DNA of 64,000 nt from Eledone cirrhosa (lineage: Eukaryota): the NCBI GenBank assembly GCA_964016885.1, contig OZ024742.1, positions 189,720,001-189,784,000 on the forward strand, written 5' to 3'. The position numbers and the translations under genes were made by a program. This document shows positions 1-64,000 of the stretch, in pieces; positions within the stretch are counted from its first letter, which is position 1, and every line of letters starts with the position of its first letter. The notes beneath the pieces were generated by a model, which was not told the DNA's origin, did not search any database, and saw nothing but the letters and a program-made list of their open reading frames with translations.

Positions 1-1366
1 AGGGCCAGTTTTGTCATGCAGTGTATCAAACTGAATTTTCTTGGATGGTACACATCAGTGGTATGCTCAGCCACATACAAGTTGAGTTCAAATCTTGCTG
101 AAGTCAACTTTACCTTTTACCCTTTTCATGTTGATAAATAAAATACAAATCTAAGGGTGGTGAATTGTTAATGAGTCAGATAGAATGTTTTGTGGGGTCT
201 GTTCCACCTCTGTGCATGCTGAGTTCAAATCATGCCTCCTCTCCCTGGAAAAGCAGTGACATTTTAACCAAGAATTGTAGCTGATAGATATTATTAACAA
301 TAAAAAACCAATAACAATATATTTTCCTTGGTCTGGACAGATCTAGGATTCAGCTTCTTTCTTTGTTTATTGCCTAAGTATATGTCTTCATTTGTGGTTA
401 TATTTGACCAAAATATATACAAACATTTTGTATTTTTGTAAAGGTATATATAATGTTTTGACAAGCTTTGATTCTTCTCAGATAATTCTAGAAACAATTG
501 ACTGTTTGTAACAATAAGTAGAGTGAATGTAAGCAATATTTGGTTTAGGAGTCTCAATAACAATTTACTTTGACATAACTTATATACTGTCTATGTTGCA
601 CATGTATATATCAAACTTTAATGAGTTTGCTATACAGAAGAATGTAACTGATGTCTAGAAGAAAATACTTCGTGGAGATCCTAAATGTTACACTAACAGC
701 TATAACATAAAATTCTGCAAACAGCTTGCTCAGAACAGACACTTATGGCTCATCCTTATTCATAAAAATCCTAAAACTTTGCATCTATACAATGAAAAAT
801 ATGAAAAATACCATATGTTCAGTGAAGCTGGCACTTCAAAGGAAGCCACAAAACACATATGCCTTAAATGTGGTCACTACTTCTGTACCAAAGTTAGACG
901 TGTTAGCCATTTACAGACATGAAACTCAACTAGTCAATTAGGTAAAGTCATTGTCTTCGTTTACCAATGGATGAACTACCACAATATGTCAAATTCTTTT
1001 AGAAAACAACTAAAATGCATGTAATTATCCAAATATTACATGACATAGGAAACATTTGGTTTTCTTTAGAAATTTCAGAGATTTGTTTGTTTGTTTCTTG
1101 TTATTGTTTAATCCTTGGCATACTGTAGCATCAGATTACATGAGTAAAGATAACAAATTCAGTTATGCCTTATTGCTAAGGTTTCTACATCCATACAAAT
1201 ACTAGGCTGAGTTTATTTCACTTAGATTTTCATTATTTATCTTCATTTAAGCATTCTTATAAAATAAAGATGAGCTCACAACAACAACAATACTGATAAT
1301 ATTAACAACAATAACAATAACAACAACAACAACAAAAACAACAACAACAACAACAATAACAACAAT

Positions 1367-1402
<36 letters not shown>

Positions 1403-3320
1403 TCAGGAGGTTCTTGTCATTCAGTATGAAGACATGGAAAATGACACTCCTTTTGAATAGTGAAACAAAATCACTGGAAGCTGGAGAAGTTAATATTAAT
1501 TGGGGAATTTTTCAGGGTGACTCTTTATCACCGCTTTTATTCTGCATCGCACTTATACCATTAAGTAAAATGCTCAATGAAACAAAACATGGATATAGAG
1601 TCTATGTCAAAACCATTAATCACTTGTTCTACTTGGATTACCTGAAACTATTAGCAAAAAATGATGAACAATTGCAAGGGTTATTATCCACTGTGGAGCA
1701 GTTCAGTGATGACATTAAAATAGAGTTTGGACTAGATAAATGCGCCAAAGCAATGTTCACCAGAGGAAAGCTGCTGAAGAGTTCAGACATTAATCTTGAT
1801 CAGGGGAATGTGATAAGAGAACTTGATCAAGAGGAAACTTACAAATATCTAGGTCTTTGTGAAGGAGACGGAATCAAGCACTCGACAATGAGGGAAAGGA
1901 TAAGGAAGGAATGTTACCGCAGAGTAAGAGCAATCTTAAGAACAGAATTGAATGCAAGGAATAGGATCGATGCCATAAACACGCTTGCCATACCAGTAGT
2001 AACCTACAGTTACAATGTCATCAACTGGTCAAGCACAGAGATCCGTAGGCTCGATACAAAAATTAGAAAATTCTTAACCATGCACAGAATGCATCACCCT
2101 AAAGCAGATACAGATAGAATATATCTCCCTAGGAAAGAAGGAGGACGTGGATTAATCCAGTTAGATATTGCGTTGAAAACTGCAACAATTGGATTATCTA
2201 CATATCTAAGGGAATCACATGATTGGATGATCAAACTCGTTTTGAAACACGAAAGCATCAAAAGATCATACTCCATTACAAAAGATGCACAAAGATACAG
2301 TAATAGACTACACATTTTAGAAGTCCCATTTACTGCTGAAATGGAAAACACAGAAAAAGCAAAGCAGGTAAAAGTAACTGCAAAGAAAGAACTGCTACAG
2401 AAACTGGCTAAGAAATGGCAAGAAAAGCCTCTGTATGGAAAATACCCAGAAAGAGCTAACAATCCTGATGTTGACAAAACTTTAACCCATCAGTGGTTGG
2501 CATCCTCTGGACTGAAATCAGAGACTGAATGACTGATTATATCAGCACAAGATCAGTGTCTGCCAACAAAAAATTACCAAGCCAACATAATAACAAATGC
2601 AACCCATTATGCCATGTATGTAAAAAACAACCAGAGACCATTGACCATATAATTTCAATGTGCAGTCCTATAGCTCCAACCGAATACCGAAACAGGCATG
2701 ACAGAGCTGCACAATACATACATTGGATAATGTGTAAGCATTTTAACCTCCCCATCAAAAGAATTGGTGGGAGCATCAACCACCTCCCATACTTGAAAAA
2801 GATCACATCTCAATCTTGTGGAACTTTAGCATCCAAACAGACCGAAAAATAGATGCAAATAGACCTGATATAATACTGAAGGACTTTAAAAAGAGGGTAT
2901 GCCTGCTAATTGATATGCCCGTTCCTATAGACAAGAATGTAACTATAAAAACATTTGAAAAATTGAGCAAGTATAAGGACCTGGAGATAGAAATTGTAAA
3001 AATGTGGAAATTGAGAACTAAAACAATACCAGTGGTTGTAGGCGCTCTAGGAATGATACCTAAGGGGTCTAATGATTACTTATCACAAATCCCAGGAAAC
3101 CAGCGTATAGGAGAAATACAAAAGATAGTACTAATGGGAACTGCCCATATACTAAGGAAGATTCTGTCAACATAAGTACATCACAAGTCTAAACACCTAA
3201 AGATACATGTGTGTGTATGTATGTTCTTTCTTGAACATGGCGGACCTTGTTGTCTCTTGAGGTCACTGGTTGTGACTTGGTGATAACTCGTATGAACATA
3301 AAGCAAGATAAATGCAACTA
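1403..3320 (+). mobile_element. R4/Dong-type non-LTR retrotransposon, 5'-truncated and decayed (RT, CCHC knuckle, restriction-like endonuclease)
   Basis: ORF 1414-2532 has RT motifs GIFQGDSLSPLLF, HLFYLDYLKL (decayed YxDD), FGLDKC, YKYLG and RIYLPRKEGGRGL. Frameshifted continuations give CHVCKKQPETIDHIISMC, RHD, NRPDII, LLID and KLSKYKDL. Flanked by (AAT)n on both sides. Confidence 0.93.
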
Positions 3321-3338
3321 TAATAATAATAATAATAA

Positions 3339-4118
3339 CAGACATGGAACTGGTTAAAAAGAAGAGACCTTAAAAAGGCTATAGAAGGAATGCTAATGGC
3401 TGCACAAGAGCAGGCCCTCAGAACGAAGTGGGTGAAACACCATATTTACAAGGAAGAGGCTAGCCCACTGTGTAGGATCTGATGAGAGAGAGAGGAGACT
3501 GTAGCTCACATTGTATCCAAGTGTAAACACCTAGCCCAGACTCACTATAAAGGCTGGAGACATGATGTGATGGGCAGGGTGATCCACTGGCACCTATGCA
3601 AAGTAAACAATTTACCACATTCTGAGAAGTGGTATGAGCATAAGCCAGAGGCGGTGATAGAAAACGATCAGGTGAAGGTGCTATGGGATTTTAGGATACA
3701 GACGGACAAGAAATTAGAACACAATAGGCCTGACCTGGTGGTTTTGGACGAAGAAAAAAGATCGTGCCTGATTGTAGATGTAGTCTGCCCATTTGACACG
3801 AAAGTGCAAGAAAAGGAGAGGGAGAAAATTAACCGATACCAGGACTTAAAGTGGGAGGTAAAAAGGATTTGGAACTGCCATGAAGTCAAGGTTGTCCCGA
3901 TTGTCATAGGCGCACTGGGGACTATCTCAAAGAGTTTCCAAGGATGGGTAAAGAAGATTAGCCCAGCCCCGCTTTTTGGAACACTTCAAAAGGCATGCTT
4001 GCTGGGAACAGCAAGAACCCTCCAATACATCCTGAATATCTGAGGCCGCAGGTAATGGCTTGATACTCATTTCAACAAACTTTCCAGTTAAATAACATAA
4101 ATGACTGAGACTCAAAGA
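3339..4118 (+). mobile_element. Second, distinct R4/Dong-type 3' fragment (restriction-like endonuclease)
   Basis: Reads WLKRRDLKKAIEGMLMAAQEQALRT, then a CCHC with stops (CRI**EREETVAHIVSKC), RHD, HNRPDLVV, IVDVVCP, EKINRYQDL and PIVIGALG. Starts and ends in (AAT)n. Confidence 0.92.
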
Positions 4119-5229
4119 ATAATAATAATAATAATTTCATAAATGATTACTATTTTTGTCTTCAAAGCTAAAATATTTTTGACTTTGTGTTCGGTTTAAT
4201 GAGACTGCATGCATGGCTGTGTGGTTAGGAAGTTTGCTTTGCAAACTCATGTTTCTGGATTTGATCCCACTGTGTAACTTCTGCCATAGCTTCATGTCAA
4301 ACCTAAGATGCCTAGCTTTATTCGGTTTGGTTCTTTGTGTTCTGAGATCTTAGGTGATAGACATAATCCTTTAGTTGGTTTGATTTAACACCACCACATG
4401 GACCTTGTGTGCATTTAGCAGAGTTTGCTATGTTGGAAGTATTCAGACAAGTTCCTCATTGTGAGGATACCTTTTGTCCTTCCTCCCACCAGTCTCAGAG
4501 GTTAAAGGAAATGAATGAAGAGCTATGGGAACTGGATATGCTGTAAATTAAAACAGTACAATTAATTGAATGGAAAAGAAGGATTGAAATTTTGTGATAA
4601 TAAACTAATTGGTGATAAAAAAGCTTGCTGAAAAAAGGGTTGGGAGCACACTCAGTTTGTGTCATAGACATGGCAACCTCCCCTGTATGCTAGGGAGGAC
4701 AAGAGACTGTATATAAATGAGATGACCAATCCCTGGCTTGTCTCAGATATCAGTAGCCACCTCTTCAGTACTGACTTGGTCTATGTAGATCTGTCCAACT
4801 CTTGCGAGCAGGAAAAGTGGTGGGCATTAAAATGATGAAGGTAATGATGATGGTGATGATGGTGATGATAATGATAATGAAATATTATTTTTATTTAAAC
4901 ATTTTAATGTCAAATATTAGTGATTTCTCCACTAGTTGGCCCTTGGATAAGGTTATTTGAGTCAACTCTGCTGCAATTATTTGAACTAAGTATCTTTCCT
5001 GGGACTACCTTCCAACTTTCTTCCAGCCCATTCAGTGGGTGAGGTTAGAAAAAGTCATGTATACTGCTCTTCCTCCTCTGATTAAGCTTTAAACGTTTTT
5101 CTTTTATATTACAAAATGAATTATCATCAATATCTTATTGAAACTCCCCCAGACATAGATTATGAATACATCCTTAATATGAAGATAAACATATTCATGT
5201 ATGGTATAGGTATAAAAGACAGATGTCAT

Positions 5230-5380
5230 CACTGTTCCCTTCAGTTTTTCTCAATCACTGAATAGAAATGTTAATGCTTTGAGCAAAAATATTTTAAATT
5301 CAAATTTTGTGCAGCAACATTTTGAAGTGTGTTGAAGTAATAAAGTGACCATGCATTCACGCAGCTTAGGGGAAACATTG
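5230..5380. mobile_element. Possible decayed hAT-like MITE
   Basis: Imperfect terminal inverted repeats CACTGTTCCCTTCAG and CTTAGGGGAAACATTG. Confidence 0.35.
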
Positions 5381-8300
5381 AATGCCATACAGGAATAGAA
5401 AACTGCTTATTGATGAAAAATAATATTTCCTACATACAATCATAAAATGTAGAAATATTAACGTATATCCTTAATACTGAAATAAACATTGAACTGGAGT
5501 AAATATTTTGTGAGTGAAATTTAGAAAATTTAATGGCGACTTATAAACTCATGAAAAAAAGTTTCATCATTCATAATCTGGGTATATATTTGTTAACAGA
5601 TGCCTGGTATGTTTCATAATATTGAGGTCCTGGATTTGGTCCCATTGTATGACATCTTGGGCCTTTAACAGTACCTTGGGTTGACTCAAACCTTATGAGG
5701 CAAATCTGATAGAGAGAAACTGTGTTGAAGCCCATTGGATTGATTGTGCCTGTAATTCAACGGTTTGGCCTTGTTAAAGTACATTATAGATACAAGTGTG
5801 TGTGGAGTACTCAATCATTTACACATTAATTTAACAAGGAGTATGATTAGTTGATCAAACTACTGAATTCTCATCATCAAAACTAATGGTGGATTCATCC
5901 ATCCATCCATATTTGATAATGGAGCTCATATTAATTTCATTACATTCAAACACATCTATATTTGACTAAATTATAAATCATTGATTTGTATTTAAGTATT
6001 AGAAAATCAAATCAAATATCAAATATTGATTTTACTAAACTATTGTCAACAGTTAAATATTCCTAAATTATTTCAATAGCCATATCTGTTAATTTTATTT
6101 AAATGCTTTTCTTTTTTGTTCCTTCAACCGAAAAGCTTTCATAAATAAATATAAAAGCTTGCAATTGTTTTTATTTTTTTTTTTTTTTTGCATGAATATA
6201 AAAGACAAAGCCAATCATAGAGTGGCATTCAAGTGCCTCAGGGTCTCAGTAGGAGAACTGATGTATGCATCTGATAATCAAGCATATTATGTTTAATTTA
6301 TTTTCTTTACTTTTCTCTGAATAGTTTCCATTTTATAAATTTATTATTAAAACAACATGTACATATAAATATAATATATATAACAAATATGATTTACGAA
6401 TGAAACAAATTCAATTATACACTACAACAGGAATGCTTGTGTTTGCCTCTAAATAGTTTGAGGCCAGCCAAGATACTCATGGCATTGTTGCTCATGATAG
6501 CAAGCTAAGACACTGGATTAGCCAAGCACCTTCATTAGTATCACTGATACTTGAGGAAGGTGAGCCACCAACTATGACAAAAACCTCATTGCCAGCAATG
6601 TAACTCTCCCAAACATCATGAATGCCACAGACTTTACAGTATAACAACATATCATGGTATTTCAGTTAGGCATTTGTATTCTAAGGTAGATTTGTCAATA
6701 AGTTGTTTCATAGATTCATTTAAAATAAAATAATTAACAAAGAGTATCAAATCTTGATTCCAGTCCAAAGAGTCAGATTTTTTCACTGATTCTCATTTCT
6801 ATATTTCACATTGCATATTGTTTGTTGCCTTGGTAAAATTATCTTGTTCTACTCTATAAAAGTAAAAATATTCTCATAGCTATAAGATTCAATAATAATT
6901 TAACTCTTCTATTACGAGCACTGTACACAATAAGTTTTATTATATATGAATAACACGGCCAATGACTTTCAAATAATCAAAAATTAAACCTAGAATGTGG
7001 AATGTAACTTAAGAAAAATTCTTACATAAAATTATGGTGAAAGGTTTTTATATAAATATAAACATTTTAAAATAGAAAGTTTGGTACCGTAAAACGATGA
7101 GTGGTTTCAGGCAATATGGTATCAGAAGAATTCCTAAAAAACTTATATCAGATAATCTACTTCTTGAAGTTTTGTTGTTTTACATATGAGAATACGTGTA
7201 TAAAAAGTTCACGAGAGATGTTACTCTTCAGAAAAAGACTTAAATAATTATAAATGATAATATATCAATAGCTGCTATAGAAAACCCAAGAGACAAACCA
7301 TGGTTTGTATTGCAGATAAATGGTAGTTAGCTTATTGCCTGTGGGAGGAACGTTCATTAGAACTTAAGCCATGTTTATACAAGCAGGATAAATAAATATA
7401 TGGTAGAGATAATTTAAGAGTGGGTGAATGATTCAGTTTGAAATAAGGTAGTAGAAGTGTTAACTTTTACTGTATTAGATGAAAATAGACAAATTTAAGT
7501 TGAATTTTCCCAAAGAAGATTAAGAAAACATTAAGGGTGTCAGTACAATTTCTAGAATTAATAAGATATTTACAGCTTTTTTGTAAGAAAGAGATTGTTA
7601 AACTTTTATAATTGAAATGTTTTAGATAAAATAATTTAAATAAATGGTATTGTGTAGTAAAGACATTAAACATGCCCAGAAGTACAGACTCAAGCAAATA
7701 TCATAGTGAAACTTTGAAGTAAATCATCACTATGAATGGGGGAAATTATCTATTTCACTGTGTATATCAACTAGAGAAATTAAGTTACAGTTAAAACAAC
7801 ATCGAAATTATTTTGTTTTCTTATAATCTCTCAAATTACATATAATACATAAAATTTATTTTGGGATTTCTCTGAATCCTGACTGGAAGCAAAAAGAAAA
7901 AATGTATATGTAGTTTTGATGAAAGCAAAAAAAAATCCACAAAAAAGCAAACACAAAAAGAAAGCTTGTGAAGTGTGACCGGAATGAAAAAAATGTGTGA
8001 AATTTAGCAGTAAAGGAGTGAATGGGGTTCTTTGTAGATGAAAGTATATAATTGGTAAATAGATACCATATGTTTAATTAGAAGAAGCCTGAGTCCTGAG
8101 AGCTGTTTCTGTTGATGGCATGAAGGTATTTGATAGATAGGAGTGCAGATTTCATTATAAATGAAGTCATTTTCTTTTCCTTTTAAAATGATTTTTACAT
8201 ATTATAGCCAGCTAATTTTAGAGTGCTAAATAATAATTATTAATAATTGTTATAATATCATGTAATAATCATCACGTAATGATTATTGTTATATAATAAC

Positions 8301-8754
8301 CATCATATCATAATTGTTATAGTATTATATAATAATTATTAGTGCATGTTCAAAGTTAATAAACTATATTTAGTAATGTGTTACAAGCTCCTACTGGTAA
8401 ACTGATATGAAAGCATTTCCATTTTATTATATGTTTTAACTAAAATACTTCTACCTTTAGTCAATTTAAGTAAAAAATTTTATTAGGATTCAAAAACCTC
8501 ATTACTCTTATGATAAAATGCAAGTTGGTTTATATTTATCATCTTTGAGAAAATGGGATAAACCGAAATAAAAAATTTGCAAAAGAGAAATACAAACAAA
8601 ATTAATAAACTAACAAAACTTTGAAAATATCTGAGAATCTAGAAGCATTCTTCAAGGAAATGGATTCATATGTCAGCTGCCAAAGGTTGAAATACTAAAT
8701 ATTATAACACATATACAATCATACACAAATCTGCACATACTTAGTACACAAAAT

Positions 8755-9369
<615 letters not shown>

Positions 9370-10029
9370 TTACATTATTAATGCATGCATGTCATATTCT
9401 GTTTAGATTTCAATACTAATTATCATATAATCATTAATCATTGTATAATAAAAGTACTTTTCCTATAAACACACATCAATAATTTTTTCTTTCACCTTTT
9501 TAACTTTTTTGGACTTGAAACATTTTTCAGTTCATTTTAAGTTATATTTTTGTTTTACTTGTCCAGGAAAATCTCGACCTGGGAAGTTCAAGCATGATCT
9601 ACATTCTGATTATGACTACAAGGCGGTTAATGTCATAAAAAATTATAATCAAAAAGAGACAGAAAGCATATGTAGATCCCGGCATAGCTTTCCATAAGTT
9701 CTTTATGCCAGTTTCTTGCCTTGGAATTTACCAGCTGTCATCTACATAATTTATCCCATTACAAAAAATCGGAAAATTTACTCATATATATCTACCATCT
9801 GACAATCCATCATCATCATCTCAGACATCTTCATACAGTTTACATTCTCACTTAGAAGTATTCATTGCTCATCTAAAATATTCTGCAGAAAGGGAAAATT
9901 TAATTTCAAAACAAAAAATATGTACATAAAAAGGAAACGTTACTCATCCATTTAAATTTTGCTAGCATTTCTTAGCCAAAACACTCTTCCATTTAATTTT
10001 ACAGACTTTCAGCAAATATATAAATATAT

Positions 10030-10039
10030 ATGTATAAAT

Positions 10040-10089
<50 letters not shown>

Positions 10090-10096
10090 CATATTA

Positions 10097-10141
<45 letters not shown>

Positions 10142-10146
10142 ATATA

Positions 10147-10218
<72 letters not shown>

Positions 10219-10396
10219 ATTCTGATATTTTTTTAAAAGCCTTCAGGAGAAACAAAGCTTAAATAACAAATCTTCTTCAACAAATTCACACACAGGAAAG
10301 GCTTTATTGATAAGCAATCGTCTAGATTAAAACTTTATTAAGCAAAAAAAAGAATATATATATATATATGTATACATATATATGAATGTTTGTGTA

Positions 10397-10457
<61 letters not shown>

Positions 10458-10458
10458 A
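10030..10458. repeat. Two (TA)n tracts separated by about 140 bp of unique DNA
   Basis: Directly visible. Confidence 0.95.
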
Positions 10459-10972
10459 GTTTCTAAGTTAGTGAGATTCACCAAATGGCCGCCCAACACT
10501 CATCAATACATGTGATCAGCTATTCAACTGGCTGGCTTGTGACAAAACGCCAGTTACTGTTTGACCAGCTGCACAATAACTACGAAACGGAAACACATTA
10601 CTCAGGACTTGCGGTAAAGTGCTCACTGATATTATATTTTTTTCTTCACTTGCTTCCTCAGATCTATGTGCTGTTTGCATACCCAGATTTTTTGTGACAT
10701 TATTTCGATATATTTCCAAAATATTTCAAAACTATTTCAGATTTATACTTTCCATAAAGGGGAATTTAATATTTTAATAAGATATAAAATGAAACTAGGA
10801 TAGTTAGATAGTATAATTTGCATTTTTTCCATAAAGAAATAAAAATCTGCTGCAATTCTATTTTAATTATATCTGTAATCACCAAAATTATATCAACACT
10901 AGAAGCATAAATTTTATGATTAGTGAGTAGTAATAAAACTATTAACAGTTTTAGTGATGGGTCAGTGCTAAA

Positions 10973-11140
10973 TAATTGTTTCTACTTATGGCACAAGGCC
11001 AGCAATTACCCAGTGCATTACTGGTACTTTATTTTATTGACCCTGTAAGGATGAAAGGCATAGTTAGCCTCGGCGGGATTTGAACTCAGAATGGAAAGGG
11101 CCGTAAGTCTATGCGTCAAAGCATGGCATCCGACTCTATG
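10973..11140 (-). mobile_element. tRNA-derived SINE, family A
   Basis: Reverse complement matches the complete copy at 43545 (GAGTTCAAATCCCG B-box, GCCTTTCATCCTTAC core, GTAGAAACAATTATT tail). Confidence 0.9.
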
Positions 11141-12194
11141 AACATAATTTTGTTTTAATATATGAATCACTCAATAGATTTGATATCCTGTCATATTATT
11201 TGAAGATAATTGTGCATTGGATAAAAATTCATTACATATATGTATGAATATCATAAAAGGAAACATATATTTAATAGTGTATGTACTCACGTATAAGTCA
11301 TGCATATTTCCACAGAAATGTGACATGAGAAACCAGCATGCAACCTATCTACTGGACCTACAAAATTTCCATTTATAATACATAGTACATTGTAAATATT
11401 GTAGGTAAAATGGAAATGTCATTTATCTTCCAGTGCAATTTATATATGAGTATATTTGCTTTTATGATCTTCATTAAAAAGCACTTTACTATATTACTAA
11501 ATATTTTACACATGTTAAACTGGACTCTGATATTTTCCATTTATTTGAGCTGATAAAAGATGTCATTTGTGTTTACAATCACTCCATATTAATGTTGAAG
11601 TGATTGGTAAAATGAAGTGATAACTGCAACAACAAGATATTTCATTTTATTGACCAAAATTATTGACATATTTGGTTAATTTTAAGTCAAACTAAAGCTT
11701 GCATATATAAATAACATATGTATTTAAACAACAAAACTTTAGTCTGATGCACTATAATCTTTCTTGATAGAAAACTAATGATTACTATCTATTGAGTGAT
11801 ACTGTTAATATTAGAGTATGTTGATCACTAAGTCTATTAGAGCCATTTTAAAATTTCCCTAAATTCTTTTTAGTTTCATTTAAACATTTTAATGATTCCT
11901 CAACATATTTTTTATATATAATTTAATAATATATTATCAGATAGTAACAAAATATAAATAACTCTTAGTTAGTAAATATGCTGCTAAATGCTTTGATTGT
12001 CTACATTAATCTTATAAAGTTTAGAATTAAAATGATCTGATTTAAGGGTCAATACAACTAAACACATACAAAAATAAAAGAACATATTTTTGCAATTTGT
12101 ATTTCAGTAATTTCAAATATTTATTAAACAAACCTAAAAGTACTTCCCTGAATTTTAGCAAACATTTACTGTGATATAGTTGTTAAATTAAAGT

Positions 12195-12552
<358 letters not shown>

Positions 12553-12747
12553 AGACAAGTTTATCAACACCTCTTTCTTTCTCTCCCTATTTATTTATTT
12601 CATTTAAACTATCTCTTACTATAAACGTCTTTGAAATTTTATATTGAAAACCAGTCTTTTTAAGTCTTTTTGAAATGCAACGAGATATTTAAATTCAAAC
12701 ATAAATAATAAGTATTTATGGTTAACTTTAATTATGAGGGTTACTAA

Positions 12748-12918
12748 CAATAATTGTTTCTACTTTAGGCACAAGGCCAGCAATTACCCAGTACATTACT
12801 GGTACTTTATTTTATCGACCCCGTAAGGATGAAAGGCAAAGTTAACCTCGGCGGGATTTGAACTCAGACTGTAAAGGGACGTAACTATGCTAGAAAGCAT
12901 GGCGTCCAACCCTCTAAC
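12748..12918 (-). mobile_element. SINE family A
   Basis: Closely matches 43545-43738. Confidence 0.92.
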
Positions 12919-14449
12919 AATAATGATAATAAATTAATAACTCTCCATCAATAGCTAAATGAGAAAAAATCTAGGCATTTTTTCCAGTATCATACATTTT
13001 TTCCTCATGAATAATATCTTAATATACTTAACTATATATAAATTACATTATCACTTTTGATACCAGCCTTATTTTAAAGAATTTCTATTTAAATTAACAT
13101 CTTCCAAAATAATATTTTATATAAGAATCTTATGTTAAGATATAATCTTAGTGATTAAATAATTAATAATTTTAGTAAATCCCCCAAAATGTACAATAAT
13201 TAATCGATATAGAGTGTAATGTATTGGAAATAAGAAAAGATTAACTCTTTATTGAGAATAATCCTGTTAATGACTTTTTCATGGTGTAATTGTTTCAGTT
13301 TCAAGACATGGCTAAACAGGAATAACTCAGAAATTTATTAATGGTATTTTGTAGTAAAAACAAATATGATATATTAATTAATCTTTGAATATTTCTTGAG
13401 CCTCAAAGCTCATCAGACTGAAGCTTAATCTGGATTCATGTGATATCAGTCTGTTGAAATGTAATATATAAACTGTATAAATTTTTTTAATGATGTTTTC
13501 AAAATAATAAGAATAATAACATTATCAACAGTATTAAATACTGTCAGTTATTTAATATCAATAATGATAGTTTACTGAACAAATATTGATGAATGTATGA
13601 AGATTACTGAGGCATAACCTTATTAATTGGTACCTCTGTAGAGGTTTTGGATTACCTTTGTCATAAAAATAATATATTATGATCATCAACCACCACATGG
13701 CTTTGAAATAGAATTATGAAATATAACAGATACAAATTAAATAGGAATTAGTTCAAATCAAACAAAATGAAGGCAAAATGGAACTAAATCTCAAAATGTT
13801 AATTAAATATGAAAAAATGTTAAAATTAATGTTATTTTAAAAGGAACATTAGCTGTTGACACTGGATATCCTCTAACATAACTATTCAATTCATTTAAGC
13901 TGAATATACTTAGAATAATTAATTTAAAAGGTTAATTGCCTATTGGTACTGAAGAGAAACATTAGTTTTGCAAAGTTTTGGTATATATTAACAAGGATAG
14001 TTTTAATATTGCATATTACATAACTTTTAAAAATCATATAGATGTTTCAATTAAAATATTTTAGTTATGTTTTTAGGGCTTTTACGTTTTGAACATAATC
14101 AAACATTGAAAATAAATTTTTATTGATAGAGAAATATTTTAATTACTAATGACAAAAATGAAAAAATGTTACTAATGTGTAGTAATATTAGAATTTCTTA
14201 ATAATTCATTGTTGGTATAATGTGTTAAAAGTATACTCTTCCATCGTTATACTAATATAGTTATTTTGTATTAATAATTTCATAATGAAAATTTCTTATG
14301 AAATTAATACATTATAAAGCAGTGTAGTTTATGAGAAGCAATGTGAAATATATGGGTGTAATTGTTTGGGGAAAGCTTGTACAATACTAGTAAGAGATAC
14401 AGAAGTTAAAACTAAAATAAAGGTAGACAAAAAAATCAGTTTAAACTTT

Positions 14450-14560
14450 TACCGTAGATTTAATGCTATTTCAGGTTAGGGCTCCTTTTTTACCATCACA
14501 CTCTATTTCCTTTCTTTTGTAAAAAGGTGTCCTAATCCTGAAATATGACTTACAAGGTAA
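14450..14560. mobile_element. Small MITE-like hairpin element
   Basis: Imperfect inverted arms TATTTCAGGTTAGGGCTCCTTTTTTAC and GTAAAAAGGTGTCCTAATCCTGAAATA. Confidence 0.5.
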
Positions 14561-15219
14561 ATGTGTAAACTGTTTTGTTTAGTTTGTAATACCTTATCTT
14601 TTGAACATTTAATTTACTAGATTTTATAAGGAACACATATTCTTAGAAAACGTTTTAATACTGTTACCCTATCAAGCAAAGTTTATTCTAATTCAATTTA
14701 ATGGTGATTGCATTACAATCATCGTAGGCTTTTCCTTTAAGGTTAAATGAATAAATATCTGTGTATCTTTATAAACATTTATAAAGGACTCCCAAAGGCA
14801 TTTATCTACCAATACTAATATCACACCAGTATACTATAAAATTGTATTAGTGCCAATTGAATTACTCTTTTCTCTCTCTCCTTTTCTCTCTCCTTCCCTC
14901 TCTCTCTATCTATCTATCTATTTATCTATCTATCTATATATATATCTTAAATTCTTCTGAGTAGCTTGCAAATCAAGATTCTGAGGAAACTTATATGTTT
15001 GAAATATTACTTTAAGACATCCATTTAAATCGAATTAATACTTCAATTAATACTTCCTTAGGAATAATATAGCAAGAAACCCTTTAATTTCTGGATAGTA
15101 CGACTGATTCCTTTAATTATCATTATAACCTTTGATTTCTGAAATAGATTGGTACAATATTGAACTGTTTGAAACAATGTAACAAATAAAGTATTGATAT
15201 TGGTATTATAGGTAATAAA

Positions 15220-15425
15220 AGGGCAATGTATTGGCAGTATTGGTAGAACATCAGACAACATACTTTGTGGCATATAGTTATATCCCTTTATATTCTGAGT
15301 TCAAATCCCCTTTGCTTTTCATCCTTATGAGGTCGATAAAATAAAGTACCAGTAGCATACTGGTGTCGATTTAATTGACTTTCCCCCCCTCTCCAAAACT
15401 GTTGGCCATGTATATAAATCGGAAC
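15220..15425 (+). mobile_element. Older SINE related to family A
   Basis: TTGGCAGTATTGGTAGA head, GAGTTCAAATCC, then TTTCATCCTTATGAGGTCGATAAAATAAAGTACCAG. Confidence 0.75.
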
Positions 15426-16720
15426 CCAGTATAATAAGTGGTAAATTGTCAGAGACATTAGGGCAACAGAAATATAATTTTCTTGTATTTGCTCAAACTT
15501 TCTATACTCTAAATTCAAATTTTCCTTGGGTCAGCTTTGCTTTTCCTCTTTTGGAGGATGATAAATAAAACACCACTCTAGTGATGGGGGATTGATGGAA
15601 TTGTAAAAGCATTCAACAAGATGTGTTGCAGTATCTTTGCTGACTCTGTGAGTTCTGAGTTCAAATCTCACTTTCTATCACAGGAAAAGCTGTGACAATT
15701 CATCATGGAATTGTATGCATCGGATTGTATCAGCAATAAAAAGGCCAACTGAAATATAGTTTTCTTGGTCTGATGTAAAAATAAGCTTTTTCCTTTCTTA
15801 CTAATGTTCATCAGTATATGCGTGAAATGTAAAATATAGCAAGGTACCAAACAAAATATCTAAATATTATGAATATCATTGTAAAAATAATTTTATTTCA
15901 ATTTTTAAAGAAAAATTGAGTTTACAAGTTTATAGAATGAAATAGTGAACTGAAATGGCAGATATTTATTAGAAATAGTAATCAATGGTGGCGCCCCAGC
16001 ATGGCCTCAGCCTGTTGGCTGGGAACATGTAATAGAGTAATATTTGGATTGATAATAATAAAGCATTAAGATTATTTATCTTCAAAACTTCCCTTAATCA
16101 TAAAGATAAATGGCATGAATATATATTCATATCACTGAGTTGTTTTTAGCCTTTTGATACCAACCTGCCCTGGTTCCATGATACAAAATTGTTCATAAGT
16201 ATTTTAAAACCTTCCATCATAATTTCATATAAAAAATGTTGTTATGTAATGTTCTGAATTCCAGCTTAATAATGAAAAGTTTGTTATTTTACTAAATCCT
16301 TCCAAATTTTATATTATTTTTAAGATTAATTTAAAACCATTAGCTGTGTATTTCATTAGAAACATGGTAATAACGTTGTTACAAAATAATTTCAGAAGCA
16401 GAAAATTTACAATAAAAATAATATCAACAAGGATATACAAATAACATTGCTTTTTTCATACTGAATATTTAATTATTAATTTAGAAATGCCAATTCCTGT
16501 GTATGTTATTAACCTTATAAATTCGTGAATTGTATACTTAATTTTGAAAATTATGATCCATGCATTTAAATATAACCAATATGTTAAAAGTCACTAATTA
16601 AAGTATGATTAAATTAAAAATATATCAAAATAATATTAGATCATTTCAGAAAATATCATTATATTAAACCCACATTTTCATAAACCCAAATTTTATGGAT
16701 TTGAAATTTACAAATCAAAT

Positions 16721-16936
16721 AATAATTGTTTCTACTTTTGGCACAAGGCAAGCAATTACCCAGTACATTACTGGTACTTTATTTTATCGACCCCGTAAGG
16801 ATGAAAGGCAAAGTGAACCTCGGCGGGATCTGAACTCAGACCGTAAAGGGACGTAACTATGCTGGAAAACATGGCGTCCAACTCTCTACTTTTGGCACAA
16901 GGCCAGCAATTACCGAGTGCATTACTGGTACTTTAT
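16721..16936 (-). mobile_element. SINE family A with a tandem second 3' fragment
   Basis: CTACTTTTGGCACAAGG...ACTGGTACTTTA occurs twice (about 16732 and 16885). Confidence 0.9.
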
Positions 16937-16937
16937 A

Positions 16938-16972
<35 letters not shown>

Positions 16973-18844
16973 AATGCAGCATTATCATTTAAAATTACAA
17001 CAAAATATTCTTCAACTACAGTTAAAAATGGAATAAAAATTACATTTGTTATTATTGTGCAGTAGTTTTCATTGTACTAAAGATTTTTTAAACAGACATT
17101 TGGCATTAATATTTTCCTCACTATGTGTCTATTGGGGGGTTTCTATTTATAATGTTTTTCTAGTGGTCATCTTATTTTGCAGCAGATCGAATTATAGGGT
17201 TTTAAAACTTATAATAACTAATTTCAGTCAAATAATTTTTATATCATATTTAGAATATGAAAAAAAAAAAATTAGGTATGTTTTATTTTGGGTCTAACTC
17301 TTCTTGATGTCACAGCTAATCTATATATTGTTTGCATCCAGTTATTAGAAATGTCTTTCTTAAGTATTCACTGCAGGGGTAAACATTTACATATGGTGCC
17401 AATTATCAAATAGTTATTTTATATTAATATCATGGTTACGTGTCTCAAATATTAGCTATAGGTGAAATATCTTACTTTTAAAGATATTTCATCTGTTTCT
17501 ACTAAATCTTTGATTTCCTGAAATAGAAAATAAATTTAGTGATTTATGCATAAATAAATTAGTATTGCCTTTCAATGACATTTTAAAAATAAGTAGATCG
17601 ATAGAATAAGTACCAGATTTGAAGAAATAAATACTGGGTTTGATATAGTGGACTAAATCTCTTGAAGGCATAGCCACAGCATGGCCACAGTCCAATGACT
17701 GAAAGTAGTAGAATAGAATTTAAAAAATACGTAAAACAACAGATTTTAAAATGTCTAAACTTTGATGTCACAAAATGCTATGCTAATTTAAATGACACAT
17801 CTCTCTCATTCTTTCTTTTTCCCTTTCCTAGTTTCATTCTGTCTAATTGAGTTCAGTCATTAATTAGAAAGGTCTTCTCATTATAAAATTACTCAATACA
17901 TTTACATTTAATGCATGCTGGAGTTAAAATAATCAATACAAGATCTTTAAAAAAATCTACTTTAAAAGTGTTAATTTTAACTTGTGAATAAATGTTTTTA
18001 AAGATGCTTAAATGAACTTCCAACTTGGAAGATACATTTTTTAGTTTAATTTAAATAAATTGAAGAATACAAATCTTGGTTAAACTATAAGAATGTCTTA
18101 GTTAAATTCGTTGCTAGATTCAAAAACTTAGACACAATGTTCCAAATGACATTAATCTCTATACTAGATTAGTACCTAGTTTATCATTCCCATAATAACA
18201 CAATAACAATAGCAACAACAATGATAACACTGACAATAATATTTGAATCAATGAAATAATGACGATAATAATAATAATTAAAATTCTATATTTTAAAACA
18301 TTTTACATAATTACAGTTATAATTATTTATTTGATACAACCATTCATATCAGATTACTGCAGAAGCTTTGTTCTCTCATGTATCATGGTCATAGCTGTCA
18401 TAAATATCTGTGTATCTATTCCTACATCTCCCTACACGATCAGTAAAGTCCCTTAGTTTTAGGGCAATGTCAATGTCAAGTTGCCAAACGAATGCACATT
18501 ATACAGATTTCGTTGGCCATCTCAGTTGCGTTTTGGTTTGTGTTTGCCATAAATAGTGATTTAATACAAGTTATTTTTGTGGGCAGAAGGACAAAATTAC
18601 TTGTCTTCTGATAACCAATCAAATAGCTGTGAAACATGCCAAGGCAATCTCTTATTTTTTTCTGTGTATGAAGAGAATAACAAAATGTGTTTACATTTGT
18701 TTACTTTCACAGAAAAGCTTATAATTTAAACTGCAGTTATAAGCCACATTAAATTTAAATTGTTTTCTTAAATTGTATTATTAATCCGTCTTTGAGATAG
18801 TGTACATAAAGTCATCATGGAACTGGACTCTATGTTCATAAAAT

Positions 18845-18953
18845 AATAATTGTTTCTACTTTTGGCACAAGGCCAGCAATTACCCAGTGCATTACTGGTA
18901 CTTTATTTTATCGACCCCGTAAGAATGAAAGGCAAAGTTAACCTCGGTGGGAT
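18845..18953 (-). mobile_element. SINE family A, 5'-truncated
   Basis: 3' half of the family A sequence, sitting in an AAT tract. Confidence 0.9.
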
Positions 18954-19013
18954 TATAATAATATTAATAGAACATAACTAAAACGACAGTGGCTTCACAA
19001 AAGTAATTATGTT

Positions 19014-19255
19014 TAACCTTTTTGTTATCAACCCATCCAAAAAACCGACTCTGATTCTCTGAAATATAATAACGCATTTTAAAGGTTTCCAATTTAAATT
19101 AGAAACTTCCAACATAATTTTGTATAAGAATCTTATATTAAGTTACAATCTTAGTAATGAAATAATTAATGATTTTAATAAATCCCTTAAAAATTGTTCA
19201 TTAATTAAGTGAAATAAAGTGTATTTCATTAGAAATGTAGACATGAAAGGGTTAA
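19014..19255. mobile_element. piggyBac-like (TTAA) MITE; related copies at about 13050-13245, 16148-16370 and 40747-41097
   Basis: Ends TTAACCTTTTTG and ATGAAAGGGTTAA. Internal sequence (TATAAGAATCTTAT, TAAATCCC) recurs in the other copies. Confidence 0.6.
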
Positions 19256-22019
19256 TATTATCACTCAACTGTGCAACTTTTATCTACTAATTATGTTTAA
19301 AACAGTAATTTCTAATCAAGAGATCTACTTAATGATCTATAAATACAACAATTATATTATTTATGGATATATTAAAAAACTTTATAAGTCGAAAACAAAA
19401 ATTTTCTAATACTTCAAAACATCTTGTAACTGCAGATATGAAAACTTTAAAAGAATTATTGAAGTTATATTTTCAACTTCACCTATTAAAATACAGTCCT
19501 TATCCATATGATATGCTTTATTATTTATTACACAAAACATAACACTAGATGAAATCGGGCTGTAAATTTAAAAGTCAGATTAATTCTCTGTGAAACAATT
19601 TCACTTATACTACTAATGCTTTTGCATCATGGAAGAGTCATTTTAGTCATTCAGAAATCCGACAAAAACTGTTAAATTCACCAGAAAATAAATAAGTGAA
19701 AATTGAATTAAACAGCTTTTGTAGGGTTTTGAATGGCTACAACGTCTCTTGCACTATTTAATTGCTTTAGTTTCAACACATGACCCCAGATCAGGTCATT
19801 TGCCAGACAAGTACAACTTTGATTCTAATACTTTTTAGAAACTAAATATGTCAGAAAATATATCCTCTTTTTTAAATAACTAAAACTTCATATCTATGTC
19901 TGTAAAACTAGGAATGGAGAAAGTATATTAATTCGAAGTTCATATGAATTCCTTCTCTCAAACAATATATTTACCTCACCAATCATTGTTAAAATAAAAC
20001 AGTTTAATTTCTAAATTTAACAAAGAATACATTCTATTTTTTCTACATATTTTACAATAACTAAAGTTTTTATGCAAACTGGATTGTACTTATAGTAGTT
20101 TATAACTATAAATATAAGAATTTAAAAAACTATAAATACTAGAATTTCTTAGTACTTAGTACGAGAAACCAAACTTAAACAAGTACTCATGATATATTAA
20201 AAGTTTTAATGTGTAGGGAATATATATATTTATTAGATTATAGTAAATTGTTTTAATTATATTGGAAATAATGTAGTTTTATCACCACATTTCTTATTAA
20301 AAAAAACAAAGTTTAAATTAATCCTGCTTTTAATTACCCCTGCTATTAATACACATTTAAGACATTCTGCTCATTTAATAAGTTCAGGCATACTAAAGTT
20401 ATTCTTTCATTTTTCGTCTTTCTTTACATTGTGATCCGTTGAAAAAACGTGTTTCATTTTAATGTGTTCGACATTGTGTTATTTCATTTACATACTTCAT
20501 TCGAAATATTTTTGTGTGTTTATGAGTTTGAAATCATGTTTCTTCAAAAGATTTCTTTTGTCATCTATCAAAAATAAAAAAAACCTCTCAAGATTAAATC
20601 TTGCTTCTTTAACTACTAACACAGCATTGATTATCAATTTTTGTTATCATTAAAAAGATAAGTTCATTAAATCATCATTGTCTTAGAATCATTACAATCA
20701 TTATCATCATTAATCATAAAAAGTTACAATGGAAATTTCACTGACATACATGTTCATCTATCACATTTCATATATAGATTATTGCTAAATTCTTACTCAA
20801 AAGAAGCAATATTGGACATCTTGTTTTAAAATTTTGATGAATATTCAAAGCGAAGGTACTGAAAGAAGCTAAATTTCAAATTTGTAGAACACATGAAATT
20901 TCCGTTTTTACAAGACAAATCTAAAAAAAAGTACTTGTAGCTTAGGTTTTGCATGCCAAAAAGTGAAATTTGTCTGTGAATATTTAGTAGCCATTTTCAA
21001 AATTATGCATGATTATTTAACATTTTCTACTGTTTATTTTTTTCTTCCTTTTTTTGGTAATTCCAAATTTAATTGCTCATTAATTGGAGTAAACATGAAT
21101 TTGAATATAAGAAAAATTTCACCAATATGCATGTGGCAATAATACATGTTATTCTATTGATCATTGCAATTTAAAGATAGAGCTCTACCAAGAATTAAAA
21201 AAAAAACATATTTCTCATATTTCATTGCTGTGTTCATATTTTTTAACATTTTTCAAAATCTTATTGTGATTGATAATGAGATAATTGGTTTTTGTGAAAA
21301 TATTTCCTCTTGAAAAATAATAATGAAATAGAAATATATAAATCATATGTTTTTATTTCAAAATTATATTTCATGTGGGGAAAAAATATATAATTCTGTT
21401 TCTTCTAAATGTTTCTACTACTATTTCTTCTGCTACTGATAATATTAATATTAATAATAATGATAATGATGTTGTTGATAATGATTTATGATAACATTAG
21501 TAATGATAATAAAGATGGAGCTTTGTTTCTTGTCATCCATACACTGTACTCCGCAAACATTAATCATTACTTAATGTCTTTCATTCTTAAAACCAACGTA
21601 TGAATTCCTTTTCTTCCTTCCATGAATTTTCACCATCACATTACTCACCCCTTAACTTCTCAGTCAGCATTAAAAAATTACCTATACATATCCTTCCACT
21701 ACTTCTGATTCCTTAATACCCCAGACATCTATGGACAAAGTTTTCCTTTTTAACCAAAATGGCAAATAATTTGTTGAAATAGAATATGAAGAAATCAATA
21801 ATGATTTAAACTATTCATTTTTTTTCAATCTTGTAAACTCTTTGAATTTACAGATGTCTTCTTATGGTTGTTTCTTCGAAGTAAGCACAGTGGTCATATA
21901 ACAGCTTTCCACCTCTCCACATAGCTGTGTGCATTTTCTGAGAAGACAGCAAAGTCTTTTGAGCTGCATGGGTTGAGTAACAGACAAGGCAGTACCACTC
22001 CATAATCTCATTTGCTTCT

Positions 22020-22020
22020 G

Positions 22021-22061
<41 letters not shown>

Positions 22062-22086
22062 ATGTGTGTGTGTGTATACACACACT

Positions 22087-22136
<50 letters not shown>

Positions 22137-22143
22137 AATATAC

Positions 22144-22213
<70 letters not shown>

Positions 22214-22316
22214 TTATATGTATATATATATATATATACATATTTATTTATATATATATATGATGGTGATGATACGTATATGTATATTTATGTGTATATA
22301 TATGTATATATATACA

Positions 22317-22368
<52 letters not shown>

Positions 22369-22377
22369 TGATGATAC

Positions 22378-22444
<67 letters not shown>

Positions 22445-22472
22445 TGATGATACGTATATATATATATATATA
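22020..22472. repeat. (TA)n tract with three copies of TGATGGTGATGATACG
   Basis: Directly visible at about 22261, 22362 and 22439. Confidence 0.95.
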
Positions 22473-23265
22473 TGAATAAATTTAGTCCTTCATCAGTGAT
22501 CTTCCGGCCTTCGTTGGTATTTCATCGCTTTACAGATCATATACCTCTGGTTGGTATGAGCAACGGCTAAAGAAAGTCATTGGGACACCTAAATAGGGGG
22601 AACGAGCAAGACAGTAAACAAACAAATGGTAATGCAGCAAAAAGTGAGAAAGAAGGAGTCAAGTCCCAGAAATCGATGAACATAAGTTCTGTGAAATCGT
22701 GGACGAGAAAGAATAAAGACTATCCAACCTGGTCGAAATGTGAGTAAGGAAAGAAATTCGCACAGGTCAAACTGGAGGAAGGAGAGAGAGTAGCAGAGAG
22801 TGAGTGAGTGAAAGTATGAGGAAGAAGCTAACAGAGAGAGTGACTGGTAGCGGGGGTAAAACGAAGTGAGAGATACAGAGAAAAGGGGAAGCAGTAAGAA
22901 AGAAACAGACGGGTCACAGCGGAGGAAAATATATATGTGAAAAATATGAAAACATGGCGTGCTGCATGGATGGTCTTTATTCTCTCTCGTCCACGATTTC
23001 ACAGAACTTATGTTCATCGATTTCAGGGACTTGACTCCTTCTTCCTCATTTTTCGTTGCATTACCATCTTTGTTTGTTTACTGTCTCGCTCGTTCCCCCT
23101 ATTTACATGTCCCAACGACTTTCTTTAGCCGTTGCTCGCACCAACTAGAGCTATATGGTCTTTAAAGCGATGAAATACCAATGAAGGCTGGAAGATCACT
23201 CATGAAGGACTAAATTTATTCATATGTAACCCATTTGCAACCACGCAGCATGCCATGTTTTCATA
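22471..23265. mobile_element. TA-flanked inverted-repeat element, same family as 36827
   Basis: Arms of about 255 bp (22471-22727 and 22966-23224) around a purine-rich spacer. A second short inverted pair at about 22944-22965 and 23245-23265. Confidence 0.85.
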
Positions 23266-25245
23266 TATATATATATATATATAACTGTTTTCGACCACTC
23301 TTCACAGCTCTTTGTATTTTTATTGAACTACAAGTGTTGGGTGGAAGAGAACAGACAAAGCAGTACTCTATAGTCAGGTTTGATTGTTCCTCATTTAGAG
23401 AAGACTGAGCCAGTCATATAACCCATGTGGCCCCATATTACCAAAGCAGCTTTACTTCGAAGTGTTTAGTAGAATTCACAGGTAATACCAAGTATTACTT
23501 GACAGGGATCACAATGTTAAAGTTCCTACTTTACACAAACTATCTATCTTAAGACTAGGATTTTTCATTTCTTTCACTTCAAATGAGGTTTCAATTTTGT
23601 TTAAAGATACTATAGTCAGATATTGATATTCCTTTCAGCAACGAGATACCAGATTTAGATATTTCTTAATGTTTACAATGCAGCCAAGTTTGAAATATCT
23701 TCAGGCTAGCTTTACACATGAAAGTCCCAAATTGCTTAGAATACAAATCCTATATTATTTTCTTTTGGTAAATACCTTCAGTTGTTAGATCTAAATTCAG
23801 ATTAAAACTTTTCAAAGCCTGCGTTTTTATTTTCACAATAATGTGAGCAAGCTAGAAACTTCTTAATTTGCGATATTGCCTTGATGGTGGTGATGATAAT
23901 GATGGTGATGATGATGATGATGATGATGACAATTATATTAATGATGCTAGTTGTGGTGATGATACTATTGGTGGTGATGGAGGTTACGATAATGAGAAGA
24001 AAGTTGTTGTTGATGAAGACAATGGAAATGATAATAGTAATAATGGTTTCTAATTTTGGCACAAGGCCAGAAATGTTGATGGAAAGAGAAAGCCTATTAT
24101 ATTACTCCAGTAATTTACTGGTACATTATTATATCGACCTTGGAAGGATGAATCGCAAAATTTGAATGTAAAAACCTGCAATAAAGACTGCTAAATATTT
24201 GTTCAACTGTCTAATGATTCTACCAATCCACTGCTTTGGTGATATTATTCATATCAAGGAAATATTTAACCCTTTAGCATTAACATTACTCAATATTTAC
24301 TATTTTATGTTTGTGGTAAAGTCTTTACCTCACATAATTATCTCACATAATATCAAATCTATGAGATTTTGATATTATTTATTTTGAGAAAAATACCTTA
24401 ACGTCAGTATGAGTGGCCAGTCATGGCCGGTTTGAACAGAAAGAGGTGAGAGAATTGTGGCCGGATACAGCCCGTTTAACTGATAATGAGTTAAGGTGCA
24501 CAGTTACACAGTTACCACTGAATGTTCAAAAATAAGAGTTGTTCCATTAGAAAATGTATTAGCAATGATACATAGCTGTCATTTCTGATAATGCAGGAGT
24601 AGCATCACTCATCATCTATCAGTACATGCAGCTGCAGTTTACTTAGGTGTAGGAAGAGATTGACAGTTAAAATGAGATGATGATAATACCAGCCAGGACA
24701 GATTTAATCCACCTTCAGTAGTCCTCACACTTAACAAGGAGCTTCTCTCACCCTGGTGCTCTTGGATCAAAGGGATAATGATAATTCAGATCAGATGAGA
24801 TAATGATAATTCTAGCCAGGAATAATTCAAACAACCTTGGATGGTCCCCACACTTATCAAGATACTTCTCTCACCTGGGTTTCTCTGAACCAGAAGAAAA
24901 GCATCAGAGAAAAACAATTGAATGCCAAGAACATCAGCAATGCTTAAATCAAAAGCTCTAATTGGGGAGCCACCCCATTTGTAGGTTTGGAGGAAGGCCA
25001 TTGACTCTTTATTGTGTTCATCTGTCCTTGTAGCCAGGTATTATAATACCTGCAGAATGTAGTCAAAGTATATTATTCAAAGTTTAGAAAATAATATTCT
25101 CAGTGGTGAAGAAATATTTTGTTATATTTTTTATTAAATTAGTTGGCAAAGATTTCAAATTTAAAAATAATTTGTCAGCCACGATAATGTTTATACTAAT
25201 GAATGCTTTTGAATTTGGTTCTTATACATTAACAATGGTTACTTC

Positions 25246-25405
25246 CAGTGCTGGATTTAGGACAAATGAGGCTCTGTGTTAGTTAAGGAAACTCCAAACA
25301 TTTGAATAATTCATTGTAAAAAATTATTTTGGCAGGAAGATGGGCCCCTTGGCCAACGGGACCTGTGCTTAAGCACACCTAAGTACAAGGATAAATCTGG
25401 CACTG
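25246..25405. mobile_element. hAT-like MITE
   Basis: TIRs CAGTGCTGGATTTA and TAAATCTGGCACTG. Flanking 8-mers GTTACTTC and GTTATTTT resemble a decayed 8-bp TSD. Confidence 0.7.
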
Positions 25406-25967
25406 GTTATTTTGGGGTAGATCTAAAATAAGGCAGTGAATAAGGTGAGGAATTATAAGGGAATCAAATAGAATGGTTTGTGACATTCTGGTTTTAAGTG
25501 CTCTGAGTTCAAACCATGCTGAAGTCAGGGGTCAATAAATAAAGTGCCAGTCTACTAGTGGGGTTGATTATTATCTCATATTCTTTTGCTTACACTCTCC
25601 ATCTATCTATCGATGTATCTCTTGTTTTCTTGTTCTCTCTCCCTTTCTCTCTTTCTCTATCTATTTATCTTTGTCTATCTCTCACTAGAAGAAATTGCCT
25701 GTAATTACATGTGGAGTGGGATGAATACCACTGTATTTCGAAGAGAAAATTAGTTAGGTGTTATGGAAATTAATGAACAGTGATATCTACAATAAATTAG
25801 TTATGCATGTTTTTGGTTGTGCATTTAGTATGCTGGAATATATATATATATATTAATAAAAGGAATTCCAACTTTGTCTGATTTACTCGTTTTATTTACA
25901 ATCCTTTAAAATTTATAAAGGTATTATAATGAACTAGTATGGTAGAATATTAAATGTTAAGTGTTAT

Positions 25968-26006
25968 TGAACAAGTACTTTCATGCTTTCGCAATCTTCA
26001 GGTTCA
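25968..26006 (-). ncRNA. Type I hammerhead ribozyme motif
   Basis: Minus strand reads TGAAC-CTGAAGA-t-TGC-gaaa-GCA-t-GAA-AGTACT-T-GTTCA. Confidence 0.85.
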
Positions 26007-26078
26007 TATTGTGTGGTGACAGTCAAGTTTGCAATTTTCAACTGTGAAAATTGCAAACTTGACTGTCACCACACAATA

Positions 26079-26117
26079 TGAACCTGAAGATTGTGAAAGC
26101 ATGAAAGTACTTGTTCA
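26079..26117 (+). ncRNA. Type I hammerhead ribozyme motif
   Basis: TGAAC-CTGAAGA-t-TGT-gaaa-GCA-t-GAA-AGTACT-T-GTTCA: 5-bp stem I and palindromic stem III. Confidence 0.85.
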
Positions 26118-26278
26118 ATTAACACTTATCATTTAATATTCTACCATACTAGTTCATTCTAATACCATTATAAATTTTAAAGGATTGTAAATAAAACGAG
26201 TAAATCAGACAAAGTTGGAATTCCTTTTATTAATATAATCTTCTATACACAATCATACACACCCGTGTATATTTATCT

Positions 26279-26399
<121 letters not shown>

Positions 26400-26429
26400 C
26401 ATATATATATATATACATATATATATTGT

Positions 26430-26565
26430 GAAGGCGGGTGGCTGAGTGGTTAGAGAACTGGATTCGCAATCGTGAGTATGTGAGTTTGATTCCAGAACCG
26501 GGCAATGCATTATGTCCTTGAGCAAGACACTTTATTTCACGTTGCTCCTTCTACCTGGAGTTGAA
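26430..26565 (+). mobile_element. tRNA-derived SINE, family B, 5' part
   Basis: GGCTGAGTGGTTAGAG A-box, GAGTTTGATTCC B-box and TGTCCTTGAGCAAGACACTT core. Confidence 0.85.
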
Positions 26566-27989
26566 ACCAATAGATATTATTAGCAATTGGAAAGACCAAT
26601 GGAAACATTGTTTCCTCGGTCCGATTTGACGAAAGTCGATCGTTCCTTATATATATATATATATATATATAACAAAGAGTTATCGTTCTACATGGCTGAA
26701 TACAATAAATGTAATCTGAGTCTGCAGTTCTGTTTACATGCCAATACAAGAGCAAGAATGAGGGGTTCATTCTACTGACATGGCTTAAAAGAGGATGTTT
26801 GCATAATTGAAAACGAATCGAATATTATTATTAATATTTGAAAAATTCAGATTACATTTATGTATATATATATGTATATATATATGTATACCCCAAAGTA
26901 ATCATTGTTGATATATTTATATATACAGTTATATGACCTCACTATTTTGAAGCAAAATATATTATATTTCAATATCTAACATCTTGTTCACAAATAACAT
27001 TTATCATACCAAGCATCAAGATTTCCAAATACACTTTGGAATTCTTTTTCATATAACCATTATGTATGGATTATATCACTTTGTATAGGCGTCATTTTCC
27101 ATTCAATCTTTGATTAAGTGTCAAATTAAATTTGATTTGAAATAAATTAAATTAAATTTCTATCAAAGATGATAAAAATTAAAATTTGATTTACCTTCAT
27201 GACTGTTTTGTTTATCTATTTTAAATCTTTTCTATCATATCAATCAATCAGGTCTTCTCATATATTTCTCAATAAGATACTTTTGCAGTAGGTTCTGGTT
27301 TGGGAAGAGGAGTATCATTGATCTCCTTTGAATAAAATGAAATATCTCATCTTATTCACTACTCACACAAACAGCACACACACACATATATATATATGTA
27401 CATCAATACTCATCTTTTTCCATTTCTTAGAGGGCTCTAAACCCAACTATCAGGCTAAAATTTCTTTAGTCAAACAATACAGTGAAAGCTTCTATTTCTA
27501 TTATATATACATATTTGGGAAGGGTCATGTTGTCCTAATATAGCAATAGATATATATATATACGTGTGTATAATGGTAGCTATGGTGCTTCCATAGGCGG
27601 TATGCCAAGATTATCACTCCATATTCATACAGAGCAGAGTGTGAATAGTATAAAAAAACGAAAAATCAGTGATGCATCTGGACTCCGTTTATTGCGTGTT
27701 ACAATTGTTTCGCCGGCAGGTAGCTCGAGACATGATCACTGTATGGATCTGGCTGATTCTACGACTGCAGGTTCCTTCGGACACAAGCAATTCGTTCAGA
27801 GCAAATTTTCTCACTGGGGTGTTATCGTCAAAAAACACCTTCAAAAAACCTCTTCCACTCTTGTCATGCCATTGGCTGTTGTTTTTCTACGTCATCATAA
27901 GTTCTGGTCACTATTTACTGCTACTCTGGTCATCAGCCATTTTTCGTCCGACACACTTCAATGGAGCCATGCTGGGTTTGGTATCTCAC

Positions 27990-29884
27990 ACGTATGTTCA
28001 CAATCCCGAGTATGTACCCACATATATACACACACACACACATACATACACACGTGCAGGCACACACACATGCATGCATACACATATGTACGCATACATC
28101 TGTAGACACACATACCCCATACACATATATACACGCACACACTCTCGCTCTCTTACACATACCCAGGCACACCCACGTCCACATACCGACCGCCACATGC
28201 CTATTGGCACCTGGCCAAACAGCCCCTTACATCTGGTCTCACACGCACGCATACATCCACGCAGACATACACGTACATGCATACAAAGACACATATCGGC
28301 GTTCGGACACATCTGCATATACACAAGCACTCTCAGACACATACATGGATACACACGCACATCCTTATGGATAGGCATCAAGGACGGACACACTTCCAAA
28401 GACATAAGCACACATACACACACCTGTACATATATCTACACACAAGTACACGTACCCGCATATAAACAGATAGACAAACCCTGTCTTATGTGGGTGTACG
28501 TACGCACCCACACACACACACACACCTGCTGACAGATACACACACCATATATATATGTGTGTGTACATAGACACACACACACACATATACACACGCATGC
28601 AGATACACACATATGCATATATGTATACGCACACATATATACACACATACACATACATACTTGTACACACAAATATCTATATCTGTACACACACACACAC
28701 AAAGATACACATATACACACACATATGCAGACACATATACCTACGTATAACCTTATATACATATATATATGGTGGCTGCCAACTCGTTTTAGAGTACGGC
28801 CACTACCTTATATCCATGTAGGAGAAACCCTACCGATGCGCTGAATGAGTGTGATTTTTAGTCCAGCCAGCGACTTGAAAACACTGGCACAAACACCACA
28901 CTTGTGACAACTACTGACACACAGTGCTGGGCCCATGGTACCATGTGACGACAAGTGCAGAGAGATCTCCAAATATAAAGCAATGCCTGTGCCGTGAAGC
29001 TTTTATAGTGAGCAAAGGCACTGCACAAAGCCAGTCCCACTCTCTTAACCAAGATGATATTTACCAAAAAGAAGAACAAGTCAACATCATTGGATACCAT
29101 CAGGGTTGCAGGTGTTATATCAGAGTTTTCCTTCTCCTAGAATTCTGCCTTGACAAGGCTAAGGGGTCATCTCTCCCGGTGATTTTGGATGGCCATTGAC
29201 TCTTAAGAGCTCCTTTGCCCTTTGACAGGTTTTGTTTTTAGTCCTGCAGGATGTCCAAAGTCACCCTCCTCACCAAGAAACCTTGGTGGAGTTGCCAGTT
29301 TAGTCGCCAACGACCCGACCATGAGACAGGTTGTACTGGGATACATGTTACCAGTAGCACCAACTGGTGACCTGACATACATACATACATACATACATAT
29401 ATACATATACATATATACATACATATATACATACATACATATATACACATGTATACACATATACATACACATGTACATACATACGCACACACATACATAC
29501 ACACATACATACATACATATTTTGCATCAATAAATCAACAGTTCAATGACTGATGCCAGTAAATGAAGAAAACTCGTGACCTGACATATACATACATACA
29601 TACAAAATACACATACGTACACATAAATACATACACACATACATACACCCACATATATATAACTCCACATGCATACACACACCCACATATATACATACAT
29701 ATCTACATACACACATATATATATGTACATATATATATACATACGCACACGGACACCCACATGCACATATGCATATTTGCTTACACACACATGCTTCCAC
29801 ATACATATATAAACGAAACCGTAAAATAAATATACAATATACAATAAAAATACAATATACAATAAAATAACAATATAGTATACA

Positions 29885-29956
<72 letters not shown>

Positions 29957-30360
29957 GGATATATGATAAAATAATACATAATAAAATGAATATATAATCC
30001 ATCCATACACATTCCTGTGAGATGTACACACATACACATATATATATATATATATATATAAATCCACATATATATAGAGACCCATATATACATACATACA
30101 CACACACATACACACACACATACATGCGCACCCACATACTCATACACAGCTATATATATACATATATATATATACACACACACACATATGTACACACATG
30201 TACATGCATGCACACACACACACACGTATAAACTCACGCATATACGTACACATGCACACCCCCCCCCACACACACACACACACGCATATATACATATCTA
30301 CATACACACACACATGCATATACATACGCAGAGGTCTGCACATAAACACACATATAAACA
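27990..30360. repeat. CA/TACA-rich low-complexity region with (TA)n, interrupted by an insertion at 28770-29376
   Basis: Directly visible; source of the HTHT/VCVC pseudo-ORFs. Confidence 0.9.
28770..29376 (-). mobile_element. Non-coding retroposon of about 600 bp with an RTE 5'UTR-like motif; second copy at 48920-49240
   Basis: Minus strand has AGCCTTGTCAAGGCAGAATTCTAGGAGAAGGAAAACTCTGA, which I recall as an RTE 5'UTR motif. Shares GAGTGGGA(C/T)TGGCT, AAAAGCTTCA, GGACTAAAAA and a CGAGTTG..GCCA terminal hairpin with the 48.9 kb copy. Confidence 0.65.
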
Positions 30361-30859
30361 CAATAAGATAATAAAATAAAATAAATAAATTTACGATATG
30401 TTAAAATACATTAAAATCTGTATGTAACTTCACAAAGAGATAAATAAAAAAGGGGGAGGTAAAGGAGAAGGTGCGTGTATTCATGTGATATACTACACAG
30501 AGGTAGTATGAGGTGTAAACTTAGGTCCGTGTATGGAACATGTAACAATAACAAAACAATAATAACAGTAATAATAATTGTTCCAAAGTGGAACATGTGG
30601 AGAATATATATTCACGATTGACGGGTACACATTCAAGGGGACGCTTGCTCCGGTCACCTTGGGGTATGCCACTGTGGTTGGGGTGTGCTGTTCTATATGT
30701 TTGAGGTATTTGACTGGACGACCGTGGACTCCGTGTTAGTCGGTCCCGGGATAGGTGATGTAGCTGCCGTATGTTGCGTGCTCAGTCCCGTGTGCACCTG
30801 GTTTATTTAGGTTTGCCACACGGGGCGTACAATGACATCAGGGTATGGTGTCAGGTCCC

Positions 30860-31580
30860 TTAATCCTGTTGGGCCGCTCGGGTCTGTGCGTACTCCGTCC
30901 CATGCCCTTGGCCTGTGTTACCCGCAGGATTCCATGCTGTAAATGTGCATCTTCTCTGGTGTCTGCAGGTCATGATAATTTCAGACTTCAGGTTGACCGT
31001 GTCATCTTTCAGTCTGACTATCTCCATGGCCTCGTGTAGGCATAATCGGCACTTTCTACTTCCAGCCGAGTATGCTCTCGCATGCCGAACGATACTCCAT
31101 TCAAGGGCGTACGGAGTGCCTTGGTCTTTCAGGTCCCACACCAGGTCCGCTAACCTAGTGGAGTGCCTTTTGCTTGTCCCTGAAGGAATTTGTGTGATTA
31201 TACATCCGCGATTTAAAGGTCGTGGATGTTGCGCCGATGTAGCTGCGATGCGCATTTTGGGTTCTAACCACGCACTTGTATATTAGGTGCTTCGTCAGGC
31301 ATTTTCCCTGCAGGGGGCACTGGGTGCCCGCTCTGCAGTTACAAGTTCTGTTGTCAGTTCTTTCGCGTCTGATGTCTGGGCCTCGATCTGTTATGGCCCT
31401 CTCAGGATTCTCAGGGTATTGTTCCGTCGACACGGTGGTCTCCCCTGTACCACTCGTTCCCTCCCGGCATTGGATCATATCACCCTCCACGGGCGTTTCA
31501 GCCACCTCTGGGGCCGGGTTGTCATTTGAGGGCCGGTCCCCGGGTGGTCCCCCGTGCTCCGTTAGACGGTCATCCTGTCG
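30860..31580 (-). pseudogene. Penelope-like (Neptune-type) GIY-YIG endonuclease with one frameshift
   Basis: CNCRAGTQCPLQGKCLTKHLIYKCVV...SYIGATSTTFKSRMYNHTNSFRD, frameshift near 31170, then KRHSTRLADLVWDLK...W...CRLCLHE...VNLKSEIIMTCRH. Confidence 0.9.
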
Positions 31581-31594
31581 CCATATATATATAT

Positions 31595-31745
31595 AAAAGA
31601 AGAAATTAAAAGATGGTTAAACTAGTTCCATATATTTTATTATGCGCATTTCGAAAACAACATCATCCTGGGACAAAAGTGCAAAAAAGACAAAAAAGTG
31701 CAAAACCTACATATGTAGGTTTTGCACTTTCCTGTTGACAAGTGT
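31595..31745 (-). mobile_element. Fragment of the 55.9 kb hammerhead family with a perfect 36-bp palindrome
   Basis: Minus strand has GAA-ATGCGCAT-A-ATAAAATA...GGAACT as at 56012. Palindrome AAAGTGCAAAACCTACATATGTAGGTTTTGCACTTT at 31695-31730. Confidence 0.75.
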
Positions 31746-31776
31746 TTTTATATATATACATATTTTATATATATAC

Positions 31777-31826
<50 letters not shown>

Positions 31827-31846
31827 TTATATATATATATAACTTT

Positions 31847-32868
31847 TAGTACAGCATCAACGAAGCCATGGTTGCAGCCAAGCTAACGAATGCAGTTTCG
31901 GTGTGCAGCTAAGCACTCAATGGAGAATATTACCCCATAGTTATAACATTACGTTTAGACAGCTTTGCAAATCAAATACAGCGACCGATAGACGGGCCGC
32001 AGAGACCATAGCGACGAAAAATACTGAACTCAGGAAAAATGTTTGACTGACCTTCACCATCGCGTAGACATTACATGCAACACATAATGTATACCATACA
32101 ATATACATCACATGCAACATACAACATCTCCGCTAGGTTTCTGTAAATCCGAAATCGACAAAATGAACTTGCAGGGGTCTGTAAGTTAATGGCTTTTGAT
32201 GACAGAACAAAGGAATTTACTTCGTCAACAAGTTTTTCGTTCTGTTCCTCACGGGTGTGCGTTCTAGCAGTAAACACCGCAGAGGCACATGTTTCTCCCA
32301 AAGGGAGGTAACCCCCATTTTGGCGGTCAATTCAAAATTTGGAACAAAGGAATAAAATTCCCTTACACAAACCGAATTAAGCACTCAACTAGAAGTTATC
32401 AAACAAACATAAACAATTAATCAATCAATAGAATTGTCTAATTAAATTAATCAATTAATCGTTAATTCTAGGAGTTAATAATACAAATGTTAGTACATCA
32501 TCAACGAAGCTTTTGGTAGCAGCCAAGCTAACGAATGCAGTTTCGGTGTGCAGCTAAGCACTCAATGGAGAATATTAGCCCAGAGTTATAACATTACGTT
32601 TAGACAGCTTTGCAAATCAAATACAGCGACCAATAGACGGGCCGCAGTGACCATAGCAACGAAAAAAACTGAACTCAGGAAAAATGTTTGACTGACCTGG
32701 ACCATTGCGTAGACATTACATGCAACACATAACGTATACCATACAATATACATCACATGCAACATACAACATCTCCGCTAGGTTTCTGTAAATCCGAAAT
32801 CGACAAAATCCACTTGCAGGGGTCTGTAAGTTAATGGCTTTTGACGACAGAACAAAGGAATTTACTTT
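31847..32868. repeat. Direct repeat, period about 645 bp, about 1.6 copies, TA-flanked
   Basis: 31847-32222 is repeated at about 32491-32867 with few substitutions. Confidence 0.9.
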
Positions 32869-33150
32869 GATATATATATATATGTATGCAAAAGGTAAAC
32901 AGAAATAACAACACACTCGGTACAGTATATGGAAGGTATATATTAGGTTAACGCTTGATATAGCAGGAAGAGGGTCTTAACGTCCTTCATCAGAAGAACG
33001 AATGAGAAATAAAATAGATTGAGGGGATGGGCGGGATGGAATTGGAAAAAATGTCTTTAGATAAAAATAACAGGTATATTCATGTTGACATCTCTTATAT
33101 ATATATGTATATATATATATATATATGTATATATATGTATATATATATAT

Positions 33151-33298
33151 ATTATTTCTGAAGACGGCGTATATATGTGTTGGTATGTATATTTAATCTT
33201 GATAGTTTGTATAATTTTGTATAATTTTGTACATAGATCTGTTGAATATGCATGCCAATTCTAACACATATATATCCTAGAAACGATCGTTAAATAAT
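33151..33298 (+). ncRNA. Type I hammerhead ribozyme motif with long stem/loop II
   Basis: ATTATTT-CTGAAGA-[TATATATGTGTTGG...CTAACACATATATA]-GAA-ACGATCGT-T-AAATAAT: 7-bp stem I and palindromic stem III. Confidence 0.82.
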
Positions 33299-33954
33299 GA
33301 ACTTTTTTTGTTTAATATAAGGAACTGTCTCATTGTTTATTCATTATTTGTTTAATATTTTATATATATATATATATATATACCATAATTTATATACCAT
33401 AATTTATATATATACCATAATTTAGCTTATATTTGTCATGCTGGTATTACTCTTTTACTCTTTTACCTGTTTCAGCCATCCGGCTGAGGCCATGCTGGGG
33501 CATATACTAAAAACTAATATATTCAGACTAGTGTCCTGATATTAATGATATACACCCTGAATCCCCTCATGTGCCTGCCAGTAATGTCCTCGAAATCTGA
33601 AACCAAACCCTTTATTCAAACCACAGCAATAAATTGTTCTCAGGAGCAAGACATTTTATTACAGATTGCTCCAGTCCACTCAACTTGTAAAAATGAGTTG
33701 TACCTGCAATTCAACGGGTCAGCCTCAACACATTCACACATTCTTTTCCCTGCTGAATCACGCTGAGAACTACATTAAGTGTACATGCAGTTGTTGAATG
33801 CTCAGCCACTTGCACGTTAATTTCATGAGTAGACTGTTCCATCGATCATATAAACTGGAACACATATAAATGCACTAACCCAGGAATTATAATGTTAAAT
33901 GCATATATGGATCTCAAAGAAAAAAGATCTCTTAAAAAAACTTATTTATAAATA

Positions 33955-34274
33955 CACTGTAACCTCGGTTGACAAATGCCTCTTGTCATGGACAATTTTT
34001 CCAAACATAAAGCATCTTGTTTACGAATGATGTCTCGAGTAACAAACATACAAGCCATCAACTACAGCTGGTAACAAGCTTGGAGTATCGGTGGGAATCA
34101 TCACTTGCTGTGTAGTTAGTTACTATAGTAATATCTATGTGTTTCACACAGTCTCTCTCTCATTGTATTTCTCCCTCAACAATTTGTATGGGAAAATTAG
34201 TTTCGATTTATGAACATTTTGGATGACGAACAGCCTTCAGGAATGAATTAAGTTTGTGAACAGAGGTTCCACTG
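33955..34274. mobile_element. Tc1/mariner (pogo/Tigger-like) MITE
   Basis: Imperfect TIRs CACTGTAACCTCGGTTGACAAA and TTTGTGAACAGAGGTTCCACTG, with TA on the left side. Confidence 0.65.
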
Positions 34275-34557
34275 AATATCAAAAATAGAGATAATTACAT
34301 CTTAAAACGATGGCTCATTCTCATTAACCCCTTTGGCAAATATAGACTTGGTCTGGAGGAGTTGATATCACCAGATAATGTCTGACATTCATTGGTTTCA
34401 ACCCAAATAGAAAATAAAAGACATGAAATTTTTCGAAATTATTTACTTATCTCTTTCATTACTATATGTTTAATATAAGACACTGCCTAAGATTTTGAAA
34501 TAATTTTTTTAATAATCAAGAATATATCATATATGCTTGTGTATAAGCCAAGAAAGT

Positions 34558-34815
34558 GGAGGCATTGGCCTAGTGGTAAGGAAGGATGTTGGTCTTATGA
34601 TCATAATGTTGTGGGTTCGATTCCCGAGCTGGGTTGCGTGATGTGTTCCTGAGCAAAACAATTCATTTCATGTTGCTCCAGTATACTTTAGCTGAAAATG
34701 AGTACCAGTAATAGCTGGCAGTTTAACCCTGTGATGGACTGGTATCCTGTCTAGGGGAAAGTCGCTTCACATCACAGAAACCAGGATAAGCACTGGCCTG
34801 ATGAGCCTGAGAGCT
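34558..34815 (+). mobile_element. tRNA-derived SINE related to family B
   Basis: TGGCCTAGTGGTAAGG, GGGTTCGATTCCC, GTTCCTGAGCAAAACA and AACCCTGTGATGGACTGG. Confidence 0.8.
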
Positions 34816-35720
34816 GGAGATAGACTTTAGAATTAGATAAGCCAAGAAATATTTAACAAAAACATAGATGATAAAATGGAGTGGGTAGTTGATGTTTTTC
34901 ACCAACTTCAACATCTATATAAAAATGATGCCAGAATGTCTGGTGTGATACATACAAATATTTTTGGTAATTTCCATGAGTGAAAATGACAATATTTTAT
35001 AAGTATCATCCTGCTCATAATGCACACACACACTCAAACACACACACAAACACATGCACACGTACATACATACAAATATACATACATAGAAAGCTTGCTA
35101 AACAAAATGATGTGAGGACCCATTAGTTGTGTCAAAGGCATGACAGCTTCCCTAGTGCTGGTGATCTACACAATAAAATCACTCAGTCCACACGCTAAAG
35201 TGATTGGTGTTAGGAAGGGAATCCAGCTTAACAAGGGGTTAAAAGGACCCTTCAGTTTGTGTCAAAAGTCACAACAACTGTTCCTCTGCACACAATATGA
35301 GCATACGTAATCAGGATGCAGGCCCTTTAGCCAGTTTGGAAGGTCAGTAGCCCAACTTCAGTACTGATTTGGTCTATGTAGACCCGTCCAACACTTGCTA
35401 GCAGGGAAAGTGAACACTAAAGGATGATGATGATGATGATGATGATAATGATACATACATATATGTGTATGCATATATATATATATATATAGTAGTGAAA
35501 ATATGGGAGGTTATATTCAAAGCTGGTAGAGTACTCAGTCCAAAGGACGAGTTTGGTATAGAGATAGTTCCACAACAAATTAATATTCCATATAGGGGAC
35601 ACAAACCATACATGAGTTGAATAATCCGTTGGGTGAAACACATGTCCTCGACTATGCTTTGTTAATTTGTTGTGGAACTAACTCTCTCTCTCTCTATCTA
35701 TATATATAATATATATATAT

Positions 35721-35986
35721 ATCAGATAGGGTGTGGTAAAAACCAGTTAGACCATAACACACCAGAGTATTCAATACTTGGTGTAGTAGAGTGAGTAATA
35801 TGAAAAAATTCAGGGGTCCTGAAACTTTTCATATTACCTACTCTACTACACCAAGTACTCTGGTGGGTTATGGTCTAGCTGGTTTTTACCACACCCTATC
35901 TGATCTTTAATGCCTACTTCAATAGTGGAGCACTCTTTGACCCATACCACACTTCCATCCAGGCTCTAATAAGGGGTCCTGAGTCT

Positions 35987-35991
<5 letters not shown>
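35721..35991. mobile_element. Fold-back element of the GAGCTC family; relatives at 43985, 45851, 50844 and 56531
   Basis: Arms at about 35721-35812 and 35818-35904. GGGGTCCTGA..CTTTTCATAT is repeated directly about 160 bp later (partial tandem, pLTR-like). TA-flanked. Confidence 0.8.
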
Positions 35992-36024
<33 letters not shown>

Positions 36025-36027
<3 letters not shown>

Positions 36028-36451
36028 TGGCAATGGACTTGGTAAATACCCACAAAGTTATTAACCACCTCGCCTACAACCCTGAGCACCTTTTTGATCT
36101 CCATGTGTCTAACACACGTGGACATGCCTACAAAGTCAGAAAACAGCACAGCTCCCATGACTTTTGGAAACATTTTTTCATGCTTAGAGTTGCTGAAGCA
36201 TGGAACAAACTGCCTGCGTCAGTTGTTAGCTGCTGAGTCACTGCATCCTTTAAAACCCTCATGCTTCCCGAAATTCGCCAAAACTACACCTGATGTCCCC
36301 CTTCCATACACATGCACACATGTGTATATCATGACTCATGCACTGTTCATTTTCCTGACCTTTCTACATTGCCCTATGTACTATGCATACACTTTTGATG
36401 AGTTGTAGTGCACCTGAGCACTGTACACAATATTTTCATTATTAATATTAT

Positions 36452-36457
<6 letters not shown>
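36025..36457 (+). mobile_element. CR1-group LINE 3' fragment
   Basis: C-terminal motifs NTRGHAYKV and HFFMLRVAEAWNKLP. The 3'UTR end TTTGATGAGTTGTAGTGCACCTGAGCACTGTACACAATA plus (ATT)n recurs at about 50220. Confidence 0.88.
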
Positions 36458-36481
<24 letters not shown>

Positions 36482-36482
<1 letters not shown>

Positions 36483-36670
36483 AGTTTATCCCAGGTTCAA
36501 TCATGGGTAATCACAGTACTCAATACAAAGCAGAGTATAAATATTTAATATAAAAATGACTTCTATAGGACTAGAACTGTTTCATTGGGGAGAAATCATC
36601 AAGGAGCCTTGATGATTTCTCCAAAATGAAACAGTTCTAGTCCAGTAGAAGCCATTTCTATATTAAATAT
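36482..36670. mobile_element. Fold-back element turning inside a hammerhead-like core
   Basis: Arms at about 36541-36604 and 36607-36670. Each reads outward TTGATGA-tttctcc..aat-GAA-ACAGT-T; the 5' strand of stem I is missing. Confidence 0.7.
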
Positions 36671-36826
36671 ATATATATATATATATATAGTGAAAGAGTG
36701 AAGAATAACATGTTCAACAGTACAAAAAGGGTTTTATTTACAGTATTAACAAGTGTTTCATTGATTAACTGGATTACCTATAACAATAATTTGTTATCCC
36801 ATATATATATATATATATATATATAT

Positions 36827-37152
36827 GAAAAAAGTTTGTCCTTCATCAGTGATCTTCCAACCATCATAGGCATTTCATCGCTTTAAAGACCATATACCTC
36901 CGGTTGGTGCGAGCAACGGTTAAAAAAAGTCGTTGGGACACGTAAATAAAGGGGACGCGAGGGTAAACAAACAAAATGACCCTCGCGTCCCCTTTATTTA
37001 TGTGTCCCAACGACTTTTTTTAGCCATTGCTCGCACCAACCGGAGGTATATGGTCTTTAAAGCGATGAAATGCCTATGATGGTTGGAAGATCACTGATGA
37101 AGGACAAACTTTTTTCTTATGTAAACCATTTGCAACTCCGCAGCGCCCTTAT
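36827..37152. mobile_element. Fold-back palindrome (about 138-bp arms), same family as 22471
   Basis: Arms 36827-36964 and 36979-37116, plus an unpaired tail of about 35 nt. TA on both sides. Confidence 0.9.
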
Positions 37153-37153
37153 T

Positions 37154-37204
<51 letters not shown>

Positions 37205-38816
37205 CAACATACAGTGTAGTGCTTGAACCTGACTTTTTTTCCTCATAACTTTCATATATATTTTACAGAGATACATTTTCACCAGTATAGATAACAATTA
37301 TGTTGATACACATCTAAAATAAGAAATGTCTTTTCATTTATGGAATATACCAGCAGTTCTCTGTAATCTTAAAATGAAGTATTATAAGGCTCAGTTTATT
37401 TATGGAAGACATCTTGTTCATTGAAACACTTTTGCAATAAATATAAAAACTCACCAACATATGTTTATAAATATACTGAAACATTGACATACACACAGAC
37501 ATACATTTGCAAACACATGAAATTATAATTTTGTATAAGCAGTGACATACATTCATTTATGATCACATAAAAGTAATATATATATATATGTCTGTGGTAT
37601 ACATATTTATTGAATATAATGGGAATTAAATATTTCTATTTTTAATTAATGTGTGTATGTTTCATATTAGAGTTATTTTTTTCACACAAGGTTTTATTTT
37701 CCCATTGTACAATATATAACTATCAATTCATTACATTACGATCCAATAACTTCATAAAAAATGGGCCTACTTGTAGGATGTCAAATGGTTTCCAAGATAT
37801 TTAAGGCACACATTTCATTTGATTTCACATTAAATAAAAGCTTATTATATTTGAAAGATGGTGCTAATGCTGAGTAAAAGGAAGTAAACAAAAATTTGAG
37901 AAACTTGTTGAAACTTTATAGAATAGATGAAATGTTAAAAAATCATTATGTATTGGAATTCTGAAACAAAAGCTATGCTCTAAACGACACAAAAAAACAT
38001 CTAAGATATCAAAATATTAAAACTTCATAAAGATATCCTCCAGTTGTGGGAATTTAAAAACCACACCATCTAAATATAATGTCATAATGTATTAATTAGC
38101 TGTCTTGGCTTATACATAGTATTTGGATTTTTGTCCATTACTCAAACATAAAATGGAGTGGGGAGGTCAGCTTCTATATGGATCAGCTTATATACAAGTA
38201 TAAAGGGTAACTAAATTGTATTCATGTGCATGGACACTATAGAAACTTATATTAATAGAATTTTATAATTGACCCAACAAGGTAGTATATTTGTGACCAC
38301 TCCACCTTCTAGAAATAGAAGCCAGCTATCCCTTAACTTCTATTAAAAAACAAACAAAAAGAAGTTGATGTTTGGAATAGACCTTAACAAAGGTTCTTAC
38401 ATAAAAATCATGATAGGATATTTTTATATAAATATAAACCAATCAAGGAAATATGTTTGGAATATTGCAAGTAAAGATTTTGAATTGAAATAGAAATAGA
38501 AGCTTTGCTGTAATATTGACTACATAACATAGTTTGATAATGGGGCATATAAACCCACTGAATAGAGAAAGATGGGTATCAGCATACATGTTTATACACC
38601 CCTATATTAGACCATATCATGTAGTCAATGTTACAGTGACGTTTCTATTTCTGTTTCAATTCTAAAACTTTACTCACCGTGTTCCAAACATACGTCCCTT
38701 GTTTACATATTAAATTATAACTACCCCCCCCCCCCCAAAAAAAATAACAGAACAAGCTATGAAACTGTTCTTAGATATAAAACATCAAAATAACAATGAT
38801 GATGATGATGATGATG

Positions 38817-38857
<41 letters not shown>

Positions 38858-38861
<4 letters not shown>

Positions 38862-39412
38862 TCTTTATTAACCACAAGGGTTTACACAAAGTAGACATTA
38901 AGGACAGTACAGGACAATACAGGACGGTACAAAAGGGCATTTCTGCGTGTAAAAAAACAAAAAACAGAGGATGTAATAATAGAACAATGAAAAAATTCCC
39001 CAATAGGGGAGAGACTTCCAAGGGCCATCGTGGAGAAAGACCATTAAAAAGCAACGGTGACCCTGACCAGTTTTCCACCATCAATTTACAGGCACATACT
39101 CAGAGTATGTCCACTCACTCGGGCCATTCTTGCCTCTCTCACCCATCTTTCAACAAAAAGCTGGGAAGAGAGCACCTCCCTCTCTACCCTGATTTTCCTT
39201 TTCAAATGAAATTGGAAAAAGTTAATCAGGGCATCACCATACTATCTCTTTCGCCATGGCCACCAGACAGATAAAAACTGCCTGCCCTTCCCGGCTAAAG
39301 GAAGAGTGCGGGGTAATCCTCACGATGGACTCAGCTGATAGTCGGATCCGTTCTACACGCGACAGCAGGTGTTCGACATAAACCCACAAGTCAGCAATGC
39401 TCGGACACTGGA
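38858..39412 (-). mobile_element. Tx1/L1-clade LINE 3' fragment next to (TAA)n
   Basis: Minus-strand translation QCPSIADLWVYVEHLL...CLVAMAKEIVW, then ALINFFQFHLKRKIRVERE...FVERW, matching the region after the L1/Tx1 CCHC. The 3'UTR ends AATAAAGAAAG followed by (TAT)n. Confidence 0.75.
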
Positions 39413-39584
39413 TATGATAATAATGAAAAAATGTTTTATAAATGTGCTGTAATTAGTCATTTTTTATGTTGTTATATATATCTTTTTAATGGTTTGTGAT
39501 GAAGCTATTTAGATGAATACAATGTGTATTAGCAGCTTTTTATAATTGTAGTTACTGAAATTTAAAGTTAAAATAATGACAAAT

Positions 39585-39812
39585 CTATCTATTAATTTAT
39601 TTATCTATTTATCTATCTATCTGTTTGTTTGACCTTCTGTCTATTTATCTATCTATCTATCCATCTGTTTCTTTGTCTCTGTTTATCAATCTATCTATCT
39701 ACCTATCTATCAATCTATCTACCTATCTATCTATCTATCTATTTCTCTGTCTGTCTGTTTGTCTCTGCCTATCAATCTATCTATCTATCAAATAATGACT
39801 ATCTCTCTATCT
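39585..39812. repeat. (ATCT)n/(GTCT)n tetranucleotide repeat
   Basis: Directly visible. Confidence 0.9.
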
Positions 39813-41329
39813 AACAAGTAGATCAATGAACTTTATTTAATAAACCATAACAATCATTGTTCATGACTTGGTTTTACATGACAGCTATGGTGATACATCA
39901 TAAAAGTGAAAAAAATGAAAAATATTTCTGTCGTGTCAGAAGTATATTTGAAATAATTAGACAAAGCTAATTAGAAAATTTGTTGCACAAGATAAAGAAG
40001 GTTTTGTTGCAAATTTTTATTCTTTCTTTATGAGTAAATGACTAGCGCATTGTCTAATGTAAAGAAGAAGCATTTATAAGGAAAAAAAATTTACATAAAA
40101 TTCAAACTGATATAATAATTTTGAAACTGCCTTGAATACTCATTTATTTGTTACACTGATAGATAAATCACACCTCCATTTTAAATACATTTACAATGTA
40201 GCATATATATTTTGAATTGTGGTTTTGTAAGTACAGTTGATAAGATGTATGCTACTTTTTCACGTGGTATTTTCATGGGAAAAGTTAGAACGTATTCCTT
40301 CTTCATCTTAAACAAGATGGATTATATTTCCCTGACTGAGTAACAAGTTTTATCCTTGAGCAAGGCACTTCACTTCTCATTGCTCCTGTTCATTCAGTTG
40401 AAAGACATTAGCAACAGCAGTAGCCTGGAGTTAACGTGCCATAGACTGGTGTCATGTCTAAGAGTGTGCCTTGTATTATCAGTCATTTAACACCAATGTA
40501 ACCAGTATAAGCATAAGCTTGATGAGCCCCCGTGACTAAGGCAGACTTTAACTTTATTTAGTAAAAAGTCCCAATCTTATAGCAATATCAAAATCTACCA
40601 ATAAAAAATTCTGAAGCTAGAAAAATTATTTTGAAACTCCTTTGGAAAAGACTTCTAGATTTAGTATTAATTAATAAAAAAAAAAACATAAATACTTTTG
40701 TAAATATACCAGGAAAAAAAATCAGTCATTGGATGTGAGCATACTTCAACCCTTTTGTCAAAACTATTTCGATTAATGATGAATTTTGAGGGATTTACTA
40801 AAGAATATTAATTATTTCATTGCTAAAGTACAAAATTAACATATGGTCCTTATATAAAATTTTTGTTGGAATATTTCAATTTAAACCTTTCATGACTTCA
40901 TTTCGAATGAAATACTCTATTTCAATTAATTGATGAAGAATTTTGAGGGATTTACTAAAATTATTAATTATTTCATTTCCAAAATAATAACTCAAAGTAA
41001 GGTTCTTATATAAAATTATGTTGAAAGACTTCAATGGGTGATTTTGTTTCATAGAACCATAGCCAGTTTTGGCTGGGTTGGTAACTAAAGGGTTAAATAG
41101 GAACTTTTGAAATGGATGGCTTTGTTTCATAGAACCAAAGCAAGTTTTGACTTGGCTGGTATAAAAAAAAGATACATTCTTTTATTCCAATGATTAAAAT
41201 TATTGCTTCACAAACATGAAGTTCCAATTTCCATCTGTCTGTGTGATGACTTGAGTAAATGTCTTTTACTGTCAGTTCAGTGCAATCTAAACTTTGGGAG
41301 TTAAATTGGGTCAATAGAAATGTCTTTTC

Positions 41330-41830
41330 TTACCACATACTGTGTCATGCTGAATCTCCCTGATAATTACATTAAGGATAAATGTTTCTGTGGAATGCTC
41401 AGCAACTTATACTATATTACAAAATGGATTGTAGTTGTAATTCAAAGATCCAGCCTTGCCACACATTCTGTGATCCTGAATCTCCCTGAGATTAAGGATA
41501 AATGTGTCTTTCGAATGCTCAGTCACTTATACTATAATGCAAAATGGATTGTATTTATAATTCAAGGATCCAGTCTTGCCACACATTCGTTCATGCTGAA
41601 TCTCCCTAGGAATTATATCAAGTGTACACGCATCTGAGGAATGCTCAGACACTTATACTATAACACAAGACAAATAGAACCTGTAGCTCAAAAGCCCATA
41701 CTTCTCACATATTAATGTACATGTGTCTGTAAAATACTTAGCTTCATACATGTTAATTCAATAAGTTAGACAGACATTCAGTAGATCAAACAAATGATTG
41801 CTCGTCGTTGAAACTGATGGAGATCCATTT
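41330..41830 (+). repeat. About three tandem 120-bp units derived from an internal SINE segment
   Basis: CTGAATCTCCCT...GAATGCTCAG..ACTTATACTATA occurs three times. Single-copy homologues at about 33690-33860, 5750-5900 and 61255-61370. Confidence 0.8.
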
Positions 41831-41894
41831 ATCTATTTATTTACATAGTCATTTATTTATTGATTTTTACTGTTATTAATTTTATTGTTATTGG

Positions 41895-42664
41895 GGCGGT
41901 GGATTGGCAGAATTGGTTGAGATTTGGACACCCTGCTTCACAGCATAGAGTTTCTGAGTTTAAATCCTGCCAAGGTTAGTTTTGCCTTTCATCCTTACAA
42001 GGTCAATAAAATAAAGCACCAGTCGCTCACTGGGGTCAATTTTATCGACTTTCCCCACTCCCCAAATTGCTGACCTTGGTGCTAAATCAGAAACCATTAT
42101 CGAGGTCAACTTTGCCTTTCATCCTTACGGGGTCGATAAAATACAGTACCAGTAATGTACTGGTTAATTGCTGGCCTTGTACCAAAAGTAGAAACATTAA
42201 TATTATTATTATGGAGGTGGATAAAATAAAGTACCAGTAATGAACTGGGGCAGATTTGGCCGACTTTTCCCTTCCCTTCAAATTGCTGGCCTTGTGCCAA
42301 ATGTAGAGACAATTATTATTATTATTATAATTCTGATCACTGTAATAATAAGTGTTTCTACTTTAGGCACAAGGCCAGCAATTACCCAGTGTATTACTGG
42401 TACTTTATTTTATCGACCCCGTAAGGATGAAAGGCACAGTCAACCTCGGCAGGATTTGATCACTGTAATAATAATAATAATAATTGTTTCTACTTTTGGC
42501 ACAAGGCCAGCAATAACCCAGTGCATTACTGGTACTTACTTTATTTTATCCTTACGGGGTCGATAAAATAAAGTACCAGTAATGCACTGGTTAATTGCTG
42601 GCCTTGTGCCAAAAGTAGAAACAATTATTATTATTATTATTATTATTACAGTGATCAGAATTAG
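41895..42664. mobile_element. Cluster of about six family A SINE pieces in both orientations
   Basis: Repeated ATAAAGTACCAGT and TTGCTGGCCTTGTGCC segments separated by (ATT)n. Confidence 0.9.
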
Positions 42665-42946
42665 AAAGTCTTGTTACAAATGACATTGTTAATTGCAGAA
42701 TCAAATTAAGGAAACTCTAAATAGTAAAATATAAATCTAAAGCTGTAACAAAAGAAAATAGTTTGCTGAAGGATAGCTAAGGAATCAGTTTTAAATGTAC
42801 TAGAGAACTAATGTTATCAAAATGGATCCAATTTAAGGAGTTGTTCTCAAGAAACAAATGTGAATTTCATGTAAGTAAAAAAAGAACAACTAATTTATTG
42901 TTGGAGTTTATATTTTAACACAGTTCTTAGATATATATATATATAT

Positions 42947-43284
42947 GGAGGCACATGGCTTAGTGGTTAGAGCCTTGCAATCAAAAGGTTGTGAATTCAA
43001 TTCTCAGACTGGGTGATGTGTTGTGTCCTTGAGCAAGACACTTTATTTCACATTGCTCCAGTTTACTCAGCTGTAGAAATGAGATGATAGAGACTGGGGT
43101 CCCTATCATTCCACTGCAAAGTGGTCGTGGAGGTGCCACGGCAAAAAAGCACCCAGCCCACAGTGTAAATGAGGTTGGTGTTAGGAAGGGCATCCAGCTG
43201 TAGAAATCAAGCCAGAATCAGTTCCCGTCCCACCCTTGCAAGCAGGGAAAAGCGGACGTAAAATGATGATGATGATGATGATGA
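42947..43284 (+). mobile_element. SINE family B with RTE-type 3' tail
   Basis: tRNA-like head, CCTTGAGCAAGACACTT core, and GGTGTTAGGAAGGGCATCCAGCTGTAGAAA shared with the RTE 3'UTR near 46050. Ends CGGACGTAAAA(TGA)n. Confidence 0.92.
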
Positions 43285-43544
43285 TATATCATCATCATCA
43301 TCATCATAATTTTACATCCGCTTTTCCCTGCTTGTAAGGGTGGGACATATATATATATGTGTGTGTGTATGTGTGTGTGTTGTGTATGTTTGTGCATGTG
43401 TGTGTATGTGTGTATACATATAAATATGTATATATATATATATATTGAGTTCTTTATGCCTGCCTCAAACAATTCAATTGGTATCTGCTATATTGTGGCT
43501 ACAACTTTGATTTATACCTACTATTATTATTATTATATATATAT

Positions 43545-43738
43545 GGCGGTGGATTGGCAGTATTCGTAGAGGGTCGGACGCCATGCTTTCCAGCATAGTT
43601 ATGTCCCTTTACGATCTGAGTTCAAATCCCGCCAAGGTTGACTTTGCCTTTCATCCTTACGGGGTCGATAAAATAAAGTACCAGTAATGCACTGGGTAAT
43701 TGCTGGCCTTGTGCCTAAAGTAGAAACAATTATTATTA
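43545..43738 (+). mobile_element. SINE family A, complete copy
   Basis: GGCGGTGGATTGGCAGTATTCGTAGAG head, GAGTTCAAATCCCG B-box, ACTTTGCCTTTCATCCTTACGGGGTCGATAAAATAAAGTACCAG core and (ATT)n tail. Confidence 0.93.
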
Positions 43739-44113
43739 TATATATATATGTGTGTATGTGTTTGTACATATATTTATTATTTTATGTTTTTATTATTTTA
43801 CTTATTTCACTCAGACTGTGGCTATGCAAAAGTATTGATTTAGTTGACCATATCGACCTCTGTACTTATTTTAAGAATCTACTTTTGACAAACCACTGAG
43901 GTATGGGGCATAAATAAAGACACAATCACAAATATAAACACACACACATAGACATGTATATATATATATATATATACTAATTGTTGGAAATGGAAAGGCT
44001 AGAGCTCAGCCGTCGGGCCCTGGCACTTTATAATATAGCCATACTCTACTATCCCAAGATATTGAATACACAGTTAAGTAATGGTCTAATTAGTTTTAGC
44101 TGGTATATATCTG

Positions 44114-44156
<43 letters not shown>

Positions 44157-44379
44157 CACACATGCACACACACATATATATATATACACACACATGCACA
44201 CACAGACACACATATGTATATATATATTATTGAAGTTAGGAAAGTTGGTTGATAAAATAATCCACCAACTTTAGTTGTAAACAGACAAAGCATTCTATGA
44301 CTTAAGGTAACAACCAAAGTGTCAATATTATAAAGAAGAGCAACGGTTTTAAATGTACATCCTCTGTTTATTACATAAT

Positions 44380-44450
44380 CCTGTTATACATATTTTGAAA
44401 ACGTCAAAGTGATTGCATAATAACCCTTTGAAGTGTTCTCTTCAGACAGG
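44380..44450 (-). ncRNA. Decayed type I hammerhead motif (G12 to A)
   Basis: CCTGT-CTGAAGA-[gaacacttcaaag...ctttgacgttttc]-AAA-ATATGTAT-A-ACAGG with AATAAA just downstream, inside a TA-flanked insert at about 44230-44520. Confidence 0.7.
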
Positions 44451-44523
44451 TGCAAAGTTGTAGTGTTTTGTTTTTGACATGCTACTGGAGTGGACTACTA
44501 CCACCACTAACTGCAGTAGCATG

Positions 44524-44568
<45 letters not shown>

Positions 44569-45810
44569 CCAGGGAGTGTAACGTGAAGTTACTGTAAGTT
44601 CACCCAGGTAAACACTCAATGTTTAGATTCACGTCTTCAGCAAGGTATAGAGCTAAGCAGAGTGTAAATATAATAATACAAGGACGATTTGTTAAGCCTT
44701 CATTACCTTTACTGATTGGTAATGTGTGTTTCGCTATTGATCAGCTCAAGGCTCAATCACAATCGATCTGGCTCGACTCTGGAATCAAAAGCTTGTCGGA
44801 CCTCTGCTGTTGTAATGACATATTTATATATGATTGTGTGCATATATATACACACACATACAATAGGCTTCTATATTTTCTGTCAAGTAAATTCCACTCA
44901 CAAAGCATTGGTCAATCTAAAGCTATAGTAGAAGACACTTGCCCAAGTTGTCCAGTAGCTGGAACGAATCCAGAACCAACTGATTGTGAAGAGAACATCT
45001 TAACCACTTGCCTATTCTTGCACCTATAAATATGCATGTATGTGTATGTATATGTATGTGTGTATGTATATATATATGTGTACATTTATGTATATGTGTG
45101 TGTGTATCTCTGTGTATGTGTGTGTGTGTATCTCTGTGTATGTGTGTGTGTGTATGAGCATTTGTGTGTGTATATGTGCATGGCCATCAACAACCTCATT
45201 ACACCCCATATTAAAATAGATTTTCTCTTTCTCTTTGTAAATTAATTTTGTAAAATATTTTTTTACATAATATTTTTTCTAAACCTCAAATATTATGGTC
45301 TTCATATGGTGTCTGATTATGGCCTACTTTTGTAATGAAATGACTACATTTTCAATTATCTGTAAGATTAATAATTTTACATTTTGCTGTATAAAATTAC
45401 ATTACTTGATATTCAATAATAATTTAGAAAAATAAAAGAAAACAAAACAATTTTTAAATCATTTAAACACATAATCAGTTATTCATTTTATATATTCCAG
45501 ATCAATATTATAATTGAAAATTCTTTTTATATAGCAATAAAAAATATATACACACATATACAAACATAACATAGGGTTGAAAGGTCTCTTTAGTCAGGCT
45601 GAAAGCATAAGAGCCTCTCTGGTGCTGGTGCCTCAATGAAATACAGTGAATATATTCTGTAAAATAGTAACTGCATGAAGCCATAGAAACGATGCCAAAA
45701 ATAGAATATACAAGTGAAATGTGGTTTTCCACCTTATCTAGACTCTAACTGTGAAACAACAATCTATCCAACACATACCAGTATAGAAAGTGGACATAAA
45801 GGGGTGATGA

Positions 45811-45856
<46 letters not shown>

Positions 45857-45921
45857 GAGTTAGGACCCCGACGGCTGAGCTCTTGTCGTTACAAACTCTC
45901 TATGTATATGTGTGTGTATAT

Positions 45922-47988
45922 ATCATCATCATCATCATCATCAACGTTTAACGTCCGTGTTCCACGCTTGCATGGGTTTGGACGGGGGTAGTCCCACTTG
46001 AGGCAAGAGTGATTGTCTTGCTCGCATAGGACTGTCTGGCAGGTTTTCTACAGTTGGATGCCCTTCCTAACACCAACCACATTTACAGTGTGGGTCTTGG
46101 AGGTTTTTACCGTGTTGCTTACACAGCCACATTACAGCGTGGACTGTGTGTTTTTTTGTCGTGACACCTACACGATCTCATTTGTTTCGGCCTGGATGGC
46201 GCGGCACCAACATAACTTTACATAGAACGGGGTGGTGTGGATGGGGTGGGGGTGGTGGCGGGACGGGGTGTATTTTGTTAGAGATGCCTACTGGCAAGGC
46301 GGGTCTTCTCTGTTAATGAGTACCGCCAAAGGTCTCGGTCCAGTGACATTGTCTTGGAGAGGTGTAAGTGTGTGAGGTCGGAGTTTATCAGCTCGTCCCA
46401 GGTTTTTCTAGGTCTGCCTATTCCGTGGCTACCGTCTATCTTTATTGCCCTGCACTTTGTTATACAGCTATCGACTTTCATGCGCATCACGTGTCCATAC
46501 CAACGTAGCCTTCTCTCGAGTAAACAACATCTGATCCCTCTTATCTCTAATTTTTTCCTTAGTTCGTTTATGCTTTGCCGTTCACGTATATTACTGTTAC
46601 ACATCCAGCGGAGCATGCAAGCTTCGTTCCTCTCTAGTCTGCGTATATCCTCTGCACACAATGCCCAGGTCTCACTGCCATGCAACATTGCTGTTCGTAT
46701 GCAGGCATCGTACAACCTGCCTTTCATTTTTAGGGAGAACCCTTTAGCAGCTAATAGTGGTATAAGCTCTCTGAACTTTTTCCAACCAGTTCTGACTCTA
46801 GCTACTGTACTTTCAGAGCACCCTCCCCCACTGCTGATTTTATCGCCCAGGTAACGGAAGCTGTCCACTATTTCTATAGAACCCTCTGCGCAATTGAAAG
46901 AGCTAGTATTTTGTGGGCACTTGCTGCTACTTATTGCACCAGAACACCGGCCACATGTAAAATCTATGTTCTTAGTTAGCTTACCTGTGATCCCACTACA
47001 TCTTTTATGCACCCATACTTTGCATTTAGGACATAAAATGGAGTTTCTACCTACGCCTTTCCTACACACCGAGCACGACCATTTCCCAGAAGTGACCGCC
47101 GCCTTGTTTTCTTTCCTACAAACTAGAACTTTAGTCTTAGCCAGGTTAATTTTAAGGCCTTTTGACTCTAGGCCGTGCTTCCATGTTTGGAATTTCTTCT
47201 CTAGCTCGGCCATTGATTCCGCTATGAGTGTCAGGTCATCTGCGTATAGGAGTTCCCATGGGCAGCCGGTCTTGAACTCCTCTGTTATAGCCTGAAGGGC
47301 AATAATAAATAGTAGGGGGCTGAGAACAGAGCCCTGATGGACGCCAACTTTTACGCTAAACTCTTCACTATATTCGTTGTTAATTCTAACCTTGCTGACT
47401 GTTTCTTTATACATGGCTTGTATAGCCCTCACAAGCCATTCGTCAACGCCTAGTTTTCTAAGAGCCCACCAGATAATGGAGCGGGGGACTCTGTCGAAGG
47501 CTTTCTCCAAGTCGACAAAAGCTAAGTAGAGGGGTTTACCTTTAGCTAGGTACTTCTCCTGTAGTTGTCGTACTATGAAAAGAGCGTCTGTGGTACTTTT
47601 GCCTAACACAAACCCGAACTGCATTTCATCTAGGTCAATTCTCTCTCTGATTAGTTGCGCTATTACTTTTTCCGTGACCTTCATGACCTGGTCGATTAAT
47701 TTAATGCCTCTATAGTTACTCCTATCTAGGGCATCTCCTTTACCCTTATAACAGTTAACGATGATGCTGCTATGCCAGTCCTTCGGAACAACCCCATTCT
47801 GTACGACTTGGTTAACTATGCGGGTGACCATGGTGTGTCCCACCGTGCCAGATGCCTTCAGCATCTCAGCAACTATTTCCGAAGGCCCAGCCGCCTTACC
47901 CGTCTTCATATCCTTGATTGCCTTACTTATTATACTCCCCTCGACTAACACTGCTGGTCCCTCTATTGGGTCGATATGGGGGAGACTG

Positions 47989-47989
<1 letters not shown>
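45922..47989 (-). mobile_element. RTE-clade LINE, 5'-truncated, with uninterrupted RT ORF and full 3'UTR
   Basis: RT ORF followed by a 3'UTR ending CCCGTCCAAACCCATGCAAGCGTGGAACACGGACGTTAAACGT(TGA)n. TA repeats on both sides. Confidence 0.95.
46278..47987 (-). CDS. RTE reverse transcriptase (about 570 aa, no endonuclease) with an internal PHD-like finger
   Basis: KAAGPSEI, YKGKGD, NYRGIKL, QFGF, AFVDLEKAFDRV, GVHQGSVLSPLLF, LLYADDL, FRYLG, HGSETW, RRLRWYGHVMR and GRPRKTW. The listed ATG at 48035 is in the microsatellite and is not a real start. Confidence 0.93.
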   Translation of the reverse strand, partial: SLPHIDPIEGPAVLVEGSIISKAIKDMKTGKAAGPSEIVAEMLKASGTVGHTMVTRIVNQVVQNGVVPKDWHSSIIVNCYKGKGDALDRSNYRGIKLIDQVMKVTEKVIAQLIRERIDLDEMQFGFVLGKSTTDALFIVRQLQEKYLAKGKPLYLAFVDLEKAFDRVPRSIIWWALRKLGVDEWLVRAIQAMYKETVSKVRINNEYSEEFSVKVGVHQGSVLSPLLFIIALQAITEEFKTGCPWELLYADDLTLIAESMAELEKKFQTWKHGLESKGLKINLAKTKVLVCRKENKAAVTSGKWSCSVCRKGVGRNSILCPKCKVWVHKRCSGITGKLTKNIDFTCGRCSGAISSSKCPQNTSSFNCAEGSIEIVDSFRYLGDKISSGGGCSESTVARVRTGWKKFRELIPLLAAKGFSLKMKGRLYDACIRTAMLHGSETWALCAEDIRRLERNEACMLRWMCNSNIRERQSINELRKKLEIRGIRCCLLERRLRWYGHVMRMKVDSCITKCRAIKIDGSHGIGRPRKTWDELINSDLTHLHLSKTMSLDRDLWRYSLTEKTRLASRHL

Positions 47990-48024
<35 letters not shown>

Positions 48025-48426
48025 ATGTATAGCATGGAAAATGGATGTTAAACGATGATGACGATGATGATATGTATGTATGCATGTAGATCAAGAATGA
48101 ACAAGACAAACAGAGATGCAAAAACACAAATTCTTATTAGTAACCTGCTTGGGAAGAAGTAAATGAGGGTTTCAATAAATCAGACATAAATCAATCTTCA
48201 GGAAATAGAAGGTTCAGAGAGAGAAAAAGGATTGGAAATTAAATATAGAAACGTTCAAGAAAACTGGTGAGAGTCAAGCCATCCATCCATTTAAACCTGA
48301 CTGAGTTCATCCCTCTCCAGGTCTAACCAATTTCTCTCAATATATATTATCATCTTCTTCATTATCATCATTTAATGCCCATTTTGCCTGCTACCAAAAG
48401 CTGGTTTGTATGTATAAATGTATGTA

Positions 48427-48466
<40 letters not shown>

Positions 48467-48476
48467 TATAACAGTT

Positions 48477-48584
48477 AGTTTCTGATGACATGATTGAGCT
48501 AGCATCGTATTTAAAATTGAGTGGCACTGCTTCTAGTGTTCAGCAATTTTTAGACAACTCAATCAGAGAAACAATTGTTAGACT
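48477..48584 (+). ncRNA. Type I hammerhead ribozyme motif with long stem/loop II
   Basis: AGTTT-CTGATGA-ca-TGATTGAG...CTCAATCA-ga-GAA-ACAATTGT-T-AGACT then AATAAA, in a TA-flanked insert at about 48471-48810. Confidence 0.8.
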
Positions 48585-48807
48585 GTAAATAAATTCCCCT
48601 TTTTTGTAGAGTTGACCATGTAATTCTTCACATTTTTTTCAATTTTATTACTCCAAGATAAATTTACTTAGGAATACAAGTTAAATCACAAACTCGCCAT
48701 CTACGTAAACCTCTTCTTGGGTCAAACAAAGCCGTACGCTAAAACTATCCATAATAAGAAGTATTCACAACCTCTAACTGGATTACCTATAACGATATTT
48801 TGTTATC

Positions 48808-48857
<50 letters not shown>

Positions 48858-48919
48858 GTGGATGCTTGTATATATGTATCTATCTATGTATGTATGTTTT
48901 GTTTTTTGTGTAGCAAGAG

Positions 48920-49240
48920 ACTCCAAATCTTCATTAAGACATCTCTCTAAAAGAAGGTTACTCTAATATAAAACCTGCGACTTCATTTGCATCCAGTGAT
49001 GTAGACCAGTTCTACTTTTTGGGTTTCGATGTTCAGGGAGTGGGATTGGCTCCATGCAAAGCTTTTCCTCATTTAAAAAAAGCTTCAAGCACAGGCTCCA
49101 CTTGATATATGACATTTTTTATGAAGAATATTATTGCTGGCCATAAGCAAGTCCCTTGCAGGACTAAAAAGCCACGTCCGTGATGCTTATGCTTAAATAT
49201 CAAGCGATGGTATAACTCGAAATCGAGTTGCTGCCATCAT
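48920..49240 (+). mobile_element. Diverged second copy of the 28770 retroposon
   Basis: Colinear shared motifs and terminal hairpin followed by (TATG)n. Confidence 0.6.
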
Positions 49241-49549
49241 TATGTATGTATGTATATATGTGTTTCAGTGTGTATTTATGTATGGATGTATGTACATATA
49301 TGTGTGTATACATAGGTGTGTATGTATACAAATACATTATATGATGTCACATCAGTGCAAAAAAGATGGAAAAAAATAGCACTCAATATCAAAGTATATC
49401 AGAGTTAAATATATCAGAGTTAAATATAAAATTTTATTAAAAATTAAAAGTGATATCTTATCTAAAGATTTGTACTGGGAAAATTAATTTCATTAATTTT
49501 ATATTAAAAATAGAATTTATTTCATTTTCATTACAATATTCTTTCATTT

Positions 49550-50776
49550 ATCATTATCATCACCTTTAACACTTATTTTCTATGCTTACTTGGGTTAGAC
49601 AGGCTGTCATGTTTTGAGGCTAAACAGATCAAAAGACTAAGTCTTCCTCATATGATCCATTTTTTGCTAGGATTTCTACGACTGGATGGCCTTCCTAACA
49701 CTAACCAGCTTATAGGGTGTACTGGGTTCTTTTTGTTGTGTCACCAGCATTACTACTTTGTAGGATATGGTACAATATTTTCCCTTCAGTTATTTGTTAT
49801 ATTTCTGAATATTATGTTATATTATTTAATAACCTCTGCTTCTAATTAAATCACCTAAATAACAGATGCTACTAACCACTTCCATGGACCCTTCCAGTGA
49901 CTTGAAGTGGTTTATGTCACTGACACTTTTTCCCTCGATTACGACTGTGCATCTTCTACATACAAAGTCTTCCTTTCTTGTTAGTCTACATGTTGTGCCA
50001 CTACATCTATTGAGTACCCAAGATTTACATGTGTACACTGTATGGAGTTATGCTTCCTCCGTTTCTACATACAAAGCAAGGACACTTCCCTGAAGGGATC
50101 AGGATCCTATCTTCTTTCCTACTCACTAGCACTTTAGTTTTGAATAAGTTTACTCTGAGATCCATTGATTCCAAATTCCGTTTCCATAATTACATTATTC
50201 TATGTACTATACATGCACCTTTGATGAGTTGTAGTGCACCTGAGCACTGTACACAATAATTTCATTATTATTTCATTATTATTATAAGCAGAAATTATTT
50301 TCTTGTCCTTTTATGGATTCTGCTATAAGGACCAGATCATCTGCATAGAGAAGATCCCATGGACAGCCAATTTTAAACTCCACTGTTATGGCCTGGAGAA
50401 CTATAATGAACAGCAGTGGGCTAAGAAATGAACCTTGATGAACTCCTTTCTCTACCTTGAATTCCTCATTAAACTCACTTCCTACTCTCACTTTACTGAC
50501 AGCTCCTCTGTACATGGCTTGCACTGCTCTCATAATTCTTCTTCTACACTTAATTTCCTTTAAAACCACCAGATAATAGATTGAGGTACTCTGTCAAAGG
50601 CCCTTTCTAGATCAACAAAAGCTACATATAGTGGCTTATTCTTGGCTAAGGACTTCTCTTGAAGTTGCCTCACTAAAAAGTGGGCATCTGTAGTATATTC
50701 CTGGGCATGAAACCAAACTGCATCTTGTCTAATTTGACTCTATCCCTAATTACTTGCACTATAATTCCTTCTGTAA
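49550..50776 (-). pseudogene. Decayed RTE LINE fragment
   Basis: GVHQGSFLSPLLF, CPWDLLYADDL, PHD remnant (CKSWVLNRCSG...FVCRRC), ICYLGD and an RTE-type tail at about 49550-49720. Contains stops, frameshifts and a deletion. Confidence 0.9.
50190..50285 (+). mobile_element. CR1 3'UTR tail nested in the decayed RTE
   Basis: Matches about 36365-36445 and interrupts the RT frame. ATAA is present at both junctions. Confidence 0.85.
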
Positions 50777-50802
50777 CGCACACATATGTATATATATATA
50801 TA

Positions 50803-50843
<41 letters not shown>

Positions 50844-50851
<8 letters not shown>

Positions 50852-50985
50852 AGATTCAGAACCCCGACGGCTGAGCTCAGCCGTCGGGGTTCTGAATCTT
50901 TTCATATTACCAACTCTACTACCCCTAGTATCGAGTACTCTGGTGGATTATGATCCCTTTGGTATTTTACTACACCCTTTCTGAT
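50844..50985. mobile_element. GAGCTC-family element with a perfect loopless 64-bp palindrome
   Basis: ATATGAAAAGATTCAGAACCCCGACGGCTGAG|CTCAGCCGTCGGGGTTCTGAATCTTTTCATAT, centre 50875/50876. TA on both sides. Confidence 0.9.
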
Positions 50986-50986
50986 A

Positions 50987-51079
<93 letters not shown>

Positions 51080-51673
51080 GTGTATATGTGTGTGTGTGTG
51101 TTTGTCTGTGTCTGAGATTGTATTTACTGTACAAGACATGAAAAAATAAGCAGTAGGGGTGAACATGATTGACTAAATCTCTTAAAGGCAGTGCCCCAGC
51201 ATGACCGCAGTCAAATGACTGAAATCAGTCATACAAGAATGAGAGAATAACACAACACTAAGCAATATCTTAGAATATTTTTAATCCACTATTATCTAAC
51301 GGTCGTTGTTGAGTCACATGGTGTCTTTCTTCTTTTCTTTCTATCCAAAATAACTTGTCATCAGCTATTTGCATTTCGTTATAAAGCAAATATTAGTGCC
51401 AGTGACATTAGCAATGGAGGCACTACTGATGCAGCAACAACAACAGCAGCAGCAGCAGTAGCAACAGCAGTAGAGCAGAGGGCCACTGTCAGAGTTGCTT
51501 TCATTCTATCACTTGTAGCTATAGCAACTCAGCTTTTGTTCTCTGAAAAACATGGTTGGAAAGGTTTCAGACTACAACAGCATATAATATAAAATCATCT
51601 GCTCTATAGAAATAGCTCTAATGTAAAAGTAGTTGCGATACTTTATATATATTTATATATATCTATATATATC

Positions 51674-51707
<34 letters not shown>

Positions 51708-51726
51708 GTATTATATATATACATAA

Positions 51727-51766
<40 letters not shown>

Positions 51767-51854
51767 ATATATCATCATCATCATCATCAACATCATCATC
51801 ATTGTTTAACACCTATTTTCCACACTAGCATGGGTTATATATATATATATACAT

Positions 51855-51900
<46 letters not shown>

Positions 51901-52197
51901 AGCAACATTATGAGTGAGAGACAACTGCAGCAAATATATTTGGTTCAATTCAGTTTAAAGATATGCAAAGATTTAAGATAGACTTATTATTAAATAATAA
52001 AAAAAAAAAAAGTGAAAAGATTCCACTATGCCAGCAAATAATAATAAGAGGTCTTTCTTTTTTTTTATATATTCTGCTTGCAAAGAGAATGGAAGTTAAA
52101 TAATAATAATGATGAATATCATTATCATCATCATATCTATATATATATATACAGTATATATATAAAAAGAACCAAGTTATACTTAGAACATATCTTT

Positions 52198-52284
52198 ATT
52201 TTACATATGTTTCAATATAGAGCAGTGGGCCATACCACAATAGATACAAGGTATTTGTTAATCGCTCTACATATCCTCAGGAGT
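52198..52284 (-). ncRNA. Type I hammerhead motif with a decayed stem I
   Basis: CTGAGGA-t-ATGTAGAGC...GCTCTATAT-t-GAA-ACATATGT-A then AATAAA. Stem I has mismatches. Confidence 0.7.
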
Positions 52285-52781
52285 CTAGATATTGTTTGAA
52301 GTATCAACTGTATTACATACATGAGATAACTCCATACAACGGATGAGGTTCATACAATACCAATTAAGAATACATAGCAAAGCACTAGCAAGGCAAAAGC
52401 AAAATATAAAACACATACCTTTATATATATATATATATATAGATATATATATATATATGTATGTGCGTGTTTGAACAGTAACAACAAAAGTCAGGTGTGG
52501 GTAAAGAGTTAGTTCGTTGTTTTACGATTGTTTCAGAGGGTCGATTGAACGGTGAAGATCAATGTATCGACCAGAATGGTTGTGATTAGGTTACTACCCA
52601 TTACCTGTCTCAAAGTTCCTGTTCATTCAGTTGTCCTCCTCAAAAAACTATCCTTCCTAGGATACATTGAGTTCTAACTATGTTATCAGCCCCACCACAA
52701 CCAGGTGGACTTCCATATATATATATGTATATAATTAGAATTTAGCTTCGAACATTAATGTATACAAATATGTATTTGAAT

Positions 52782-53128
52782 GGAGGCACATAGCTTAGTG
52801 GTTAGAACATTGGCCTTGCAATCAAAAGGTTGTGAGTTCAATTCTCAGACCGGGTGATGTGTTGTTTCCTTGAGCAAGACACTTTATTTCAGTTTATTTC
52901 ACATTGCTCCAGTTTACTCAGCTGTAGAAATGAGATGATAGGGACTGGGGTCCATATCATTCCACTGCAAAGTGGTCGTGGAGGTGCCACAGCAAAAAAG
53001 CACCCAGCACTCACTGTAAATGAGGTTGGTGTTAGGAAGGGCATCCAGCTGTAGAAATCAAGCCAGAATCAGTTCCCGTCCCACCCTTGCAAGCAGGGAA
53101 AAAGCGGACGTAAAATGAAATGATGATG
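52782..53128 (+). mobile_element. SINE family B with RTE-type tail
   Basis: Closely matches 42947-43284. Confidence 0.92.
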
Positions 53129-53139
53129 AATGAAATAAG

Positions 53140-53460
53140 GAATCTCGTATTACTAAAGAAATATGGTATATTTATAAATAAACATTTAGAAAGCCATAGC
53201 TATGAAACACAGTTGCACCTCATTTACACAGACAAAAAAACTATATATTTCCGCCTGTTTTCAAAGTCCAGCAGTTGCAGGAGCGGGAGAGATTGTCCTG
53301 ACGAGAACCAGTTGAGTTCGAAATGCATCGACGACTGTCTCCCTTGCTTCTGCTAGACACCTCTGGGTGGCATTAACTGTCAGTGTGTTATTTATAGCTA
53401 TGGCTTTCTAAATGTTTATTTATAAACATACCATATTTCTTTAGAAATACGAAATTCAAA
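53140..53460. mobile_element. Inverted-repeat element enclosing a hammerhead
   Basis: Arms of about 62 bp at 53141-53203 and 53394-53456. Confidence 0.85.
53293..53334 (+). ncRNA. Minimal type I hammerhead ribozyme, canonical core
   Basis: TTGTC-CTGACGA-GAAC-cagttga-GTTC-GAA-ATGCAT-C-GACGA. Predicted cleavage after C53329. Confidence 0.92.
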
Positions 53461-53919
53461 TTCATATATATATAGCCCATATCCTAACCGTCTATAACAT
53501 AATCCCCAACAGCTGAGAAAGTTCATAGTCGATTTTGAATTACTGCTGTACCAAAGAAACTGGATAGCATCAAGCTTCTCTCATCTTTATCAAGATTTAT
53601 TTTGGAATACCCCAATATCACCATAAATAAATATATATATATAAGCACCACCTTCCCTCCCATTACTCTTCCCATACATCTCCCTGGCTCTAATTATCCC
53701 AACCCAATACCTACCTCCCCAATTCCCCAGGCATGTGTCCCACCCCGACCCAGTCCCCAACCCATACCATAAAGTGATTACCCTGGAGCCACAACAAAAC
53801 TTCCCAGTGCACACTGTAAAGTGGTCTTGTAGCTATCCCGGCAAAACCACCCAGTACACACTAAATGTGGATGGTGTTAGGAAAATTTTACAAATCACCA
53901 TTATTTACAATTATTTACA

Positions 53920-54050
53920 AAGGATGAAAGGCAAAGTTAACCTCAAATTCCGCCGAGGTTAACTTTGCCTTTCATCCTTACAGGGTCGATAAAATAAAGT
54001 ACCAGTAATACACAGGGATAATTGCTGGCCAAAAAGTAGAAACAATTATT
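53920..54050 (+). mobile_element. 5'-truncated family A SINE with an inverted 5' duplication
   Basis: AAGGATGAAAGGCAAAGTTAACCTC, a short loop, then GAGGTTAACTTTGCCTTTCATCCTT. ATTATTTACAATTATT occurs on both flanks (TSD). Confidence 0.85.
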
Positions 54051-54324
54051 TACAATTATTGTCTGCCATCATTTAGGAAGGCACATGATTCTATCCCTGT
54101 AGAATTCTTCTGGCTTCAATGCAAAGAATTCCATCAGCCACTGATAAAACTAGTCTTCATTATGAAAGACTTTGACTGCATTGCATTGCTTATTGAGAGA
54201 AAAGGGTGATAGTCCATAGGCATGTGTTCAGGCAAATACGGTTGGTCGGGCAGAATCTCCTAACCTAACTCCTGCAGATTCTCATGGGTCATCCTTAGTG
54301 CATATGGCCAAGCATTATCATGAA

Positions 54325-54434
54325 GGCGGGGAATTGGCAGTATCGGGAGAGGGTCGGACGCCATGCTTTCCAGCATAGTTACGTCCCTTTACGATCTGAG
54401 TTCAAATCCCGCTGAGGTTGACTTTGCCTTTCAT

Positions 54435-54439
<5 letters not shown>
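54325..54439 (+). mobile_element. SINE family A, 5' part
   Basis: Matches about 43545-43660 and is cut by (TA)n. Confidence 0.9.
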
Positions 54440-54470
<31 letters not shown>

Positions 54471-54578
54471 ATAATAATAAATTTGAAGACTAAAATCCAA
54501 AGAGGGCTCGATAAGGATAAATATATATCAAATATATAAGAACCGTAGAGCAAATATTTATTAAAATAACATATTAAA

Positions 54579-54627
54579 GTTTAAGCAAAGAATCACTGCT
54601 TTCACCCTTAACGGGATCTTCTGAAAC
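54579..54627 (-). ncRNA. Type I hammerhead motif, U4A variant, in a fold-back element (about 54490-54688)
   Basis: GTTT-CAGAAGA-t-CCC-gttaa-GGG-t-GAA-AGCAG-tgattct-TTGCT-T-AAAC. Arms at about 54554-54610 and 54632-54687. Confidence 0.75.
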
Positions 54628-54691
54628 TAACTAAGGGTGAAAGCAGCTATTCTTTGCTTAAACTTTAATCTGTTATTTTAATAAATATATA

Positions 54692-54865
54692 TATCATCAT
54701 CATCATCATCATCAGGTTTAGCGTCCGTGTTCCACGCTTGCATGGGTTTGGACGGGGGTTTTCCCACTTGAGGCAAGAGTAGTTGTCTTGCTCGCATAGG
54801 ACTGTCTGGCGGGTTTTCTACAGCTGGATGCCCTTCCTAACACCAACCACATTTACAGTGTGGGT
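54692..54865 (-). mobile_element. RTE 3' end nearly identical to that of the 45922 element
   Basis: Matches about 45922-46095. TA on both sides. Confidence 0.92.
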
Positions 54866-55043
54866 ATATATATATATATATAAATAAAATAACATAAAAT
54901 AACAGGAGGCTGGACTGGTGTAAATCCTTGAAAGGTTTATTATACTATGATCATTTCAATGACCGGGTTCCATATGATTCACCATACGGAATGACCATAC
55001 GGAATGACCAGTTCTATCCAGTGGTGAACCAACAAACCTAAAG

Positions 55044-55087
<44 letters not shown>

Positions 55088-55727
55088 TACCATGGAAAAG
55101 CAGATGTTAAAGGAGGAACATGATGATGATGATGATGATGACAAGTTGTCATGAACCAAGTTAGTATTTAATCACAGTTACTTGCTGCCTAGATAGGTTA
55201 GGTGCCACATCTCACATACATTACAATCCAGCATGCTTTATATGGTTGTATGCCCTTCCTTACACCATGCTATTTACAGAGTGTATTAAGAACATTATAT
55301 CATGGGGAGAAGGATGAGATGTATGATGCATGACAGGTGTAGAGGGATTTAACAGGGTGTTGTAAGGGAGAAAGGGGTATGAAAGAGTGGAGGGATTTAA
55401 CTAGGGGATTGGTGGAGGGTTGAGTATTGACAAACCAGAAGTCACTTCCTTGTGGCTCAATAATATAGAATAGGGATGATTAGAATAGTTACTAAATATT
55501 GTTGCTGGGGAAAATAGGTATGAATGGATTATGTCCCATTCATGAATAGTTGTGACAGTGGATCCTTCTAATTAGAGACAGAGGTTCTAGAAGTTAATAA
55601 AAAAGAAATGGCAGGTTTAATAAGAGCCTACTATTATATCGGACGTTTTGCAGAACTGTACAGCATGCCAATTCTTGCAGTCATTTGTCATTTCTTTTGT
55701 GAGATTCATATATATATATATATGTAT

Positions 55728-55777
55728 GTTTCAGATGATCCCACTTTAGGGTGAAAGCAGAAGTTGTTTGCTTAAAC
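55728..55777 (+). ncRNA. Type I hammerhead motif, U4A variant (same family as 54579)
   Basis: GTTT-CAGATGA-t-CCC-acttta-GGG-t-GAA-AGCAGA-agttg-TTTGCT-T-AAAC. Confidence 0.78.
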
Positions 55778-55960
55778 TTTTATTCTGTGCTAATAATAAA
55801 TATTTTCTCTATGGATTTATAAATACTTATTTATATGTATATATATATATATAAATAATATATAAGATCAAAAGATGGTTAAAAGAGTTCCATGTATTTT
55901 AATGTTGATTTAAAACTGCACTATACGCAAGTGTTTTTTAACCTTCATATCATGTTTCCC

Positions 55961-56031
55961 TATTTTATCTGACGAAAACGCAAATGTCATCACATGATGA
56001 TATTTGTTTTTGAAATGCGCATAATAAAATA
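55961..56031 (+). ncRNA. Type I hammerhead ribozyme in an inverted-repeat element (about 55852-56075)
   Basis: TATTTTAT-CTGACGA-[aaacGCAAATGTCATC acat GATGATATTTGTtttt]-GAA-ATGCGCAT-A-ATAAAATA: 8-bp stem I. Arms at about 55852-55901 and 56025-56074. Confidence 0.9.
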
Positions 56032-56151
56032 CATGGAACTCTTTTAACAATCTTTTGATCTTATATATTATTTATACTCCAGTCCTACAAACTGTAGAGT
56101 GCTACTTATCCGATATCATTGCTTTATTGTACTACAATAAAACTCACCTCC

Positions 56152-56229
<78 letters not shown>

Positions 56230-56484
56230 TATATATATATATTTATTTATTTATTATATAAATATATACACACACACAACCCTTATCAAGACCTCTCTAG
56301 ATTTTGGTGTGTATATTTATCATTACTACTATATATGTGTGCATGTATCTATATATGTATGGGTGCATGTGTGAGTGTTTTTTTTATAAGTGTGAAAGTA
56401 CATATAAAGTTAATTTTAGTATTTACTTATAAAATTATACATAGCAACAAATATTTACTAATGATATATAAAATCACTCACGCA

Positions 56485-56530
<46 letters not shown>

Positions 56531-56531
<1 letters not shown>

Positions 56532-56690
56532 CGAAGGAAATGTGGTAAGAAACCAGGTGGACCATAACACACCAAAGTACTCAATACTTAGAGTAGGGTA
56601 GTAGAGCTCAAGCCGTTTCGACAGCTAATTCTGGACTAGAATTAGCCGTTGAAACGGCTTGAGCTCAGCCATCGGGGTCCTACTCGTTCC
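56531..56690. mobile_element. GAGCTC-family fold-back element with hammerhead 3' halves
   Basis: Palindrome 56604-56666; each arm reads outward GAA-ACGGCT-T-GAGCTC. Confidence 0.8.
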
Positions 56691-56696
56691 TATATA

Positions 56697-56775
<79 letters not shown>

Positions 56776-56977
56776 ATGTATGTGTGTGGGTGGGTGTGTG
56801 TGTATGTATGTGTTAGATATATATGTGTGTATATATAATTGTGTCTCAGTATTCTCTTGGTTCTTTATATTGTGTTCATTTGTCCCATGTTACTTAATAA
56901 AGTAATAAGTAACACAGAAATAAGCTAAAATAAATACTGGGGTCAGTATGATCGATTAAAAGCCCCCAGAGCTGGTG

Positions 56978-57045
56978 CTGCAGTATGCCTGCAGTATGCC
57001 TGCAGTATGCTTGCAGTATGCCTGCAGTATGGCTGCAATATGGTC
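56978..57045 (+). repeat. 11-bp tandem repeat (TGCAGTATGCC, about 6 copies) inside a SINE tail
   Basis: Directly visible; amplifies the CAGCATGGCC motif also seen near 15997 and 51197. Confidence 0.85.
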
Positions 57046-57081
57046 ACAGTTCAATGATCAAAACACATAAGATAATAAAAT

Positions 57082-57196
57082 AATAAAAAAATAGGTTGAC
57101 TTCTTTGATGTTGACGCCTAGCTTATATGTGTATATATATAGATATATATATATAAGCTAGATTTCAACATCAAACAAGTAGACCTATTCTTTATA
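57082..57196. repeat. Imperfect inverted repeat (about 45-bp arms) centred on a TA tract
   Basis: AATAGGTTGACTTCTTTGATGTTGACGCCTAGCTTATAT and ATATAAGCTAGATTTCAACATCAAACAAGTAGACCTATT. Confidence 0.75.
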
Positions 57197-57203
57197 TGTA
57201 TAC

Positions 57204-57291
<88 letters not shown>

Positions 57292-57767
57292 TGCAGCTTG
57301 AAAACAGCCATTTTCACCATTCCATTGATTGGTGCGGATCAACGGTTGGTTTAACAGGTGATAGAGATTGAGTTGGAAGAGCATGCTTGATCTATCTCAT
57401 CCTTGGGCAGTATTGTAAAGTGTCTGAGGTTGAATATAAGCATATGGTTTGTGTTTGACGCATGGGTCCTATATTGGCTTTGATTTTCTAGATGCGTTTA
57501 ATTACAGGTTAGGACAATTGACGGTCTTATTTGCATACACACACACATAACATATATATATATCATCATCGTCAATTAATGTCTATCTTCCATGTTAGTA
57601 TGGGTTAGACAGGTTTGTCCCATTTAGAGGCAAGTTGGGTTGGGTAACCATCTCTCGCTCATATAGGAGAGTTTCTGGCTGGTTTTCTATGGCTGGATGC
57701 CCTTCCTAACACCAACCACATACATGTATGTATGTGTGTGCATGTGTGTAAATATAAAGGTAAATAT

Positions 57768-58212
57768 GAAGGTGCATGGCTTAGTGGTTAGAGCATTGGG
57801 TTTGCAATCGAAAGGTTGTGAGTTCAATTCTCGGACCGGGTGATGTGTTGTTTCTTTGAGCAAGACACTTTATTTCACATTGCTCCAGTTTACTCAGCTG
57901 TAGAAATGAGATGATAGGACTGGGGTCCCTATCATTCCACTGCAAAGTGGTTATCAAGATGCCACGGCAAAAAAGCACCTAGCCCACACTGGAAAGTGGA
58001 CGTGGAGGCGCCACAGAAAAAAAGCACCCAGTACTCACTGTAAATGAGGTTGGTGTTAGGAAGGGCATCCAGCTGTAGAAATCAAGCCAGAATCAGTTCC
58101 CATATGAGCAAGACAAGGTCAGCCAACCAGATACTGCCCACAACAGGACAACCCGTCTAACCTATGCTAGCAAGGAAGAACGGACGTAAAACGGTGATGA
58201 TGATGATGATGA
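57768..58212 (+). mobile_element. SINE family B with an internal duplication and a longer RTE-type tail
   Basis: Matches 42947. The AAAGTGG...GCCAC...AAAAAAGCACC segment is duplicated. The tail matches 62671-62802. Confidence 0.9.
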
Positions 58213-58792
58213 TATATATATATATAGAGAGAGAGAGAGAAGGATTTTGTAGTATTTGCATGCATGCTTACACACACACTGGTATGCATGCGCATGTGTG
58301 ACCGCGCGTATTAGTACATATGTGTCAAAGCAGATTTAATGGGAAATAACTCTGTACCCCCTGACCTAAAACAAAAGAGGTTGGAAAAAAAAAAAATAAT
58401 AAAACCACCTCCAGCCAGCAAGCCACATCGGACACTGGAATAGTTCTTTTATTTTCATCGGAAGAAGAGATATTAATCTGGAAATATCAGGACATGTGAA
58501 TAAATTAAGGTAAAAAAACACCCCTCGTTTCTTACGACTTCATTATTTTCCATCCAATCTGCATTGTCATGTCTTTCAAACTTTGTGTATATATATATAT
58601 ATATACACAATATTAGGAAGGCCACCCAGTTCACTCAGTTGACTCTGTAAAATGTAGGAACATATTTAGGTGAGATACAGGCTCCCAGCTCATTTGAGAG
58701 GTCAGTAACTCCAATTAAGTACTGATTTGGTTTTGAAACGACTTGTCCACGGTCCAACACTTGCTAGAATGAAAAATGAACATTTGATGATG

Positions 58793-60380
58793 ATGGTGAG
58801 TGTGATGATGATGATGATGACAATGATGATGATCATGATCATGATGGTGATGATGATGATGGTATTTTACATTGATTCTATTAACTACCATCTAGAAGTT
58901 GATTTAGTGATTTCAGATATAATCATAAATTATTGACCTAATCTAACATACCTGAGGAAATAAAATAATTGTTAATACTTTTGGCACAAGGCCAGCAATT
59001 ACCTCAGTGCATTACTGGTACTTTATTTTATCGACCCTGTAAGGATGAAAGATGAAGTTAACCTCAGTGGGATTTGAACTCAGAACATAAAGGGAAGTAA
59101 CTATGCTGGAAAGCATAGCGTCCGACCCTCTACCGATACTGCCAATTCACCGCCCTTGATTCTAAAATAATAACTATTATTCATTTTCACATTTTTTAGC
59201 TTACCTAGTCTACTAACATTCAATTGTGTGTATAAGTGTGTATATAAGTTTTTAAATACATGTATGAATGTGTCTACACATGATGACTGTATATGTTTGT
59301 ATGTGTGTGTCATAGTGTCATACATATGTATCTGTACATGTTTATAGACTCATGTGCCTCTCTGTATGTGTACATACATATATGTGTGTGTGTACATGCA
59401 TGTATGTGTGTGTACATGCATGTATGTGTGTGTACAGGCATGTATGTGTGTGCACATGCATGTATGTGTGTGTACATGCATGTATGTGTACATGCATGTA
59501 TGTGTGTGTACATGCATGTATGTGTGTGTACATGCATGTATGTGTCTGTACATGCATATATGTGTGTGTACACGCATGAATGTGTGTGTACATGCATATA
59601 TGTGTGTGTCTGTACAAGCATGTATGTGTCTGTACATGCATGTATGTGTGTGTACATGCATATATACACACATACATGCATGTACAGACACATACATGCA
59701 TGTACACACACACACATGCATGTACACACGCATACATGCATGTATACACACATATATGCATGTGTGTACACCTATATACATGCATGTACACATGCATATA
59801 TGCATGTACACATACATGAGTCTATAAACATGTACAGATACATATGTATGACACTATGACACACACATACAAACATACAGTCATCATGTGTAGACACATT
59901 CATACATGTATTTAAAAACTTATATACACACTTATACACACATTTGAATGTTAGTAGACTAGGTAAGCTAAAAAATGTGAAAATGAATAATAGTTATTAT
60001 TTTAGAATCAGTAGAGCGTGGGACACCATGCTTTGTAGCATAGAATTACGTCTCTTTATGTTCTGAGTTCAAATCCCACTGAGGTTAACTTCACCTTTCA
60101 TCCTTACAGGGTCAATAAAATAATGTACCAGTAATGCACTGAGGTAATTGCTGGCCTTGTGCCAAAAGTATTAACAATTATTTTATTTCCTCAGGTATGT
60201 TAGATTAGGTCAATAATTTATGATTATATCTGAAATCACTAAATCAACTTCTAGATGGTAGTTAATAGAATCAATGTAAAATACCATCATCATCATTATC
60301 ATCATGATCATCACAATCATTATCATCATCATCATCAAGAGCACGATCATGATCATCGTCATCATCACCATCATCACCAC

Positions 60381-60415
<35 letters not shown>

Positions 60416-60542
60416 CCATCATCATCATCACCATCACCCTCACCATCACCATCATCATCATCATCATCATCATCATCACCACCATCATTATCATGATCAT
60501 GATCATCGTCATTGTCAAAATCATCATCATCACACTCACCAT
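58793..60542. repeat. Inverted duplication of about 1.75 kb (arms about 870 bp) containing (GAT)n, unique DNA, a family A SINE and a CATG-rich minisatellite
   Basis: 58860-59345 is the reverse complement of about 59815-60290. The centre is near 59658 in the (TGTACATGCATGTATGTGTG)n tract. Confidence 0.93.
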
Positions 60543-62016
60543 TAAATCACCACACTCACCATATAAATTTCTATTTCCACGTTTAGAGCTGGTTGTACTA
60601 ACAGGAGAAACATAATTCATTACATATCATAACTGTAAAGATCTATCAGTGATTCAATGGCCTGGTATTTTGTGCTTCCTCCAGTTTCTGCTTATTCACA
60701 AATTTTAGGGTTCCTCAACAGCCTGAACAAATGGTTAAGTGGTTTGCTTTGTAATCATTTACATCACTGTGTTTTTGCACAGTTTCATAGTCCTCTTTGT
60801 GACATCAGTATCAAATTCAAATTGAATGCTACAATCTAGTGAATAAAGAAAGCCTTAGGCCTTTATATTTTGATATTTTACTGAGAGCACATGGTTAATG
60901 ATGCCAATGAGACTTACTGTGATATCTATATCCTCTCAACTTCTATCATAATGCTCAGCAACAATTATAATAAACCTATTTGACAAGAAATTCTAAAGCC
61001 CTCCCCCATCTCTCTGTATAGTGAACAAATGGGGTCCCACATGCTGGCTGCCCCACAGCCCTAGCAGACTGAATGAAGGTGTTTCCCCGGGGAATGGTAA
61101 AAGAGATGCGCTGGAAGAGCCCCATGTTCAATACCACAGCATAGCATCTTAGGCAAGTGTCATTTACAATGGTCTTAGAATGATCAATACCATATGAGTG
61201 AAATTGGTTAGATAGAATTTTTTTGGAATCCATTTTTTGGATGGACTGTATGTGTGAATCAAAAGGCCAACCTTGATACAAACTGTGCCTCACTGAATCT
61301 AATTTAGAATTTTTTAAAGGTAGATGTATCTGTGGAGTGCTCAGCTATTTATATGTGCAGGCTGTCATGACAAAATTCACTCAGCACATACTGTAAATGT
61401 GGTTGGCATTAGGAAGGGCATCCAGCTGTAGAAATCTAGCTAGAAACAGTTCCATATGAGCAAGACATGGTTACCTGACCCAACTTTCCTCATATGAGAC
61501 AACCCGTCTAACCCATTCTAGCATGGAAAGTAGACGTTAAATGATGAGGATCATGATGATGATGATGTTTTATTGATTAAACAAATGAAACATTCATCAT
61601 CAAAAATGACAGGGATTCATCGATCAAGAGTTCCTCAAGCAAAGAGCATTACAAGAGTTGGCATTTAATCACACCTAATAACCATTGAAAAATATTTATG
61701 TAAACCTTTCATTACCACATTTTTAATGAAAGAAATTTTCTATGATTTGAAAATAGTTTTGAAAATAATAAAGAAAATGAAAGGATGTGTTAATACATTT
61801 TACTTTTTCATTATTAATTTTTTTTTTTTTAACATAACATAACAGACGTTTTCACATAAAAGTATAAGAGAAGTGTTTTAGATCGATATAAACACTTCAA
61901 AACTGTTTTCCAGGGACCAGTTCCAGACAGTTTGGGTATGATAAATTTGAAAAAGAAAACATTTTAACATATTTCTTTTAAGGATTGAAGCCTAATTTTT
62001 GTCTTTGAGGCATTGA

Positions 62017-62090
<74 letters not shown>

Positions 62091-62100
62091 ATATATATAT

Positions 62101-62280
62101 ATATAAGTATAAAGAAAGTGCTCAAGTGCAGAAATTCTATAAGGATAGCTTATAAAATAGGATGAAAACCCTTAAAAGACAGAAATAGAAGTTGTCATCA
62201 GCTGCTATGTCACCATCACCCTGTTTTGTAAGCTATCTTTATAGTATTTCTGCGCTTGAACACTTTCTTTATACTTATAT
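62101..62280. mobile_element. TA-flanked inverted-repeat element (about 65-bp arms); no hammerhead found
   Basis: ATATAAGTATAAAGAAAGTG...TAGGATG and CACCCTG...CACTTTCTTTATACTTATAT. Confidence 0.8.
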
Positions 62281-62670
62281 ATATACATATTTCATTCAGC
62301 TGATTGGTTCACTAGTTTTGAATATTTTCTATGGCTCATAAAGCAAGTGTCCTCATACGTTTGCCAATGACTTCATGTTGAAGTATGTTTATCCAAGCCA
62401 AATATAGTTATATATTTTTCTTAATTATCAAAGGCTAATGTACTCAGTATCAGATAAGAGTGTCTCTGTTAGATAATAATGTGAGTCTAGACATTATATG
62501 AAATTATTTCTAAATGTTAACAGTAGAGGAGACATGAGAATAGGTGAGAGACACACATTATAAGGGACACTACACAGTATTTGAATGAAATATTAAAGAA
62601 TATTAATGTAGTGCAAGTTAAGGATGCAAATAATCTGATTGATTGTATATATATATATATATATATATAA

Positions 62671-62801
62671 GCCAGATCAGTTCCTGTATGAGCAAGGCAT
62701 GGTCAGCCGACCAGACACTGCCCACAACAGGACAACCCGTCTAACCCATGCTAGCGTGGAAGAACGGACGTAAAACGGTGATGATGATGATGATGATGAT
62801 G

Positions 62802-62802
<1 letters not shown>
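62671..62802 (+). mobile_element. RTE/SINE 3' tail inserted in (TA)n
   Basis: CCCGTCTAACCCATGCTAGCGTGGAAGAACGGACGTAAAACGG followed by (TGA)n. Confidence 0.9.
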
Positions 62803-62849
<47 letters not shown>

Positions 62850-62925
62850 TTGGCGGCTGAGATAAAGGAATACTCAATACCAAAGTAGAGATTTAATATT
62901 CATTTCATTAAGGCTAAACAGTAAG

Positions 62926-62973
62926 TCTTGTGAGTAAGGAGTTTCGCCTTTTTATCACAGTCATCAGACAAGA
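62926..62973 (-). ncRNA. Decayed type I hammerhead motif
   Basis: TCTTGT-CTGATGA-...-GAAA-...-TC-ACAAGA: 6-bp stem I and intact core, but stems II and III pair poorly. Confidence 0.5.
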
Positions 62974-63265
62974 TCTCTTCTTCGAATTCCAACATATTTT
63001 GCCTAGTTTTTCTTAGTAACCTATTCACTTTACATATATATCTATATGTGTGAGTATTTATGTATATATATTTTTACATATATATATATATATAAATACA
63101 TTATCGGAGGAAGCTTTTAGCGATACTCCGGCCAAATCCCAACTCACTCAACAAACAGGAAATAAGTGAGTATATTCCTAATTAAACGTTCGGGGTGCTA
63201 ACTAATTGTATTGCGTGGAAAATTGGCTGTATTATTTCATATGAGACATATCAAATATATCTCTT

Positions 63266-63393
63266 CCCAGACGAACGTCTCGTTTCATTATAAGATTCCT
63301 ACAAATTTGGGTGAAATTATACCAATTTATGCAGAAGCTTGTATAAGATCAACAGATACATATTCAAGTGGGCTCTTATAATTCATCAGTGGG
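63266..63393 (-). ncRNA. Type I hammerhead ribozyme, canonical core, GUC site, large loop II
   Basis: CCCA-CTGATGA-ATTATAAGA...TCTTATAAT-GAA-ACGA-gacgt-TCGT-C-TGGG, in a TA-flanked insert at about 63100-63575. Confidence 0.9.
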
Positions 63394-63630
63394 TGCCCAC
63401 ATAATACTAATATTCATAATCTAACCAACATCAGTATTTAGCGATAATCACCATAAGGTTGCTACTCCAGCAGTTCTAAAGAAATACTCAAACTGATTCA
63501 AAAATGAGGAAGTATATTACTGCCAAAAAAATAATACATGCGCAGGACAATGAATTCTAAAAGGAATTCAGGCCTATATATATATATGTATGTATATATA
63601 TGTATATGTGTATATATGTATATATATTTT

Positions 63631-63675
<45 letters not shown>

Positions 63676-63807
63676 GTGAGGTTTTTTTTACAAATTGAAA
63701 AATAACCGAGGTGTCCTACACGAGTGAAAGTATAAAGAAAAAGAGATGAAATCGAAAATGCAACTGGAGTCTTATTTTTTTTTAAAATATATATATTTAT
63801 TTGGTTC

Positions 63808-63843
63808 CTTTACCGGTTTCGCAGTTTTTCTGCTTTTCAAAAG
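63808..63843 (-). ncRNA. Type I hammerhead motif, U3-A8 variant (mirror copy)
   Basis: CTT-TTGAAAA-GCAG-aaaaa-CTGC-GAA-ACCGGT-A-AAG. Confidence 0.68.
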
Positions 63844-63924
63844 TAGAGTTGAGATGGAGGGTCTGTGGTTTTTCTCACATCTGGTATATGTGAGAAAAAC
63901 CACAGACCTTCCATCTCAACTCTA

Positions 63925-63960
63925 CTTTTGAAAAGCAGAAGAACTGCGAAACCGGTAAAG
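63925..63960 (+). ncRNA. Type I hammerhead motif, U3-A8 variant
   Basis: CTT-TTGAAAA-GCAG-aagaa-CTGC-GAA-ACCGGT-A-AAG, with AATAAA just downstream. Confidence 0.7.
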
Positions 63961-64000
63961 GAACCAAATAAATATATATATTTTTTAAAAAATAAGACTC

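What the first reader, a model, noticed from the sequence alone, without database searches (positions are those of the whole stretch)
50844..50907. Loopless palindrome turning at the predicted ribozyme cleavage end
Seen: a perfect 64-bp palindrome centred on GAGCTC. In relatives, GAGCTC directly follows a hammerhead-like 3' half: GAA-AGGCT-A-GAGCTC near 43993 and GAA-ACGGCT-T-GAGCTC at 56651. The copy at 45851 also loses similarity right at GAGCTC. Inference: GAGCTC is the 5' end of the self-cleaved RNA, and full-length cDNA ending in this self-complementary hexamer folded back on itself. That would be a DNA record of in vivo cleavage. The 5' half of this family's ribozyme is not in the window.
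Basis: partly seen in the sequence, partly recalled or inferred. Interest (0 to 1): 0.78.

Follow-up and report, generated by a model that had tools for sequence, protein, structure and literature searches.

The report
Retrotransposon palindromes record their RNA ends
The palindrome is a real but common head-to-head scrap of a Penelope-like retrotransposon whose centre GAGCTC is predicted to be the loop of a hammerhead ribozyme helix, not its cut end; sister copies elsewhere in the genome join exactly at the predicted cut and so likely record the ribozyme cutting in living cells.

Summary
The 64-bp palindrome is real and is one of at least 217 genomic copies with this centre. It is two head-to-head ends of a (TA)n-targeting Penelope-like element with Hydra-clade protein motifs; an intact copy was found. 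Longer copies hold a full type I hammerhead with a U3-A8 core (UUGANAA, not CUGANGA) and compensatory changes in helix II. GAGCTC does not behave as an RNA end: its junctions are overlaps, and 0 of 18 two-hexamer junctions stop there on both arms with foreign filler. The main turn point (4,678 exact junctions) lies 41 nt upstream of the cut, at an initiator-like TTAGTY with extra G, likely a capped start site. A second sharp class (351 junctions) starts at the GUC|GGGG bond with A/T filler, likely a DNA record of in vivo cleavage. No cleavage or RNA end was measured.

The parts
50844..50907 (.). Perfect 64-bp palindrome: two head-to-head arms of the element's terminal repeat (pLTR) sharing the central GAGCTC
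   Evidence: same junction at 142 loci
50844..50878 (-). Inverted, tail-less arm (family positions -13 to +22, counted from the predicted cut), ending in CATAT at the TA tract
   Evidence: 45 of 72 inverted arms in sample A end at +22
50873..50878 (.). GAGCTC: predicted loop of hammerhead helix III; self-complementary overlap of the two arms
50883..50889 (+). GTC|GGGG: predicted scissile bond between 50885 and 50886 (mirror copy between 50866 and 50865 on the - strand); the 5' half of the ribozyme is absent in this copy
50908..50985 (+). 78-nt tail (+23 to +100), present on one arm only; in the intact element it continues into the 5' leader before the first ATG
50788..50846 (.). (TA)n target tract, left side
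50984..51078 (.). (TA)n target tract, right side
56531..56692 (.). Subfamily-2 head-to-head copy turning at 56637/56638, where the inverted arm reaches the A of the initiator-like TTAGTCC (-41); its tail arm has a deletion between GAGCTC and CTCTACTAC
35721..35904 (.). Older head-to-head copy with tails on both arms; the + arm starts at 35813, the first G after the predicted cut, the other arm at +5
35973..35994 (+). Solo tail-less arm starting at the first G after the predicted cut
43977..44115 (+). Decayed relative with GAAA, helix III and tail (about 77% identical to the focal copy)
45849..45894 (-). Tail-less arm whose similarity runs about 12 nt past GAGCTC

Best explanation
The palindrome is two short head-to-head copies of the terminal repeat of a Penelope-like retrotransposon inserted in a TA tract, likely made by reverse transcription from both nicked target strands and likely joined through the self-complementary helix III of the element's predicted hammerhead, so that GAGCTC marks an overlap and not an RNA end. 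Shown: the arm-junction-arm-tail anatomy, the link to an RT plus GIY-YIG ORF, the conserved hammerhead fold with GAGCTC in the helix III loop, and three junction classes (-41 common, GUC|GGGG and GAGCTC minor). Inferred: the enzyme starts at two internal RNA sites (+20/+22 and about +100), as shown in vitro for another PLE; most cDNAs run off a capped 5' end at -41; some run off the ribozyme-cut end at +1; a few per cent pair earlier through GAGCTC, or lose the inner hairpin between the two GAGCTC copies later.
For: Anatomy: 40 of 40 sampled GAGCTC junctions are head-to-head pairs of family arms, and 37 of 40 have a tail on one arm by the script's test. Element: L164, L160, L163 and L024 link the ribozyme region through about 1.2 kb of 3' UTR to a GIY-YIG end; L201 is intact, with the hammerhead in both repeats, an inverted third copy and a 789-codon open frame. 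Ribozyme: two of three folded copies give the three-way junction as their unconstrained minimum; over 32 copies 91% of cells pair, with 3 pairs changed on both sides, all in helix II, against 27-52% for slid controls. Junction counts: 423 + 2,736 + 1,519 at -41, 142 + 75 at GAGCTC, 5 + 346 at GUC|GGGG. Samples not chosen by junction: furthest 5' end at about -41 in 57 of 109 and 19 of 40, in the GAGCTC zone in 5 of 109 and 3 of 40. Only 18 junctions keep two GAGCTC copies; 16 run on into native upstream bases, 2 are blunt, none has foreign filler with both arms stopping there. Two primings: 19 of 63. In vitro precedent for nicking and extending both strands and for two internal start sites: PMC11167929.
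Against: GAGCTC is a real recurrent turn point, roughly 4-7% of the -41 class, and is undercounted because its patterns hold two CpGs and miss the AGCTGTC variant. The prediction that the subfamily with the most palindromic helix III turns there most often failed: about 114 of 2,736 for subfamily 2 against about 28 of 423 for subfamily 1 (scaled from 32 and 8 of 40). Folding z-scores were weak (-2.3, -0.7, -1.1), and the both-sided changes reflect few subfamily-level events. Later deletions in the tail arm could mimic the two-priming signal. Joining at insertion and later deletion cannot be told apart for this copy. No RNA data were obtained.
Confidence: 0.82

Rival explanations
1. Later deletion: the insertion was first a common -41 palindrome, and the inner hairpin of about 56 nt between the two GAGCTC direct repeats was then deleted in genomic DNA. 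This is a sub-case of the best explanation with a different timing.
For: The two hexamers are direct repeats around a hairpin in every -41 copy. Three of 40 sampled junctions carry extra helix III units (L237, L245, L247). Other deletions between short repeats across helix III are common. The share of GAGCTC turns is similar (4-7%) in all three subfamilies.
Against: No allele pair was seen; young, nearly unmutated copies already carry the GAGCTC junction.
Confidence: 0.3
2. Self-priming fold-back of one nucleic acid strand at the helix III palindrome, as proposed for head-to-head PLE junctions (PMC3846280, on an antisense template).
For: Both arms of one insertion usually share the same variant (22 of 28 identical at the diagnostic 10-mer); the focal copy has the same C-to-T change at +6 in both arms.
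Against: A tail-less arm cannot template a tail, yet in 19 of 63 insertions it is the arm that reaches further 5'; 9 of 72 have tails on both arms. Tail-less ends also close full-length elements. Foreign filler at -41 and +1 junctions fits end joining.
Confidence: 0.15
3. One reading: GAGCTC is the 5' end of the self-cleaved RNA and full-length cDNA folded back on it.
For: At least 217 loopless junctions at this hexamer; GAAA lies just upstream in longer copies.
Against: No GAGCTC-pairing strand before the core; helices I and III place the cut at GUC|GGGG; no run-off type junctions at -13; far larger class at -41.
Confidence: 0.03
4. For the +1 class only: the junctions come from reverse transcriptase stalling at the foot of helix III or slipping on the G run, or from a minor start site (C|G fits a pyrimidine-purine start), not from cleavage.
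For: The site lies at the base of a hairpin and at a G4 run; offsets +2 to +8 were not counted genome-wide; in 12 of 50 listed junctions there is no filler, which also fits a 2-nt CG overlap, and 10 of 50 fit an overlap in CCGTCGG. The class is rare in subfamily 1 (5 against 423).
Against: 25 of 50 listed junctions stop exactly before the unpaired C17 on both arms with foreign filler, and no arm runs on to -4 to -8. A single central base is A/T in 11 of 12 such junctions but C/G in 15 of 17 central-base junctions at -41 (Fisher p = 2e-5), which argues against a capped start at +1.
Confidence: 0.3

Closest known systems
Hydra-clade Penelope-like elements (PMC8557442)
   Same: C-terminal GIY-YIG, DKT, CxCX5C linker, CxxC and CxH, no CCHH, hammerhead in the pLTR, (TA)n targets, inverted 5'-truncated copies with an optional tail.
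   Different: About 3.6 kb with a 1.2-kb 3' UTR (described Hydra families are generally under 3 kb); RWR in place of RWK; tail of 78-80 nt rather than 30-40; U3-A8 core.
PLE hammerheads (PMC4209133), including the U3-A8 variant of Schistosoma Cercyon elements
   Same: Type I topology, short helix I, long helix II with G10.1-C11.1, palindromic loop 3, opposite-strand pairs close together.
   Different: A 5-6 bp helix III with a GUC triplet, which could fold as a monomer, and a loop II of about 30 nt that holds the main 5' end of short copies.
Poseidon element PAc of Anolis (PMC11167929)
   Same: Two internal start sites that define the tail; both target strands nicked and extended; AT-rich targets; hammerhead at the pLTR-ORF junction.
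   Different: There cleavage was not needed in vitro and no RNA-seq reads ended at the cut; here hundreds of genomic junctions start at the predicted cut.
Head-to-head inverted pLTRs with junction palindromes in Adineta vaga Penelopes (PMC3846280)
   Same: Palindromes at the inverted junction, optional tail, initiator-like motif in the pLTR.
   Different: Explained there by self-priming on an antisense template; the junction statistics here fit two sense-strand primings that run off fixed 5' ends.
L1 twin priming (described in PMC2912911)
   Same: Both target ends prime, and two cDNAs anneal at short complementarity.
   Different: In L1 the two arms copy different parts of one RNA; here both copy the same short 5' region and give a palindrome.

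Membership tests
Penelope-like element (EN+) | Single ORF with RT and C-terminal GIY-YIG endonuclease | tested here: met
   789-codon frame in L201 with YRDD and VIY..YIG motifs read by eye. Pfam gave no relevant hit for five fragments or for an RT fragment beside L012; the whole protein was not scanned.
Penelope-like element (EN+) | pLTRs in partial tandem, inverted 5'-truncated copy, optional tail | tested here: met
   L201: repeats at both ends, inverted copy, tail on two of three.
Hydra clade | DKT, CxCX5C linker, CxxC and CxH, no CCHH | tested here: met
   HSDKTG, CNCPDRSIC, CNLC, CKH in P0001 against section 11 of PMC8557442.
Hydra clade | RWK motif; length under about 3 kb | tested here: inconclusive
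   RWR at that place; about 3.6 kb between repeats.
Hydra clade | Falls in the Hydra clade in an RT tree | not tested
   No tree was built.
Hydra clade | Insertion into (TA)n | tested here: met
Type I hammerhead ribozyme | Core C3UGANG8A...GAAA, or the known U3-A8 variant, with G10.1-C11.1 | tested here: met
   UUGANAA with N7 free, G..C GAAA; variant reported in PMC4209133. Three of 32 aligned copies have C3 with A8. Rfam listed no hammerhead among the 150 rows shown for the window, which lacks the 5' half.
Type I hammerhead ribozyme | Three helices around the core, NUH at the cut | tested here: met
   Helices 94%, 88% and 95% paired; GUC triplet. Both-sided changes only in helix II.
Type I hammerhead ribozyme | Self-cleavage at the predicted bond | not testable with these tools
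   Only indirect junction evidence.
MITE or other DNA transposon with terminal inverted repeats | Fixed structure copied as a unit | tested here: not met
   Junctions and arm lengths differ between copies and arms are ends of an RT-coding element.

The most novel reading that the evidence does not exclude
The thousands of tiny palindromes of this family are a fossil 5' end map of a Penelope-like RNA: most record a capped start site inside helix II that splits the hammerhead, and several hundred record in vivo cleavage at GUC|GGGG, showing that ribozyme-cut RNA is reverse transcribed and inserted. Head-to-head PLE ends would then arise from two sense-strand primings near the RNA's 5' end, like a pair of strong-stop DNAs.
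Probability: 0.6. Interest if true: 0.72.

Novelty: new member of a known kind. Interest (0 to 1): 0.55.

Why it matters
[quoted passage not shown] This family gives base-exact predictions for both RNA ends, an intact source element and thousands of junctions to count. The palindrome itself is an ordinary by-product. These scraps (3 in 200 kb of blind tiles, 40 in about 1.0 Mb of tiles and flanks; tens of thousands per genome) could also be mislabelled as MITEs or microRNA hairpins.

Tried and rejected
Rfam scan of the window: only sub-threshold microRNA-like hits in the 150 of 227 rows shown. CTGANGA...GAAA scan of the window: no hit belongs to this family. Pfam on ORF fragments: no relevant family. 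Sequencing runs: no RNA holder listed; the runs laid on L201 were contigs of unknown type, which cannot show RNA ends, though their strand-switch joints cluster at 2857-2864, around the -41 base at 2860. A 'GAGCTC turn within 3 edits' count was dropped because it also matches the native near-palindrome. One search's 5' ends at -76 were misalignments to helix II and were redone. One search's flank sample held duplicates and ends of chosen long elements; searches use only flanks of L061-L159 and L221-L260, plus tiles L281-L300. The ORF in L165 is a neighbouring relative, not continuous with that locus's ribozyme. Subfamily bias of GAGCTC turns: not supported. Arm homogenisation: no clear sign (16 of 476 arm-arm mismatches against 48 of 1,950 tail differences). 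A downstream promoter element at +28 to +32 from the -41 base: not matched by eye. Earlier scan findings: none.

Full report
Observation. The window is AT-rich animal DNA full of TA tracts from a 3.0-Gb genome. Bases 50844-50907 form a perfect loopless palindrome between two TA tracts, followed on the right by 78 more bases before the second tract. The motifs at 43993 and 56651 are present, but the 45851 copy stays similar for about 12 nt past GAGCTC. The 20-bp centre occurs at 142 loci, control 0, and a variant centre at 75 more.

The element. Thirty best matches showed a constant right end with varied left sides. Walking upstream led through about 1.2 kb of untranslated DNA to the end of a GIY-YIG domain in L164, L160, L163 and L024. 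That domain has 55,590 first-look candidates in the genome. L201 is an intact copy: inverted copy, repeat, tail, 789-codon open frame, 3' UTR, repeat, TA tract. Its protein has DKT, RWR, a CxCX5C linker, CxxC and CxH and no CCHH, the marks of the Hydra clade. Motifs were read by eye, Pfam gave nothing useful on fragments and no tree was built. Three subfamilies differ in the repeat; the focal copy belongs to subfamily 1.

The ribozyme. Forty-seven long copies align to ACCCC, UUGAUAA, G, helix II, C, GAAA, helix III, UC, GGGGU. Two of three folded copies give this three-way junction as their unconstrained minimum, with weak z-scores. Over 32 copies from the three subfamilies, chosen by me from 58, 91% of cells pair, 3 pairs in helix II change on both sides, and slid controls reach 27-52%; these changes are few subfamily-level events. 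Position 7 of the core is free while U3 and A8 are kept in most copies, a variant known from Schistosoma PLEs. GAGCTC is the loop of helix III, whose native sequence is nearly palindromic. The predicted cut is GUC|GGGG, window 50885/50886. Positions below count from it; GAGCTC is -13 to -8.

Where arms end. An exact 32-base anchor downstream of the cut matched 509 loci; the first 100 were fetched. Among 109 tail-bearing arms at these loci the furthest 5' end lay at -46 to -37 in 57, in the GAGCTC zone in 5, at the cut in 2, and beyond -60 in 10. Among 40 arms in about 1.0 Mb of unselected flanks and tiles the counts were 19 (-47 to -37), 3, 1 and 5. Exact junction patterns gave 423, 2,736 and 1,519 loci at -41 for subfamilies 1, 2 and 3, 142 and 75 at GAGCTC, and 5 and 346 at the cut; all reversed controls were 0. 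The patterns are not strictly comparable: the GAGCTC ones are fixed, hold two CpGs and miss the AGCTGTC variant, while the others allow 0-8 filler bases.

GAGCTC is not an RNA end. If it were, both arms should often stop there and be joined bluntly or with filler. Only 18 loci keep two hexamers within 8 bases; 16 run on into native upstream bases on at least one arm, 2 are blunt and none stops on both arms with foreign filler. The 217 loopless cases are overlaps. The first 41 listed loci less one were fetched: all 40 are head-to-head family arms, 32 of subfamily 2 type and 8 of subfamily 1. My expectation that the most palindromic helix III would turn there most often was not met (about 4% against about 7% of the -41 class).

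The -41 end. It falls on the A of TTAGTY, kept in all three subfamilies within a loop that otherwise diverges and resembling the initiator element (consensus recalled). In subfamily 1, 38 of the first 50 junctions are GAAC-GTTC with no base or one A/T between, and 1 of 100 arms shows the native T at -42 (read by eye). In subfamilies 2 and 3 some arms run on natively to about -45. An unambiguous non-native G at -42 appears on 24 of 200 arms, against 12 C (several from a native variant) and 4 A (read by eye). An extra G is attributed to a copied cap in other retroelements, and Drosophila Penelope has an internal promoter. A capped start here is inferred, not shown. It would leave the RNA's 5' end with only the substrate half of the ribozyme; the 3' repeat holds a whole one.

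The +1 end. Of the first 50 junctions (read by eye), 25 stop exactly at the first G on both arms with foreign filler, 12 have no filler (also explicable by a CG overlap), 10 fit an overlap in CCGTCGG, and 3 carry one native C. No arm runs on to -4 to -8. Twenty of the 50, picked from the filler and no-filler types, all have a short arm, a tail arm and, with one or two exceptions, TA on both sides. A single central base is A/T in 11 of 12 here but C/G in 15 of 17 central-base junctions at -41 in subfamilies 2 and 3 (p = 2e-5; subfamily 1 junctions, where a lone A/T is the rule, were not included). Two window copies also start at +1 (35813, 35973). This fits an uncapped, ribozyme-cut end. Against it: offsets +2 to +8 were not counted, the site is at a hairpin foot and a G run, and the class is rare in subfamily 1.

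Mechanism. Inverted arms end mostly at +20/+22 and tail arms near +100, matching the two internal start sites and the two-strand nicking and extension shown for PAc. In 19 of 63 insertions the tail-less arm reaches further 5', and 9 of 72 have two tails, which one folded-back cDNA does not easily give, although later deletions can mimic the first number. The likely path is two primings in a TA tract, run-off at -41 or +1, and end joining; the focal copy is the minor outcome in which the arms meet in the helix III palindrome, at insertion or by later deletion. It differs from a native-type copy at 8 tail positions and at one position shared by both arms.

Literature seen. PMC8557442: passages, section 11, reference entries and one supplement search, which showed 2 of 4 'octopus' rows (both Naiads) and no match to the junction motif. 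PMC11167929 and PMC4209133: parts 1-2 of 4 of the text. PMC2377424, PMC13282606, PMC4889970, PMC3846280, PMC2912911: passages. Head-to-head PLE palindromes, PLE hammerheads and tails are all in print. A genomic junction peak at a PLE hammerhead cut was not found in searches; the Terminon paper (PMC5850863) was not available, and the supplements of PMC11167929 and PMC4209133, not seen, may bear on this.

Verdict. Interest 0.55.

Noticed in passing
window 53293-53340 (+): A complete minimal hammerhead candidate of another family: TTGTC, CTGACGA, short helix II, CGAAA, palindromic ATGCAT, C, GACGA.
   Followed up: no
window 26001 (-) and 26084 (+): An inverted pair of CTGAAGA...GAAA motifs about 80 nt apart, probably head-to-head ends of another PLE family.
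   Followed up: no
window 30893-31349 (-) and 31695-31730: GIY-YIG fragment 36-43% identical to P0001 and, 350 nt away, a second loopless palindrome of 36 bp.
   Followed up: partly
window 36878-37064 and 42338-42630: Long inverted repeats of other repeat families that score as sub-threshold microRNA hairpins in Rfam; the second belongs to the dispersed family D18/D20.
   Followed up: no
L203 (-) 3857, L215 (+) 8108 and (-) 7662: Canonical CUGANGA hammerheads with TA-palindromic helix III from other families.
   Followed up: no
L090, L075, L069, L132, L048 and others: Recurrent deletions across helix III between the near repeats AGCTGTC and AGCCGTC, suggesting template skips over the hairpin.
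   Followed up: no
L082, L078, L088 (long copies): Older copies with other core spellings, one with canonical CTGAGGA, hinting at a C3-G8 to U3-A8 switch in the family's history.
   Followed up: no
L201, L202, L204, L207, L210: Near-identical long copies in inverted pairs, some with long open frames; subfamily 2 looks recently active.
   Followed up: partly
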